64,000 bases of DNA. Origin: Candidatus Bathyarchaeota archaeon. GTDB lineage: Archaea; Thermoproteota; Bathyarchaeia; Bathyarchaeales; Bathycorpusculaceae. Both the position numbers and the translations under genes were made by a program. Location: contig CAVRFW010000003.1 of assembly GCA_963720565.1 (NCBI GenBank), positions 32,001-96,000 on the forward strand. The letters run 5' to 3'. Numbering within the stretch: the stretch's first letter is position 1; each line of letters opens with the position of its first letter. This document shows positions 1 to 64,000 of this stretch, piece after piece. A model generated the notes under the pieces. The model was not told the origin of the DNA. It saw nothing but the letters and a program-made list of their open reading frames with translations, and did not search any database.

Positions 1-685
1 ACCACTCTTGGCCACTCAAAGCAAAGATATTTCTAAACGAGTCTTCGGCCAAAGAAAAGGGAACAAGAAAAATTCCCCCCAAAATATTCACGTAAGCCAC
101 GATGAGAAATGGATCGTACTTGTCCATCACCTTCTTACCGAGCAGAGTATACGCTGCCCAGAGCACAGGAGTCGAGAGTAAGATGAGACTTCCAAGAAAG
201 AAAGTCAGGTTTCCCTGAAGGTTCAATGTTCCACCGACGACAACCGCAAAGGTGCCAACAGATGCCAATCCAATGCCGAAAAACTGTGTTCTTGAGAGGC
301 TCTCTTTAAACAAGTAGGCTGAGAGCAGGCTAATCAGAACAGGAGACAACAAACAAACAAGAATCGATGCAACCGAAGCACTCGCCATCTGAATACCAGT
401 ATACTGAGCCATAAAAAAGACAGTGACGCCTGAAAAAGCCAGAACACTAATGACAGGCAAGTCTTTCTTTTCGACAAGAACCCTGTAACTTCGGTTTCTA
501 GCCCTGTTCAAGAGGAGAACCAGACAGAAAAGTCCACCAGCCAAAAGGAACCTGAAAGTGGCAATAGCAACAGGGCCTAACCCTTCCCTCAGAATCGCCT
601 TAACAACCACAAAAGAGCTTCCCCAAAAAACAATCAGAAACAACATGAGAATAACGTTGATTAGACTGATGGATCTCTCTTCCAT
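1..685 (-). CDS. EamA/DMT family transporter (partial, runs off the left edge)
   Basis: Manual translation from ATG at 685: MEERSISLINVILMLFLIVFWGSSFVVVKAILREGLGPVAIATFRFLLAGG..., with the typical EamA WG-S-F and FRF motifs. An alternative in-frame ATG lies at 700. Not in the ORF track because the stop is outside the window. Confidence 0.85.
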   Translation of the reverse strand, partial: MEERSISLINVILMLFLIVFWGSSFVVVKAILREGLGPVAIATFRFLLAGGLFCLVLLLNRARNRSYRVLVEKKDLPVISVLAFSGVTVFFMAQYTGIQMASASVASILVCLLSPVLISLLSAYLFKESLSRTQFFGIGLASVGTFAVVVGGTLNLQGNLTFFLGSLILLSTPVLWAAYTLLGKKVMDKYDPFLIVAYVNILGGIFLVPFSLAEDSFRNIFALSGQEW

Positions 686-825
686 ACCAACCAGTCCCAT
701 GCACCTTCTAATAAAGAATTCACGTTAGACTAACTGAAGAACTACTGAAACCCGGAAATACGGATAATACCTGCTTGCGCGAAGATGAAAACCGATTAAA
801 ATTGACAGAGGAATTGTCCAAGCAA

Positions 826-848
826 TTTCCATACAAAATTCTTAATTA
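826..848 (+). repeat. 23-bp direct repeat, left copy (TTTCCATACAAAATTCTTAATTA)
   Basis: Identical to 4877-4899, read directly from the sequence. Confidence 0.9.
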
Positions 849-1061
849 ACCATGAAAAATCCAAGATTAACTTGCTTTTCTGAAGATTTTGGTCAGACAA
901 GAATAGAGGTTTGCTGGGGCTCCGGAAAATGAAATGAAAGGAGAAAAGGAAAATGCAAATCTCGATGGCTACTGCAAAGCCATCGTGAACTTGATCCTGA
1001 GCCCACTCAGCCCCAACTTTCTCCTTTTGCTGTTTGTTATTCGGATTGTTTATTGGGGACT

Positions 1062-1080
1062 AAAAAAGGGGAAAGAGAAA
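1062..1080 (-). terminator. Putative archaeal pyrimidine/oligo-T terminator of the beta-propeller gene
   Basis: Minus strand reads TTTCTCTTTCCCCTTTTTT about 20 nt after the stop at 1100. Confidence 0.5.
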
Positions 1081-1099
1081 GCTAGTGCTTTCAAGAGGT

Positions 1100-3607
1100 T
1101 TAGCGTTTTCTTAGCAGCAGCGCGAGTACTACGCCGACTATTGCGATTGCAGCTATTATTCCGCCTATTCCTGGCAGAATGTATTGGTCAGCCAATGATG
1201 TAGGAGTACTTGCTGGTTCAGGGGTTGCAGCGGGTGCTTCTTCCACGTTTATTGCGGTTTCTGAGAATGAAGGCCAGTAGGCTTTAGAGCCTGCGAATCG
1301 GGCTACGAGTGTGTATTCGCCTGGAACTTCCGGAGTGAACGCCAACTTGTAGAAGCCTGTTAGGTCACTGGTTGTTCTGCCGACCTCGTAGTAGTTGTTG
1401 TTAGGATCAAGCACTTCAATTACAACTTCTACGCCTGATGCAGTAGTTGGGCATTCAAACTGTTTGTAGACATATAGCATCCATTCGCTCTGACTATTGT
1501 CAGAAACTGCGGGAACACCATTTGGAAAACGAGTCGTCAATGCGGAAGACTTTGTGCCAGCCGATGTGTCTGTTACCATGCCTTTCACTAGAACACTGTC
1601 ACCATGCGTGACAACATCATCTTGTATCGTAACTGAAGTTGCGCTTGGACCTTTACCTACAGCCCAAACTTGCTGGTCGTAAGTGTCCATTGTTGCGTAG
1701 ATGCTGTCGCCCATTACTGCGTTTCCACCCCAGCGAGTAGCACGGTACATGCCGTTAACCCTCCAGACCACAGCGCCTGTTTCAGCGTCAAGACATATTA
1801 AGGGTCCGCCACGCGGAATTGGCATCTCAGCAGAGTGCTCACAAGTGCCTACATAGACTTTCCCGTCAGCAATCAATGTTATCCAGCCCCACCATCTTTG
1901 ACCTGTTACTGGTTCACCGTACGCATCAGTCATCTCGTAAGTCCACACTGCGTCTCCTGTTGCGAGGTCATAAGCGTATACTATGCCGCCAACGCCGACG
2001 GAGAAGAGTTTACCGTAGGCAAAGTACCAAGTGTGTTCAGCATTGCCCCAACCATAAGCGTCAAGCCAATGCTCACTCTCGGTGGCCCACAGGTAGTTAC
2101 CGTTTTCTAAGCTGAAGCCATAATGCGTCGTCAGTTCCTTGTTCCATATTGCGATAACGCCGCCTTCAACATAGTCAGTTGCGCCAACATAGTGCAGAGT
2201 ATTAGCGCCTTCGAACCATTCAGCAGGTGCATTCCAGCTTTTGTCGAATAGCAATTGTCCTCTGTTGGTTGGAGTCGTACCTAAAGCCCAGACTCTCACC
2301 CTTGTTCGATTGAAGTCCATGGAAACTACTCTGTCAGGCAAAACCTTCAGTATCGGTGAGAAGAATGAAAGCCCAGCTGTCAATCCTGCGGGAATCGTCA
2401 CGTTCCACGAGTAGCATTTCGGGGTTGAAGCGTTTATTTCTTGTCCGTGATTGTAACCTGTGCCCCAGCTTCCAAAGTCGCCTTCGAATGTGAAGATTGA
2501 CTGACCGGCAGCAGTAGAGTTCCAAAGAGCCATCCAGTTGTTCTCATAGTCGATTTGCCAGATGAGAATTTCGCCGCTTGGACCATAGGTCTGAGCTACG
2601 CCTGAAGGAACGTCGACGAATGACAACTGCCATTCACCAGTGAAGGGGTCGTACGCGTTCCATCTTGCAGGTGTTCCAAATCCCCCAGCTGTTTCCCAAA
2701 TGTAGGTGAAAACACCGTCATAGTTCCAGCTGTTGAAGTAGAGGATCTGACCAAACGATAGCGTTGTGCCGTTCTTGAACCACAGTTCTTCTCCGGTATG
2801 CAAATCTACTGCATAGATTCCACTTTGAGGCGAGTCAGCCCTGTTGTAGTAGAGGACTCCGTTTAACACCACTGAATCGGGGAATTTGCCTTCATATGCA
2901 TCTCCTGTTTCTGAGGATGCTGGAACCCCAGTCCAGAGGCCGCCAGTTAAACCGCCAGTAGTTAAAGGTTTTGACCATAGTACGTGGGCAGTCTCTGGCG
3001 CATCGTCGTTGTAGAGGGCGATTGAGTTATCAGATCTCCTTACCCAGTTGCCTGAGATAGGGTACCATTCTCTGAGCTGCGGGTCAATTGGGCGAGTCCA
3101 ATACTCCGCGGGTAGGGGATGGCCTGGATATTTCGGCAGTGGGTCTTGCTGTACGACAAGGTTAACCGTGTCTGTGCTTGCTTGCATCACTGTGCCATCA
3201 AAAATCATGTTGCCACCTTCATAGTTGAAGAAGGCGCCCCATTTCCAAACCTGCTCTGGATAATTTAATTTGAGTGTATATGTGCCTACTGCGTTTGGTA
3301 CGTAAAGTGTAGCGGTTCCGCCTGTAGAGTCTGTCTTTAACGGTCCAAGGGTCTGGGTTGTATTGTCTGGTTTGGTAACGGTTATTGTCAGACCCTCATA
3401 TCCGTCTGCGACGCTCGGCAATTGTTGCAGAATGCCGAAACGGATAAGCACGTCCTCGCCAACGCCCACGGGGCTGGGAACAGCATCAATGAATGGATAG
3501 GTTCTCAGAGTAACTCCCGGTTGCGCGTTAGAGTTTGAAGCAAATAGTGAAAAAGCCATCGCAAACACTAAAATAGCAATCGTTATAGTTGTCTTATTTC
3601 TTGTCAA
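1100..3607 (-). CDS. Secreted, C-terminally anchored PQQ-like beta-propeller repeat protein (835 aa)
   Basis: N-terminal signal peptide; repeated A-x-D-x-x-T-G-x-x-x-W motifs (AVDLHTGEELW, AYDLATGDAVW, CLDAETGAVVW); Ig-like segments; Pro/Thr linker; C-terminal TM helix followed by RKR. Confidence 0.85.
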   Translation of the reverse strand: MTRNKTTITIAILVFAMAFSLFASNSNAQPGVTLRTYPFIDAVPSPVGVGEDVLIRFGILQQLPSVADGYEGLTITVTKPDNTTQTLGPLKTDSTGGTATLYVPNAVGTYTLKLNYPEQVWKWGAFFNYEGGNMIFDGTVMQASTDTVNLVVQQDPLPKYPGHPLPAEYWTRPIDPQLREWYPISGNWVRRSDNSIALYNDDAPETAHVLWSKPLTTGGLTGGLWTGVPASSETGDAYEGKFPDSVVLNGVLYYNRADSPQSGIYAVDLHTGEELWFKNGTTLSFGQILYFNSWNYDGVFTYIWETAGGFGTPARWNAYDPFTGEWQLSFVDVPSGVAQTYGPSGEILIWQIDYENNWMALWNSTAAGQSIFTFEGDFGSWGTGYNHGQEINASTPKCYSWNVTIPAGLTAGLSFFSPILKVLPDRVVSMDFNRTRVRVWALGTTPTNRGQLLFDKSWNAPAEWFEGANTLHYVGATDYVEGGVIAIWNKELTTHYGFSLENGNYLWATESEHWLDAYGWGNAEHTWYFAYGKLFSVGVGGIVYAYDLATGDAVWTYEMTDAYGEPVTGQRWWGWITLIADGKVYVGTCEHSAEMPIPRGGPLICLDAETGAVVWRVNGMYRATRWGGNAVMGDSIYATMDTYDQQVWAVGKGPSATSVTIQDDVVTHGDSVLVKGMVTDTSAGTKSSALTTRFPNGVPAVSDNSQSEWMLYVYKQFECPTTASGVEVVIEVLDPNNNYYEVGRTTSDLTGFYKLAFTPEVPGEYTLVARFAGSKAYWPSFSETAINVEEAPAATPEPASTPTSLADQYILPGIGGIIAAIAIVGVVLALLLRKR

Positions 3608-3813
3608 TTTTTCTTTTTCTCCTTAAATTATAATACACATTTCTGCGTACGCTCGCATTATTCTAGTTGCCCTTTATAAAGTCTTGCAAGAAAAGGCTTC
3701 TTGTCTGATAAAACAATAGCATAGCCTATAATAAGTATTAAAATGTAAGAATGACATTCACGCGAAGACCTTAAATCAGTGCAAACAGATGATTTAGCAA
3801 GTGATGAATTCTG

Positions 3814-4311
3814 GTGGCAACAAAAAAAGTAATCGATAAGGCAATTGATGAAATAGATATCATAATAATTAAGCGTCTGCTCAAGAATTCGCGCACGAGT
3901 TTTGCGGAAATCGCGAAAGAATGCAAAGTATCAACTCTTACTATCAAGAACCGTCATAGTCGCCTGAAAAAAGCACGCATAATTAGAGGCTCAACTGTAA
4001 TTGCAGCCGAAGAACACATCCACGGCGTCGAAGGCATAGTGGACTCGGGAATAATGGTCAACAGCCAGGAAGTAGACTCGTTTGTCAAATACGTTCACAA
4101 CCTCTTTCAAAACAAGAAAATTTATTGGTGCTTCCCCGTCAAGCTTAATCGCGCATACAATGTGTCAGTAACGGTGCTGGCTGGAAGCATTCGAGAAATA
4201 CAACAAATTAAAGACGCATTGATGCGGCACCCAGCTGTAATAAGCATAAGTATAGCGATTTGGACCGCCATAAGAAATATTCCTCAGAATTTAGACCCAA
4301 AACCCACATGA
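3814..4311 (+). CDS. Lrp/AsnC family transcriptional regulator
   Basis: IDEIDIIIIKRLLKNSRTSFAEIAKECKVS HTH followed by a RAM-like C-terminal domain. Confidence 0.85.
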   Translation: MATKKVIDKAIDEIDIIIIKRLLKNSRTSFAEIAKECKVSTLTIKNRHSRLKKARIIRGSTVIAAEEHIHGVEGIVDSGIMVNSQEVDSFVKYVHNLFQNKKIYWCFPVKLNRAYNVSVTVLAGSIREIQQIKDALMRHPAVISISIAIWTAIRNIPQNLDPKPT

Positions 4312-4315
4312 GAGC

Positions 4316-4801
4316 TTGGTGATAAGCATGGATGATGTAGATTTGCGAATCATTCAAACACTTGCCAAGAACTCCCGAGCATCTTTCAGAAAGATCGCCA
4401 AGGAGACGGGTCTTTCCACAGATACCGTGATGAGAAGATACAAAAGACTCGAAAGAGAAGGCGAGATTCAACCTACAATAATAGTTGATTTTATGAAGCT
4501 TGGGTTTGAAGGCTTCGTGTATTTCGCTGTAAGAGTTTCCGCCGAAAGCAGTCTCTCCAAGGTAACTGAGGAAGTAGCCAGAATTCCGAACGTTACGACA
4601 ATCATGAAAGCAACCGGCCCGTATGACTTAATGATAGTCGCTTGTGTGAGGAACATGACGCATGCATTCAAAATAGGAGAAGAAATTGAAGAAACATCAG
4701 GTATCACAAAGGTTGCAATAGACTTGTTTTTGCCGCCGTACAGCGGAGAAGCTAATTTTCCACCACCTGATTGGCACAATCTACATACCCAAAATCTATA
4801 G
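4316..4801 (+). CDS. Lrp/AsnC family transcriptional regulator
   Basis: MDDVDLRIIQTLAKNSRASFRKIAKETGLS HTH and TGPYDL motif. The true start may be the ATG at 4328. Confidence 0.9.
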   Translation: MVISMDDVDLRIIQTLAKNSRASFRKIAKETGLSTDTVMRRYKRLEREGEIQPTIIVDFMKLGFEGFVYFAVRVSAESSLSKVTEEVARIPNVTTIMKATGPYDLMIVACVRNMTHAFKIGEEIEETSGITKVAIDLFLPPYSGEANFPPPDWHNLHTQNL

Positions 4802-4862
4802 GTTTCGCGTCCCAGAGCACCAGCAAACCCTTCGGCTCATGAAGTCTAGCGGTAGAGTGAAA

Positions 4863-4906
4863 TAATTATCTGGGTGTTTCCATACAAAATTCTTAATTAT
4901 CTGGGT
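4863..4906 (+). repeat. 13-bp direct repeat TAATTATCTGGGT x2 (4863-4875 and 4894-4906)
   Basis: Read directly. The copies are 31 bp apart, immediately upstream of ilvC. Confidence 0.85.
4877..4899 (+). repeat. 23-bp direct repeat, right copy
   Basis: Identical to 826-848. Confidence 0.9.
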
Positions 4907-4936
4907 TTAGTAGGTAGTCTGGTCTGAGGAATTGTA

Positions 4937-6004
4937 ATGGTAGAATTAGACTTTGGCGGCGTCAAAGAAAACGTCGTAACACGAAAAGAGTTCACAGTCG
5001 AAAAAGCACGAGAAATCCTAAAAGACGAAGTTGTCGTCTCGCTCGGATACGGAATCCAAGGCCGAGCACAATCACTCAACATGAGAGACAACGGCATAAA
5101 AGTAATCATCGGCCAAGAAAAAACCAGCTTCAACAAACCCTACTACGACCAAGCCGTGCAAGACGGCTGGGTACCAGGCGAAAACCTGTTCTCAATGGAA
5201 GAAGCCGCGCGCCGCGGAACAATCAAAATGTTCCTCCTCACCGACGCGGGACAACGAGAAATGTGGCCTACAATAAAAGCTACCCTCAAAGAAGGCGACG
5301 CCCTATACTTCTCACACGGCTTCTCAATCGTCTACGGAAACATAACCGGCGTAGTTCCGCCGAAAAACATGGACGTCATACTAGTAGCTCCCAAAGGCTC
5401 AGGCACATCCGTCAGGAGAAACTTTGTAGCCGGAAGCGGAATAAACAGCAGCTTCGCCGTACACCAAGACTACACCGGAAAAGCAGTCAACCGCGTAAAA
5501 GCAATCGGCATAGCAATAGGCTCAGGATACCTCTTCCCAACAACATTCGAAAAAGAAGTCTACAGCGACCTAACCGGAGAAAGAGGCGTACTGATGGGCG
5601 CACTAGCAGGCATAATGGAAGCCCAATACGACACGCTCCGCGAACGCGGACACAGCCCCAGCGAAGCCTTCAACGAAACCGTAGAAGAACTCACCCAAAG
5701 CCTCATCAGACTAGTAGACGAAAACGGCATGGACTGGATGTACTGCAACTGCAGCGAAACCGCACGCATCGGCGCACTGAGATGGCGCAAAAAATTCCGC
5801 GAAGGCACAAAACCCCTCTTCGAATCACTCTACGAACTCGTCGCGTCCGGAGAAGAAACCCGCATCGTCCTAGACAAAAGCTCCCAAGCAGACTATAGAC
5901 AAAAACTAGCCGCAGAACTAAAAGAAATGGGCCAATCCGAAATGTGGCGAGCAGGAACCACCGTACGAAGCCTGAGACCCGAAAAGCAAAAACCGCCAGA
6001 ATAG
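4937..6004 (+). CDS. ilvC: Ketol-acid reductoisomerase (Bacteroidota/fungal Ilv5-like type)
   Basis: GYGIQG Rossmann motif, FSHGF, APKGSG, SDLTGERGVLMG, HSPSEAFNETVEE. Confidence 0.95.
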   Translation: MVELDFGGVKENVVTRKEFTVEKAREILKDEVVVSLGYGIQGRAQSLNMRDNGIKVIIGQEKTSFNKPYYDQAVQDGWVPGENLFSMEEAARRGTIKMFLLTDAGQREMWPTIKATLKEGDALYFSHGFSIVYGNITGVVPPKNMDVILVAPKGSGTSVRRNFVAGSGINSSFAVHQDYTGKAVNRVKAIGIAIGSGYLFPTTFEKEVYSDLTGERGVLMGALAGIMEAQYDTLRERGHSPSEAFNETVEELTQSLIRLVDENGMDWMYCNCSETARIGALRWRKKFREGTKPLFESLYELVASGEETRIVLDKSSQADYRQKLAAELKEMGQSEMWRAGTTVRSLRPEKQKPPE

Positions 6005-6119
6005 CAACCCACCCAGAGAATAACAACTCTGCACATAATTTGCGTTTTTTTAGACAAAGCATTTTTTATACTTGAGACGTGGCGATTGGTAGAATAAAAA
6101 ACCAGCTGCGCACCATTTC

Positions 6120-7481
6120 ATGAACTACACTGCCATAGCCTCACTGATAATATTCGCAGTCACAGTATTACTCATGATCAAGCGCCCCAGAGGCTTAAAA
6201 CTGGGATACGCAGCGGCAATCGGCGCAGTAGCCTCACTTCTCATCGGAACAATCACCATAAACGAAGCCGCGCAATCGTTCTTCGACATTTGGGACGCCG
6301 CACTCGCCTTCATCGGAATAATCACCCTATCCGTTACACTAGACGCTGCAGGTTTCTTCAAATGGGCCGCCATCAGAGTAGTCAAACTCGCAAAAGGGAG
6401 CGGCGTTCGGCTCTTCTTCTACGTGTCTCTGCTGACCGCGACAGTAAGCATTCTCTTCGCCAACGACAGCGCCGTGCTAATCCTCACGCCCATAGTGCTC
6501 GAGATCATCAGCCAACTAAAGATCGATTCAAAAGGCAGACTTGCCTACCTCTTCTCAGCCGGACTCATAGCCGACACCGCAGCCATGCCCTTGATCACAA
6601 GCAACCCCATAAACATAGTCAGCGCTGACTTCTTCCAATACAGCTTCATCGACCACCTAATCTTCATGGGACCCGTCGCCATAGCAACAACAGCAAGCAG
6701 CCTCCTCCTGCTCTACGGGTTCTTCAGGAATAAAATCCCTAAAACCTACTCCTCAGAACTCGTCGATACATTAGCTAACGGGACGCAGTCCATAACGTCT
6801 GGTTTTCTCAGAATCAGCGCCGCAACTCTAATCGCAATCGACGTGGGGTACGTCATCGCCTCGTGGAACAGGGTTCCAGTATCACTCATCATCTGTTCAG
6901 GCGCCCTTTTCCTCTTGATTGCCTACCTAGCAACCTTAAACCACAAAATCTCACTCAATGGCGAAAGAAAAGGTTTGAAAAGCATAGCAAAAGAGATCAA
7001 CTGGGACATAGTGCTGTTCATGTTGGGCATATTCCTCGTAGTTCAAGGGTTAAGACAAGCAGGCGTCGTAGAAAACCTCGCTTCAATCCTCACACAGGCA
7101 ACCTTGCTTCCAAACGTTCTAGGCGTTCTCGCCCCAAGCCTAATAGTCACCATAGGAGCAAGCTTCATGAACAATTGGCCCATGACAATTCTAGGACTAA
7201 TGGCAATAGAACAAGCCGTTGCCACATTAGGCTTGAGCGGCCAAGCGCTGACAAGCCTCATCTTCTCCAACATCATCGGAAATAACCTTGGACCCCACTT
7301 CTTCCCCCTAGGCTCTTTAGCCATAATCATGTGGCTAGAAACCATGCGGAAAAAAGGAGTCAGAATAAGCCTAAAGGACTACCTAAAAATCGGATCCGTC
7401 TTATCACTCGCCGAAGTACTAATCGCATCAACCATCCTACGGATCGAGCTAAACATACTCGGCTTTCAACTACTAATTTAA
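6120..7481 (+). CDS. ArsB/NhaD (ion transporter superfamily) membrane permease
   Basis: About 12 hydrophobic segments with FANDSAVLILTP, SNPINIV, MNNWP and GNNLGP...GSLA motifs of the ArsB family. Confidence 0.85.
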   Translation: MNYTAIASLIIFAVTVLLMIKRPRGLKLGYAAAIGAVASLLIGTITINEAAQSFFDIWDAALAFIGIITLSVTLDAAGFFKWAAIRVVKLAKGSGVRLFFYVSLLTATVSILFANDSAVLILTPIVLEIISQLKIDSKGRLAYLFSAGLIADTAAMPLITSNPINIVSADFFQYSFIDHLIFMGPVAIATTASSLLLLYGFFRNKIPKTYSSELVDTLANGTQSITSGFLRISAATLIAIDVGYVIASWNRVPVSLIICSGALFLLIAYLATLNHKISLNGERKGLKSIAKEINWDIVLFMLGIFLVVQGLRQAGVVENLASILTQATLLPNVLGVLAPSLIVTIGASFMNNWPMTILGLMAIEQAVATLGLSGQALTSLIFSNIIGNNLGPHFFPLGSLAIIMWLETMRKKGVRISLKDYLKIGSVLSLAEVLIASTILRIELNILGFQLLI

Positions 7482-7695
7482 CCCGAAAACATCCTCCAAT
7501 CACAAACTCAAAACACGCCTAACAAAGTAAAAGACTAGAAAACGGAGATCTGCTGTCTTCTATCCGACAAGCAGCTACTTTTCTTTGTTAACTCGTTAAT
7601 TAGCTGTCGATTTCCCAATCGGAGACTGACTAACGGTACATAACCTTTTAATCTCCCAAAATACACGACGCTAAATCAAGGAAGGTTACCAGCCA

Positions 7696-10515
7696 ATGGT
7701 TACTCAAAACCTTGACAGCGTTTTCAATCCCAAGAGCGTAGCCATCATAGGAGCCAGTGATGAGGAAGGCTCCGTTGGGCACGCCATCGTCAAAAACTTC
7801 ACCCAGCACGGTTATGCTGGAAAAGTCTACTTTGTTAACATACGCAAACCCGAGATTCTCGGAGTAAAAACCTACCAGAACATAGCGCAAATCCCTGAAA
7901 CCGTGGATTTAGCCATGATTGCCACGCCTGCGAAAACCGTTCCCGGAGTGGTGGAAGAATGTGGCAAAGCCGGCGTCAAAGGCGTAATCATAGTTTCAGC
8001 AGGATTCAAAGAAATTGGCGCTGAAGGCAAAGCCTTGGAAACTAGACTTCTGGAAATCAGGAAGCAGTACGGTATTCGAATTATCGGTCCTAACTGCATC
8101 GGAATAATCCGGCCCCGAATAAATCTTAACGCCACCTTCGTCGACAGAATCCCCAAACCAGGCAAAGTGGCTTTCCTCTCACAGAGCGGCGCCTTAGGCT
8201 CAGCAATCCTAGACTGGGCAATACACGAAAACATAGGCTTCAGCAACTTCGTCTCAGTAGGCTCCATGATTGACGTGGACTTCGGAGACCTCATAGACTA
8301 CTTCGGCACCGACCCCAAAACCAAGAGCATACTAATGTACGTGGAAGGAGTCACTGACGCACGCAAATTCATGAGCGCTACAAGACACTTCGCCCGAACC
8401 AAACCCATCATAGTCGTAAAAGCAGGAAAATTCGGCGAAAGCGCAAAAGCAGTGGCATCCCACACAGGCTCACTCTCAGGCGAAGACGACATCTACGACG
8501 CTGCCTTCAAACGCGCCGGCATAGTCCGAGTAGAAGAAATCGGAGACCTGTTCAACGCAGCTGAGGTTCTGGGAACACAACCCCTGCCAAAAGGACCCAA
8601 CCTGGCAATAATCACAAACGCAGGCGGCCCCGGAATCATGGCCACCGACGCCCTAATCGCCAAAGGAGGCAAACTCGCAAAACTAAGCCAAAAAACACTC
8701 GACGCCCTCGACAAAGTTCTGCCACCTTTCTGGAGCCGAGGCAACCCCATCGACGTTTTAGGCGACGCCAAAGCCGACCGCTACCAAGCAGCAGTAGAAG
8801 CCTGCCTCAACGACGATAACATCGACGGTATCCTTGTGATCTTCACTCAGCAAGCCGTATCTGAACCAATCGCAATAGCCAAAACCACCGTGGAAATGGT
8901 GAAAAACAAAGCCTACCAGAACAAGACAATACTGACTAGTTTCATGGGCTTCGGCGCGGTTGAAGAGGCAAACCAAATCCTCAACGCAAACAACATCCCA
9001 ACATACTCCACACCGGAAAACGCGATAAAAACCTACATGTACATGTACCAATACGAACGAAACCTGGGAATGATTTACGAGACACCTGAAGAGCTCCCCC
9101 TGGACGCTTTACCTCCGAAACGGCCAATAATGGTTATCCTCCGAAACGCTGCAATGGAAAACCGCGAACTGCTAAACGAAGACGAAGCCAAGAAACTCCT
9201 AGACTACTATAATTTTCCCATTGCAACCACAAAAGTCGCCATCAACCAGGACGAAGCCGTCGCATTCGCACACCAAATGGGATATCCCGTCGTTCTCAAG
9301 ATCCTTTCACCTCAAATAACCCACAAAACCGACGCGGGAGGCGTCGTCCTCAACATACACTCAGACGCAGAAGTCAGAAAAGCATTCGACCTGATTATGC
9401 AACGAGTTAAAAACTACAACAAAGACGCAAAAATAATCGGTGTCACCGTCCAAAAAATGATAACAAACAAAGGCACCGAAATCATACTAGGCGGAAAAAC
9501 CGACCCTCTCTTCGGACCAGTCGTCCTCTTCGGAATGGGCGGAATAGGCGTAGAACTATTCAAAGACTACTCCATCGGACTTCCTCCGCTTAACACCACA
9601 CTCATCAAGAGAATGATGGAAGAAACCAAGGTCTACCAACTCCTAAAAGGCTACAGAAACATCCCACCAGCAAACCTGAAACTCCTAGAAGAAACAATAC
9701 TTCTATTCTCACAATTACTCATCGACTTCCCACAAATAAAAGAAATCGACATCAACCCACTTCTCATAAACGAAAAAGAAGCCGTTATCCTGGACGCCAG
9801 AATCGCATTCGACAAAGAAAAAGTCTTCAAGAAATTCGAACCACACGAACACATGGTCATAAGCCCCTACCCGAAAAAACAGGAAGCACTTTGGACACTT
9901 AAGAACGGACAGGAAATCCTGCTCAGACCAATAAAACCCGAAGACGAGCCAATGTGGATAGAAATGTTCCAAAGCTTCTCAGAAGAATCAATACGCTACA
10001 GATTCTTCCAAATGCTCAAAGACACACCACACGAACTGCGCGTACGCTACTGCAACATCGACTACGACCGAGAAATCGCAATAGTCGCCGAACTCAACGA
10101 GGACGGCCACAAGAAGATCCTAGGTGTAAGCAGACTCAGCATGGAACCCGGCGGAAAAACCGGAGAACTAGCCTTCGTAATCGTCGACAAATGGCAAGGA
10201 TTCGGACTAGGAACAAAAATGGTCGACTACGTCCTCGAAATAGCAAAGGACATGGGAATCGAAAAAGTCTTCGTCATAATGCTGCCAGACAACTACAGAG
10301 CCTTAAACCTTACCAAGAAAATGGGCTTCCAAATCGAACACCTAAGCGACGGTACCGTCAAAGGTGTCCTAAACCTTAAAGAAGAAAGCACCCGCATAGA
10401 ATGCGCTCAACCCAAAAACCTTCCCATGGTCATTGAACCAGAAAAGAACGAAAAAATCCCGCCAGAAAAAATTGAGGAAGCGACTAAACCAACAGCAGAA
10501 ACTGCCCCGCAATAA
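7696..10515 (+). CDS. ADP-forming acetate/acyl-CoA ligase (alpha+beta) fused to a C-terminal GNAT acetyltransferase domain
   Basis: CoA-binding domain (IIGAS, GPNCIG), SQSGA, ASHTGSL, TNAGGPG, NPIDVLGDA, ATP-grasp HKTDAGGV and DINPL; C-terminal GNAT with WQGFGLG motif A. Confidence 0.92.
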   Translation: MVTQNLDSVFNPKSVAIIGASDEEGSVGHAIVKNFTQHGYAGKVYFVNIRKPEILGVKTYQNIAQIPETVDLAMIATPAKTVPGVVEECGKAGVKGVIIVSAGFKEIGAEGKALETRLLEIRKQYGIRIIGPNCIGIIRPRINLNATFVDRIPKPGKVAFLSQSGALGSAILDWAIHENIGFSNFVSVGSMIDVDFGDLIDYFGTDPKTKSILMYVEGVTDARKFMSATRHFARTKPIIVVKAGKFGESAKAVASHTGSLSGEDDIYDAAFKRAGIVRVEEIGDLFNAAEVLGTQPLPKGPNLAIITNAGGPGIMATDALIAKGGKLAKLSQKTLDALDKVLPPFWSRGNPIDVLGDAKADRYQAAVEACLNDDNIDGILVIFTQQAVSEPIAIAKTTVEMVKNKAYQNKTILTSFMGFGAVEEANQILNANNIPTYSTPENAIKTYMYMYQYERNLGMIYETPEELPLDALPPKRPIMVILRNAAMENRELLNEDEAKKLLDYYNFPIATTKVAINQDEAVAFAHQMGYPVVLKILSPQITHKTDAGGVVLNIHSDAEVRKAFDLIMQRVKNYNKDAKIIGVTVQKMITNKGTEIILGGKTDPLFGPVVLFGMGGIGVELFKDYSIGLPPLNTTLIKRMMEETKVYQLLKGYRNIPPANLKLLEETILLFSQLLIDFPQIKEIDINPLLINEKEAVILDARIAFDKEKVFKKFEPHEHMVISPYPKKQEALWTLKNGQEILLRPIKPEDEPMWIEMFQSFSEESIRYRFFQMLKDTPHELRVRYCNIDYDREIAIVAELNEDGHKKILGVSRLSMEPGGKTGELAFVIVDKWQGFGLGTKMVDYVLEIAKDMGIEKVFVIMLPDNYRALNLTKKMGFQIEHLSDGTVKGVLNLKEESTRIECAQPKNLPMVIEPEKNEKIPPEKIEEATKPTAETAPQ

Positions 10516-10731
10516 CCCCCGATTACACGCCTAAAAACAGCAACCCCTCACTTCTCTGCAATGAAAGCCAAGAGAACTTGGCTAGAACCCTTTGGCACCG
10601 CCCAATCATTGTGCGCTAGCAAATCCTGAATCTCGATACTTAATCTCAATTTTTATATTCCGCGTCCCCTTAGTTAACTCAAAAACTCTAGGTGAGAGTT
10701 TGACTAAGCTAGAACTAACTAGATTGGAGGA

Positions 10732-11232
10732 TTGATATTTTTGTCTAAAGATGACAATCGCCGCTTGATGTTGGAAAAAACCCTGAAAGAACACAAACAC
10801 CAAGAAAGCGCTCTTTTGGAAATACTTAACAAAGCCCAAGAAATCTACGGCTACCTTGACAAGGACTTGCTTATGGACGTCGCGGGATCTCTCAACATCC
10901 CACCGAGCCACGTTTTCGGCGTCGCAACCTTCTACAGCCTCTTCAAAATGAGAAAACCAGGCGAACACGTAGTCACAGGCTGCCTAGGCACAGCCTGCTA
11001 CGTGAAGGAAGTTGAAGACATAATGCAGGCCGTCGAACGCGAATACCAAGTTAAACGGGGAGGTTCCACGGCAGACGGCAAGCTTTCCTTATTCATGACC
11101 CGATGCATCGGCGCATGCGCGATGGCGCCAAACATCGTCGTCGACGACGAAGTAATAGGCAAAGCAACAAAAGAAATCGTACTCGAAAGAATAAAACAGG
11201 TACTCGGAGGAGTCAAGATTGAAGCTGTCTGA
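10732..11232 (+). CDS. hoxE: Bidirectional hydrogenase diaphorase subunit HoxE (NuoE-like, [2Fe-2S])
   Basis: VATFYSLF, CLGTACYVK and CIGAC motifs; GGAGG SD upstream. The start may be the TTG at 10741. Confidence 0.88.
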   Translation: MIFLSKDDNRRLMLEKTLKEHKHQESALLEILNKAQEIYGYLDKDLLMDVAGSLNIPPSHVFGVATFYSLFKMRKPGEHVVTGCLGTACYVKEVEDIMQAVEREYQVKRGGSTADGKLSLFMTRCIGACAMAPNIVVDDEVIGKATKEIVLERIKQVLGGVKIEAV

Positions 11233-12865
11233 CCTGCAGAAAATAGCTGAACATGAACTCGACTTCCAAAGAGCCTACAAGTACCGCATTAACGTCTGCT
11301 GCTCAAGCGGATGTGTTCCCTTCGGAGCCTTCAAAGTGCTCAAGGCTTTTGAAGAAGCAGTAAAAGAGCTCGGCGTGGAAAAAGAATGCAAAGTCGCCAG
11401 AACAGGCTGTGTCGGAACTTGTTCAGCAGGTCCCGCAGTAGTCATCGAACCTGGCGACTACCTATATCAGAGCGTTACTCCCGACAAAGTCCGCCAGATT
11501 GTGAGAGACCACATCGTACTTGGCTTACCTGTTAAAGATATGCTCTATGGAAACGAAGCCTTCTTCAAGAAACAACATCGCCTTGTCCTCAGGAACGCAG
11601 GCAAAATCGACCCAACAAGAATCCAAGATTACATAGCAATGGGTGGCTACGCCGGCATAGTAAAGTGCCTCGCAACAATGACCCCGCAAGGCGTCATCTA
11701 CGAGATCAGCAGCAGCGGTCTAAGAGGCCGAGGCGGCGCCGGCTTTCCAACCGGCATGAAATGGGGGCTAGTAGCGAGATCCCACAACTCTCCCAAATAC
11801 ATCGTCGCCAACCTGGACGAGGGAGACCCCGGTGTCTTCGCAAACAGAACACTAGCTGAAGCCGACCCGCACGCAATTCTCGAAGGCATGCTCATAGCGG
11901 CATACGCTGTCGGAGCTGAGAAAGGCTACATCTACATCAGAGCCGAGTACCCATTAGCCATACAAACACTCCAGAAAGCCATGGCACAGGCAAAAGCCAT
12001 GTCACTTCTAGGCGACAGCGTTCTTGAAACACCCTTCAAATTTGACGTTGAACTCCGACTAGGAGCAGGAGCCTTCGTGGCAGGCGAAGAAACCGCCATC
12101 TTAGCCTCGGTTGAAGGCCGCAGAGCTATGCCCCGCCCCCGACCACCCTATCCAGCCAACTCGGGACTATGGGGAAAACCCACACTAATACAAAACGTGG
12201 AGACGCTGGCAAACATACCAATAATAGTAATGAATGGCGGCTCATGGTTCGCCAAAACCGGAACACCAAAATGCACAGGAACAAAATGCTTCTCCCTGAC
12301 GGGAAACATAAACGACCCTGGACTCATCGAAGTACCCATGGGAACAACTCTGAGAGAAGTCGTGTTTGACATCGGCGGAGGGGTTCCAAAAAACAAAAAG
12401 TTCAAAGCAGTTCTAGTCGGCGGTCCCTCAGGAGGTTGCCTACCCGAAACACTACTCGAACTCCCAATAGACTACGATTCGCTAACAAAGGTGGGAGCAA
12501 TAATGGGTTCCGGAGGCATAGTAGTCATAGACGACAATTCATGCATGGTAGACACTGCAAAATTCTTCACCGACTTCTGCGTGGAAGAATCCTGCGGCAA
12601 ATGTACCCCATGCAGGGCAGGTCTCGCAAGAATAAAAGAAATATTTGACGGAATCACACGGGGAGACGGCAAACTGGAAGATTTGACAATACTGGAAAAA
12701 GCCAGCGGCTACATAAGAGACGCCAGTCTGTGCGGTCTCGGTCAAACAGCCCCCAACCCAGTCATAACAACTATGCGCTACTTCAAAGACGAATACCTCA
12801 AACACATAGTGGACAAGACATGCCCAGCGGGTAAATGCTTCAAAAAGCACAAGGAGGAAAAATAA
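11219..12865 (+). CDS. hoxF: Diaphorase subunit HoxF (NuoF-like; FMN/NAD(P)H, Fe-S)
   Basis: N-terminal thioredoxin-like [2Fe-2S] domain, GLRGRGGAGFPTG, DEGDPG, GAFVAGEETA, GGPSGG, ESCGKCTPCR, SLCGLG. Confidence 0.9.
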   Translation: MKLSDLQKIAEHELDFQRAYKYRINVCCSSGCVPFGAFKVLKAFEEAVKELGVEKECKVARTGCVGTCSAGPAVVIEPGDYLYQSVTPDKVRQIVRDHIVLGLPVKDMLYGNEAFFKKQHRLVLRNAGKIDPTRIQDYIAMGGYAGIVKCLATMTPQGVIYEISSSGLRGRGGAGFPTGMKWGLVARSHNSPKYIVANLDEGDPGVFANRTLAEADPHAILEGMLIAAYAVGAEKGYIYIRAEYPLAIQTLQKAMAQAKAMSLLGDSVLETPFKFDVELRLGAGAFVAGEETAILASVEGRRAMPRPRPPYPANSGLWGKPTLIQNVETLANIPIIVMNGGSWFAKTGTPKCTGTKCFSLTGNINDPGLIEVPMGTTLREVVFDIGGGVPKNKKFKAVLVGGPSGGCLPETLLELPIDYDSLTKVGAIMGSGGIVVIDDNSCMVDTAKFFTDFCVEESCGKCTPCRAGLARIKEIFDGITRGDGKLEDLTILEKASGYIRDASLCGLGQTAPNPVITTMRYFKDEYLKHIVDKTCPAGKCFKKHKEEK

Positions 12866-13582
12866 TTGAGCGACTCAAACGTCAAACTCAAGATAGACGA
12901 AGTCGAAGTCTCAGTTCCAGACGGAACAATGATACTCAAAGCAGCCAAAGATAACGGAATCATCATTCCAACACTCTGCGCTCTCGAAGGTCTATCAAGC
13001 TACGCTGGATGCCGCCTCTGCCTCGTCGAAATCCATGGCTCACCCAAACTGTTCCCAGCCTGTGCCACACCAGTAAGCAGCGGAATGGAGGTCACAACTA
13101 AATCCGAAAGGCTAACCGAATACCGCAAAATGGCGGTACAGCTGCTACTCTCAGAAAGAACACACATTTGTTCAACATGCATAGCCAACGACCACTGCGA
13201 ACTGGAAGCCATGGCGAACGAGCTTGGAGTTGACCATGTCATGTTTGAGCGCAAGTGGACCAGCCTCGAAATAGACTCGACCCACGACTTCCTGGTTATC
13301 GACCGAAACAGGTGTATACTATGCACGCGTTGTTTGAGGGTTTGCGATGAGATAGAAGGCGTTCACACTCTGGACTTGAAGCTGCGTGGCAAAGACTCCC
13401 AAGTAATCATGGATCTTGATGAACACTGGGCAAACTCCTGTTCATGCACATCATGCAGGAAATGCGCAAAAGTCTGCCCAGTCGGTGCCATTTACATAGA
13501 AGGAGAACCGGTTTCTCACACCAAGCGCAAGGATATAGCCGAATTTATCACGGAGAGGAGACAGAGAAAATGGAAACAATAG
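12866..13582 (+). CDS. hoxU: Diaphorase Fe-S subunit HoxU
   Basis: 238 aa; [2Fe-2S] (C...CRLC...C), HxCxxC...C cluster, and two CxxCxxC [4Fe-4S] motifs. Confidence 0.9.
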   Translation: MSDSNVKLKIDEVEVSVPDGTMILKAAKDNGIIIPTLCALEGLSSYAGCRLCLVEIHGSPKLFPACATPVSSGMEVTTKSERLTEYRKMAVQLLLSERTHICSTCIANDHCELEAMANELGVDHVMFERKWTSLEIDSTHDFLVIDRNRCILCTRCLRVCDEIEGVHTLDLKLRGKDSQVIMDLDEHWANSCSCTSCRKCAKVCPVGAIYIEGEPVSHTKRKDIAEFITERRQRKWKQ

Positions 13583-14112
13583 CAAAAACCAGAATGGCGA
13601 CAATGTGGCTCAGCGGCTGCTCAGGTTGCCACATGTCATTCCTCGACTTAGACGAGTCACTAATAGACTTAGCGAAAAAGGTTCAGATAGTCTACAGTCC
13701 AATCGCTGACGTGAAAGTTTTTCCTGAAAACGTCGACGTCACCCTGATCGAGGGCGCTGTCGGAGACGAAGAACAACTTGACCTGCTAAAGAAGGCAAGA
13801 GAACAATCCAAAATCCTAATTTCGTTTGGGGACTGCGCAGTCACAGGAAACGTGCCTGCATTGCGAAATGCTTTTGAAGACGGTGACAAAGCGGTTCTTC
13901 AGAGGGCTTACATCGAAAACGTTGACGTGAACCCGCAGATTCCAAACGATGTTCCCAAACTCCTAAAGAAGGTACGTCCGCTTCACGAAATCGTGAAAAT
14001 CGATTATTACATCCCAGGATGCCCACCACCATCAGACATAATCAGCTACGTGCTAACAGAATTATTGTCTGGAAGAACTCCCAACATGGAAGGCAGATCG
14101 AGATACGGTTGA
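13570..14112 (+). CDS. hoxY: [NiFe]-hydrogenase small subunit HoxY
   Basis: From ATG 13570 (180 aa): WLSGCSGCHMS, FGDCAVTGNVP, PGCPP. Short single-cluster small subunit typical of group 3d. Confidence 0.9.
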   Translation: METIAKTRMATMWLSGCSGCHMSFLDLDESLIDLAKKVQIVYSPIADVKVFPENVDVTLIEGAVGDEEQLDLLKKAREQSKILISFGDCAVTGNVPALRNAFEDGDKAVLQRAYIENVDVNPQIPNDVPKLLKKVRPLHEIVKIDYYIPGCPPPSDIISYVLTELLSGRTPNMEGRSRYG

Positions 14113-14122
14113 GGGATGCAAA

Positions 14123-15550
14123 ATGAACAAGAAAATCGTGATAAACCCCGTAACTAGAATTGAAGGACACGCAAAAATAACGATATTCCTAAACGATGAC
14201 GACTCTGTAAAAGAAGCAAGATTCCACGTTACTGACTTCAGAGGCTTCGAAAAATTCTGCGAAGGACGCCCATTCTACGAAATGCCAGGCATAACCGCAA
14301 GGTCCTGCGGCATCTGCCCAGTAAGCCACCTTATGGCATCAGCAAAAGCATGCGACGCAATAGTAGGAGTAAAACCCCCAACAACCGCTGTCATGCTTCG
14401 TCGCCTAATGCATATGGGTCAAATGATACAATCACACGCGCTGAACCTCTTCCACTTGTCATTCCCAGACTTCATACTAGGAATGGACTCAGACCCGGCA
14501 GAAAGAAACGTTTTCGGCCTCATAGCGAAACAGCCTGACTTGGCTAGGCAAGGCATCAGGCTACGCAAATTCGGACAAGAAATCATCGAGAAAGTAGCCG
14601 GAAAAAGAATACACTCCAACGAATGGGTTATCCCCGGGGGCGCAAACTGGCCCCTCACCAAGGAGAAAGCCGACTACCTCAAGTCAAACCTGCCTGAAGC
14701 CTTAGACACCACCATCAATACCCTTGCGCTGTTCAAAACTTGGCTCCCTAGACTGAAGGATGAAGTGCAAAACTTCGGCAACTTTCCCACCTACTACTTG
14801 GGACTGGTAACTGCAAAAGGTGGACTAGAACACTACGACGGAAAAATCCGAATAGTCGATGCAGAGGGCAAAATAGTGGCTGACCAACTTGACCCCACAA
14901 CCTATAACGAGTACATCGGCGAAGCTGTTGAACCCTGGTCTTACATGAAATTTCCTTACTACAAACCCTTGGGTTACCCCGATGGAAACTACAGAGTCGG
15001 TCCACTGGCCAGACTAAATATATCTTCACATTGCGGAACACCCTTGGCTGACGAAGAGCTCAAGGAATTCAAGAAACTCGGCAAAAATGGGATAGTCCAA
15101 AGCACTTTTCACTACCACTATGCCCGATTAATCGAGATTCTATTCTGTCTCGAAGGCGTTAAAGAAATACTGGAAAACCCCGATAGCCTCTCAGAACGCG
15201 TCAGCTCCAGAGCATTCGTCAACAACGACCAAGGCGTCGGAGTAGCCGAAGCACCAAGAGGAACTCTGATACACCACTACGCAGTTGACCCGCAAGGATT
15301 GATAGTGTGGGCTAACATGATCATCGCCACAGAACACAACAACCTCTCCTTCAACAAAGCCGTTACTCAAGTCGCCCAAAAATACGTGAAAGGTAAACAC
15401 CTGCAAGAAGGGATGCTAAACAGAGTTGAAGCGGTAATACGAGCATTTGATCCATGCCTAAGCTGCGCAACACACGCAATCGGAAATATGCCACTGGAAG
15501 TGCAACTCCTAGACTGCAAAGGTAAACTCTTAGAAAGAAAAGTACGCTAA
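14123..15550 (+). CDS. hoxH: [NiFe]-hydrogenase large subunit HoxH (group 3d)
   Basis: TRIEGH; L1 [11 protein letters not shown]2 DPCLSCATH with a C-terminal extension; operon context hoxEFUY. Confidence 0.92.
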
Positions 15551-15778
15551 GAAGCCTTAACCCCATTTTCATACTCAAAAATCTCGTACTTTTCAAAATC
15601 TTGTATGCTTGAACTGAGAGAACTGCAACTATAATAAGGATTATGCACTTCCAATTTGAGCCTTGACTTATGGGTGAACCCACGAGAGTCCAACTCAAAC
15701 TTTATGTAGTTGATATGGGATTTTTGAATATCTAAGCATGTATCCTGCGTCGGGAAATATACCCAGAGGTCAAGTTTA

Positions 15779-16327
15779 ATGACTGAGACAGTAATTCCCA
15801 AAGATCCTAACAGAGAGCCAATAAAATCTTCGGAAATTGACCCGAAGTTCAAGTATGAACTTTCCAAGATTCACGGGAGTGAAAAACTTCTCAAGTGCTT
15901 CCAATGCGGAACATGTACCTCTGACTGCCCAGTCGCAAGGTACAGCGACTCTTACAGACCAAGACAAATAATTCGCATGGCTCAACTCGGCCTTAAAGAC
16001 CGAATTCTAAACAGCGACACTCTATGGCTGTGTGCCGCATGCTTCACATGCACAGACCGTTGTCCGCAGGATGTTGAAGTAGCTAGTGTAATCCGCGTTC
16101 TAAGGAACTTGGCTGCAGAAAAAGGCTGCGTTCCCGTAGTGTTTAAAGAACAAGCTGCAAGCGTGCTTGAATCAGGTTACGCTTACAAAATCCCCGAATT
16201 AAGAATAAAGAAACGAGAGACTGTGGGGCTGCCACCACTGCCGAAAGGAAATCCCGAGAACATTCGCAAGGCTCTCAAGGGCGTCAAATTCGCAGAAAAC
16301 ATAAAAAAAGGTAGTGAACCAAAGTGA
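15779..16327 (+). CDS. hdrC: Heterodisulfide reductase subunit C
   Basis: CFQCGTCTSDCP and LWLCAACFTCTDRCPQ 2x[4Fe-4S] motifs. Confidence 0.92.
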   Translation: MTETVIPKDPNREPIKSSEIDPKFKYELSKIHGSEKLLKCFQCGTCTSDCPVARYSDSYRPRQIIRMAQLGLKDRILNSDTLWLCAACFTCTDRCPQDVEVASVIRVLRNLAAEKGCVPVVFKEQAASVLESGYAYKIPELRIKKRETVGLPPLPKGNPENIRKALKGVKFAENIKKGSEPK

Positions 16328-17208
16328 GCAGCAAATATCTGATTTTTCTCGGCTGCGCAATTCCATATCGCGTGTCAGCCTTCGAGATTTCCGCACGCAA
16401 GATTCTCCACAAACTGGACGTTGAATTGGTTGAGATGCCCGAATTCAACTGCTGCGGATTACCCCTAGATCCAGTTAGCCATGAAATGATGCTAATCCTC
16501 GCTGCAAGAAACTTGGCTTTGGCAGAGCAACAAGGACTGAACATAATTACTCTATGCCCTGGCTGCGCCGGTACTTTAAAGAAAGTTAACAAAATTTTGA
16601 AAGAAGACAAAACGCTAAGAGAGCAGATCAATGGTCACTTGAAAGAGTCTGGTTTAGAATTCAAAGGAACAGTGACTACAAAACATTTAATTCAAGTGCT
16701 AATGGAAGACGTGGGTCTGGAAAAAATTAAGAGCACCGTTGTCAGGCCACTGACCATGCTGAAGGTTGCTGAACACAACGGATGCCACATACTAAGACCC
16801 AAAGAGTACATCGGTTTTGATGACCCAGAAGATCCACAAACCCTGAAGACCCTCATTGAGGCTACAGGAGCTACTTGCCTAGACTACATGGACGAAACAG
16901 AGTGTTGCGGTGCCCCAAGTGTAGGCGTCAGCGACAAAGTCGCCTTGCAACTCGCCAGAGACAAGCTGAACCACGTTAAGATGGTGGACGCGGAAGCTTT
17001 AATAACAATCTGTCCGTTCTGCCACATAATGTACGACACCAATGAATTGCGCATCGAGAAAATGTTCAGTGAAGTCTATGGAATCCCAATTTTGCATTAT
17101 CCCCAACTTCTGGGTTTAGCCATGGGTTTGACTCCTGAGGAACTCGCTTTCAACGAACTCAGAGTCAATGCCTCAAAATTGTTAAAACACGTCACTGAAG
17201 GTGCTTAA
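16324..17208 (+). CDS. hdrB: Heterodisulfide reductase subunit B
   Basis: Two CCG domains (FLGC...NCCG...CPGC; GCH...ECCG...CPFC). Confidence 0.93.
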   Translation: MSSKYLIFLGCAIPYRVSAFEISARKILHKLDVELVEMPEFNCCGLPLDPVSHEMMLILAARNLALAEQQGLNIITLCPGCAGTLKKVNKILKEDKTLREQINGHLKESGLEFKGTVTTKHLIQVLMEDVGLEKIKSTVVRPLTMLKVAEHNGCHILRPKEYIGFDDPEDPQTLKTLIEATGATCLDYMDETECCGAPSVGVSDKVALQLARDKLNHVKMVDAEALITICPFCHIMYDTNELRIEKMFSEVYGIPILHYPQLLGLAMGLTPEELAFNELRVNASKLLKHVTEGA

Positions 17209-17214
17209 CAAAAA

Positions 17215-18189
17215 ATGAGTGAAAAATTGAAAATAGCCTTTTACTGGGCTGCAAGTTGCGGTGGCTGCGAAATAGCCGTATTAGATATAAACGAGAAAAT
17301 CCTCGACGTAGTAAAAATTGCGGACATCGTTTTTTGGCCTGTAGCCATGGACGTTAAGTACAAGGACGTGGAGAACATGCCTGACAACTATGTTGACATC
17401 ACTTTCTTTAACGGGTCCATTAGAAACTCGGAACAAGAGCACATGGCTAAACTCCTTAGGCAGAAGTCGAAGATACTTGTCGCCTTCGGCTCATGCGCCC
17501 ACGAAGGATGCATTCCTGGATTAGCTAACCTAACCGACAAGAAGGAGATTTTCGAGTACGTCTACTTGAAAGAAAACTCGGTTGTCAATCCTGAAGGCAC
17601 TATGCCCCAAACCACGACCGAAGTCAAGGAAGGCACACTCAGAATTCCAGAATTTTACGACACAGTGAAAACTCTAGCACAAACCGTTGAGGTCGACTAT
17701 TACTTGCCTGGATGCCCACCTCCCGTTAAACTAATAATCAATGCTGTGGATGCAATTGCAAGAAACGAGTTGCCCCCCAAGGGTTCAGTGCTTGCACCTC
17801 TCAAAGCCGTATGCGACGAATGTCCACGAAAACGAGAAAACAAGAAAATCGATGCACTATACCGTGTCTACGACAAGGTTCCTGAACCAGAAAAATGTTT
17901 ACTCGAGCAAGGCATACTCTGCATGGGTCTAGCCACCCGCAGCGGCTGTGGCGCCCAGTGTCTCAAAGTTGATATGCCTTGCACCGGATGTGGCGGAGCA
18001 GCCCCTAACCAGCCCGAGGTTGGCGCAGGGATGATAACCGCCTTAGCCTCAATAATAGGGTACGACGAGAAGAACATGTCCGCACAGGATGTTGAAAAAT
18101 TGATGAGCCAGATTAAAGACCCTGTGGGCACCTTTTACATGTACTCTTTACCCTCATCGATTCTCAGAAGAAAGGTGATGCAAAAATGA
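17215..18189 (+). CDS. mvhG: F420-non-reducing hydrogenase small subunit MvhG
   Basis: SCGGCE, FGSCA, PGCPP, CDECP, CLLEQGILCMG...CGAQC...PCTGC. Confidence 0.92.
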   Translation: MSEKLKIAFYWAASCGGCEIAVLDINEKILDVVKIADIVFWPVAMDVKYKDVENMPDNYVDITFFNGSIRNSEQEHMAKLLRQKSKILVAFGSCAHEGCIPGLANLTDKKEIFEYVYLKENSVVNPEGTMPQTTTEVKEGTLRIPEFYDTVKTLAQTVEVDYYLPGCPPPVKLIINAVDAIARNELPPKGSVLAPLKAVCDECPRKRENKKIDALYRVYDKVPEPEKCLLEQGILCMGLATRSGCGAQCLKVDMPCTGCGGAAPNQPEVGAGMITALASIIGYDEKNMSAQDVEKLMSQIKDPVGTFYMYSLPSSILRRKVMQK

Positions 18190-19640
18190 AAGAAATACTA
18201 ATAGACCCAATCACAAGACTCGAAGGCCACGGAAACATCTCCATATTCCTCAACGATGCAGGCGAAGTGGAAAACGCCTACCTGAAAATCCCCGAACTGA
18301 GAGGCTTCGAAAAATTCTGCGTCGGAAGACAAGCTGAACTCATGCCCCAACTCACAACAAGAATCTGCGGAGTCTGCCCAGTAGCACACCATTTCGCTTC
18401 TGTCAAAGCATTAGACGCTGCTTTCAATGTTGATCCTCCACAGGTAGCTAAGAAACTTCGAGAACTAATGTACGTGGGCTACATAATCTACGACCACACT
18501 CTCCACTTTTACTACTTGGGTGGTCCAGACTTCATAGTCGGTCCTGATGCACCACCTGAAAAACGAAACATCTTGGGAGTTATAGAGAAAGCAGGTATGG
18601 ATGTGGCAAAAGAAGTCATTAAACACCGAGCTTACGGACAGAGGATAACAGAGATTCTCGGCGGCAAAGCTACACATCCAGTATCTGGATTACCTGGAGG
18701 CATATCAAAACCCCTAAGCGAGGAAGGTCGCCAAGAAATCACGAAAATGGCAACTTCCAGTGTTGACTTCGCCAAACTTTCCCTAAAACTGTTCCATGAA
18801 ATTGTTTTAGGCAACAAACAATACTTGGATATGATAAAGAGCGACGCTTACACGATGAACACCTACTACATGGGCATGGTTGACGAACACAACAAAGTCA
18901 ACTTTTACGACGGAAAAATCCGAGTTGTAACTCCAAACGGAAACGAACTTTCCAAGTTTGAACCCAAAGACTATTTAGAACATATCGGCGAACACGTTGA
19001 AGAATGGACATATGCGAAGTTTCCATACTTGAAAAAAGTTGGCTGGAAAGGTCTATCATACGGAGTGGACAGCGGGGTCTACAGAGTTGGTCCGCTTGGA
19101 AGACTGAACGCTTCAGAAGGCTTATCGACACCATTGGCGCAGGCAGAGTATGAGGTTATGTACAACACTTTAGGAGGTAAACCGGTTCACGGCACCTTAG
19201 CCTTCCACTGGGCACGCTTAATCGAGTTGCTCTACGCTGCAGAAAAAGCCGTAGAACTCGCCAAAGACCCAGAGATAACGAACACAAACGTACGCAATAA
19301 ACCCGGAGAACCAGGAGAGGGCATCGGAGTGGTTGAAGCTGCAAGAGGCACACTGTATCATCATTATGTGCTGGACAAAGATGCATTGGTCAAGGACGTG
19401 AATATGATCGTGGCGACAACGAACAATTACCCTGCAATATGTATGTCAATACGCGACGCGGCAAAAGGCTTGATACACGGCGGTAAGGTTGACCAAGGCA
19501 CACTTAACATGGTGGAGATGGCTTTCAGAGCTTACGACCCATGCTTCGGATGCGCAACACATTTCGCAGTCGGACAAATGCCTATGACCATAAAAGTTTT
19601 CGACAGCCAGAAAAACCTCTTAAAGACATTGCAACGGTAG
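18186..19640 (+). CDS. mvhA: F420-non-reducing hydrogenase large subunit MvhA (group 3c)
   Basis: TRLEGH; L1 RICGVCPVAH; L2 AYDPCFGCATH; context with hdrBC and mvhG. Confidence 0.92.
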   Translation: MKEILIDPITRLEGHGNISIFLNDAGEVENAYLKIPELRGFEKFCVGRQAELMPQLTTRICGVCPVAHHFASVKALDAAFNVDPPQVAKKLRELMYVGYIIYDHTLHFYYLGGPDFIVGPDAPPEKRNILGVIEKAGMDVAKEVIKHRAYGQRITEILGGKATHPVSGLPGGISKPLSEEGRQEITKMATSSVDFAKLSLKLFHEIVLGNKQYLDMIKSDAYTMNTYYMGMVDEHNKVNFYDGKIRVVTPNGNELSKFEPKDYLEHIGEHVEEWTYAKFPYLKKVGWKGLSYGVDSGVYRVGPLGRLNASEGLSTPLAQAEYEVMYNTLGGKPVHGTLAFHWARLIELLYAAEKAVELAKDPEITNTNVRNKPGEPGEGIGVVEAARGTLYHHYVLDKDALVKDVNMIVATTNNYPAICMSIRDAAKGLIHGGKVDQGTLNMVEMAFRAYDPCFGCATHFAVGQMPMTIKVFDSQKNLLKTLQR

Positions 19641-19688
19641 AACCATTTTTCTTCCGCTCCTATTCTTCTATATAGTTGGCGTTTTACC

Positions 19689-20186
19689 TTGGGAAAGGCT
19701 GACCTTAAAATCCATAAGTCCTTGAAAGACTGGTTCACGGGCGCAAACAATATCGTTATAGCAGGCATAGGGAACCCCATACGAAGGGACGATTTTGTAG
19801 GCGTAAAGATTATTCAAAACATAGAAGGCAAAATCTCAAAAAATGTTCAACTAATCGAATGCGAAACCGTTCCAGAGAGTTTTCTTGAACCTATGATTGA
19901 ATTCAACCCGTCACACGTTCTCCTAATAGACGCCGCAATTCTAGGATCAGAACCAGGGGACATAAGCCTAATCGACCCTGAGAGCGTCGCAGAAGTTCCC
20001 GCTGTAACCACACATATGCTGCCCCTGCGAATATTCTGCGAATATATAACAAAGATGACAGGTGCAAGGATCGCCTTACTTTTAGTCGAACCCGAAGACA
20101 CCGATTTTGGGGAAGGCTTGACAAAGAAGGTCCAAGCTGCAGCAGAAAAAATCGCCAAAACTCTACTCGAAATATTCCCCGTTTAG
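19689..20186 (+). CDS. hycI: Hydrogenase maturation endopeptidase (HycI-like)
   Basis: GIGNPIRRDDFVG, ETVPE, LIDAA, TTHMLPL. Confidence 0.88.
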   Translation: MGKADLKIHKSLKDWFTGANNIVIAGIGNPIRRDDFVGVKIIQNIEGKISKNVQLIECETVPESFLEPMIEFNPSHVLLIDAAILGSEPGDISLIDPESVAEVPAVTTHMLPLRIFCEYITKMTGARIALLLVEPEDTDFGEGLTKKVQAAAEKIAKTLLEIFPV

Positions 20187-20402
20187 CCATCTGTCTTTCT
20201 CGATCTATTAAACCTCCAAATCCAGAAGTCTTCAAACCAACGCCAACTTCCAAAGAAATTGCGTGAACGTCTTCGAAGTAATTGGTAATCCAACTGTTAG
20301 AATGAGACTCGCTTGCTCAATCGAAACTCGAAATTAATTGCATACGGTTAAGAACGCGCACTTATCACAAGGTAAAAAGGCCCGTTAATCTACAAGTAGG
20401 CT

Positions 20403-20756
20403 TCAAGTGTATTCTCTGAAGGTGTGACTGCATTTTGTGCAACGGAAGAACTGAGTTGAAGATTCATCGCCACCACGGGTCTGCACCTGCCAAACGTATA
20501 CCAGATTGTTCCCGCATTTGGGGCACTCCACCTTAAGCGTCGGCATCGTGTTAATCTTTTGTTCCTCTTTACCTATGACCGTTACCAACTGCTTTATATC
20601 GTGTTTGATAACCTTGCACGGCTTAGGCTCAACTTTATCAACCTCCACTTGCTGTTTGCACCCACACTTTGAGCAAACCAGCACAACGTCGTTCTCTTTG
20701 TCGGCTCCAGTCTTTCTTTGCTTGAAAAGAGAGCCGCATTCCGGACAAAACTCCAT
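20403..20756 (-). CDS. tfs: Transcription factor S (RpoM/TFS)
   Basis: MEFCPECG N-terminal Zn ribbon; C-terminal CPKCGN...QTRGGDESSTQFFRCTKC. Confidence 0.93.
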   Translation of the reverse strand: MEFCPECGSLFKQRKTGADKENDVVLVCSKCGCKQQVEVDKVEPKPCKVIKHDIKQLVTVIGKEEQKINTMPTLKVECPKCGNNLVYVWQVQTRGGDESSTQFFRCTKCSHTFREYT

Positions 20757-21008
20757 AACGAAAACCTCTTTTTCCTCTTTATGATTGGTTTAGTCTTCCT
20801 TCATGATGCTCAAACAAATATAAGTCTTTCCGAAAAGCTCGGATCGCAATCGCCAAGCAGAAAATGAAAACTAACGTGCAACTTTAACTGTTTTCTTCTA
20901 CAATCACTCTTTCTTAGATGTATCATGATAAGGTTAAATAGCGTTCTTCGTGTAGAAATAGACTCCAACCAACCCACTCAGTACGGCTAAGGGAGGCAAG
21001 AAAGAAAA

Positions 21009-21893
21009 ATGAAGATTATTCCTGGTCCTGCTTCATTAGAACTAGGCGAAAAAATTGCCAGACTGGCAAACATAGAGAAAATTGCCGTCTCGCACAGGAC
21101 TTTTCCCGACGGCGAGTCCTACATTCGCTTAATAGGCGACGTGCAAGGCGAGCATGCAGTAATCGTACAAACGACTTGTCCTCCACAAGATACGCGACTC
21201 ATGCAGTTAGGATTTATCGCTAATGCCGCCAAAAGTAATGGGGCGCAAAAAGTCACGGCAGTGGTTCCCTATTTGGCTTATGCACGTCAAGACAAGACTT
21301 TTCTTCAAGGTGAAAACATCAGCATCGAAACTATTGCAGCTATGCTAAAGACAGCTGGAATTGATGAATTAATCACAATAAACATACATTCTGAAAATGC
21401 ACTAAGATTTTTTCCATTTCCAACCAAAAACTTGACCGCCATTCCGCTCCTAGCGCAATACTTCGTCGAAAAGGGTTTCAAGAAAGCTTTTGCTTTGGCT
21501 CCTGACAAAGGCGCCATGTACATTGCAGAACAGGCGCAAAAAATTTTGGGCGGAGACGCAGGGCACCTTGAGAAAAAACGCGACCGTTACACTGGACAAA
21601 CAATCCAGTCAGTTGCGAACCTCGACATAAAAGGGGAAGTCGTTATTATCTTCGATGATATAATCAGCACAGGCGGCACAATCGTCGGTGCAGCAAAAAT
21701 CCTCCGGGACCTCGGTGCAGCAAAAATCTTCGCGTCTTGCGTACATCCACTGTTGATCGGAGATGCTGAAAAGAGAATTCTCGATGCAGGCGTGGCAGAA
21801 ATCGTTGGAACAGATAGCGTTCCAAGCAACACCAGCCGGGTCACACTCGCTCCAATAATAGCAAGAGAATTGCAGGCGCTTGAAAGTGGCTAA
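21009..21893 (+). CDS. prs: Ribose-phosphate pyrophosphokinase
   Basis: FPDGE, PYLAYARQD, APDKGA, DDIISTGGT. Confidence 0.95.
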   Translation: MKIIPGPASLELGEKIARLANIEKIAVSHRTFPDGESYIRLIGDVQGEHAVIVQTTCPPQDTRLMQLGFIANAAKSNGAQKVTAVVPYLAYARQDKTFLQGENISIETIAAMLKTAGIDELITINIHSENALRFFPFPTKNLTAIPLLAQYFVEKGFKKAFALAPDKGAMYIAEQAQKILGGDAGHLEKKRDRYTGQTIQSVANLDIKGEVVIIFDDIISTGGTIVGAAKILRDLGAAKIFASCVHPLLIGDAEKRILDAGVAEIVGTDSVPSNTSRVTLAPIIARELQALESG

Positions 21894-22923
21894 ACTCTTT
21901 TTTCTGCTTTCAGGTGAAAATGAGACTCTTCCCGCAGCTGAACTATCCGCCATACTTGAAGCAGAAAACTTTTCGTTTAGGATAGAAGAAAAACTTGACC
22001 AGGTAGTAAGGCTCGAAGCAGACATTGAAAGTATACTATCTGTCCACCAAAGGTCAGCTTACACCATGATGAGTGCGCTTGAACTTTTCTCGTGTGATGT
22101 TCAAGAGGCTGCAATAACGGAAATGGCTAACAACACCGACTTTACGACCATTCTGAAAGCTGGGGAAAGCTTTGTGGTTCGGATAAAACGCGTAAAAGAA
22201 CACGCGCCCCAATTGGGCACGGTACCTCTTGAGTCAAAACTCGGCAAAATTATACTCAGCAAAGTACCGGAAGCAAAAGTCAACCTCAAGAAACCTGACA
22301 AAACTTTTCTGGGCATCCTCACGAGCAACCTCCTAATATTCGGCTTAAAACTGACTGAAATCCAGCCAAAAACCTACTCCGAGAGAAGACCGCGAAAAAG
22401 GCCTTTCTTCCACCCGTCAGCAATGCCCTCAAAACTAGCGCGATGTATGGTAAATCTAGCATGCGCAAAAGCCGACAGCCTCTTGTTGGATCCTTTTTGC
22501 GGAACAGGAAGCGTCATGATTGAAGCTGCCTTCGTCGGCTGCCGTGTTCTAGGTCTAGATATCCAGCGTCGAATGGCGATGGGTTGTCGTAGAAACCTCA
22601 ATCACTTTAAAATTTCTCAGGAAGGCCTAGTCATCGCTGACTCAAGAAAACTGCCATTAGCTCGCTTGGATTGCCTAGTTACGGATCCACCGTATGGACG
22701 ATCGGCTTCGACAATGAAGTCCACCACTAAACTGTTGGTTGAAGGGGTCCTAAGTTCAGCGCATCCTCTGCTTCGAAGAGGACAACGAATTTGTATAGCT
22801 TCGCCAAAAACTCTAGGCATCGCAAGAATAGGCTCTGAATTGGGGTACAAGCATTTGGAGTCACACTTCGCTTATGTTCACAGAACCCTCACACGTGAGA
22901 TAGCTGTGTTCCAGAAAGCATGA
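21880..22923 (+). CDS. trm11: tRNA (guanine10-N2)-methyltransferase Trm11 (THUMP + Rossmann MTase)
   Basis: THUMP-like N-terminus, RPFFHP, LDPFCGTG, TDPPYG, VHRTLTR. Confidence 0.85.
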   Translation: MKVAKLFFLLSGENETLPAAELSAILEAENFSFRIEEKLDQVVRLEADIESILSVHQRSAYTMMSALELFSCDVQEAAITEMANNTDFTTILKAGESFVVRIKRVKEHAPQLGTVPLESKLGKIILSKVPEAKVNLKKPDKTFLGILTSNLLIFGLKLTEIQPKTYSERRPRKRPFFHPSAMPSKLARCMVNLACAKADSLLLDPFCGTGSVMIEAAFVGCRVLGLDIQRRMAMGCRRNLNHFKISQEGLVIADSRKLPLARLDCLVTDPPYGRSASTMKSTTKLLVEGVLSSAHPLLRRGQRICIASPKTLGIARIGSELGYKHLESHFAYVHRTLTREIAVFQKA

Positions 22924-22935
22924 GGTTGATGAACT

Positions 22936-23858
22936 ATGAGTATGCGCATAATTTTTCTCGGAACCGCAGGTAGCGTCCCGACATTGAAGAGAAATCTACC
23001 AGCTGTGCTTGTCTGCCGCAAAAATGATCAAATATTGTTTGACTGCGGCGAAGGCGTTCAACGTCAGATGCTTATGGCAAAGACGGGCTTTCATAAGAAT
23101 ATGAAAATATTTCTCTCACATATGCACGGCGATCACGTTCTAGGTCTGCCTGGATTAATGCAGACTATGGCTCTAATGGACAGACGAAGCAAACTTCAAG
23201 TTTACGGACCGAACGGAATAAGGCATTTTCTGAAAAGCGTCAAAGAAGCACTGCAGTTCGGCTTGACCTATCCAGTTGAAATCCACGAAATTTACAGTGC
23301 TGGAATCGTCTGTGAGAACCGGAATACACGATCGAAGCTGCAGAATCAAACCATGTTATGTCTAGTTTTGCGTACGCGTTCATAGAAAAACAAAGACCCG
23401 GCAAATTCTATCCTGAAAAAGCCAAAGCACTGGGTATTCCAGAGGGTGAAATATGGTCTAAACTGCAACGTGGAGAGAAAGTCAAATTGGCAAACGGAAA
23501 GACTGTGAAGCCTGAAGAAATCATGGGATCAAATCGCAAGGGGCGAAAAATTGTTTACACTGGAGACACTAGGCCATTCAAAGACTTTGCGAGGTTCGCA
23601 TCTGGAGCGAACTTGATTATCCACGAAGCCACTCTCGACGATACCCTTGTGGAAAAGGCTGATCAAGACGGTCACTCAACGCCCAGTCAAGCCGCTGAGC
23701 AAGCCATGAAAGCTAAGGCAAAGCGATTGATTCTAACTCATATTAGCGCCAGATATCCTGACGCAAAATTGCTGCTGGAGCAAGCTCAAAAAGGTTTCAA
23801 AAATGTGGCTATCGCCGAGGATTTCTTAGAGATTGAAATGCCATTAGAGGATACTTAA
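22936..23858 (+). CDS. rnz: Ribonuclease Z (frameshifted near 23316)
   Basis: FLGTAGSVP, DCGEG and SHMHGDH in ORF 22936-23385; YTGDT, HEAT, HST and THISARY in ORF 23358-23858. One missing base joins the frames (...CEEPEYTIEAAESNH...). Confidence 0.9.
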
Positions 23859-24640
23859 GCCAGTAGCTGCCTCAGTTTTTGAAGGCTCTCTTGTACATGT
23901 TTTACAGATTCTACAACCAAAATCTTGTCGTATGCAATATCTTTCAGGGTTTGCGCAAACTGGTTCCAATCGATTTTCCCGTCGCCTATTCCAAGATGCT
24001 GATCGTTTTCTCCCGTGTTGTCGCTCAGGTGCATGTGCACAATCTTGTCAGGCAGTCTTCTCAAGAAGAGCTCTGTATATCCTTCCAAGTTTGCATGACC
24101 TATGTCAAGGGTTATTCCTATGTCGTTTAGGTTTGTTTCTCTGTAGAATCTGATGAAGTCGTCTGGATTTCTCATTATGAAACCGTATTTTTTGGGCAAG
24201 TTTTCCAAAGCAATGTTTACCCCGTAATTCTCAGCAATTTTGTGAAGTACACGTATGCTTTCAGTGTTTTGTATCCACTCTTTACCGGGATAGAACATGC
24301 TGATTCCCGTTTGGTTGCCTGCGTGGAAAACCCAGAGTTTTGCATCCAAAGCGTTGGCGAAGGTGAGTGACTCTTCAAGTCTTCTCAAGGTGGCGTTTAG
24401 TATTGGCTTTGAGGGAGAGGCGATGTTCATATCGGCAAAAGGTGCATGCACCGTGTACTTTATAGACTTAGATTTTGCCGCTTCCTTGAGTATCGCAACC
24501 CTTTTTTTGCTCAAGGCGTGAATGCCATCGTCAACAACTTCAATGTAAGGTGTTCGTACAGTAGCTAATCGCTGAACCATCTTGCTGAAAGGCTCCGCTA
24601 AGCAGTAGAGCATTGACAATCCAATCTTGGGCTGGGGCAT
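23855..24640 (-). CDS. Sugar phosphate isomerase/epimerase (AP endonuclease 2 TIM barrel)
   Basis: VHAPF, FHAG, LEN, LDIGH, HLSDN...DQHL, VVE metal ligands. The likely start is the ATG at 24640. Confidence 0.85.
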   Translation of the reverse strand: MPQPKIGLSMLYCLAEPFSKMVQRLATVRTPYIEVVDDGIHALSKKRVAILKEAAKSKSIKYTVHAPFADMNIASPSKPILNATLRRLEESLTFANALDAKLWVFHAGNQTGISMFYPGKEWIQNTESIRVLHKIAENYGVNIALENLPKKYGFIMRNPDDFIRFYRETNLNDIGITLDIGHANLEGYTELFLRRLPDKIVHMHLSDNTGENDQHLGIGDGKIDWNQFAQTLKDIAYDKILVVESVKHVQESLQKLRQLLA

Positions 24641-24819
24641 ACATCTTTCTCCTGCTGAAACATCTTCAGGTTTTACTTTTAGGTTCGCGCTTAATAACTT
24701 GATCTGAGATTGTTGTAAATCTGAGAATTTGATGGGCTTTTTCTGCTTCACAGTTAATCGTGCTGGAATCTCACTCTCGGTGGTGAATCTTTATATAATG
24801 TGTTTTTGCTTCATGCGGT

Positions 24820-25719
24820 ATGCTTCGAGATTTGAAGGGTTTTGCCCAGTTCATCTCTGTAGAGAGAGGACTAATGCTGTTCATGATCGTTGTAGGCGCA
24901 ACCTTCTTAATGGGAGAGTCAATTATTTGGTCAAGAGCGCTTTTTCTCGGAGCGATCGCGTTCTCTATATGGAGCGCTGCAGACGCCATAAACAACTTTT
25001 TCGACGTTGACCTTGACCTTCTTTCTGATCCATTTAGAGCTGAGTATACCAAGAAGCTAGGCAAACTCGGTTTGTTCGTCTCTGGTGGATTTACCGTATT
25101 AGCGCTAGCTTTGGGCGCCTCCACCTTGTCTCCATATGTGGTGCTTCTTGTTGGTTTCGGCCTCTTGTTCGGCGTGTTGTATTCGGCTCCGCCCTTTAGA
25201 TTTAGAAAAACCGCTTACAAACCAGTTGTGAATTTCACTGTCGGTGCTGTTCCGGTCTTAATAGTTGCTGCGTTCTTCAACGCGTTCTCAACCAACACGC
25301 TGGCACTAGTATTTCTCATGGGTGTGACGACTTCAGTCAATAGTTTATGGGAGGACTTGGCAGACTACGCTTCCGACTTCAACAGCGGATCACGAACCAT
25401 TCCGGTAATACTCGGCTTCAGACGGGGGCTCTTCCTAACAATAATCATGGGCTACAGCATGATTCCACTCATGTTCTTAGTCGGGGTTCTTTTCAAGTTC
25501 AGCTGGATATACTACATCGCCCTCATAGCCATGGCAGTCTTTGTTTCACTCCGCCTTTTTCAAGAACGACTTACGTTGTTTGAAGACTACAAAACAGACA
25601 CAAAGAAGTTGTTTCAGCTTGGAGAAATACTAGCCAAGGATTTTGTGATCATAGCAATAGTTTTTACCCTAAGTCTGATGGTAAGCAGTATGCTCAGAAT
25701 TAACCCGATTTTGTTCTGA
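24820..25719 (+). CDS. UbiA family prenyltransferase
   Basis: NNFFDVDLD and EDLADYASD Asp-rich motifs, LYSAPPFR, multiple TM helices. Confidence 0.88.
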   Translation: MLRDLKGFAQFISVERGLMLFMIVVGATFLMGESIIWSRALFLGAIAFSIWSAADAINNFFDVDLDLLSDPFRAEYTKKLGKLGLFVSGGFTVLALALGASTLSPYVVLLVGFGLLFGVLYSAPPFRFRKTAYKPVVNFTVGAVPVLIVAAFFNAFSTNTLALVFLMGVTTSVNSLWEDLADYASDFNSGSRTIPVILGFRRGLFLTIIMGYSMIPLMFLVGVLFKFSWIYYIALIAMAVFVSLRLFQERLTLFEDYKTDTKKLFQLGEILAKDFVIIAIVFTLSLMVSSMLRINPILF

Positions 25720-25939
25720 CTTCTCACACCCGACATTGGTATTAAACAGGTTTTGTCCAAATCATATAACTTAGCCAATCATGTTCGTACGGAATACCCA
25801 CTGCAGGGAAGTGTCTCGCGTCTTTCTAGACCCAATATAGAACACCCGTCGAAAAGGGAATGGCTATCTGAGATGACCTTCAACTTATAAATCTGTTCGT
25901 TTTCTATTCTGTAAAAGAATCGAAATCGGGATCTTCAAA

Positions 25940-26548
25940 ATGGCATCACCTATCGAGCTTATTGGAGTGTTGGTTGGCTCTTTCTTGATAAATCTTGTTC
26001 CCTTTGCCGGTCCATCCAACCTTTTCATAGCATCCACAGCCGCTTTAACGGTGCAATCTGACCCGTTTTCACTGGGCTTTCTGGTAGCTCTAGGTGCGAC
26101 TCTAGCCAAAAGTGTACATTACGTGGTCACTTTCTTCATAGGCAAACACATAGGCGAAAAACGCAGAGAACGCATTGATACTGAAACCCAAAAAATTAAG
26201 CGCTGGGCTTTCTTTCTGCTCTTCGCTGCCGCTGCCTCGCCAATTCCTGACGAACCAGTAGTTGTACCTCTGGGATTAATGAAGTACAGTCCAGCAAAAT
26301 TCTTTGCAGCTTTCTTTTCAGGCAAAATCATTATAACTGTAATTGGCGCATCCTTGGGAGGCTGGACGGGAGAAGTCTTTTCCCCATTCATAAGCCAAGA
26401 AGTTCTGGCAGTCATCTCCATAACTCTCACGATAGTCATCACTATTTTGCTGTTGAAGGTTGACACTGCAAAAATAATTGAGAAACTCTTTAGAAGGAAA
26501 AACGGTCCCTCGCAGAAAACAGAGAGTGAGAAGGTTAATATCTCCTAA
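25940..26548 (+). CDS. DedA/VTT (SNARE-associated) membrane protein
   Basis: Hydrophobic; GATLAK...Y and ASPIPDE...PLG...F...GK pattern. Confidence 0.75.
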   Translation: MASPIELIGVLVGSFLINLVPFAGPSNLFIASTAALTVQSDPFSLGFLVALGATLAKSVHYVVTFFIGKHIGEKRRERIDTETQKIKRWAFFLLFAAAASPIPDEPVVVPLGLMKYSPAKFFAAFFSGKIIITVIGASLGGWTGEVFSPFISQEVLAVISITLTIVITILLLKVDTAKIIEKLFRRKNGPSQKTESEKVNIS

Positions 26549-26594
26549 GAACACGCATTGAAAATGCGCAAAACACTATTTCGGGAGATCTGCT

Positions 26595-27098
26595 ATGCCA
26601 CAAAAAAAGCAAAGATACTCCATAAGATCCAAGGAAGCTAGACTTGTCGTAAGGGAGATTTCTGAAAGGCTGAAAATCAACATTGAAGATATAATTGGTT
26701 TGAAACCCAAATTTGAAATCGCCGAAACGGATTCTGTGAAAATATATCTCCTAAACGGAAGACCAATTTTCCAGAGGCTTGAAGAAAAAATTCTACCGAC
26801 GCTTCTTTTCACGGAACTATATGATCGATTGCCTAAAATCGTTGTTGATATGGGCGCGGTTCCTTATGTTTGCAAGGGAGCCGATATTATGGCGCCAGGC
26901 ATAGTTCGCATAGAAGGTGAATTCTTCAAAGGAGACCTTGTTCTGGTTTTGGATGAAAAACACGGCAAAATGCTTGCTCTATGCGAGACCCTTTACGACG
27001 CCGAAAAAGCAAGAAACACAAAGAAGGGTGCTGTGGCAAGAAGCCTCCATTTTGTTAGCGACAAAATATGGGATTATGCCAAGACTCTAACTGAATAA
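26595..27098 (+). CDS. PUA-domain RNA-binding protein (DUF1947/Tma20-MCT-1-like)
   Basis: LPTL, VVDMGAVPYVCKGADIMAPGI, HFVSDKIW. Confidence 0.88.
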   Translation: MPQKKQRYSIRSKEARLVVREISERLKINIEDIIGLKPKFEIAETDSVKIYLLNGRPIFQRLEEKILPTLLFTELYDRLPKIVVDMGAVPYVCKGADIMAPGIVRIEGEFFKGDLVLVLDEKHGKMLALCETLYDAEKARNTKKGAVARSLHFVSDKIWDYAKTLTE

Positions 27099-27258
27099 CA
27101 AGACTCCATTGCAGCCGCGGTTGGTCTTTTTGCTTAGTAAGCATCAGAGCTTTTCAAGTCTTCATAGAGATGAAAACGCGTCATTGTATTGTCGAATGTC
27201 AGAAGGAAATTTGCTGTCTAGTATCAACTCGAAAATTATTTCCAAGCCCGATTTAAAG

Positions 27259-27314
27259 TTTATATAGGAACAAAACTCTGTTTCAACCGGTTTAACATCA
27301 CAATCATAAGGAGG
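27259..27314 (+). promoter_or_regulatory. Putative TATA box (TTTATATA, 27259-27266) and SD (AGGAGG, 27309-27314) of cdc48
   Basis: Matches to archaeal consensus motifs upstream of the TTG at 27322. Confidence 0.5.
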
Positions 27315-27321
27315 ATTCTGT

Positions 27322-29493
27322 TTGAGTGAAATTCAATTGCGAGTTGGAGATGCCCGCCAGAGAGACGTCGGCAGAGGCATAGCACGCATTGACCAACGAA
27401 CCATGCAAAAACTTGGGATAAGCGCAGGCGATGTCATAGAGATAATAAACAAACGAACGACCTCGGCTATAGCTTGGCCAGCCTACAGCGAAGACCAAAA
27501 TCGTGACATAATTAGAATAGATGGCTTCACAAGGAAAAATAGTGGAGTAGCCATAAACGAGTTTGTTGTCGTACGTCCGGCAAAAGTAAAGACTGCTCTT
27601 GCCCTAACACTCGCTCCGGTTGACATGAGATTGAACGTTGATGATGACTTCACTAACTTTGTTAGGAACCGCCTTATGGAACGCACACTTGTTGAAGGAG
27701 ACACAACATTGGTGATGATGCTGGGGCACGCAATTCCTTTTACCGTCACTAAGACCCGTCCACACGGAATAGTGAAAGTCACAGCCGAAACGAGACTAAC
27801 CATCTTGAACGAACCAGCACCAGAGTCTAAAGGTCTACCCCGAACAACCTATGAAGACATAGGTGGGCTACATGAGGAAATTCAGCGCGTCCGAGAAATG
27901 GTTGAACTCCCGCTTAGACATCCTGAACTTTTCCAACGCCTAGGGATAGAGCCACCAAAGGGTGTACTACTTCATGGTCCGCCAGGTTGCGGCAAAACCC
28001 TTCTAGCCAGAGCAGTAGCCAACGAGTCTGAAGCTAACTTCTACTCAATAAACGGTCCAGAAATCATGAGTAAATTCTACGGCGAATCCGAGGCAAGACT
28101 GCGCGAAATCTTTCAGCAAGCACAGCAGAACTCCCCTAGCATAATATTCATCGACGAACTCGACGCAATAGCACCCAAACGCGAAGAGGTCACCGGTGAA
28201 GTTGAACGCCGCGTGGTTGCCCAACTTCTTGCTTTGATGGATGGTCTATCTGGAAGAGGAAACGTTATAGTTATTGGCGCCACAAATCGACCTGGAGCTC
28301 TAGATCCAGCGTTGCGGAGACCAGGAAGATTTGATCGAGAAATCGAAATTGGCGTCCCAGACAAAAAGGGACGGCACGAAGTGCTTCAAATACACACTCG
28401 TGGAATGCCATTGGCAGAAGATGTTGACCTCAAGAAACTCTCAGAAATAACGCATGGGTACACAGGCGCCGATTTATCAGCATTAGGCAGGGAAACTGCC
28501 ATGAAAGCACTTCGCAGGTATTTGCCGCAGATTAACCTTGAAGACGAACGTATACCGCCCGAAGTGCTTGAAAAAATGGATGTGCGGATGGACGACTTTG
28601 TCAATGCTTACAAGGAAGTCACGCCAACAGCTATGCGGGAAGTTTACATCGAAGTCTCGACCGTGCACTGGGATGATGCGGGTGGACTCGACGAAGTAAA
28701 ACAGCGTCTTAAGGAAGCCGTCGAGTGGCCTATGAAAACCCCGGAAATCTTCAGCAGGTTAGGAATAAAACCTCCGAAGGGCATTCTGCTGTATGGTCCT
28801 CCAGGTTGTGGAAAAACGCTGCTGGCGAGGGCGGTCGCAACCGAGAGCGAAGCTAACTTCATATCTATCAAAGGTCCGGAAGTCTTTTCTAAATGGGTTG
28901 GCGAATCAGAAAAGGCTATACGCGAGGTCTTCAGAAAAGCACGTATGGCAGCTCCAGCAGTGATTTTCCTCGACGAGATTGACTCTCTCACTCCTAGACG
29001 TGGATTAGGCTTCTCGGACAGTGGTGTCTCAGAGCGAGTCATAAGTCAACTACTCACAGAAATGGACGGGATAGTCACACTGGAAGACATAGTTGTCATC
29101 GCTGCGACAAACAGGCCTGACATGGTAGACTCAGCAGTACTGAGGCCAGGAAGATTTGACAGATTGATATACGTTCCAGAGCCAGACGAAACCAGCAGGA
29201 TTCAGATATTCAAAATATACACGAAAGACATGCCACTTACAAAAGATGTTGACATTAATCAGCTTGCTATTATGACAAAATACTATTCCGGAGCAGACAT
29301 TGAATCTCTGTGTAGAGAAGCCGCTATGCATGCGCTTAGAAGAGACATAGCTGCCAGAGAAGTCACCATGAAAGACTTCCAAGAAGCCATAAAAGAAGTA
29401 AGACCATCAGTCACTCCAGATATGGAAAAATGGTACAAGAGTTTCATGCAACAGATTAAACAGCTGCAAAAACCTGGGACGCCAGTCGCTTAA
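27322..29493 (+). CDS. cdc48: CDC48/VCP family AAA+ ATPase
   Basis: N-domain plus two AAA modules (GPPGCGKT x2, [23 protein letters not shown]). Confidence 0.96.
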
Positions 29494-29502
29494 GGAGAAT
29501 AC

Positions 29503-29736
29503 TTGATGCCGGCAATTAGAACTTGGAAAACCCGACCTACTTACTTTGTAGTGCTGGAAATACTCAACAAGAAAGGCGATATGACTGATGATGATCTTTT
29601 CGACGATTTGAAAGAGGAGTTTGAAGACGTGGGATACAAAGATTTCAACGATATCCTTTTGATGTTAGAGGTCAGCGGTAAAGTCCGCATTTCCTCCATG
29701 TCTCGTGGAAAGAGACGCGTAGAACTTGTTCAGTAA
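29503..29736 (+). CDS. Small winged-helix-like hypothetical protein
   Basis: 77 aa, AGGAG SD, co-oriented with cdc48; helix-helix-helix-wing pattern (LMLEVSGKVRI). Confidence 0.7.
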   Translation: MMPAIRTWKTRPTYFVVLEILNKKGDMTDDDLFDDLKEEFEDVGYKDFNDILLMLEVSGKVRISSMSRGKRRVELVQ

Positions 29737-29776
29737 GCCAAATACAATTTTGGGCAACCTGCAATCATCGAAATAT

Positions 29777-30994
29777 ATGAAAGACATTGTAGTTGTCGGG
29801 GGCGGACCTTCAGGCTCCTTCACAGCACTAAACTTGGCTAAGATGGGTGCTAAAGTTACAGTATTTGAGGAGCACGAAAAAATCGGCTTGCCCTCGCATT
29901 GTGCAGGGCACATCAGTATTCGAAGCTTGAAAAACTTGGGGCTGTATCCACTTCCTGAAAGCATCCTCGAAAACACCTTTTCCCAAGCCAACTTCTATTC
30001 TCCAACAGGTTTCAAATTTTCCGTTCACCTCGGAAAGCCGGTTACTTGCTCTCTTAACCGTGAAGCTTTCGACAAGCTCATAGCAGAAAAAGCTGAAGCT
30101 GCTGGAGCAAGTTACCATCTAAAATCTCGTGTTCAATCCCTAATAGTAAAGAATAATGTCGTTAAAGGCGTGACTGTTAAGCAAAGTGGCGGCACAGAGA
30201 AGAGTGTTCCGGCCAAAATTGTGGTTGATGCTGAAGGCATTTCTTCCAGGCTTCTGAGGCAAGCTGGTTTATCGCCATTTAATCGTAACAGCCTTGTTTA
30301 CACCGTTGAGGCCGAAGTGGAAGGCGTCAAAGACATGGAACTTAACGCTGTTGATGTCTATATGGGTAAAATGTTTGCCCCAGGTTTTTACGCATGGCTT
30401 ATTCCAAGGTTTGACGGAACCGCGAAAGTAGGGCTCGCAACAAAAAGTGGGAATCCCAAAGAATCCTTAACGTGGCTCATGTCGAATCATCCAGGAGCCA
30501 CTAAGAAACTCGGAAGGGCGAAAATCACTCAAACCTCATTTCATTCAATATCTTTGGGCGGAACCATATCCAAAGCCTTTTCAAGTGGGTTCATAGCCGT
30601 GGGCGATGCAGCTTCCCAAATTAAACCAACCACAGGAGGAGGGGTGATCTTCGGCCTAACATGTGCACGTATCGCAGCGCAAGTCATCAATGAGGCTTTA
30701 GAGAAGAATGACGTGTCCTCAGCTTTTCTCCAGTTATACCAGCAACGTTGTAGGGAGACTTTGGGTTTCGACCTTAATGTTATGTTAAGGATAAGACATT
30801 TTCTAGATTCACTTTCAGACGAGAAAGTTGACAGGGTTCTGCGATTCTGCGCGAAATTTGGTCTATCCGAAACATTGGCAAACGTCGACGAAATAGACTT
30901 TCAGGGACAGACACTTCTAAAAGTCTTGACTAAGCCTTCTGTTTTTGTTGCTCTAACATATTTTATGCTGCTTTATTTATCCGTAAACCCTTAA
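29777..30994 (+). CDS. Geranylgeranyl reductase family flavoprotein
   Basis: VVGGGPSG, PSHCAG, DAEG, YAWLIP, GDAA...PTTGGG. The likely start is the ATG at 29777. Confidence 0.88.
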   Translation: MKDIVVVGGGPSGSFTALNLAKMGAKVTVFEEHEKIGLPSHCAGHISIRSLKNLGLYPLPESILENTFSQANFYSPTGFKFSVHLGKPVTCSLNREAFDKLIAEKAEAAGASYHLKSRVQSLIVKNNVVKGVTVKQSGGTEKSVPAKIVVDAEGISSRLLRQAGLSPFNRNSLVYTVEAEVEGVKDMELNAVDVYMGKMFAPGFYAWLIPRFDGTAKVGLATKSGNPKESLTWLMSNHPGATKKLGRAKITQTSFHSISLGGTISKAFSSGFIAVGDAASQIKPTTGGGVIFGLTCARIAAQVINEALEKNDVSSAFLQLYQQRCRETLGFDLNVMLRIRHFLDSLSDEKVDRVLRFCAKFGLSETLANVDEIDFQGQTLLKVLTKPSVFVALTYFMLLYLSVNP

Positions 30995-31039
30995 GACTCC
31001 GGGGAAGCAAACTGGTAGAGATGGTGGGAAAGAAATATT

Positions 31040-31402
31040 ATGGTTGAATTTGAGTATAAACAAGTCCTCGTTTTTCGTTCGGATTTGAAGCTGAGCAAAG
31101 GAAAACTGGCTGCTCAAGCTGGACACGCGGCGGTTTCTACAGCGGAGGAAGCCCGGAAACGCCACAGGGACTGGTGGGAATCTTGGATGTTCGAGGGGCA
31201 ACGCAAGATAGCCGTTAAGGTCAAGGACGAAACAGAACTTTCGGAGCTTGAGGAAGAAGCAGGTAACTTGGGTTTGCCTCATGCTTTGATTGTTGATCGT
31301 GGCCTAACGGAGATACCTGAAGGCACGGTCACCTGTCTTGGGATTGGCCCCGCACCTGCGGAAAAAATAGACCGCCTAACGGGGAGGCTATCCTTACTAT
31401 AG
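31040..31402 (+). CDS. pth2: Peptidyl-tRNA hydrolase Pth2
   Basis: KGKLAAQAGHA, GQRKI, DRGLTE, GIGP. Confidence 0.95.
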   Translation: MVEFEYKQVLVFRSDLKLSKGKLAAQAGHAAVSTAEEARKRHRDWWESWMFEGQRKIAVKVKDETELSELEEEAGNLGLPHALIVDRGLTEIPEGTVTCLGIGPAPAEKIDRLTGRLSLL

Positions 31403-31423
31403 TTTTTTGGCGAGTGCCCACAT

Positions 31424-32800
31424 TTGTCTGTCCCGAAGCTTGAAGAACTACTTGGTATAGGAGTTTACGCCTCCAAAACATCAGGCATTAATGGAGTCAT
31501 CAAGCAATCTGTTGACGATTTCGTTGTAGAAGAGGTTCTTGTCGATGGTTCAAAAGCCCAAATTGACAATTCCACAGAGAAACCCGCTTTGGGAGCGACG
31601 CTTGCAAAACAGCGATATCTGCTTTGTGTCTTGGTAAAACGCGGCTGGGACACATTCATCGCAGTCAAAAACATAGCCCAGCAACTATGCAAAAGTCAAA
31701 ATCAAATTCAAATCGCAGGAATAAAAGACGGTAAAGCACTAACTGCCCAATACATAACAATCGAACAAGCTTCAATGGCAGACACTGCCAATGTAACTGT
31801 AAAAGACATAGAGCTTCGTCCAGTAGGATACCTCCGCGAAGCATTGTCTACTTATTACCTATTAGGCAACAGCTTCAGAATAAAAATAAGGGATATTCGC
31901 AAATCAGAATCAGATGTCAAAAAACAGATTGCAGATACGATCCAAGAGCTTGAGCTTGCCGGTGGAATTCCCAATTTCTTTGGGCACCAACGTTTCGGAA
32001 CAACTCGTCCTATAACGCATTTGGTGGGGAAAGCCCTCGTCAAAGGAGATTTTGGCGAAGCAGCTATGATATTTCTGGCTAAACCCAGCTCTTTTGAACA
32101 CCCCGCATCCATGCAAGTGCGCAAGGAGCTTGAGGCAACTCAGGATTTCAAACAGGCATTGAAAGACTTTCCCAAACAGCTTCGATATGAAAGGATGATG
32201 CTTTCACATCTAGTCCAGAAGCAAGATGACTTTGTGGGCGCCTTCAAACGGCTGCCTCCTAAGCTCCAGTCGCTTTTTGTTCAAGCTTACCAATCATACT
32301 TGTTTAATCTTTTCTTGACTGCGAGAATCAAAAAAGGAATCCCTTTGAGCGCAGCCGAAGTTGGAGACTGGGTAATTGGCGTTGAGCGTTCAAACCTGCC
32401 CATGGTAAACATGGCTAAAATTGTCAGTGTAGACAATTTTGCGGATATTTCTTACTTGTTGAAGAATGGAAAAATGCGGGTTGCCCTGCCCATCGTTGGA
32501 CGCAAACCCCGCCTCTCCCAAGGTAGCATGGCAGAAACAGAGAAGAAGATTCTTGAGGCTGAGGGAATTAGAGCAGAGGACTTTGAGATTAGTTCTGCGC
32601 GTAGCATGGGGGCAAGAGGCGGATTGCGAGCTGTCGTTGCTCCAGTTCGAGACTTCAAATTACAATCAGTTTCAGCTAGTGTTGACAACAAAAAGAGGTG
32701 CGAAGCCACATTGAATTTTGTTTTGCTGAGAGGATGTTATGCAACGGTTCTTCTGAGGGAGATAATGAAACCACGCAACCCAATAGGATCCGGATTCTAG
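31424..32800 (+). CDS. truD: tRNA pseudouridine(13) synthase TruD
   Basis: DFVVEE, AGIKD, PNFFGHQRFG, AYQSYLFN, GCYATVLLRE. Confidence 0.93.
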   Translation: MSVPKLEELLGIGVYASKTSGINGVIKQSVDDFVVEEVLVDGSKAQIDNSTEKPALGATLAKQRYLLCVLVKRGWDTFIAVKNIAQQLCKSQNQIQIAGIKDGKALTAQYITIEQASMADTANVTVKDIELRPVGYLREALSTYYLLGNSFRIKIRDIRKSESDVKKQIADTIQELELAGGIPNFFGHQRFGTTRPITHLVGKALVKGDFGEAAMIFLAKPSSFEHPASMQVRKELEATQDFKQALKDFPKQLRYERMMLSHLVQKQDDFVGAFKRLPPKLQSLFVQAYQSYLFNLFLTARIKKGIPLSAAEVGDWVIGVERSNLPMVNMAKIVSVDNFADISYLLKNGKMRVALPIVGRKPRLSQGSMAETEKKILEAEGIRAEDFEISSARSMGARGGLRAVVAPVRDFKLQSVSASVDNKKRCEATLNFVLLRGCYATVLLREIMKPRNPIGSGF

Positions 32801-32897
32801 GATTAGAAATCAAACTTGTTTTCTTCTTTTCTTATTTCGAGGCTGCCTTCTCGGTTATGTTATGGCAACAATATACTCAAAAGCTTCCGAGGCACTC

Positions 32898-33673
<776 letters not shown>

Positions 33674-33761
33674 ATTCTTGGTTCCACCCAAGCAAACACG
33701 GCCAGTGGCTATGTTAGTCTGTTTGCTTTGAAATAAATCTTTTCAGCAAGACCCCGACAAC

Positions 33762-34460
33762 TCAGTCTATTCTGATTATTTTGGGAATTTTGCCTGCAGT
33801 TCCTACATGCCCTCTATATACAACCAGGGCTCCTTCAACACCCAGTATCGACATTGCTCTGTCTAATCCATGTTGGATGGCAATTCTTTGATCAATCCCT
33901 TTTACAATGTTCCCTACTGCGGTGGCCGCTGCATCCGCTAATCCTGCGTCGCTGCAAAAGACCGTTGCGGCTTCAGCGTCGCCAAAACTTAATGCATGGC
34001 TGAAACGACCAGAACTTGTTGCAACCCCAATTGGAAACTCTGTCAATCTGAAACCAAAACGTCTTGACAATGGTTCATCTCCTGCTGCAAGTGCTACATC
34101 TATCGGCTTTTTTGACACCGCCGATATTTCCCCTCCGTTTTCCACAACTGCTACATCACAACCTACTTTGAGCATATCCTTGACTGCCAGGTCAGCAAGA
34201 ACACCTGCAACAGCTGCCATGGGCCCAACATTTGCCCTTTCAGCTGCCTTTGCCATTAGTTTGGCTATTAAGGGTTCATCTGGTGCAGGAAAAGGTTCAA
34301 GTGTATATGAAAATTTAGGGTGAGTTTCAATATATTGTTCGAGTTGTTGTCGGTGAATTTTAATTGCTTCCCCAGCTGCCTGAATGCCTTCTGGTTTATC
34401 TGCGATTATTGTGCATTTTGTTTCCCTAAACTGGAAAGGCTCTTTGAGCAGTTTCTTCAT
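33762..34460 (-). CDS. UPF0280/ApbE-like protein (MA1715-type, sulfide assimilation)
   Basis: VGPMAAVAG, ENGGEI, ATSSG, SFGDAEA, ADAAATAVGN. Confidence 0.88.
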   Translation of the reverse strand: MKKLLKEPFQFRETKCTIIADKPEGIQAAGEAIKIHRQQLEQYIETHPKFSYTLEPFPAPDEPLIAKLMAKAAERANVGPMAAVAGVLADLAVKDMLKVGCDVAVVENGGEISAVSKKPIDVALAAGDEPLSRRFGFRLTEFPIGVATSSGRFSHALSFGDAEAATVFCSDAGLADAAATAVGNIVKGIDQRIAIQHGLDRAMSILGVEGALVVYRGHVGTAGKIPKIIRID

Positions 34461-34477
34461 CGCTAGTTTCCGTCAAA

Positions 34478-34909
34478 CTATTTTTGCGTGTTTCCGGTCC
34501 CAAGTTCTGAGTTGCTCTGCTTCACTGATTTTATTGCTCGCGCTGGACACGCGTCAACACATACGCTGCACGTGCTGCCCACACATTTTTCTTTACTGAA
34601 AACAATTGATGCGTCCTTGTCTACTGTAATTGCTTCTACTGGACACAATGCAACACAAGCACCACAGCTGACGCATTTTTCGTTGTCAACTTCGATTAGC
34701 TTCGGCAGGCTAACAGTAGCTCCACGTTTGCGGAACGCTTTAATTATCTTATCAAGGGATTCATCTGGTACTTCTGCTAAGACCTCGCCGCCCTTCGAAT
34801 TTACATGTGCAGTAATAATGTTGATGGGCACTTTTAACTCAAGCACTATCTGCGACGTAATTGGCTCTTCAACAATCTTCTCTGAGAATCTAAGCAAAAT
34901 TCGCACCAT
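34478..34909 (-). CDS. NIL domain + 2x[4Fe-4S] ferredoxin (aspartate-semialdehyde sulfurtransferase Fe-S subunit, MA1822-type)
   Basis: NIL-like N-terminus (PINIITA), CVSCGACVALCP and CVGSTCSVCVDACP; lies directly downstream of the DUF39-CBS gene. Confidence 0.85.
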   Translation of the reverse strand: MVRILLRFSEKIVEEPITSQIVLELKVPINIITAHVNSKGGEVLAEVPDESLDKIIKAFRKRGATVSLPKLIEVDNEKCVSCGACVALCPVEAITVDKDASIVFSKEKCVGSTCSVCVDACPARAIKSVKQSNSELGTGNTQK

Positions 34910-34916
34910 TCAGTCG

Positions 34917-36425
34917 TCACCTTCCCAGAAGCTTAGAAACGTCCTCAGCTGTGACAATTCCCAACACTCTTGATTCATTATCAATCACGGGCAAAGCAGA
35001 AATGTTGTGTTGTGCCATCCGCTTCGACGCAGTCTCCAAAGGCTCGTCCAGTCTTGCTGTTATTACACGTCGCGTTACAATGTCGGCAAGAGCTTTTTTG
35101 CCCTGAGCCAAAGCACGCGTAATATCCCACGAGGTCACTATACCCTTGAGCTTCTCGGTGGAGTCAACTACTACTATGTGATTGACAGATTTCGTTACAA
35201 TTCGCTCGGCTATGGCTTGAATTGCCTCCTCTTCCTTACACGTAACCGCTTTTTGCATTACGTTAGCAACAAAGGACGTCTCCTCAGTCTGTTTCATTGG
35301 TTTGAATGTGGAGTCAAGCGGTAGCCTTTCAACAGGCGCAGACAAATAGAACTCGCCATTCTCAATCCAAGTTTTCAATGTTGCTGCAACTTTCCTCGCC
35401 GTTTTTAGGCTCGAAAGTGAACTAACCCTGATTCCTTTTCCATTCACGGTTATTGTGCCCGACTTTAGTTCCTTGTAGCTAACTCTTGCCAGCTTGGGGC
35501 GGTCCTTTCGCGGTACGCCATAGTCAACAACACTGGTGAAGATATTTTCATCCCGAATCGCCGTTTTCTTTGCTAGCCCCTCATTCAAAATCGGGATAGG
35601 TATTCCCAGTCCAACATAAAGCGTTGTACCGTATCGCGAGTAAGTCGCGCCTCGCAGAAACTCGGAACTCATCTTTTTTGCGTTTCCGCGGACCATGAGG
35701 GTTCCATTTTGGGTTTGTGCCTCATGTTGTGTTCCTTCCCCGATAACGTAACCTTGTGTTCCGCCCAAAAGAATTCGCGTTCCAATGCCTATTGTCTCGT
35801 AGTCAGGATCATTCATTAGTGGATTCAGTTCTCCTGCACCCGAGTAAGTGGCATTTTTCATCCGCGGAAGCAATTTACCCATGTACGTGTAAATTGTCTC
35901 ATCGCGACCATTCACGGCACAATTGTAGCGTTGATAGCAATTACGAAAGTTTAGCAGGTAAAACTGGTTCAAATCGTCCTTGGTGAGGTTGGTCTTTATT
36001 TGGGTCCTTGGGTAGCAGTCAGTACCATAGGAAGAGGCTCTAAGTTCAACCTCTTTTCCGTTAACTAGGTCTTCGATTAAATGCCCTCCGCCGTACTCAA
36101 AAGGTTGTCTTTCCGACATAGCAGTGGCACCAATATACAGGTCCACTGCAGCGCCAGGATGACAGATTGGAACGTCGTTGATCCAGGCTTTCTCAATTTT
36201 AATAGGCGGATCTGAATGCCCAACATTTATGATAGCGCCTGAGGAACACATCGCTCCAAAAGTGCCGGTTGTTACCACATCAACTTCTCGAAAAGCAACT
36301 TCCACACCGCTGCTATCCACGAGGCGCTTCATTTCTTCAGCGGTTAAAACTTGGGCATCGCCCTTTCTTATTTTCTCATTTATTTCCTCGATGGTTCGAG
36401 TTTTCTGTTTGGGTTTGAGTTTCGT
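34917..36425 (-). CDS. L-aspartate-semialdehyde sulfurtransferase / homocysteine biosynthesis protein (DUF39 + CBS pair, MA1821-type)
   Basis: VDVVTTGTFGAMCSSG, YGTDCYPR, RNCYQRY and a C-terminal CBS pair. The open frame extends upstream of ATG 36332 to an ACG at 36425 and encodes the family-typical RTIEEINEKIRKGDAQVLTAEEM. The start codon is uncertain. Confidence 0.88.
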   Translation of the reverse strand, partial: TKLKPKQKTRTIEEINEKIRKGDAQVLTAEEMKRLVDSSGVEVAFREVDVVTTGTFGAMCSSGAIINVGHSDPPIKIEKAWINDVPICHPGAAVDLYIGATAMSERQPFEYGGGHLIEDLVNGKEVELRASSYGTDCYPRTQIKTNLTKDDLNQFYLLNFRNCYQRYNCAVNGRDETIYTYMGKLLPRMKNATYSGAGELNPLMNDPDYETIGIGTRILLGGTQGYVIGEGTQHEAQTQNGTLMVRGNAKKMSSEFLRGATYSRYGTTLYVGLGIPIPILNEGLAKKTAIRDENIFTSVVDYGVPRKDRPKLARVSYKELKSGTITVNGKGIRVSSLSSLKTARKVAATLKTWIENGEFYLSAPVERLPLDSTFKPMKQTEETSFVANVMQKAVTCKEEEAIQAIAERIVTKSVNHIVVVDSTEKLKGIVTSWDITRALAQGKKALADIVTRRVITARLDEPLETASKRMAQHNISALPVIDNESRVLGIVTAEDVSKLLGR

Positions 36426-36493
36426 TTACCTCCAACCAATGCCAACCGAATGGATTAACCGCGTATTAATACCTTTTGATACGTGGGATAGTC

Positions 36494-39400
36494 TCACCAG
36501 AGCTTCCACGGTAACTCATCCATGTACTCATTCAAAGAACGAATCTCCGCGATCTCATTGCCTTTCTTCTTCAGGACGTCCACAAGGGCAGAAGCCAATT
36601 CCAAATTAGTAATCACAGGAACGTTAAACTCCACAGCCTGTCTGCGAATAATATATCCATCCGTAAGCACGTCAGAGTAACTTTTCTGCTTGTTACCCAT
36701 CGGCACGTTAATGACTAGATCAATCTTCCTCTCTTGAAGATAATCCAGAATGTTCGGAGAAGCGCTCTCTTCTTTTATCTTGTGAAGAACAGAGACGCTG
36801 TTTATGCCTGCGCCACGCAACACGTCGGCCGTATGCGCTGTCGCATAAATCTTGAAGCCCATCTCCTCGAAAGCTCTCGCTATGGGTATAACTCTTCTCT
36901 TCGGCTCCTCGCCTCCGATGGTTATTAGCACCGAACCACCCTTCGGAGGGATGTGAAACTCCGCAGCCTGCAAAGCCTTAGAGAAAGCCTCAGCAAAATT
37001 CATGCCCAAACACGCCACCTCACCAGTGCTCAGCATCTCAACACCTAGGACCGGATCTGCCCCGCTTAAACGCATGAAACTGAACTGGGGCACTTTCACG
37101 CCCACGTGAGGTGTAGGTGGTAGCCCACAGGTCTTAAGTTCCTCAAATTTCTTGCCAAGCATAGCCAGCGTTGCAAGTTCGATTAGGTTGATTCCGCGCG
37201 TCTTGCTCACAAAAGGCATGGAACGCGAAGCTCTAAGGTTGCATTCGATAACGTATACTGCCCCGTCTTTCACGAGATATTGAATATTGTATGGACCTTT
37301 AATTTTCAGCGCATTCACTATCTTCTTGGTGGCGTCCTCAATCTTCTCTTGAACTTCAACCGAAAGCGTATGCGGTGGAATACTCATTGTTGCATCGCCG
37401 CTATGAACACCAGCATTCTCAACGTGCTCCATAATTGAGCCGATCAAGCAAGTATTGCCGTCGTAGACTCCGTCTACTTCAACCTCCCTAGCTTTGTCCA
37501 CAAACTTCGAAATCACCACGGGATGGTCACGGGAAACCTTCGCTGCCAAATTCAGAAAATTCTCCAGTGCCGTCTCGTTGTAAGCCACACGCATCGCTGA
37601 ACCTGACAGCACATAGCTCGGGCGAACAATCGCTGGGTAGCCTATCTTCTCAGCGAAAATCTTAGCCTCATCAATCGAAGTGAGTTTGCTCCACCTCGGC
37701 TGTGGAATCCCCAACTGATCCAACAACGCACTGAACTTTGATCGATCTTCCGCCACATCTACGTCTTCCGCCGACGTTCCAAGCAGCTTCACTCCCGAAT
37801 GAGCCAGCTTCATCGCCAAATTATTCGGGATTTGGCCGCCAACGCTGGTTATGACTCCCAAAGGATCTTCCTTCTCGTAAATGTCCAAGATTCTCTCAAT
37901 GCTAAGCTCTTCAAAGTACAACTTATCGGAGACATCGTAGTCCGTTGAAACTGTTTCAGGATTGTAGTTGATCATTATGGCTTCTTTTATACCGTTTTTC
38001 TTCAAAGCCCATATAGTGTTAACGGCACACCAATCAAACTCCACGCTTGAGCCAATACGAAAGACCCCTGCACCCAGCACGATGACTTTGCTCTTGCCCT
38101 GGACTAGTTCTATGTCGTCCTCATCTCCACCGTAGGTGAGGTAGAGATAGTTGGTCTTTGCTGGCCATTCAGCTGCCAAAGTGTCTATCTGTTTGATAAC
38201 AGGAACGATGCCTGCTGTCTTCCGGAATTGACGCACTTCAAACTCATTGGCACCCGTGCAAAAGGCAATCTGTTCGTCTGAGAAGCCTAGACGCTTTGCT
38301 TCGCGCACGGTCTCTGCAGCGGTGCTATCTCTTAGATGCAATGTGCGAAGTTCCGTTTCCATGTTGATGATGTTCTGGATTTTGTGCAGGAAGAAGGGGT
38401 CGACTCCGCTAAGATCATAAATTTCCTCTATCGAAACACCCATCTTCAACGCCTTGACTAGCTCGAAGAGTCTCTCGTCAGTGGGATTTGCGACCGCTTC
38501 CCTAGCGCTCTCCTGCGACTCGGGCTGCGCGTCTTCTTCGTTGCAGACAAGCCCAATCTTGCCCGTGTCCAACATCCGCACCGCCTTCTGCAAAGCCTCT
38601 TCAAAGCATCGCCCAATAGCCATTACTTCGCCGACGGAACGCATTTGTGGGCCCACATGGCGATCTGCATTCTTGAATTTCTGCAGGTCCCACCTTGGAA
38701 TTTTTATCGTGATGTAGTCCAAAGCAGGCTCGAAGCAGGCAGTGGTAACTTCTGTTACTTTGTTTATCAACTCTGGGAGCGTATAACCTATCGTCAGCTT
38801 AGTGGCTATGTAAGCCAACGGGTAGCCCGTGACTTTGCTGGCGAGCGCTGAGCTTCTCGACATACGTGAGTTGACCTCTATGACACGGTATTCCTCTGAC
38901 TTCGGGTGCAATGCCCATTGGATGTTGCATTCGCCGACTATGCCTAAAGCGCGTATGGCATTTATTGATGTGGAGCGGATAAGGTGGTATTCGCGGTTTG
39001 TAAGGGTCTGTGAGGGCGCTACGACGATGCTGTCTCCTGTATGAACGCCCATGGGGTCAAAGTTTTCCATGTTGCAGACAGTTAAGCAATTGTCTGCGCA
39101 GTCCCGCATTACCTCATATTCTACCTCTTTCCAGTGCCCAACATACTCTTCCACGAGCACTTGGGTTATTCTGCTCTGTGCCAGGCCGCGAGATACGATG
39201 TCCTTTAGCTCCTGAGCGTTATGAGCTACTCCCGCGCCTTTGCCGCCGAGAGTATACGCCACTCGAACTATGACGGGATAGCCGATTTCGCTGGCAACTT
39301 CAAGTGCTTCGCTGACTGTGCTTGCAGATTTGCTTTTCAACGGCGACACACCAGCGTTAAGCATTGCCTGTCTGAAACGCTCTCTGTCACCTGTGTCCTC

Positions 39401-39769
39401 TATAGCGCTGACTGGCGTTCCCAGAACCTTCACGCCGTGCTTTTCCAAGACACCGTTTTTTGCGAGTTCGATACCACAGTTCAGCGCTGTTTGCCCGCCG
39501 AAGCCTAAGAGGATGCCATCAGGCATCTCTTTCTGAATTACTTTTTCCACGTATTCTGGCGTCACTGGAAGAAGGTATACTTTGCCTGATAGGCGCGGAT
39601 CCGTTTGGATAGTAGCTATGTTGGGGTTCACAAGAATGGTTTCAATGCCTTCTTCCCTCAGCGCTTTGAGGCACTGGCTGCCAGAATAGTCGAATTCTGC
39701 TGCTTCACCGATTTTTATGGCGCCGCTTCCCAGAACCAACACTTTGTGTATCCAGTCGAACTTCGGCAT
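36494..39769 (-). CDS. carB: Carbamoyl-phosphate synthase large subunit
   Basis: GSGAIKIGEAAEFDYSG, two ATP-grasp halves, C-terminal MGS domain. Start at ATG 39769 or TTG 39778. Confidence 0.96.
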   Translation of the reverse strand: MPKFDWIHKVLVLGSGAIKIGEAAEFDYSGSQCLKALREEGIETILVNPNIATIQTDPRLSGKVYLLPVTPEYVEKVIQKEMPDGILLGFGGQTALNCGIELAKNGVLEKHGVKVLGTPVSAIEDTGDRERFRQAMLNAGVSPLKSKSASTVSEALEVASEIGYPVIVRVAYTLGGKGAGVAHNAQELKDIVSRGLAQSRITQVLVEEYVGHWKEVEYEVMRDCADNCLTVCNMENFDPMGVHTGDSIVVAPSQTLTNREYHLIRSTSINAIRALGIVGECNIQWALHPKSEEYRVIEVNSRMSRSSALASKVTGYPLAYIATKLTIGYTLPELINKVTEVTTACFEPALDYITIKIPRWDLQKFKNADRHVGPQMRSVGEVMAIGRCFEEALQKAVRMLDTGKIGLVCNEEDAQPESQESAREAVANPTDERLFELVKALKMGVSIEEIYDLSGVDPFFLHKIQNIINMETELRTLHLRDSTAAETVREAKRLGFSDEQIAFCTGANEFEVRQFRKTAGIVPVIKQIDTLAAEWPAKTNYLYLTYGGDEDDIELVQGKSKVIVLGAGVFRIGSSVEFDWCAVNTIWALKKNGIKEAIMINYNPETVSTDYDVSDKLYFEELSIERILDIYEKEDPLGVITSVGGQIPNNLAMKLAHSGVKLLGTSAEDVDVAEDRSKFSALLDQLGIPQPRWSKLTSIDEAKIFAEKIGYPAIVRPSYVLSGSAMRVAYNETALENFLNLAAKVSRDHPVVISKFVDKAREVEVDGVYDGNTCLIGSIMEHVENAGVHSGDATMSIPPHTLSVEVQEKIEDATKKIVNALKIKGPYNIQYLVKDGAVYVIECNLRASRSMPFVSKTRGINLIELATLAMLGKKFEELKTCGLPPTPHVGVKVPQFSFMRLSGADPVLGVEMLSTGEVACLGMNFAEAFSKALQAAEFHIPPKGGSVLITIGGEEPKRRVIPIARAFEEMGFKIYATAHTADVLRGAGINSVSVLHKIKEESASPNILDYLQERKIDLVINVPMGNKQKSYSDVLTDGYIIRRQAVEFNVPVITNLELASALVDVLKKKGNEIAEIRSLNEYMDELPWKLW

Positions 39770-39770
39770 T

Positions 39771-40933
39771 TTAGGCAACCTCAATCATGTTTGCGAAAGT
39801 ATCGAAGAGGAACTCGGTGTCATAAGGTCCTGGAGACGCCTCAGGATGCCACTGCACCGCAAAAACAGGTTTGGTTTTGTGTTTAACGCCTTCGATAGTT
39901 TTGTCGTTGGCGTTTATGAACCAGGGTTCCAGCGGTGTTTTGCAGAAACATTCTGTGTCGATGGCGTAGCCATGATTCTGGGTTGTAATGTAGCAGCGAT
40001 TGGTCTTCAGGTCCAATGCGGGCTGATTTTGGGAGCGATGGCCATATTTTAGTTTGTAAGTATCGCCACCAACTGCCAGTGCGAGTATTTGAGCGCCTAA
40101 GCATACGCCCATCAACGGAACTTTTTCGACGATTTCTCGAACACTTTCTACAGTCTTTACGCATTTTTTTGGATCACCTGGACCATTGCTAAGGAAAACT
40201 CCACTTGGATGGTAATCCATTATTTCTTTTGCCGAGAAATCATATGGGACTCGTACCACACTAATGCCGCGTGTTAGCAGGTTTCGTATGATGCCGAACT
40301 TTACTCCGCAGTCAATCAAGACAACTGTCTTTTTGCCTTCCGCTTCATAGCGTATGGGTTCTTTCACAGTCACTTCCCTGACCAAATCGGTCAAATTGGG
40401 GTCGGGGATGGTTTTTGCATGCTCTAAAAGCTCATTGAAATTGGGCTCTTCCCCAACATCGCAAACTTTCACAATCCCAAGCATAACACCGTGCGTTCTG
40501 AGCTTTTTGGTGAGGCGTCTGGTGTCAATACCATAGATTCCAGGTATGCCTTCGTCTGAAAGCCACTTATCAAGCGTCCGCGTTGAGGCCCAATGGTACG
40601 GCTCCAGACACAATTCATGTATGGCAAGAGCTCGCACTTGGATACGGTCTGACTCAAAGCAAAGTGGGATTCCCACGTTCGAGTCGTACGGTGGAACACC
40701 ATAATTGCCAATGAGCGGATAGGTTAGGCTTAGAATCTGCCCATTGTACGAGGGATCAGTGAGCGCTTCTGGATATCCAACCATGGATGTTGAAAACACA
40801 ACTTCGCCTGAAGCCTTTCCGTTTGCCCCAAAACCTTTGCCGCGAAAAAAGTGCCGTCTTCTAAGACTAGAACCGCTTTTCTTACTCTTGCCGGAACGAT
40901 GTTCTGGGACCAAAGCCCTATACTACCTACCAT
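39771..40933 (-). CDS. carA: Carbamoyl-phosphate synthase small subunit (frameshifted near 40848)
   Basis: KAVLVLEDG in ORF 40730-40933; GEVVF, TDPSY, SNGPGDP, GVCLG and QWHPE in ORF 39771-40913. The shift is at a T6 run. Confidence 0.92.
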
Positions 40934-40942
40934 TTTGAATTT

Positions 40943-42438
40943 TTAAGTCTTGCGTTTTCGCGGGGATTCAGGAAAACAAAATTGTGTAGCTTCATCAAGT
41001 TTCTTTTCAGCATCGTCAAGTGCCCTATCCATCTTGGATATATTGTCTCTGGTGAGGATTAACTGTTTTTCACGTTCAGCCAGTGCTCTTTTTACTTCTA
41101 CTGGTGCGGGACCACCTTTAACCTTGCATGCTTCAACCAACTTAAGCGGGTTTGCGAGTTTTTCAAACTCTTCAGCATTAACAAATAGTTTGATATTGGC
41201 GACTTCCTTGGCCATTTTTTGTAAGACGTTCGGGCGTGGCTTCTTTGAAAGTCAATTTCGCTTTCTATTAGCGACTTGACGAGGGCACCAACTATTTTAT
41301 GGGCTGTTCGAAATGGGACATCATACTTGCGAACAAGAATGTTGGCCAATTCGGTAGCAGCTACAAAACTCGCGTTAGCTTTTCCAGAAATGTCTGAAAT
41401 TACTTTCAGTTTGGGAAGCAACTTGTGGAACATTTCCAGCGACGCATGCACATTTTCTGTGGCTTCCCAAAGCCTAGGCGTAATCTCCTGGAAATCTAGA
41501 TTGTATGTTGAGGGTAAACTCTTTACAGCAGCAGAAGAAGTAACAAAAAGCCCCAACACATGGCTAGCTCTAGCACGGATGACCTCCAAGACCTCAGGGT
41601 TTTTCTTCTGTGGCATGATGCTGCTTGTACTTGTAAATTCGTCTGGAAGCTCAACCACTCCGAAATCTGGGGAACTCCAAATAATCAGGTCTTCAGCAAA
41701 ACGGCTAAGGTTAATCGCAGTCAGAGTGAGTGCCGCAATAGTCTCGATTATGAAATCTCGACTACCTACTGCATCAATCGAGTTTTCCAGAACGGCATTG
41801 AAACCCAAAAGTTCTGCGGTGCGGTCTCGGTTTATCGGAAAGCTCGTTGTTGCCAACGCGCCCGCACCAAGTGGACAAAGATTGACTCGAGTATATGCAC
41901 TTTCAAGTCTTTGAAGGTCTCGCTCGAGCGCGTCGTAGTAGGATAAAAGATAGTGAGCGAAGGTTACGGGTTGTGCAGGTTGTAGGTGAGTGTATTCCAG
42001 AATGACTGTCTTCACATGTTTCTCCGCCACTTCGGCAATGTGATCCTGTACGTGCGCCAATGCACGCATTAAGTTGAGTAGCTCTTTGCGCAGCTCCATA
42101 CGAATAGCAGTGGTAACTTGGTCATTTCTACTCTTAGCGATATGGAGATTTCCGCCCGTTTCCGGGTTTGTCTCCTTGAGAACTGCTTCTTCTACTGCCA
42201 TATGAACGTCCTCAGCAGAAGCATCCAGCTCCATGATGGAGCACTTGACAAGAGCCTGCAAAAGCTTTGCTCCTTCGAACGATTTAATGATCTTCTGCTC
42301 AATTAGCATCACCACGTGAGCTTTGTTGATGTCTACAACAGCTTTGGTTAGTCTTGTATCGTCTTTCACTGATGAAGTGAACTTGGTAACATCTTCCCGA
42401 CCAGGGGACAACCGTCCACCACGCAATACTTTCGACAT
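40943..42438 (-). CDS. argH: Argininosuccinate lyase (frameshift(s) near 41230-41265)
   Basis: SRNDQ, YTHLQPAQP, GAGALA, TSSIMPQKKNPE, PFRTAH; the C-terminus (GGPAP) is in a second frame. Confidence 0.92.
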
Positions 42439-42461
42439 CTCTCTTCGCTTGCCTTTTTTTC

Positions 42462-43688
42462 TTAAGCTGGATTTGTAGTCTTGGCTTCGCTAGTCATAGC
42501 GGAATTTTTCAAAGCATTGTACATTCTCGTTTGAAGCCCCCAAAGCTCAATGAAACCTTTAGAGTAAGATTGGTTAAACGAGGTTCTTATGTTGTAATTA
42601 GCCAGGTTCTTATCGTAGAGAGACATGGATGACGAACGTCCGACCACTCGTAACCCGCCCTTGTAAAGCTTAACTCTAACTTCACCAGTGACGTTTTTCT
42701 GCGTCTTGTTAATGAACGCTTCAAGGTCTTCTCGCAAGGGATCCATCCACAAACCCACATAGGTAAGATAAGCCCATTCCGCGTCAATCTGTTGTTTGAA
42801 CAACACTTCGTGTCGTGTCAGCACCATCTTTTCCAAATCTTTGTGACCTTCCAACAGCACGGTGGCAGCTGGGCACTCGTAGACTTCACGCGATTTGATT
42901 CCTACTAAACGGTCTTCGATGTGGTCAATACGACCTACACCATGCTTTCCAGCAGTTTTGTTCAGCATCTCAACGAGCGCAAGGGGTTTCAGTTTTTCTT
43001 TGTTAACTGCAACCGGCATGCCTTCCTCGAATCCTATGGTTACATACTCAGCCGAGTCTGGCGCTTTCTCAGGCGATACTGTCCACTCAAAAGCATCCTC
43101 TGGTGGTTCTTGACTGGCATCTTCCAGGAAACCACATTCAATTGCCCGGCCCCATACACTCGCATCTATGCTGTACTTCTTGGCGGCAGTTGACACTGGG
43201 ATTCCATTAGCTTTCGCGTAAGTTATTTCCTCTTCTCTAGTCATGCCCCACTCCCTGATTGGAGCTATTATTTTTAGTTCAGGAGCCAAAGCGCCGAGCG
43301 ACACGTCAAAGCGTACTTGATCATTGCCCCTTCCGGTGCAACCGTGAGCGAGTCCTGTAGCGCCGTTTTTCTCTGCTATTTCAACCATTTTCGCTGCAAT
43401 TAGCGGGCGGGATAAACTTGTACTTACAGGGTATTTTCCTTCGTACAGGGCGTTGGCTTTTATGGCAGGGAAAATATAATCTGATGCGAACTCGTCTTTA
43501 GCGTCAATTGAATAGTGTTTTAGAACCCCGAGTTTCTCTGCTTTTTCCGCGACTTCTTTCTGGTCTTCTTGCTGTCCAACATCTACTGTTACCGTAATAA
43601 CTTCGGCGCTGTACTTTTCTTGAAGCCATTTTATCAAGACTGATGTATCCAGTCCACCGGAGTATGCGAGCACGATTTTTTCTGTCAA
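42462..43688 (-). CDS. argG: Argininosuccinate synthase
   Basis: AYSGGLDTS, HGCTGRGNDQVRF, GIKSREVYECP. Confidence 0.96.
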   Translation of the reverse strand: MTEKIVLAYSGGLDTSVLIKWLQEKYSAEVITVTVDVGQQEDQKEVAEKAEKLGVLKHYSIDAKDEFASDYIFPAIKANALYEGKYPVSTSLSRPLIAAKMVEIAEKNGATGLAHGCTGRGNDQVRFDVSLGALAPELKIIAPIREWGMTREEEITYAKANGIPVSTAAKKYSIDASVWGRAIECGFLEDASQEPPEDAFEWTVSPEKAPDSAEYVTIGFEEGMPVAVNKEKLKPLALVEMLNKTAGKHGVGRIDHIEDRLVGIKSREVYECPAATVLLEGHKDLEKMVLTRHEVLFKQQIDAEWAYLTYVGLWMDPLREDLEAFINKTQKNVTGEVRVKLYKGGLRVVGRSSSMSLYDKNLANYNIRTSFNQSYSKGFIELWGLQTRMYNALKNSAMTSEAKTTNPA

Positions 43689-43812
43689 TATTATGTTCCT
43701 CAGTTTCTGAAATTGAATTGTTCCCCATACCTAAATTGCCGTGTTCTTAAACTTTGTGACTTTTTTGTAACTTGACAAGGCTTAAACGTCCTAATTGATA
43801 CACTATTGTACT

Positions 43813-44392
43813 ATGACAATAGCTCAAAGTGTAAGAAACCACTTGCGAAATAAACCATACTTGCTAGAGGCTTTGGAGAAAGGGATAGTTAACCTAAGCG
43901 AATTATCGCGCCAAATTCAAAAAGAACTTAAAACATCTAACACCCCCGCAGTAAAAGCTGCCCTGCGAAGATACGCGATGGATCTCCAGAAGCACAAACA
44001 GAAAAGAGAAGAAAGAGTTCTGCAAGTTCTGAAGCGGAGTGGGATAACAGTCTTTGACAAGAAAGCTGTAATAATAACGAGCAAGGAATTGGAAACAAGC
44101 AGTGGAATGAAGGTAGACTTGTTAGGCAAACATGTTTACTTGCTGGATAAAGGCGAATTACCCGAAAGGGTTAGCACGCTCGTCAAGCATGATAATTGCA
44201 CAATGATAGTGGTTCATTCTCCTGAAGAACTAGAAGCTAACTCCTGGAGTTGTCGCTTTTCTGACAACATTACTAGCGGAGCAGAATGTCAATATGATAG
44301 AGTTTATCTCGTGCTGGACCGAGACCATCATAGTTGTGGAGAAGAAGGACAGCCTCAAAACCTATGAGGTTCTATCCAACATAGTTGGTTAA
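43813..44392 (+). CDS. Putative amino-acid-sensing regulator: N-terminal HTH-like domain + C-terminal ACT-like domain (frameshifted near 44239)
   Basis: N-terminus ...GIVNLSELSRQI...AVKAALRRY. Removing one A gives EATPGVVAFLTTLLAEQNVNMIEFISCWTETIIVV (ACT-like), ending at TAA 44390-44392. Confidence 0.75.
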
Positions 44393-44514
44393 GATACACT
44401 CGAATTCTCCTGAAGAGTCTTCAACATTTGTAAGAGTCCGGTTAGAAAGCTTATTTAAAGGGCAACATTATTTATAATCACAGTTTGACATTCTCATGCT
44501 TTAGAGATGAAATA

Positions 44515-45462
44515 ATGCCGCCAAGTCGAGTAGTTGTCACGGCTCCAGCAACAACCGCCAATATGGGTCCTGGATTCGACGTTTTCGGGCTTGCCTTAGA
44601 GCAACCTGAAGACAAGGTGACATTACTTCCGATTCCAAAGGGAATAGAAATAGAAATTGCGGGTCTCTGGTCAGCGAAGAAAACCTTAGCACCTGAAAAG
44701 AGTCCGCCGGAAATAGTTGCACGTCAAATCCTGAACGAGTTCTCATTGAAAACGGGTGTCAGGATAAGAATTGAAAAGGGCATCTTGCCAGGCATAGGTT
44801 TAGGCAGTAGCGCAGCCTCAGCAGCAGCTGTTGCCTATGGCTTGAACCGCCTATTCGATTTGAAACTCGACAACAGACATCTTATTCAGTTCGCTGCCAA
44901 GGGCGAAGTTGCCACAGCAGGCTTCGAACACGCTGACAATGTTTCAGCTGCTATTTGCGGAAACTTCGTCGTCATCAAGTCTTATAACCCCTTAGAAATA
45001 GTAAACCTAGAAGCTCCAGAAGACATGCAGGTATGCGTGGCTTATCCACACTTGGAAACTCCAGCGAACAAGACCGAGAAAGCTCGATTAGTAGTTCCTA
45101 AGCAGATTTCTATCGATAAGCTCGTTCACAATGTTGGCAGGGCAGCAGCCCTGGCAATTGGCTTCGCTACGGGTAACGTGGATCTAATCGGTAATTCGAT
45201 GTCGGATGCTGTTGTGGAACCCACACGTGTTTTTCTAATTCCAGGTTATGAGAAGGTTAGGAGCAACGCGCTGAAAGCTGGCGCGTGTGGTGTGGCAATC
45301 AGCGGAGCTGGACCTGCCATGATAGGCATAGTAAACAGAAAGAAAGCAGACGCAACCAAGGTTGCCCGCGCCATGAAGGAAGGCTTCGAATCTGTCGGTC
45401 TCGAAGCAACTGCATACAATACAAAGCCTGGAAAAGGTGTCCAACTAATGGAGATGAACTAA
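44515..45462 (+). CDS. thrB: Homoserine kinase
   Basis: PATTANMGPGFD, GLGSSAAS, HADNV, ISGAGP. Confidence 0.95.
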   Translation: MPPSRVVVTAPATTANMGPGFDVFGLALEQPEDKVTLLPIPKGIEIEIAGLWSAKKTLAPEKSPPEIVARQILNEFSLKTGVRIRIEKGILPGIGLGSSAASAAAVAYGLNRLFDLKLDNRHLIQFAAKGEVATAGFEHADNVSAAICGNFVVIKSYNPLEIVNLEAPEDMQVCVAYPHLETPANKTEKARLVVPKQISIDKLVHNVGRAAALAIGFATGNVDLIGNSMSDAVVEPTRVFLIPGYEKVRSNALKAGACGVAISGAGPAMIGIVNRKKADATKVARAMKEGFESVGLEATAYNTKPGKGVQLMEMN

Positions 45463-46718
45463 TGGCACATCAAGAATGCATCAATTGTGGAAGAATCTAC
45501 CCTATAGATGAGATTGTCTATTTCTGTAAAGATTGCGGAGACCTACTCGAAGTAAAGTATTCTCATGGTGAACTTGAGAAAGCAGCTAAGAATAACAGGT
45601 GGCAAACCGTTCCGCTTTCGGTATGGAGATATAGAGATTTTATGCCCATCAGTGACCCCTCAAAAATAGTTTCTTTGAACGAGGGCGGAACTGGACTTCA
45701 TCTCTGCAAGAACTTGGGCGCAAAGTTGGGACTTAAACAACTCTATGTGAAAAATGAAGGCGAAAACCCAACAGGATCATTCAAGGATCGTGGTATGACC
45801 GTCGGCGTCACAAAAGCTTTGGAACTTGGTGTAAAAGCCGTTATCTGCGCGTCAACAGGTAACACTTCCGCTTCATTGGCTGCCTACGCTGCGAAAGCAG
45901 GACTGCAATGCGCTGTCTTAATTCCATCCGGCAAAATTGCATATGGGAAACTATCTCAGGCCATGATTTACGGCGCCAAGGTTCTACAAGTGCGTGGCAA
46001 CTTTGACCAAGCTCTGGATATTGTGCTAAGGCTATCCGAAAAACATGGTGGTATCTACTTGCTCAATTCGATTAACCCCTTCAGGATAGAGGGACAAAAG
46101 TCTTTGGGCTATGAAATCTGCAATCAACTGGGTCAAGAAGCGCCAGACCGCATCATTGTTCCAGTTGGCAATGCCGGCAATATCAGCGCAATTTGGAAGG
46201 GCTTTAAGGAATTTCACGCCCTTCGACTCGTAGAGGATTTGCCAATTATGACTGGAATTCAAGCAGCTGGTTCAGCGCCTATCGTGCAGGCATTCAAGAC
46301 TCGAAGCGACACGATAATTCCTGTTGACGAACCTGAAACCATTGCAACCGCTATCAGAATTGGAGCCCCTGTAAGCTGGAAAAAAGCACTGACTGCAATA
46401 CGCGAGTCACATGGGATCGCTGAAAAGGTGACGGATGCAGAAATTCTAGAAGCACAAAAGATGTTAGCGAGGACTGAGGGATTGTTTGTTGAACCCGCAA
46501 GTGCATCATCAATCGCTGGTCTGATAAAGTTGATAGACAACGAGGCAATATCAAAGGATGAGTGCATCGTGTGCGTTACCACGGGTCATGGACTTAAAGA
46601 CCCAGATACAGCGGTGAAAGTGAGCGAAAAACCCATAGAAGTTGATGCTGAAATCGAAGCTATCGAACAAGTTCTGGGTCTGAAGACCCCATTAACTGTG
46701 ACTGTTTCAAGGAGATAG
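45462..46718 (+). CDS. thrC: Threonine synthase
   Basis: N-terminal CxxC...CxxC, NPTGSFKDRG, ASTGNT, PVGNAGN, EPASA, TGHGLK. The ATG overlaps the thrB stop. Confidence 0.95.
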   Translation: MAHQECINCGRIYPIDEIVYFCKDCGDLLEVKYSHGELEKAAKNNRWQTVPLSVWRYRDFMPISDPSKIVSLNEGGTGLHLCKNLGAKLGLKQLYVKNEGENPTGSFKDRGMTVGVTKALELGVKAVICASTGNTSASLAAYAAKAGLQCAVLIPSGKIAYGKLSQAMIYGAKVLQVRGNFDQALDIVLRLSEKHGGIYLLNSINPFRIEGQKSLGYEICNQLGQEAPDRIIVPVGNAGNISAIWKGFKEFHALRLVEDLPIMTGIQAAGSAPIVQAFKTRSDTIIPVDEPETIATAIRIGAPVSWKKALTAIRESHGIAEKVTDAEILEAQKMLARTEGLFVEPASASSIAGLIKLIDNEAISKDECIVCVTTGHGLKDPDTAVKVSEKPIEVDAEIEAIEQVLGLKTPLTVTVSRR

Positions 46719-46720
46719 CC

Positions 46721-47744
46721 ATGCGAATAATCGTGGTCGGATATGGAGTCGTTGGTCAGGGTCTGACTAGCATCCTGCTCAAACGGCGTTCAGAAACTCT
46801 CAGAGACTACGGTCTAAACCCCAGAATAGTTGCAGTTGTTGATAAGGGTGGAGCGGTGGTGAACCCTAAGGGACTGGACATGGAAAGACTGCTATTTCTT
46901 AAGAAGAAAGGCACAGTTGCAGCAGATCCACATTTTGGGCGTCCCAACGTCTCTCCTTTGGAAATCATAGAATCTACAGAGGCTGAGGTTGTAGTCGAAG
47001 CTACTTCCACCAACGTGAAGAGTGGCGAACCTGGGCTGTCGCACATAAAAACAGCTTTCAAAACTAATAAACACGTTGTTACTACCAATAAAGGCCCTTT
47101 AGCCTTAGCACTGCCTGCCTTAACTGAGTTGGCCAACTACAATAAAGTGTACTTGAGATTTAGCGGCACTGTGGGTGGAGGGACTCCGATTCTAGAGTTT
47201 GCGAAGAAGTGCCTCGCAGGCGATAGAATAATTGCTGCACGGGGTGTACTTAAACGGTACTACAAACTACATTCTCACGGAAATGGCAGAGAATCACACA
47301 AGTTTCCAGCAAGCATTAGACAACGCCCAGAAACTCGGGTACGCTGAAACTAACCCTTCAATGGACGTTGATGGCACAGACTCTGCCTGCAAGGTTGTCA
47401 TAATGGCAAATTGGATATTGAACAAAAAGCTCACACTGAAAGACGTAAAAGTACAAGGAATCCGAGACGTTACCTCGCAGGATATTGAGGCAGCATCCAA
47501 GAAGGGGAATGTGATCAAGCTTGTTGGAGCCATAGATGCGGGCGCGTCGGTTGAACCGACAGAAATTTGTAAAGATGATCCTTTATGCGTCAGAGGTGTT
47601 CTGAACGCTGTTACCTTCGTGTCAGAGTTTGCAGGAGAAGAAACCATTGTCGGCAAAGGTGCAGGTGGCATGGAAACAGCGAGCGCCGTCTTAAGAGACT
47701 TAATAGACATAAGGCTAAGTATAGCTAACAAAGTGTTCACGTAA
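46721..47744 (+). CDS. hom: Homoserine dehydrogenase (frameshifted near 47253)
   Basis: GYGVVG, TTNKG and TVGGGTP in the first ORF; NGTTNYIL, GYAE, DVDGTD and GKGAG in the second. There is one extra A. Confidence 0.9.
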
Positions 47745-47762
47745 CAGTTCGGAGTTGAAAGC

Positions 47763-49173
47763 TTGAAAACAATAGTAATGAAATTCGGGGGAACATCAGT
47801 TGCTACTGGGGAAAGAATACGTAACGTCGCAGACTTGGTGGCAGATAGCTCCAAGAAAGGGTGCAAAATAGTTGTTGCAGTTTCGGCATTAGATGGCACA
47901 ACTGATGAACTCTTTGAAGCTGCTGAAGGAGCAAAGAAGGGAAACGAAACACTAGTCCGAGAGTTCAAACTTAAAATGCTAAGGAAACACTCGGAAGCTG
48001 CTTCGAAAGCCATACGGAACAATGAAATACGAAAAGAAGTTGAACAAACCATCGAAAAGACAATAGACGAACTGGAGAAAGTTCTAACAGGAATATGTTA
48101 CGTCGGCGAACTCACACCAAAATCAACGGACTACGTTTTGTCCTTCGGAGAAAGATTGTCAGCGCCGATTGTTTGTGGCGCTATCCGTAACTTAAAGTTG
48201 AAGGCTCAATGGTTCACAGGAAAGGAGGCAGGGATAGTAACTGACTCAAATTTCGGGGAAGCTAGCCCCCTGATGAATGTTACAGTACACCAGTTAAAAG
48301 AACGAATTGGACCCTTGCTCGAAAGAAACGTAATTCCTATTGTAACGGGTTACATAGCCGCGACTCAGGACGGGGTAGTAACGACAATAGGACGCGGAGG
48401 TTCAGACTACACGTCAACTATCTTAGGCGTTGCATTTGCAGCTGACGAAGTCTGGATATGGACAGATGTAGATGGAATAATGACTGCAGACCCTAAAATT
48501 ATCCCCTCAGCGAAGACGCTGCCAGAGCTATCCTATCAAGAAGCAGCAGAGATGGCTATTTTCGGGGCAAAAGCGATGCATCCGAGAGCATTAGAACCTG
48601 TCATCAAAGAAAAAATACCGGTTAGAATAAGAAATGTATTTCACCCTGAAAACCCGGGAACCCTAATCACAGAACAACCTAAGCACGAAATCAAAGGAAG
48701 CAGTGAAGGCAATAGCGCTGATTAGAGACGTAGCTATGATTAACATCAATGGAGCAAGCATGGTTGGCGCCCCAGGAAGTTACGCACAAGTCTTCGACGT
48801 GCTCGGAAAAAACAACATAAACATCATGATGATATCAACCGCAATTTCTGAATCTAACATTTCATTGGTTATACGTCGCGGCCTTTTGGCTAGAGCAATC
48901 AGCAACCTTGAGATTGCGCTGTTGGGTAGAGGGTTGGTTAACGAAGTAACGTCTGAAGATGATGTCTCTGTCGTAGCTGTAATGGGTGCCAATATGAAAG
49001 GCACATTGGGTGTAGCATCAAGAATATTCACAACTGTTGCACGGAAGAGTATCAACATTCGCATGATCGCTCAAGGCTCTTCTGAGCTTAACATTTCATT
49101 TGTGGTAAAGGAAAGAGACGGAGAAGCAGTTGCCAGAGCTATTCACGAAGAGTTCAAGCTGGACAAAATCTAA
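47763..49173 (+). CDS. lysC: Aspartate kinase (frameshifted near 48692)
   Basis: MKFGGTSV, SFGERLS, GRGGSD, WTDVDG; two ACT domains in ORF 48703-49173 (QGSSELNIS). Confidence 0.92.
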
Positions 49174-49221
49174 ATAGCCTATTCTTCCCCAAAACGTCTA
49201 ATTTATCAGAATACAGGGGTC

Positions 49222-50367
49222 TTATGCTTCCGAGATGTTTCCATTCTCTTTTCTGTTGTGCAGTTCAGAAAGCTTCAGGATTGTTTCCTTGTACACTTGG
49301 ATGCTAGCCAAATACTCATTTATGTCTATATGCTCGTCTATTCTATGGTCTAAATGCGAGTCTCCTGGCCCATAAGTCACTATTGGGATGTTCATTGCCC
49401 TGCCGAGGATGTTCATATCACCAGTCCCAGTTTTTCGCAATAGTGTGGCAGGCTTGTTTAGCACGCTTCTAACAGCTGCAGATAGTGCATGGACAAGGGT
49501 AGAGCTCTTGTTTACCTCCAAAGGCTCCACCGTATCATTTACCTCAGCCTTCACGGTAACCTTCGGGTTGTTCATTTGATACTCAGCAACTATTCTCTGT
49601 GTTTCCTCAAAAACTTGAACTGAAGTTAGTTGAGGAGGAATTCTAATATCAATATACATCTCACTTTCAAAAGGTATCACTGAATTTGCTCTTCCGCCAG
49701 CCACTCTAGTCAGGCAAGCAGTAACGGCGTTGAATGGGCTTTCAGAGTTTTCCTGATTACCTGGTCTTGGGTAAGAGTACGCGTTCTTAATGTTCTGCCA
49801 AAGTTCATACGACTTTTCAAGAGCATTCTCGTAAAGCCATGGCGTAGAAGAATGCCCCGTTTGCGTTTTCAAAGTTATCTTCAACTGAATTTGCCCCTTA
49901 TACCCTATAGTAATGTTTTCAACACCGCTGGGCTCGCCGAATATAGCGTAGTCAGCTTCTATTCCTTGAGTTATCAGGTGTCTTACTCCTCGGCTTGTGG
50001 CTTCTTCCTCAACAACGCTTGCAACCAAGATCTTGCCCTTAAATCCCGATTCTTTGCCAGCTGAAGCTGCGGCCATAACCATTGCTGCTAGGGGTCCCTT
50101 AGCATCTACAGCCCCTCGAGCGTAAATTTTGTCTTCTTCGACCCGAAGTGGAATTTGTCCTGCCACAGTATCCATGTGTCCGCATAACAGGATGACAGGC
50201 GGACCTTCTCCTACAACTCCGATTACGTTTCCAACTGCGTCTATTCCAACTTCAAACCCTAATTTCACCATCTCTTCAGCCAAGAAATTGGCTATGTATT
50301 CTTCTTTTCCTGAAGGACTGTATATGCCCAGCAGGTTAGTTAGAAAACGTACCGCTAGATCGCTCAT
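49222..50367 (-). CDS. lysK: [LysW]-lysine/[LysW]-ornithine hydrolase (M20)
   Basis: GHMDTV, RGAVDAKG, EEE, GEPS, TGDMN, YGPGD...H; lysW operon context. Confidence 0.9.
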   Translation of the reverse strand: MSDLAVRFLTNLLGIYSPSGKEEYIANFLAEEMVKLGFEVGIDAVGNVIGVVGEGPPVILLCGHMDTVAGQIPLRVEEDKIYARGAVDAKGPLAAMVMAAASAGKESGFKGKILVASVVEEEATSRGVRHLITQGIEADYAIFGEPSGVENITIGYKGQIQLKITLKTQTGHSSTPWLYENALEKSYELWQNIKNAYSYPRPGNQENSESPFNAVTACLTRVAGGRANSVIPFESEMYIDIRIPPQLTSVQVFEETQRIVAEYQMNNPKVTVKAEVNDTVEPLEVNKSSTLVHALSAAVRSVLNKPATLLRKTGTGDMNILGRAMNIPIVTYGPGDSHLDHRIDEHIDINEYLASIQVYKETILKLSELHNRKENGNISEA

Positions 50368-51547
50368 TTTCCTCATTACCTATTACTTCATCCAGAACAT
50401 TAATCGCTCTGTCAATCTGCTCTTTTTCGGTCACTAAGGGCGGTAGAAACCGCAGAACAGTTCTTCCTGCGTCCAAGAATAGCACACCCCTTTCCATAGA
50501 TTTCAATATTATGTTAAGAACATCAAACTTGAGCTCTATGCCCAGCATCAAACCCAAGCCGCGAACTTCTTTAATGATTCTATGTTTAGCCTGCAAGTCT
50601 TCAAGCTGTGACTTGAAGTAATTGCCCAGCATTGCAGCTCTGTCCACAAGCTTTTCTTCCAGCAACACATCTATCGCCGCGCAACCTGCCGCACAGACTA
50701 TTGGACTTCCACTGAAAGTGGTCGAATGCTGTCCGACTTTCAATGATGACATTATATGCTCTTTAGCTACCGTTATGCCAATGGGCAAACCGCCTGCAAT
50801 TGGCTTAGCCAAGCACATTACGTCAGGAATAGTCTTCCAGTGTTCGCAAGCAAACATCTTTCCAGTTCGGCCGAAACCCGTTTGCACCTCATCAAAGATC
50901 AAGAGAATGTTCTTCTCATCACAGACCTCTCTTAGACCTTGGAGAAAATCGTCGGGCGGAACACGTATCCCACCTTCCCCTCTAATTGGCTCAACAAGAA
51001 CAGCAGCCGTTTTCTCTGTGATCGCCTCTCTTACTTTGTTGATGTTGTCAGGTGGAACATGTTTGAACTCTGGAATCAAGGGCAAGAAGGGTTCGCGATA
51101 TTTCTTATCCCAGGTTGCAGAAAGTGCACCCATGGTTTTCCCGTGGAATGCACCCATGAGAGAAATTATTTCGGGTTTACCTGTGAATTTGCGGGCTAGT
51201 TTTATGGCGCATTCAATGGACTCAGCGCCACTGTTGGAAAGAAAGGACTTGTCCAAGTCTTTCGGTGTTATCCCCGCCAGTTTTTGCAGGAATTCCGTAC
51301 GAACGTCGTTGTAGAATCCAGCGTGGCAAGAGATCAGCCTTTCCGCCTGTCTGCAGACTGCTTCTACTATTTTCGGGTGGGAATGACCCAGCAAGGCGAC
51401 GCCGTAGCTACTGGTGAAATCCAAGTATTCTTTGCCGTTTATGTCCCAGACGATTGCGCCTTTGCCTTTGTTTAGCACCAAAGGTTTCTTGGCGAAGACG
51501 TTAGCCATAAGCCTATTTTCTGTTTCGATAATTTCTTGTTCATTCAC
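50336..51547 (-). CDS. lysJ: [LysW]-aminoadipate/glutamate semialdehyde transaminase
   Basis: Class III aminotransferase: NSGAES, FHGKT, DEVQTGFGRTG, LAKPIAGG. Confidence 0.9.
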   Translation of the reverse strand: MNEQEIIETENRLMANVFAKKPLVLNKGKGAIVWDINGKEYLDFTSSYGVALLGHSHPKIVEAVCRQAERLISCHAGFYNDVRTEFLQKLAGITPKDLDKSFLSNSGAESIECAIKLARKFTGKPEIISLMGAFHGKTMGALSATWDKKYREPFLPLIPEFKHVPPDNINKVREAITEKTAAVLVEPIRGEGGIRVPPDDFLQGLREVCDEKNILLIFDEVQTGFGRTGKMFACEHWKTIPDVMCLAKPIAGGLPIGITVAKEHIMSSLKVGQHSTTFSGSPIVCAAGCAAIDVLLEEKLVDRAAMLGNYFKSQLEDLQAKHRIIKEVRGLGLMLGIELKFDVLNIILKSMERGVLFLDAGRTVLRFLPPLVTEKEQIDRAINVLDEVIGNEENERSSGTFSN

Positions 51548-52349
51548 GACTAATCACGGTTCCACACTCATGTTTTAACGCGGAAGAGACAGGCAGTTTC
51601 CCGCTACCAGAAGTGATCAGGACTTCTTTGACGCCTTTGTTTAGCGCTTCCAATGCAGCGTGGACCTTCGTGCTCATTCCCTGACCGATGCTGTTAAGGA
51701 GCTCTTTTACTTCTGCGGCTGTCACTTTTGCAACTGGTTTGCCTTTAAGAATCAAACCCTGTACGTCCGTAAGCAAAACTAGCCGATCTGCCTTCAAAGC
51801 GCCTGCGATGAAAGCTGCTGTTCTGTCACCATCTACATTCAACGGTTCAAACTCTTTGCTTACCGCTATAGGTGTAACCACAGGCACGTAACCTTTCTCG
51901 AGCAGAAACTGGAGCAATTCAGCATTAGCTTTTTCCAACTTTCCAGTATATCCTCCGTCAATCACCTTTTTACGTCCGCGCTCATCTACAACTATCAGTC
52001 TTTGTTTTCGTTCCGCTTCTAAGAGCAAACCGTCCAGCCCGGACAAACCTATTGTCCGAATACCTTGGCTCTGGAGAGCCAGGACTATTTGTTTGTTAAT
52101 TTTGCCCGCCATGACCATGGTGTAAATCTCAATTGTCTCTTTGTCGGTGTAGCGACTTCTGAAGCCTTCAGGTGATATGACAAATTTTTGTTCTTTTCCG
52201 AGTTTGGAGGCTATTTCGGTAACTTCAACTCCGCCTCCGTGGACTAGAACGATTTGGTTGTCTTTTGCCAATTCCTCTAAATCGGCAACTATTTCTGACG
52301 AAGCTCCTTCTCTGAGTATGCTTCCGCCTATTTTTACTACGTACAACAT
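51540..52349 (-). CDS. lysZ: [LysW]-aminoadipate/glutamate kinase
   Basis: VKIGG, VHGGG, SPEGFRSRYTD, GYTGK, NVDGD. Confidence 0.92.
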   Translation of the reverse strand: MLYVVKIGGSILREGASSEIVADLEELAKDNQIVLVHGGGVEVTEIASKLGKEQKFVISPEGFRSRYTDKETIEIYTMVMAGKINKQIVLALQSQGIRTIGLSGLDGLLLEAERKQRLIVVDERGRKKVIDGGYTGKLEKANAELLQFLLEKGYVPVVTPIAVSKEFEPLNVDGDRTAAFIAGALKADRLVLLTDVQGLILKGKPVAKVTAAEVKELLNSIGQGMSTKVHAALEALNKGVKEVLITSGSGKLPVSSALKHECGTVISRE

Positions 52350-52355
52350 GTATAG

Positions 52356-53411
52356 TCACATCGGATGGAAGCCTGTACTTTTTATGCCTGTCGTTTCTTC
52401 TATTCCCATCATTATGTTTAGGCACTGGACGCCTTGTCCTGATGCGCCCTTAACCATGTTGTCAATGGCTGAGAACAGCAGAAGTCTGTTTGCGTGAGGA
52501 TCTATTTCAAAGCCAATGTCGCAGAAATTGGTGCCCAAGGTGATTTTCGGGTCAGGAAGCTGATATGTTCCTTTCAGGTATTTAACGAAGCGAATAAACG
52601 GCTCGTTTTCGTATTGTGACCGGAGTGTCTTCCATATATCTTTGGTTGCTAACGGTGCTTTTGGAAATACGTGAATAGTGGCTAATATGCCTCGAATCAT
52701 GTTGACTGCATGTGGCGTAAACGAAATTGTAACTGGTTCACTTGACAGGTTGTTGAGTTCTTGTTCTATTTCTGCTATGTGTCGATGTCCTGCAACTTTG
52801 TATGGTCTAACACCGCCAAACCGTTCTGGATGATGTGATGCAATCGTGGGTTTGCTGCCTGCTCCTGAAGAACCAACTTTCAAGTCAGCGATAATGTGAT
52901 TGTTCTCAACCAAACCAGCTCTCACGAAGGGGGCCAGTGCAAGTATAGTAGCAGTTGCCATGCACCCGGGACAAGCTACAAGTCGTGCTTTCTTTATCTC
53001 TTCACGGTGGAGTTCTGGCAAACCATATGCTGCTTCTTTAAGCAACTCTGGGTTCGTATGCGTCCATCCATACCATTTATCGTATGCGCCGGGTTCTTTC
53101 AGACGGAAGTCTGCACTCATGTCAATGACTTTTATTCCTGTCTCCAAGAGTCTCGGGACCAAATTCATTGATCCTCCGTGAGGTGTTGCCGTGAATACGA
53201 GGTCACAGTTGTTTTGGATTTCGGCAATGCTCAGGGGAACGAATTTTAGTTGGGTGATTCCGCGGAGATTCGGATGGACGTTAAAAACGTATTCTCCTGC
53301 GGTCTGACGTGATGTAACCATGGTCACCTCTACTTGCGGATGGAGTAACAACAGACGCAGGATTTCGCTTCCGACGTAACCTGTACCGCCGACGATTCCA
53401 ATTCTGAACAT
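52356..53411 (-). CDS. lysY: [LysW]-aminoadipyl/glutamyl-phosphate reductase
   Basis: GGTGYVG, SADFRL, ACPGC, GSSGAG, HRH, DNMVKGASGQ. Confidence 0.92.
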   Translation of the reverse strand: MFRIGIVGGTGYVGSEILRLLLLHPQVEVTMVTSRQTAGEYVFNVHPNLRGITQLKFVPLSIAEIQNNCDLVFTATPHGGSMNLVPRLLETGIKVIDMSADFRLKEPGAYDKWYGWTHTNPELLKEAAYGLPELHREEIKKARLVACPGCMATATILALAPFVRAGLVENNHIIADLKVGSSGAGSKPTIASHHPERFGGVRPYKVAGHRHIAEIEQELNNLSSEPVTISFTPHAVNMIRGILATIHVFPKAPLATKDIWKTLRSQYENEPFIRFVKYLKGTYQLPDPKITLGTNFCDIGFEIDPHANRLLLFSAIDNMVKGASGQGVQCLNIMMGIEETTGIKSTGFHPM

Positions 53412-53432
53412 TCTTTCACCTTATTACTTTGA

Positions 53433-54611
53433 TTAGACCAAGCTTTCGGCTCCTCTTAAGAGCGGAACAGCCAAGTTGATCCCTGCAATTAATCGGGTAT
53501 GTTCCCAGAACTCTGGGCAGGAATTTGCTTCGTGGAAGACTATGAACTGTTTGTCTTTTTCCACGCTTTCCTCGATTATGTTCTTAACGTTATTATAAGG
53601 TTCTGTACTCATGTAGTCGTGGAACGTAGCTTCCAACTCTTTGTTCCAGCTTTGAAAGTCGCTTAGTCGTTTTTCATCTGTTTTGACCTTTCTAGGTTTT
53701 TCAAATGCTATACTTGCCTTGTCAAGTTCTGATTTCAGATAATCATCATCCGCGATTCTGTCTTCACCAACATCAATCATTGCATCAAGGGCGAACAACC
53801 AGGCATCGTGTTCTTTGCCCATGGCATTGCCACATTTCACCGCTTTCTCCCTAACTTGAAGGGGCAATTTTGAGTCAAAAACTAGATTGCCTAAATAAGT
53901 GTTAGTTCGGAAATCTTTGAGACCAGCTCTCGCCAAAGCTACTGGATGGCAGACTGGTGCTTTTCCCTTTTCTTTGTAAACTATTATTCTCAAATCGTAA
54001 AACCATTTCTGTATGAGTTCTTGGGCTACAACGCCTATAGGATTTATGATTGACGGTTTTGTTTCTCGAATGTTGACGACAATTTCTTGACGGTTTTTGG
54101 CCAGCATTATCTGCTTTCCGTGGGTACCAGCATCAGGTTTGATTATTATGCCATCTCCAGGAGCGATTTCCTCTTGAAACAGGTCAGCTATATCTTCTTC
54201 GTTGCGGATTTCCTTTCCATTCTTTGTGATATCGACAGAGTCACAGGGAACAAAAACTGTTTTAGGGATGGGAATGTCATGCGTCCAGAAATGTAGCAGG
54301 GTTCTAAATTTGCTGTAGCAGATGAATTCGATTTGGCTGTTGTTTATGGTTTTTTTGCCGAGCATTTCCATAAGATATGCAGCCATTAGTCTACGATTTT
54401 TGCTCTGTGCCCGGTTCAAAACAACTGCTGTGTCTTTTATTGCATTGGTGTAATCTCTGCCTCTAGTTCTAGCTGTGAACCCTTTCTTGCTGATTGAGAA
54501 AGCGATTTTTCGGAATGGAATGAATTTTAGGTCTAGGCCAAGTTTTTCAGCAGTGAGTTTTATGCCCATTTCGTCCGTTTCTGAGCGTTCATAAAGGAGT
54601 GCAATGCTCAT
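53433..54611 (-). CDS. lysX: LysX/ArgX-like ATP-grasp LysW ligase, unusually long (392 aa)
   Basis: IPIPKT, IIKPDAGTHG, QELI, DLRI, FRTN, LD...EAN..PEF ATP-grasp motifs; located between lysW and lysY. Confidence 0.78.
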   Translation of the reverse strand: MSIALLYERSETDEMGIKLTAEKLGLDLKFIPFRKIAFSISKKGFTARTRGRDYTNAIKDTAVVLNRAQSKNRRLMAAYLMEMLGKKTINNSQIEFICYSKFRTLLHFWTHDIPIPKTVFVPCDSVDITKNGKEIRNEEDIADLFQEEIAPGDGIIIKPDAGTHGKQIMLAKNRQEIVVNIRETKPSIINPIGVVAQELIQKWFYDLRIIVYKEKGKAPVCHPVALARAGLKDFRTNTYLGNLVFDSKLPLQVREKAVKCGNAMGKEHDAWLFALDAMIDVGEDRIADDDYLKSELDKASIAFEKPRKVKTDEKRLSDFQSWNKELEATFHDYMSTEPYNNVKNIIEESVEKDKQFIVFHEANSCPEFWEHTRLIAGINLAVPLLRGAESLV

Positions 54612-54689
54612 CAGTTTCGTTCATCCTGCAAAAACTAAACTAAAGAAATTTGGCGGTGTTTTCATGATTACATAGAAGAAATTAGTGGG

Positions 54690-54911
54690 TTATTCGCCCC
54701 AGTCTTCTCCCTCTATGGTTAATTCTTGGAGATTAATGCATCCGCCGTTTACCTGCTTGACTTCGAGTTCGAGTCCGCAGCCTGGACAGCTTAGGATTTC
54801 TCCTTTTTCAGTGTCCACTGGCACGTCGAGTTCGGCGTCGCAGTCGGGACATTTAGCTTTGTTCGTTATCTTCACCTCTTGAGGTTCTACTGTTGCAGTC
54901 TGGTTAATCAT
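54690..54911 (-). CDS. lysW: Amino-group carrier protein LysW
   Basis: CPDC...CPGC Zn finger and C-terminal EDWGE. The start is uncertain (ATG 54911 or 54950). Confidence 0.93.
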   Translation of the reverse strand: MINQTATVEPQEVKITNKAKCPDCDAELDVPVDTEKGEILSCPGCGLELEVKQVNGGCINLQELTIEGEDWGE

Positions 54912-55021
54912 TTGATTACCACATTTTGTTGTTGGAAATGTCTCTTTCATTAAGTCGTCTTTCTTTTAAACATTGCGACTTGTATGTAACATCTAAGGCT
55001 GTTGTTGTTCCATTTAGAACA

Positions 55022-55124
55022 GAAATATCTCATCGACTCGCTGAGAGTCTCCGAAAACTAGTCCTTCAAAGAACAAGGAACAGCGGAAATCGTAATACCT
55101 ATCCAAGTCATTTTCCGAAATCGT
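55022..55124. promoter_or_regulatory. Candidate phased Lrp (LysM) operator boxes in the lysW-lysM divergent promoter
   Basis: GAAATCGT at 55086 and 55117 (31 bp apart); weaker GAAA elements at 55022 and 55053. Confidence 0.35.
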
Positions 55125-55163
55125 TAAATTTTTATCCAACCAAATGCAAGCGAGGAACCAAAT

Positions 55164-55574
55164 GTGGACAACACAGACAGACACATACTGCGAATACTGA
55201 AAGATGACGGACGAGCTGCCTATGGTTATATTGGCAGGAAAGTTGGGCTATCCGAAGGCGCCGTCAGGAAAAGAATCAAAACACTCGCTGATTCTGGTGT
55301 GATAAGGAAATTTACTGTAAAAGTCGGTGAAAGTGACGGAGCCGAGGCAATTACTTTGCTGGCGACTAATCCATCCTATCCGACCCAAGTGGTCTCCGAA
55401 AGAATAAGGGCTATTCGCAATGTGGAGACAACATATGAAGTTACGGGAGAATATGATATAGTGGCTGTGATTAGCGGCATGAATGTGACAGAAGTAAATG
55501 AGTGCATAGAGAAAATCCGTCGCGTTGAAGGGATAATGAAAACCAACACAATGATTGTCCTCCACAGCTGGTAG
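55164..55574 (+). CDS. lysM: Lrp/AsnC regulator LysM
   Basis: GLSEGAVRKRI HTH, YEVTGEYDI; divergent from lysW. Confidence 0.85.
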   Translation: MDNTDRHILRILKDDGRAAYGYIGRKVGLSEGAVRKRIKTLADSGVIRKFTVKVGESDGAEAITLLATNPSYPTQVVSERIRAIRNVETTYEVTGEYDIVAVISGMNVTEVNECIEKIRRVEGIMKTNTMIVLHSW

Positions 55575-55764
55575 ACAAAATTCTATTGGCAGACAACTTT
55601 CAAAAAAAGAGTGTGCCGATTCCCTTCATGAGTTAGCACAACATAGTCCCGGTAATAAACCACTGTGAGCGCAGTCAACCGTTTCCGATTCTTAATCGCC
55701 CTCCCCGACGCAACTGCTTTAAGACTTGAGTATGTAGTATTATAAACATACGAGGATGTAAGCT

Positions 55765-56454
55765 ATGTCAATAGAAAAAACCCCTGAGAAGAACTCGGTT
55801 TTCTTCGTGTGGTTTAACAATTATGCGGGAGTGCTCATTAAGACACAGTCAAAGACCCTTGTTATTGATCCAGTCGACGTTAAACCCCGCAGTTTTCCAA
55901 ACGTTGACGCAATACTGATTACACACGAGCACTACGATCATCTGGACCAACGCTTAGTAGCAAGTATCCAAAAGGCCACGAATTGCATAGTCATAGCGGA
56001 CCCAACCTCAACAAGAAGCATACACCATGCCATTCCGACAGACAAACTGAAGCGAATTCGCCCCGGAGAAGAAGTCGGAATTGGAGAAGTCTTAATTAAA
56101 GCAGAAAAGTGCAACCATCCCGCATCCTCTCCCGTAACCTACATACTTACAAGTGAAGATGGCGTGAAAATTTATCATACCGCCGACAGTCTCCCGTTCC
56201 CAGAGTTGGCTTTGATTGGGGAAAAAGAGAAATTCGATTTGGTCTTCTGTACTGTAGGCGTAGCTCCAAATTCTTCGCCTGAAACTGGATTTGAAATTGC
56301 GCGCCTGACTAAACCTCTAGTTGCCGTTCCATATCATACAAACTTGCCTGTTCATCAAAACAAGTTTGCTGAAATCTTGAAGAGAGATTTGCCGAGAACT
56401 ACCTGCTTGATTCCAGAACTGAACAAGATTTACCAAATCACTAAAAGGAAGTGA
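55765..56454 (+). CDS. Metallo-beta-lactamase-fold hydrolase
   Basis: IDP, THEHYDH, NH, YHTAD, VPYH. Confidence 0.88.
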   Translation: MSIEKTPEKNSVFFVWFNNYAGVLIKTQSKTLVIDPVDVKPRSFPNVDAILITHEHYDHLDQRLVASIQKATNCIVIADPTSTRSIHHAIPTDKLKRIRPGEEVGIGEVLIKAEKCNHPASSPVTYILTSEDGVKIYHTADSLPFPELALIGEKEKFDLVFCTVGVAPNSSPETGFEIARLTKPLVAVPYHTNLPVHQNKFAEILKRDLPRTTCLIPELNKIYQITKRK

Positions 56455-56460
56455 ATTTGA

Positions 56461-57084
56461 GTGGCGACAAAAACTGAAACAACAAAAAAAGTTGAAATAG
56501 CCAAAATTCTTCATAAAATTGATGCATTAAAATTCGGAGTTTTCAAACTTACTAGCGGAAGAGCCAGCCCTTACTATATAGATCTCCGTGTGGTCCCAAG
56601 TTTCCCAGATGCCTTCAGAAAAATCTGCGACTTCTATGCGGAACAAATAACTAACCAGGTCGGACTAAAGAACTTCGACCGTGTCGCAGGCGTTCCACTT
56701 GCAGGAATACCTTTCGCATCTCAAATAGCTTACAATTTAGGAAAACCTTTTCTCTATGTCCGAAAAGGCGTTAGACTTCACGGGAGAAAAAGACGTGTTG
56801 AAGGCATTCTCATTTCTGGAGACCGTGTACTACTTATCGACGACTTAGTAACAACTGGTTTAACCTTGAATAGAGCTGCAAAGGCCGTTAGAGCTGAAGG
56901 TGGTGTAGTCAGAGAAGCCGTAGCGCTTCTAGATAGAGAAGAAGGTGGAAGGGAAAAACTGGAAAAGAACGGTACAAATCTTCATGCACTGCTTAAGATG
57001 AGCGAAGTAGCTGTCACTTTGTTCGAAATAGGTGCGATTGATGAGGAAAGCCGAAAAACTATACTGAAACAGATAAAAAAATAG
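56461..57084 (+). CDS. pyrE: Orotate phosphoribosyltransferase
   Basis: FKLTSGRASPYYIDLR, YVRK, IDDLVTTG. Confidence 0.94.
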   Translation: MATKTETTKKVEIAKILHKIDALKFGVFKLTSGRASPYYIDLRVVPSFPDAFRKICDFYAEQITNQVGLKNFDRVAGVPLAGIPFASQIAYNLGKPFLYVRKGVRLHGRKRRVEGILISGDRVLLIDDLVTTGLTLNRAAKAVRAEGGVVREAVALLDREEGGREKLEKNGTNLHALLKMSEVAVTLFEIGAIDEESRKTILKQIKK

Positions 57085-57100
57085 CGGGAAGACTCAGTTG

Positions 57101-57661
57101 TCAGTCGTAGAATATTAAACTTTTCTCCTCCAATAACGTGTGGAGTTTTTCAACTGCATCGTAAACATCTTGTTCTCTCTTGGCTCCAGTGCAAACGAGT
57201 TTTCCGCTTGCAAACAGGAGTATCACCACTTTCGGAATCTCCATCCTGTAGATTAACCCTGGGAACTGTTCAGGTTCATACATCGTTCTTCCAAGAGTAT
57301 ATGCGGCCTTTTCCAAGTCTATCATTCCACCCAATCCCGCTGAAGCCACAATATTTTGTATTTTAAGCTCGGGTTTGCTGATGATAATTATTCCGCCCTT
57401 CTTCAATTCTTTAATCACTTTCATGACTGCCCGACGCGATTCTTTCTCTGACTTCGCGCCAGTACACACCATTTTTCCAGAATTAAAAATGAGAGTAGCC
57501 GTCTTGGGTCTCTTCAACCTGAAAACTAGCCCGGGAAACTGTTCAGGACGATATTCTACGCCTGGATATCCTTTTACAACAGCATTCAAGTCAACTTTCT
57601 GATTCAGCGTTGCAGAAGCAACGACGTTTTCGATGCTTATTACAGCTTTCACTTTCGGCAT
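57101..57661 (-). CDS. tbp: TATA-box-binding protein
   Basis: Two repeats: ENVVAS/QNIVAS, YRPEQFPGL/YEPEQFPGL, SGKMVCTGAK/SGKLVCTGAK. Confidence 0.97.
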   Translation of the reverse strand: MPKVKAVISIENVVASATLNQKVDLNAVVKGYPGVEYRPEQFPGLVFRLKRPKTATLIFNSGKMVCTGAKSEKESRRAVMKVIKELKKGGIIIISKPELKIQNIVASAGLGGMIDLEKAAYTLGRTMYEPEQFPGLIYRMEIPKVVILLFASGKLVCTGAKREQDVYDAVEKLHTLLEEKSLIFYD

Positions 57662-57729
57662 TGATTTCCCTTCTTGTTTGACCGAGCTTAAATACTTCTA
57701 TAAAAGAGAGAGTTACTCTATAAATAAAC

Positions 57730-58413
57730 CTATGGTTGAGGCTGAACTTCTTTTTCTTGCTCAGGTTTTTTTCCTCTGAATAGGGGCAAGATGAATTCAA
57801 TAATCACTAAGAGAACTATTAGCACTATAACCAAAGGCAACCCGAGCGAGTTTCGCATAAAAAGCACAACATGACCCAAATAGGGAATGCGCATAATCAC
57901 CTTGCCAACAACTTGGTTTGCAGAAACTTCTCCCCAGGGATCATATTCAGTTGAACTGATTGGGTTTGGCCACCTGTGAGTTGGATTTCCGTCACCCTTT
58001 GTGTAAAAAAATGTCGCTCCGTCAACAACTTCTTTGGATGCAATCCGGTGGACTATGAGTTCGTCTGGGTTGTTCGGTCTGTGGAAAACGATTATGTCGC
58101 TGTTCGGATAGTCAGAGTTGAGTTCATCAGGGTTAACACCCTTTACGATTATCAAATCTCCAACGTGAAGGGTTCGCTCGAAAATATCCGACAATCCATC
58201 GCACCCTCCGTCGTATGGAATACACATGCTTCCTGTTACAACCGCCAGCGCAGGATAAGACGTCCCGAGGGCTAATTGTGAACCATACCAAAACCCAAAA
58301 ACTAAGAGAACGATTAAGCCGATGACGACGATTGTTTGGAAATATTCGTTCTTCCAGAGTCTTTTGAGAGTTGCTGTCAAAGATGCGCCTTCTATTGATA
58401 TTGCTCTTGTCAT
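57730..58413 (-). CDS. Signal peptidase I (Sec11 type)
   Basis: VVTGSM, GDLI, IVHR, TKGDGN, IPYLG; TM helices at both ends. Confidence 0.9.
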   Translation of the reverse strand: MTRAISIEGASLTATLKRLWKNEYFQTIVVIGLIVLLVFGFWYGSQLALGTSYPALAVVTGSMCIPYDGGCDGLSDIFERTLHVGDLIIVKGVNPDELNSDYPNSDIIVFHRPNNPDELIVHRIASKEVVDGATFFYTKGDGNPTHRWPNPISSTEYDPWGEVSANQVVGKVIMRIPYLGHVVLFMRNSLGLPLVIVLIVLLVIIEFILPLFRGKKPEQEKEVQPQP

Positions 58414-58505
58414 TAAGTGGTTGATGTTTTAAAACTTAGTGCTTTGAAAAAAGGGAAAAATGAGGAAGTTAAAGAGTAATTCTTAACTCTTCACGATTGA
58501 CCGCT

Positions 58506-58676
58506 TTAGATCTTCTTTTTGCTGAGCACTTCGCGGAACGTGCCGTGACATTTAGGGCATTCGTAAAGCCCGATTTCCAATTGCATGCGTTTTCCTTGCT
58601 TGTCTGGACGGCCAGCCATTTTCCAGGTCTTCTTAGGCTTAGAAGCATCTGCTCCACATTTTGGGCATTTAGCCAT
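58506..58676 (-). CDS. Cren7-like chromatin protein with two CxxC motifs (56 aa)
   Basis: Manual translation: MAKCPKCGADASKPKKTWKMAGRPDKQGKRMQLEIGLYECPKCHGTFREVLSKKKI. GGAGG SD upstream; P-x-K-x-W...IGL-Y/F...FR pattern as in Cren7. Confidence 0.8.
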   Translation of the reverse strand: MAKCPKCGADASKPKKTWKMAGRPDKQGKRMQLEIGLYECPKCHGTFREVLSKKKI

Positions 58677-59145
58677 TTGTTTTTCCTCCGTAATGTTACG
58701 GGTTCATGTTTTCTCATGATGGCGGATAAATAACTTTCCATTGTGTTCGAATAGAAAACGTACATTCACGCCTCTAAATTAGACATTTTCTTGTTAAAAA
58801 CCATTGAACTCTTATCTAGACCGGTAGTGTCTTTTAGAAGAAAAGCCGAACATGTCCCTGCAAGTTTTTCGTGGCAAACACCATGGCTTCTTTTTTGTTC
58901 AAACAGCTCCGCAGAGATCAAAGCATTTTCTGCACTCTTGCAACCTGAGAATATCTGCAGAAAACAATTGACCTCCAGTTCCTCCCGTTTCTCATATGTA
59001 AGGCAGCAAATGAGGTGGCATAGTATTCTAAGGAATACCGAGGCAGAATTCCTTTCTAGTTCTCTAGAAGGCGGTTTGTTGTCTACATGGGGCTTCAATA
59101 GTCTTAAACGGTAACGTTTTATTGTGAGACAGCTGTGTTTCATCT

Positions 59146-59826
59146 GTGAGAACTTTTGATATAGGAAGAGAAGTACTCAAGATCGTAGCAATCATAACAA
59201 TGACCGTAGATCACATCGGCGCAATTCTATATCCAGACCTTTTCGTTCTTAGAGTTATTGGAAGAATTGCCTTTCCTCTGTTTGCTTACCTTATTACGTT
59301 GGGAATTGAAAGTACAGAGAAACCAAGAAGATACCTTATAACACTCTTTTCGTTTGCTCTGGTTTCCCAAATTCCATATTTTCTAGCTTTCGAAATGCAG
59401 CCATTTGAGCGACTAAACATTCTCTTCCCCCTGCTCCTGAGCGCTATTGCTCTTTACTACTTCAACAAAAAGCAAACGCCTGCTTTCGTTGTTATCCTTT
59501 TTTTGGCAGTCCTGTTTTCATTTCTCTTTAATATGGAAGGATCTTTCTACACAATATTTACTGTGTTATGTATGAAGCTTCTTAGACACAAGCTTGAACT
59601 TGGAATTATTGCACTTATCGCTTTGAACCTCTCAGTTACACCAACTACACAATTATTTTCGCTCCTTGCGCTGCCACTTATCCTTCTGCACGTTCAAAAC
59701 CATTTGAGGATGGAAATACTCATCTCGGAAAGCAGTTATCTTTACTTACTAAGAAAGTATGCTTTCTATCTTTACTATCCTTTGCATTTGACGTTGCTTT
59801 TCCTAGTAAATCTGTTCTTTTTCTGA
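59146..59826 (+). CDS. TraX family membrane protein (putative acyltransferase)
   Basis: LKIVAIITMTVDHIG, IGRIAFPLF, SQIP, NI, FYLYYPLHL. Confidence 0.85.
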   Translation: MRTFDIGREVLKIVAIITMTVDHIGAILYPDLFVLRVIGRIAFPLFAYLITLGIESTEKPRRYLITLFSFALVSQIPYFLAFEMQPFERLNILFPLLLSAIALYYFNKKQTPAFVVILFLAVLFSFLFNMEGSFYTIFTVLCMKLLRHKLELGIIALIALNLSVTPTTQLFSLLALPLILLHVQNHLRMEILISESSYLYLLRKYAFYLYYPLHLTLLFLVNLFFF

Positions 59827-59899
59827 CAAGATTCTCCAACTACCTTCTGAAAAGCGTTATTACCTTTTATGCTAACTATTGATAAGAGTCCTGTTGCTA

Positions 59900-61553
59900 A
59901 TGACCGCGGGGAACAAGCCATGGTTCAATGCATGGCCCGAAAACGTGCCGAAGAGCATCAAGCACTGCATTCTGCTGCATGATATTCTAGAGAGAGCGGC
60001 AAAACAATATCCCGAAAAGGCAAGTGTAGCCTTTTTCAACAGGGAGCTCACCTTCAGGGACTTGAACTTGCTTTCTGACGAATTTGCTGCAGCACTCGCA
60101 AGCGTCGATATTAGCAAAGGTGACATTGTCGCAGTTTTTCTTCCCAACATTCCGCAGTTTGTGATTGCCTATTTCGGAATTCTCAAAATGGGGGCTGTTG
60201 TAACAACTATCAGCCCGTTGAGCAAAGAAAGGGAAATCGAGCATCAGCTACTCGATTCTGGTGCAAAAACAATAGTCACTTTGGATTCGCTGCATCAACT
60301 CAATAAGAAAGTTTGGCGGAGAGCTAAACTAAGGACAGTCCTAATAACTGGTTTAGAAGACTACGCTTCTGAGACAACCCGTTCACCGAGCATAGTTAAA
60401 CAGGAACCAAAAACCTATTGCTTCAACGAAATGCTCAAAAAAAACAAGGGCGTCAAACCTCCGAAACTAATCATTAATCCGAGGAAGGATTTAGCAGCGC
60501 TTCAGTACACTGGCGGAACTACGGGAATAGCCAAAGGTGCTATGCTAACCCACGCAAACTTGGTTTCGAACGCTTTGGCTTTTGGCGCTTGGATAGAAGG
60601 CAAAACTGCAAGCGAAAGATTCCTAACTGCTCTGCCTTTGTTTCACATTTATGGGATGACCACAAGCATGAATGTACCAATCAGTTTGGCATCGAAGATG
60701 GTGTTGCTTCCCCGCTTCGATCCCCAAACGGCATTGGCAAGTATTCAACAGCACAAGATCACGGTATTCTGCGGTGTACCCACAATGTACTCGCAGCTTC
60801 TCGCTAACCCACACATTGGCCAGTACGACTTATCCAGTATCCGTGTGTGCATTTCAGGCGCATCGTCTTTGCCACCTCAGGTTCAGAGGCGGTTTATGGA
60901 AATAACTGGCGGCTTGCTCGCCGAAGGCTACGGCTTAACAGAAGCGTCACCAGTTACACACTGTAATCCAGTTGACAGAACTATGAAAACAGTTAGAATA
61001 GGATCAATCGGTTTACCATTGCCGGACACGGACGCCAGAATAGTCGATGTGGAAACAGGAAAAAGAACGCTTCTTCCAGGCTTAACAGGAGAACTTGCTG
61101 TCAAGGGTCCACAAGTAATGAAGGGCTATTGGAAAAACTCGGAAGAAACAACTCTCGTTCTCCGTGATGGATGGCTTTTAACCGGCGACATAGGAAAAAT
61201 GGACAAAGATGGATACTTCTATATCACAGACAGAAAGAAAGATTTGATTAAGTGCAAAGGCTATAGTGTATACCCCCGCGAAATAGAAGACGTGATTTAC
61301 GAGCATCCAGCAGTGAAACTTCGTCGCAGTTGTGGGAAAACCTGACCCCGAACAGGGAGAGATTTCCAAGGCTTTTATAACGCTGAAAGATGGTGCAAAA
61401 GCCACAGCCTCGGAAATATTAGAGTTCATCAAAGAGAGAGTTGCCCCATACAAAGCAGTCCATGAAGTAGAATTTAGAAAAGAATTGCCTCTAAGCTCTG
61501 CTGGAAAAGTACTACGACGAATACTTCAGGAAGAAGAGAAAGAACAGAACTAG
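59900..61553 (+). CDS. Long-chain fatty-acid--CoA ligase (frameshifted near 61322)
   Basis: YTGGTTGIAKG, EGYGLTE, TGD, DRKKD and YPREIE; the C-terminal domain (VG.PD..GE, LPLSSAGK) is in ORF 61332-61553. Confidence 0.9.
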
Positions 61554-61755
61554 CTATCACACCTATAGAGCATTACCTAATGACTTGTCTTCAATTCTTC
61601 ATCTTTCTTGTTGTCGACACTTCTAATTCACGTTTTGTGAAATGAGCTGAGAAGACCATGGAGACACCGGAAACGACTGCTGGTTTCAAGGCTGTAGTTT
61701 CAATTAGAAAAATATAAGAGAACTGCTCCGTCTCTGTCTCAGAGAAGGCTTTGTC

Positions 61756-64000
61756 GTGCGCACTAAAGTCGAAGTTACTGGAATCGTTCAAGGCGTAGGC
61801 TTCCGCCCTTTCGTCTACCGCACAGCGGTAAAGAACGACTTAGTAGGTTATGTGCGCAATAGGGGCGATGCAGGCGTAGAGATCTTGGTTGAGGGATGCA
61901 AAAGGAACATTAAGATTTTCCTTCGCGATCTAAGAGAGAAAAAACCGCCTCTATCCCAAATCTACAACCTTACCGTGCACACATTACCGGACAAAAATGA
62001 ACACAGAAAATTCACCATTATCAAAAGCTCTGAAATAGCTGAGCATTCAGGCTCTGTTATACCGCCTGACATAGCTACATGCAACCAATGTCTCGCAGAA
62101 CTCCGCGACCCCAAAGATCCGAGATACGGGTACTTCTTCATCACTTGCACTGACTGCGGACCACGCTTTACGATTATCGAACGCTTACCGTACGACCGCG
62201 ACAACACAACAATGCGCCAATTCGTACTCTGTGGTTACTGTCAAAAAGAATACAATGACCCTCTAAACAGGCGCTTTCATGCACAAACTATTGCATGCCC
62301 AAAATGTGGACCTCAAGCTTACCTAACCACAGGAGACGGCAAACGTATTCAGCATGCTGATCCAGTCCGCGAAGCAGGACGTCTGCTTTGCCAAGGCTAT
62401 ATTCTAGCCATTAAAGGCTACGGTGGCTTCCACATAGCTGCGTCCGCGGTAAGCAGCAGACCGTTACAGGCGCTTCGAAAAACAAAGCATCGAAAGGCCA
62501 AGCCATTTGCTATAATGGCTAGAAGCATAGAAGCGGCAAGAGTGTTTGCTGAAGTAAGTTCGAAGGAAGAAGAACTCCTTAATTCTCCCGCTCGGCCTGT
62601 GGTGCTTCTCAACAAGAAGAGCGCTTACAATCTCTCACCGTTGGTTGCACCAGACCTACACAATGTAGGCGTCATGCTTCCCTACACTGCAATGCATCAA
62701 ATGCTATTCGACAATGTGGATGACATTGCGTTCGTGATGACTAGTGCCAACCCGCCAAACCAGCCAATTGTTAATGATAATGAAGCAGCTCTGCGTACGC
62801 TTGGTAAAACTGTGGATTATTTTCTTTTTCACAATCGCACAATCGCTCACCGTTGTGATGATTCAGTTCTCCGCGTTCATGGCGATCGCCCGTCTTTTTT
62901 GAGGCGAAGCAGAGGCTATGCGCCAGCACCTATATTTTTCAAGGAAAAAGCACGACGTTGCGTTATAGGCTTAGGAAGCGAACTTAACAACACCTCCTGT
63001 GTTCTGCTTGAGAACAAAGCTTTCATCAGCCAGCACATAGGTGATGTCGAAAACATAGAAACTCAAGCATTCCTCCGTCAAGCCACAAAACACATAATTA
63101 GGTTGACAAACAGCAAAGTGGAAGCCATAGCTTGCGATTTGCACCCAAAATTCGCCACAACGCTGCTCGCAAACGAACTTGCAGATGCAAACGGCTTGCA
63201 ACTTATCCAAGTCCAGCATCACCACGCACATGCTGCATCACTGATGATGGAGCATAGCTTAGACGAGATAATAGCTATTGTATGTGACGGGTACGGTTAC
63301 GGCATAGGCGGCGACGCTTGGGGAGGCGAAATCCTATTCTCAACTCGCGAATCAACCGAATTTAAGCGTTTAGCTCATCTGGAAAAACAGCCTTTGCTTG
63401 GCGGAGACGTAGCTACCCGTTTTCCAATGCGCGTGGCTGCAGCGATTCTTAACAAGAAAGTAAACATCAAAGACTGGCTCATGCAGAACAGCAGCCGCCT
63501 CCCCCATGGAGAAACCGAAGCTAGATTGATTCTTAATCAACTCCAAAAAGGAGTTAACCTATCCGAAACCACTAGTTGCGGCAGAGTCTTAGATGCAGTA
63601 GCGGCTCTTCTAGGCATTTGCTACGAGCGTAGTTACGAAGGGGAACCAGCCATGAAGTTGGAGTCCGTCGCTGACAGAGGTAGAGACAAACTGCCTGTGA
63701 AGCCCATAATTAAGGGTAACGTATTGGAAACGACAAACTTGCTTCTAACGATTTTTGAGAACATCCAACGGGTGTCTACGGCTGATTTAGCATACTTCGC
63801 TCATGCATATTTGGCCCGAGGCTTGGCATCTTTGGCAATAGAAAAGGCACAAGAAACAGGCGCGGTAGCAGTCGGTTTTTCAGGTGGCGCTGCCTGCAAT
63901 TATTTACTAGCAAGGATTATCCGAGAGGAGATTGAGGCAGCAGGTTTGCATTTTCTGGTTCATGAGACAATTCCGCCAGGCGATGGCGGAGTCTCCCTTG
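61756..64000 (+). CDS. hypF: Carbamoyltransferase HypF (hydrogenase maturation; runs off the right edge)
   Basis: From GTG 61756: GIVQGVGFRPFVYR, CxxC zinc fingers, KGYGGFH, RRSRGYAP, CDLHP, QHHHAH, PPGDGG at the window edge. Confidence 0.94.
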   Translation, partial: MRTKVEVTGIVQGVGFRPFVYRTAVKNDLVGYVRNRGDAGVEILVEGCKRNIKIFLRDLREKKPPLSQIYNLTVHTLPDKNEHRKFTIIKSSEIAEHSGSVIPPDIATCNQCLAELRDPKDPRYGYFFITCTDCGPRFTIIERLPYDRDNTTMRQFVLCGYCQKEYNDPLNRRFHAQTIACPKCGPQAYLTTGDGKRIQHADPVREAGRLLCQGYILAIKGYGGFHIAASAVSSRPLQALRKTKHRKAKPFAIMARSIEAARVFAEVSSKEEELLNSPARPVVLLNKKSAYNLSPLVAPDLHNVGVMLPYTAMHQMLFDNVDDIAFVMTSANPPNQPIVNDNEAALRTLGKTVDYFLFHNRTIAHRCDDSVLRVHGDRPSFLRRSRGYAPAPIFFKEKARRCVIGLGSELNNTSCVLLENKAFISQHIGDVENIETQAFLRQATKHIIRLTNSKVEAIACDLHPKFATTLLANELADANGLQLIQVQHHHAHAASLMMEHSLDEIIAIVCDGYGYGIGGDAWGGEILFSTRESTEFKRLAHLEKQPLLGGDVATRFPMRVAAAILNKKVNIKDWLMQNSSRLPHGETEARLILNQLQKGVNLSETTSCGRVLDAVAALLGICYERSYEGEPAMKLESVADRGRDKLPVKPIIKGNVLETTNLLLTIFENIQRVSTADLAYFAHAYLARGLASLAIEKAQETGAVAVGFSGGAACNYLLARIIREEIEAAGLHFLVHETIPPGDGGVSL

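Follow-up and report, generated by a model that had tools for sequence, protein, structure and literature searches.

A Hox-adjacent hdrCB–mvhGA operon in Bathyarchaeia as the probable half of a split Mvh–Hdr complex, with a likely promoter relic of hdrA

Related systems

The MvhADG–HdrABC complex of hydrogenotrophic methanogens (PDB 5ODC, 8RVU, 9SW2–9SW6) comprises six functions, HdrA, B, C and MvhA, G, D, and all six are encoded in the genome studied here (G000), that of a sediment archaeon of the Bathyarchaeia (GCA_963720565.1, 89% complete). Full-length matches to this complex were obtained for HdrB, HdrC, MvhG and the C-terminal ORF of HdrA, with the ligands and the FAD-site Glu and Lys kept. 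Unlike in the methanogen complex, MvhD is fused to HdrA in G000 (type Ia in PMC12054007), and the genes are distributed over two loci. The substrate of the methanogen enzyme is CoM-S-S-CoB, whereas neither McrA nor ComA, nor a second CCG protein besides HdrB, was found in the 89% complete genome.

Hdr is also known as part of larger assemblies, namely Fdh–Hdr–Fmd of Methanospirillum hungatei (7BKB) and the Mvh/Vhu–Hdr–Fmd/Fwd supercomplexes (PMC13580544, PMC13518236). G000 has fwdDBAC, an operon that lacks a fwdF of its own, and a polyferredoxin gene preceding hdrA, the product of which is closest to FmdF of 7BKB (E 2e-42, versus 3e-14 for MvhB). This FwdF-like protein, however, has 24 Cys, corresponding to three ferredoxin domains and not four, and fwdG was not seen in fwdDBAC. 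For the non-canonical FmdF groups 3–6, supercomplexes like the solved ones have been judged unlikely; the same work proposes two donors for the FmdF of class II methanogens, one being Bathyarchaeia (PMC13580544).

HoxEFUYH (group 3d) has been described in Bathy-6 Bathyarchaeia with the same hox gene order as in G000 (PMC7886697). In a circular Bathy-6 MAG (bioRxiv 2024.09.16.613360), MvhD/hdrA (2887) lies beside "MvhB" (2886), while HdrCB (2744–2745) and Hox (2706–2710) stand apart, according to a figure legend. The fwdF–hdrA pair is thus already in print for a relative, the polyferredoxin being labelled MvhB and not FwdF in the accessible parts of both reports, which do not discuss the split, the relic or the promoter dealt with below. 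Selenocysteine in Bathyarchaeia is not new, having been published before.

The gene cluster

The window, that is, the whole stretch of 64,000 nucleotides analysed, holds hoxEFUYH and, after a gap of 228 nt, hdrC-hdrB-mvhG-mvhA-hycI, all on the + strand, which bears out the earlier note as to the order, the common strand of hox and hdrC-hdrB-mvhG-mvhA and a gap of about 230 bp. The five Hox genes include a short HoxY, and the NiFe motifs are present. hoxE (10732..11232) encodes a 2Fe-2S thioredoxin-like diaphorase subunit with four Cys, for which NF005747 HoxE was the best match (189 bits, below the cut-off of 224), and the product of hoxU (12866..13582) matches NF005745 HoxU at 310.9 bits (cut-off 333). 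The small subunit gene hoxY (ORF 13444–14112, likely start 13570) specifies four Cys. The C-terminal 2x[4Fe-4S] domain of HydB has a role in bifurcation. In comparison with the bifurcating NiFe-HydABCSL enzyme (7T2R), this domain is missing from the FMN/NAD subunit HoxF (hoxF, 11219..12865), which matches residues 4–536 of the 597 of 7t2r_B and has its last Cys at 540. The NiFe large subunit encoded by hoxH (14123..15550) belongs to group 3d; it has the L1/L2 motifs and is extended at its C-terminus (best PDB match 7t2r_D, E 1e-161).

Downstream of the gap, hdrC (15779..16327) specifies two [4Fe-4S] motifs and hdrB (16324..17208) two CCG domains that retain the pattern of cysteine ligands; each is the only copy in G000, and HdrB is the sole CCG protein found. 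They are followed by mvhG (17215..18189), whose product is a group 3c small subunit of full length (5odc_E, residues 5–317, E 3e-66), mvhA (18186..19640) for the NiFe large subunit, and hycI (19689..20186) for a hycI-type maturation protease; no other such protease was found in G000. This gene order is not due to chance, yet it is not peculiar to G000; mvhG lies directly 3' of hdrB in 78 of 80 loci of relatives. The earlier claim that there is neither room for nor a remnant of hdrA or mvhD stands in part: the cluster has no ORF for either, and only 6 nt separate hdrB from mvhG. This gap was nevertheless the wrong place to look, since the relatives carry hdrA-mvhD upstream of hdrC, where a remnant is present at 15667–15751.

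HdrA and MvhD in trans

The search of the rest of the genome revealed a single hdrA, fused to mvhD (hdrA::mvhD), on another contig (G000:C9). Supply in trans had been one of the options of the earlier note; the interchangeable HdrA paralogues that it envisaged are not borne out, as there is only this one gene. It stands behind the only FwdF-like polyferredoxin gene of the genome, so that the only HdrA is co-encoded with the only FwdF, the three-domain form. The HdrA–MvhD protein matches HdrA2 with 819 bits and, in an alignment to 5odc_A, retains the equivalents of the bifurcating-FAD residues E356 and K409 (numbering of PMC12054007). A cysteine census found the HdrA cluster cysteines and the four MvhD cysteines kept, and all cluster ligands of HdrB and HdrC intact as well. 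Of 151 genomes of the family, 137 gave an HdrA match (76 of the 78 of high quality), as did 45 of the 50 related genomes with a split operon. The same orthologue adjoins hdrCB in 5 of 12 loci picked by hand, in one of them as fwdF-hdrC-hdrB-hdrA. Taken at the level of sequence, these data make it highly probable that the operon is one half of a split canonical MvhADG–HdrABC, the missing subunits of which are encoded elsewhere.

HdrA was not found in four split-operon genomes, G112 (74% complete), G158, G168 and G192 (= G046, 95% complete), three of which are hox-adjacent, and only distant HdrA paralogues were matched in G156 and G167. In the clade of G112, G158 and G168 the locus has been relocated, and the flanking genes for this reason cannot separate deletion from an assembly gap; G192 offered no flank for such a comparison.

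The element upstream of hdrC

The 85 nt at 15667–15751 (+ strand) match the 3' end of the hdrA gene that sister lineages retain within the operon, in the region coding for a ferredoxin motif. All 31 held-out split loci contained this relic, as opposed to none of 31 shuffles, and each of 15 in-operon loci examined carries the same element within its hdrA. Even with the TATA core removed, its flanks scored better than all 200 shuffles in each of the 26 loci tested. As far as sequence can tell, the element is the remnant of a deleted in-operon hdrA. A longer relic, suspected by eye in five loci, was discarded because scores beyond about 90 nt fall within the shuffle range, and so was a conserved leader ORF of 21 codons, the start or frame of which is lost in several loci.

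Within the relic, a TATA-like box (TTTATGTA, 15701–15708) is accompanied by purine-rich upstream bases, as in archaeal TATA/BRE promoters. In the in-operon hdrA this box arises through synonymously fixed codons: GAT TTA TGT AG is found in 44 of 47 such genes and in none of 13 upstream paralogues, and among 85 windows of four codons, E-D-L-C shows the strongest codon fixation (0.96; median 0.59). It is likely that an intragenic promoter has outlived its gene here and gives hdrCB-mvhGA its own start. Alternatively, the hdrA relic could owe its retention to regulator binding or to an RNA structure and not to a core promoter function. Conservation is not confined to the TATA-like core but takes in about 30 nt on its 5' side and 45 nt on its 3' side, which is in line with this idea, as is the modest score of the G000 site (6.2, versus a tRNA median of 12.1). 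A further point against a promoter is that no more than 37 of 64 split loci have this site as their best one upstream of hdrC. Nevertheless, the most fixed columns are the core itself and the bases immediately before it, the distance from the core to the hdrC start is about 70–86 nt in 49 of 64 loci, an independent matrix built on tRNA promoters ranks the box first of about 1,180 sites in 43 of 48 hdrA ends, and a search of Rfam with the relic gave no match. The regulatory or structural reading is consequently considered unlikely, and that of a promoter is preferred. A simple TATA regular expression was uninformative, and a sigma-70/terminator scan returned 15 and 12 sites, where shuffled sequence averaged 10.7 and 14.0.

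Archaea are known to initiate transcription within genes and operons (Koide et al. 2009, PMC2710873). The putative promoter described here would differ in being fixed synonymously across a family and in surviving as a non-coding relic of its deleted host gene. A promoter relic of this kind was not found in literature searches. Such an element, apparently embedded in hdrA codons, fixed across an archaeal family and seemingly able to outlive its host gene, would date the split of the operon and indicate which unit is transcribed. None of hoxE, fwdF, fwdD and the mvhD-like/nfn locus has a match to the relic profile in front of it, and there is accordingly no sequence sign of co-regulation.

Hox adjacency and integrity of hdrA

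A rival reading, raised in outline by the earlier note, is that HoxEFU, via HoxU, or MvhG could feed HdrC directly, so that Hox and HdrBC–MvhAG would form one machine devoid of HdrA. In favor of this proposal, hoxH lies directly upstream of hdrC, within 600 bp, in 18 of 80 related loci, the adjacency thus recurring in other genomes; no HoxU was found in the nine genomes with an in-operon hdrA, and both the four split genomes without a detected HdrA and the frameshift in the assembled G000 hdrA point the same way. However, among the 39 other split genomes, Hox is encoded elsewhere in 30 and was not found in nine, which indicates that the adjacency recurs but is not required. Counted on a quick tree, it takes nine changes, at least four of them forced by well-supported branches, while the mutual exclusion of Hox and in-operon hdrA tracks a single clade boundary (two changes) and amounts to about one event. 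Moreover, hdrC is preceded by a conserved promoter-like element of its own irrespective of the neighbouring gene, HdrC and MvhG are of canonical length with no added domain, and G134, one of the genomes seemingly devoid of HdrA, has the end of the gene at a contig edge. A split canonical complex had been tied beforehand to a co-expressed hdrA-mvhD elsewhere in the genome together with a non-conserved adjacency; an hdrA-mvhD exists elsewhere, whereas the adjacency is partly conserved, in about a third of the Hox-bearing relatives. Direct wiring is hardly credible on this evidence, and a false lead, that of an HdrA-free Hdr, is removed. T-rich stretches occur 3' of hoxH in the 18 adjacent loci, that of G000 being a weak one with 6 T in 10; scored without a control, they are given no weight here.

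A different objection to the split canonical complex is that hdrA could be truly broken in G000, leaving HdrBC as an orphan awaiting loss and MvhAG to work alone or with an Fd-MvhD-Fd-MvhD protein. The assembled hdrA indeed has a one-base frameshift, caused by an extra base at L004:8782 (G000:C9:358781) just before the FAD-binding GxGxxG motif; the congener G112 is without hdrA and fwdF, and a double-MvhD protein with ferredoxin domains is encoded before nfnAB. On the other hand, the extra base is absent from the covering contigs of two independent runs, X1 and X2, which represent close populations, about 96–97% alike, and not necessarily the G000 strain. The closest relatives have an open hdrA frame of about 810–840 codons, and indels split genes elsewhere in the assembly too (2 of the 29 that were tested, hdrA itself counted), the window also holding a split RNase Z-like gene. 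With the cluster ligands of all three Hdr subunits intact, decay appears very improbable, and hdrA::mvhD is regarded as the probable partner of the operon. In RNA run X18, only contigs 90–99% alike cover parts of the fwdF–hdrA locus, leaving the frameshift uncovered, and they are not evidence of expression.

Proposed history and electron flow

The proposed model starts from an ancestor with a second hdrA and mvhD directly upstream of hdrC. These genes would have been deleted except for about 85 nt with a promoter that had lain within the coding sequence of hdrA and would now start hdrCB-mvhGA by itself. Electrons from H2 may pass through MvhA, MvhG and the [2Fe-2S] cluster of the fused MvhD to the FAD of HdrA, from which those of high potential would go via HdrC and HdrB to a disulfide, and those of low potential to ferredoxin or, via FwdF, to formylmethanofuran dehydrogenase; the whole reaction could operate in reverse. 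In this model Hox would act apart from the complex as an NAD(H)/H2 enzyme, its place in the vacated slot being fortuitous, and would use the same single maturation protease.

A bolder version, put forward tentatively and rather doubtful, is that this non-methanogenic clade runs a stripped Mvh–Hdr–FwdF–Fwd supercomplex, in which the three-domain FwdF would wire electrons to CO2 fixation, and that Hox replaced the deleted HdrA/GltD-like module both in its chromosomal slot and as the point of NAD(P)H input, feeding the system through intracellularly cycled H2. A structure of an Hdr–Fwd complex from the TACK archaea has been called for (PMC13580544), and the family-wide fwdF–hdrA pairing offers a concrete target for it: in 102 of 129 genomes, fwdF immediately precedes an hdrA.

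Gene order and hydrogenase classes

The source genome (G000) is 2.09 Mb long and 88.8% complete, with the window at positions 32001-96000 of its contig C3, and the relatives of its HdrB are nearly all labelled Bathyarchaeota or Bathyarchaeia. ORFs and family matches bear out the gene order read by an earlier note, hox and then hdrC-hdrB-mvhG-mvhA on one strand: hoxE-F-U-Y-H is followed, after a 228-nt gap, by hdrC-hdrB-mvhG-mvhA-hycI, all on the + strand, and a ligand census found the cluster and NiFe ligands intact throughout all subunits. Judged by sequence, MvhA alone does not discriminate between groups 3c and 3d (PDB E-values of 1e-118 for 9sfi_g, 5e-117 for 7t2r_D and 8e-112 for 5odc_F); the small subunits tell them apart, since MvhG aligns to 5odc_E along its length and HoxY is short, with four cysteines. 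Sections of PMC7886697 report, for Bathy-6, hoxEFUYH together with an Hdr whose substrate is unknown, and the separated loci appear in a figure legend of bioRxiv 2024.09.16.613360. The novel Hox/Hdr wiring without HdrA or MvhD that the note had suggested is not supported; most likely the cluster encodes one half of a canonical-type Mvh-Hdr whose genes are split, and the neighbouring Hox is independent.

HdrA and MvhD in trans

MvhD family matches fall in three places on contig C9 of G000. The first forms the C-terminal end of an HdrA, and this fusion is the only HdrA found in the genome, the window hdrB and hdrC likewise being the only copies found. A fusion elsewhere in the genome, which the note had envisaged, is thus present, and the note's proposal that hdrA-mvhD is supplied in trans is supported, the added idea of interchangeable HdrA paralogues failing on the single HdrA found. 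This HdrA retains the counterparts of 5odc_A residues E356 and K409 (numbering from an excerpt of PMC12054007). The gene is broken by one extra base immediately 5' of the GxGxxG motif, which is absent from the single covering contig in each of the public runs X1 and X2, these contigs representing close populations, possibly other strains than G000; the coverage of X6 and of the RNA run X18 excludes the position. Indels split two of the 29 genes tested in the assembly, hdrA among them, and the frameshift is likely an assembly error. An RNase Z-like gene (named from its translation; window 22936-23858) is also broken into two overlapping ORFs, likely by another assembly indel.

The other two MvhD matches belong to one Fd-MvhD-Fd-MvhD protein upstream of nfnAB. 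It has 403 aa and adjoins nfnA-nfnB-like genes (L005:9881-13329; G000:C9:110880-114328), and similar double-domain matches occur in 5/5 relatives. It may offer MvhAG an additional docking site or connect to Nfn.

Among 151 family genomes, G000 included, HdrB was matched in 142, HdrA in 137 (76 of the 78 high-quality ones), MvhA in 132, a polyferredoxin in 129 and HoxH in just 32. The polyferredoxin encoded before the G000 hdrA has three ferredoxin domains and resembles FwdF, not MvhB; fwdF was not found in the G000 fwdD-B-A-C-mch operon. Of the 129 genomes, at least 102 have the polyferredoxin gene immediately 5' of an hdrA, and at least 13 more have it no further than 7 kb away, lower bounds drawn from 146 HdrA rows, with the best 150 of 244 listed. 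Twelve hand-picked loci include five in which the orthologue of this HdrA adjoins hdrCB, one reading fwdF-hdrC-hdrB-hdrA. The FwdF link is defined in portions of PMC13580544 and PMC13518236, the former doubting supercomplexes for non-canonical FmdFs, and the FwdF-HdrA pairing is a modest, testable addition. The operon is split in other ways too, because hdrB is not followed by a G000-type mvhA in G133, G110, G070, G104 and G146; such an mvhA had no match in the first two and lies on other contigs in the last three, where hdrCB adjoins hdrA-mvhD.

An hdrA relic and its probable promoter

The DNA 5' of hdrC aligns as a conserved block regardless of the preceding gene. A sequence profile, for which 29 of 32 training loci were used, matched all 31 held-out split loci, which lack hdrA-mvhD upstream, at 31-80 bits (shuffles, 0/31), and in G000 it matched window 15667-15751 alone. 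In the 15 loci with hdrA-mvhD directly upstream of hdrC (in-operon loci), it matched within the last hdrA, on codons of the C-terminal ferredoxin motif, and not before hdrC. The note had seen no remnant of hdrA or mvhD at the hdrB-mvhG junction; the match upstream of hdrC to the 3' end of in-operon hdrA contradicts it. When the TATA-like core was taken out, the flanking sequence still outscored all 200 shuffles in 26/26 loci, the test being limited to those of the 64 with the exact core; a score check found no homology beyond about 90 nt. Another 40 loci were chosen by hand for their long contigs and came mainly from Hox-negative genera; 36 of them have hdrA-mvhD directly 5' of hdrC, two carry the relic and two stop at a contig edge. 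Because in-operon hdrA spans HdrB identities of 59-90%, it is probably the ancestral state, with the reservation that the tree has no root.

An intragenic promoter of mvhD-hdrCB-mvhGA would have been retained upon deletion of hdrA and mvhD. Across the 47 alignable of 51 in-operon hdrA genes, E-D-L-C has the highest codon fixation of 85 four-codon windows (0.96, median 0.59), and GAT TTA TGT AG occurs in 44/47 and in 0/13 upstream hdrA paralogues. The protein does not need these codons, because two genomes use other synonymous ones: G139 (L146) and G120 (L150), of one genus, carry non-TATA codons despite in-operon hdrA and offer a natural control. By a matrix from 13 of 41 G000 tRNA upstream regions, with sites chosen by an AT-rich rule, the TATA-like site ranks first of some 1,180 positions in 43/48 hdrA genes. 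It lies about 220 nt 5' of mvhD in most in-operon loci and about 70-86 nt 5' of hdrC in 49/64 split loci, being the best site upstream of hdrC in 37/64; relatedness of the genomes makes promoter and relic counts non-independent. No site in the gap scores better than the G000 box at 15701, which ranks among the top 0.12% of random positions but is weaker than the tRNA sites. Archaeal intragenic promoters are already known (PMC2710873, in part), and literature searches outside subscription journals turned up no publication describing a promoter embedded in hdrA or a relic of this kind; the putative fossil promoter is a modest, testable addition.

Hox adjacency and the proposed mechanism

The recurrence of hox beside hdrCB-mvhGA, raised by the note, holds in 18 of the 80 closest hdrB loci, where hoxH lies within 600 bp of hdrC; in the others, hoxH is within 2.5 kb (4), or hdrA-mvhD (15), other genes (41) or a contig end (2) precede hdrC. 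mvhG directly follows hdrB in 78/80. HoxU, searched in 50 of these genomes, was matched in 30/39 with other genes upstream, 2/2 at contig ends and 0/9 in-operon, and two further loci with other genes upstream have hoxH about 8 kb off. Hox thus adjoins hdrC in 18 of 54 Hox-bearing informative genomes and in 2/4 congeners. On a quick HdrC+HdrB tree this adjacency is scattered (nine changes, at least four forced), and in-operon hdrA takes two changes. Another frequent occupant of the slot upstream of hdrC is an oppositely oriented group 3b hydrogenase. In many relatives the slot, whatever it contains (hox, group 3b hydrogenase or nothing), is preceded by a Pat-like acyl-CoA ligase/GNAT gene (window 7696-10515); a paralogue of that gene lies on C5 of G000, 3' of a group 3b sulfhydrogenase-type operon (L089:6926-10933) with a frameshift in the assembled beta/gamma genes.

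HdrA was matched in 45/50 split genomes. The gene's end lies at a contig edge in one miss (G134), and neither HdrA nor FwdF was found in G112, G158, G168 and G192, three of which are hox-adjacent; incomplete assemblies are compatible with these absences. As Hox has a TATA-like stretch about 80 nt 5' of hoxE and lacks the HydB C-terminal domain, it probably works as an ordinary NAD(H)/H2 enzyme. The clustering of Hox and Mvh may have a mundane reason, since a single maturation protease was found in G000 for three group 3 hydrogenases. In one sister locus, the slot carries genes for GcvH, a GltD-like flavoprotein, a long form of MvhD, an HdrA of 985 aa (not found in G000) and MvhD, and it may be speculated that Hox substitutes, via H2, for its NAD(P)H input.

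By analogy with solved methanogen complexes, H2 would be oxidised at MvhAG and electrons would pass via the fused MvhD to the HdrA FAD, which would bifurcate them, one branch leading to HdrC/HdrB and the other to either ferredoxin or FwdF-Fwd; the reaction is possibly reversed. As to the disulfide, neither ComA nor McrA was found in the 88.8% complete genome, nor any CCG protein besides HdrB (TfrB or HdrD, for example). Two GcvH homologues lie elsewhere on C9, and part of PMC9723716 puts GcvH forward as a candidate in Culexarchaeia.

Putative selenocysteine HdrA-MvhD in relatives

Use of selenocysteine in Bathyarchaeota has been reviewed already (PMC9499178, in part). Six loci of relatives (L102-L107; G105:C41, G188:C2, G135:C23, G173:C49, G163:C6 and G077:C104) encode a second HdrA-MvhD. 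SepSecS and tRNA-Sec, present in 4/4 relatives, were not found in G000. SelD is above cut-off in 5/5 genomes with a TGA-bearing HdrA-MvhD and occurs in 10 of the 151 family genomes. All six loci have two in-frame TGA codons at cysteine columns, one in HdrA and one in MvhD, and in three of them the TGA-bearing gene is in tandem with an all-Cys copy.
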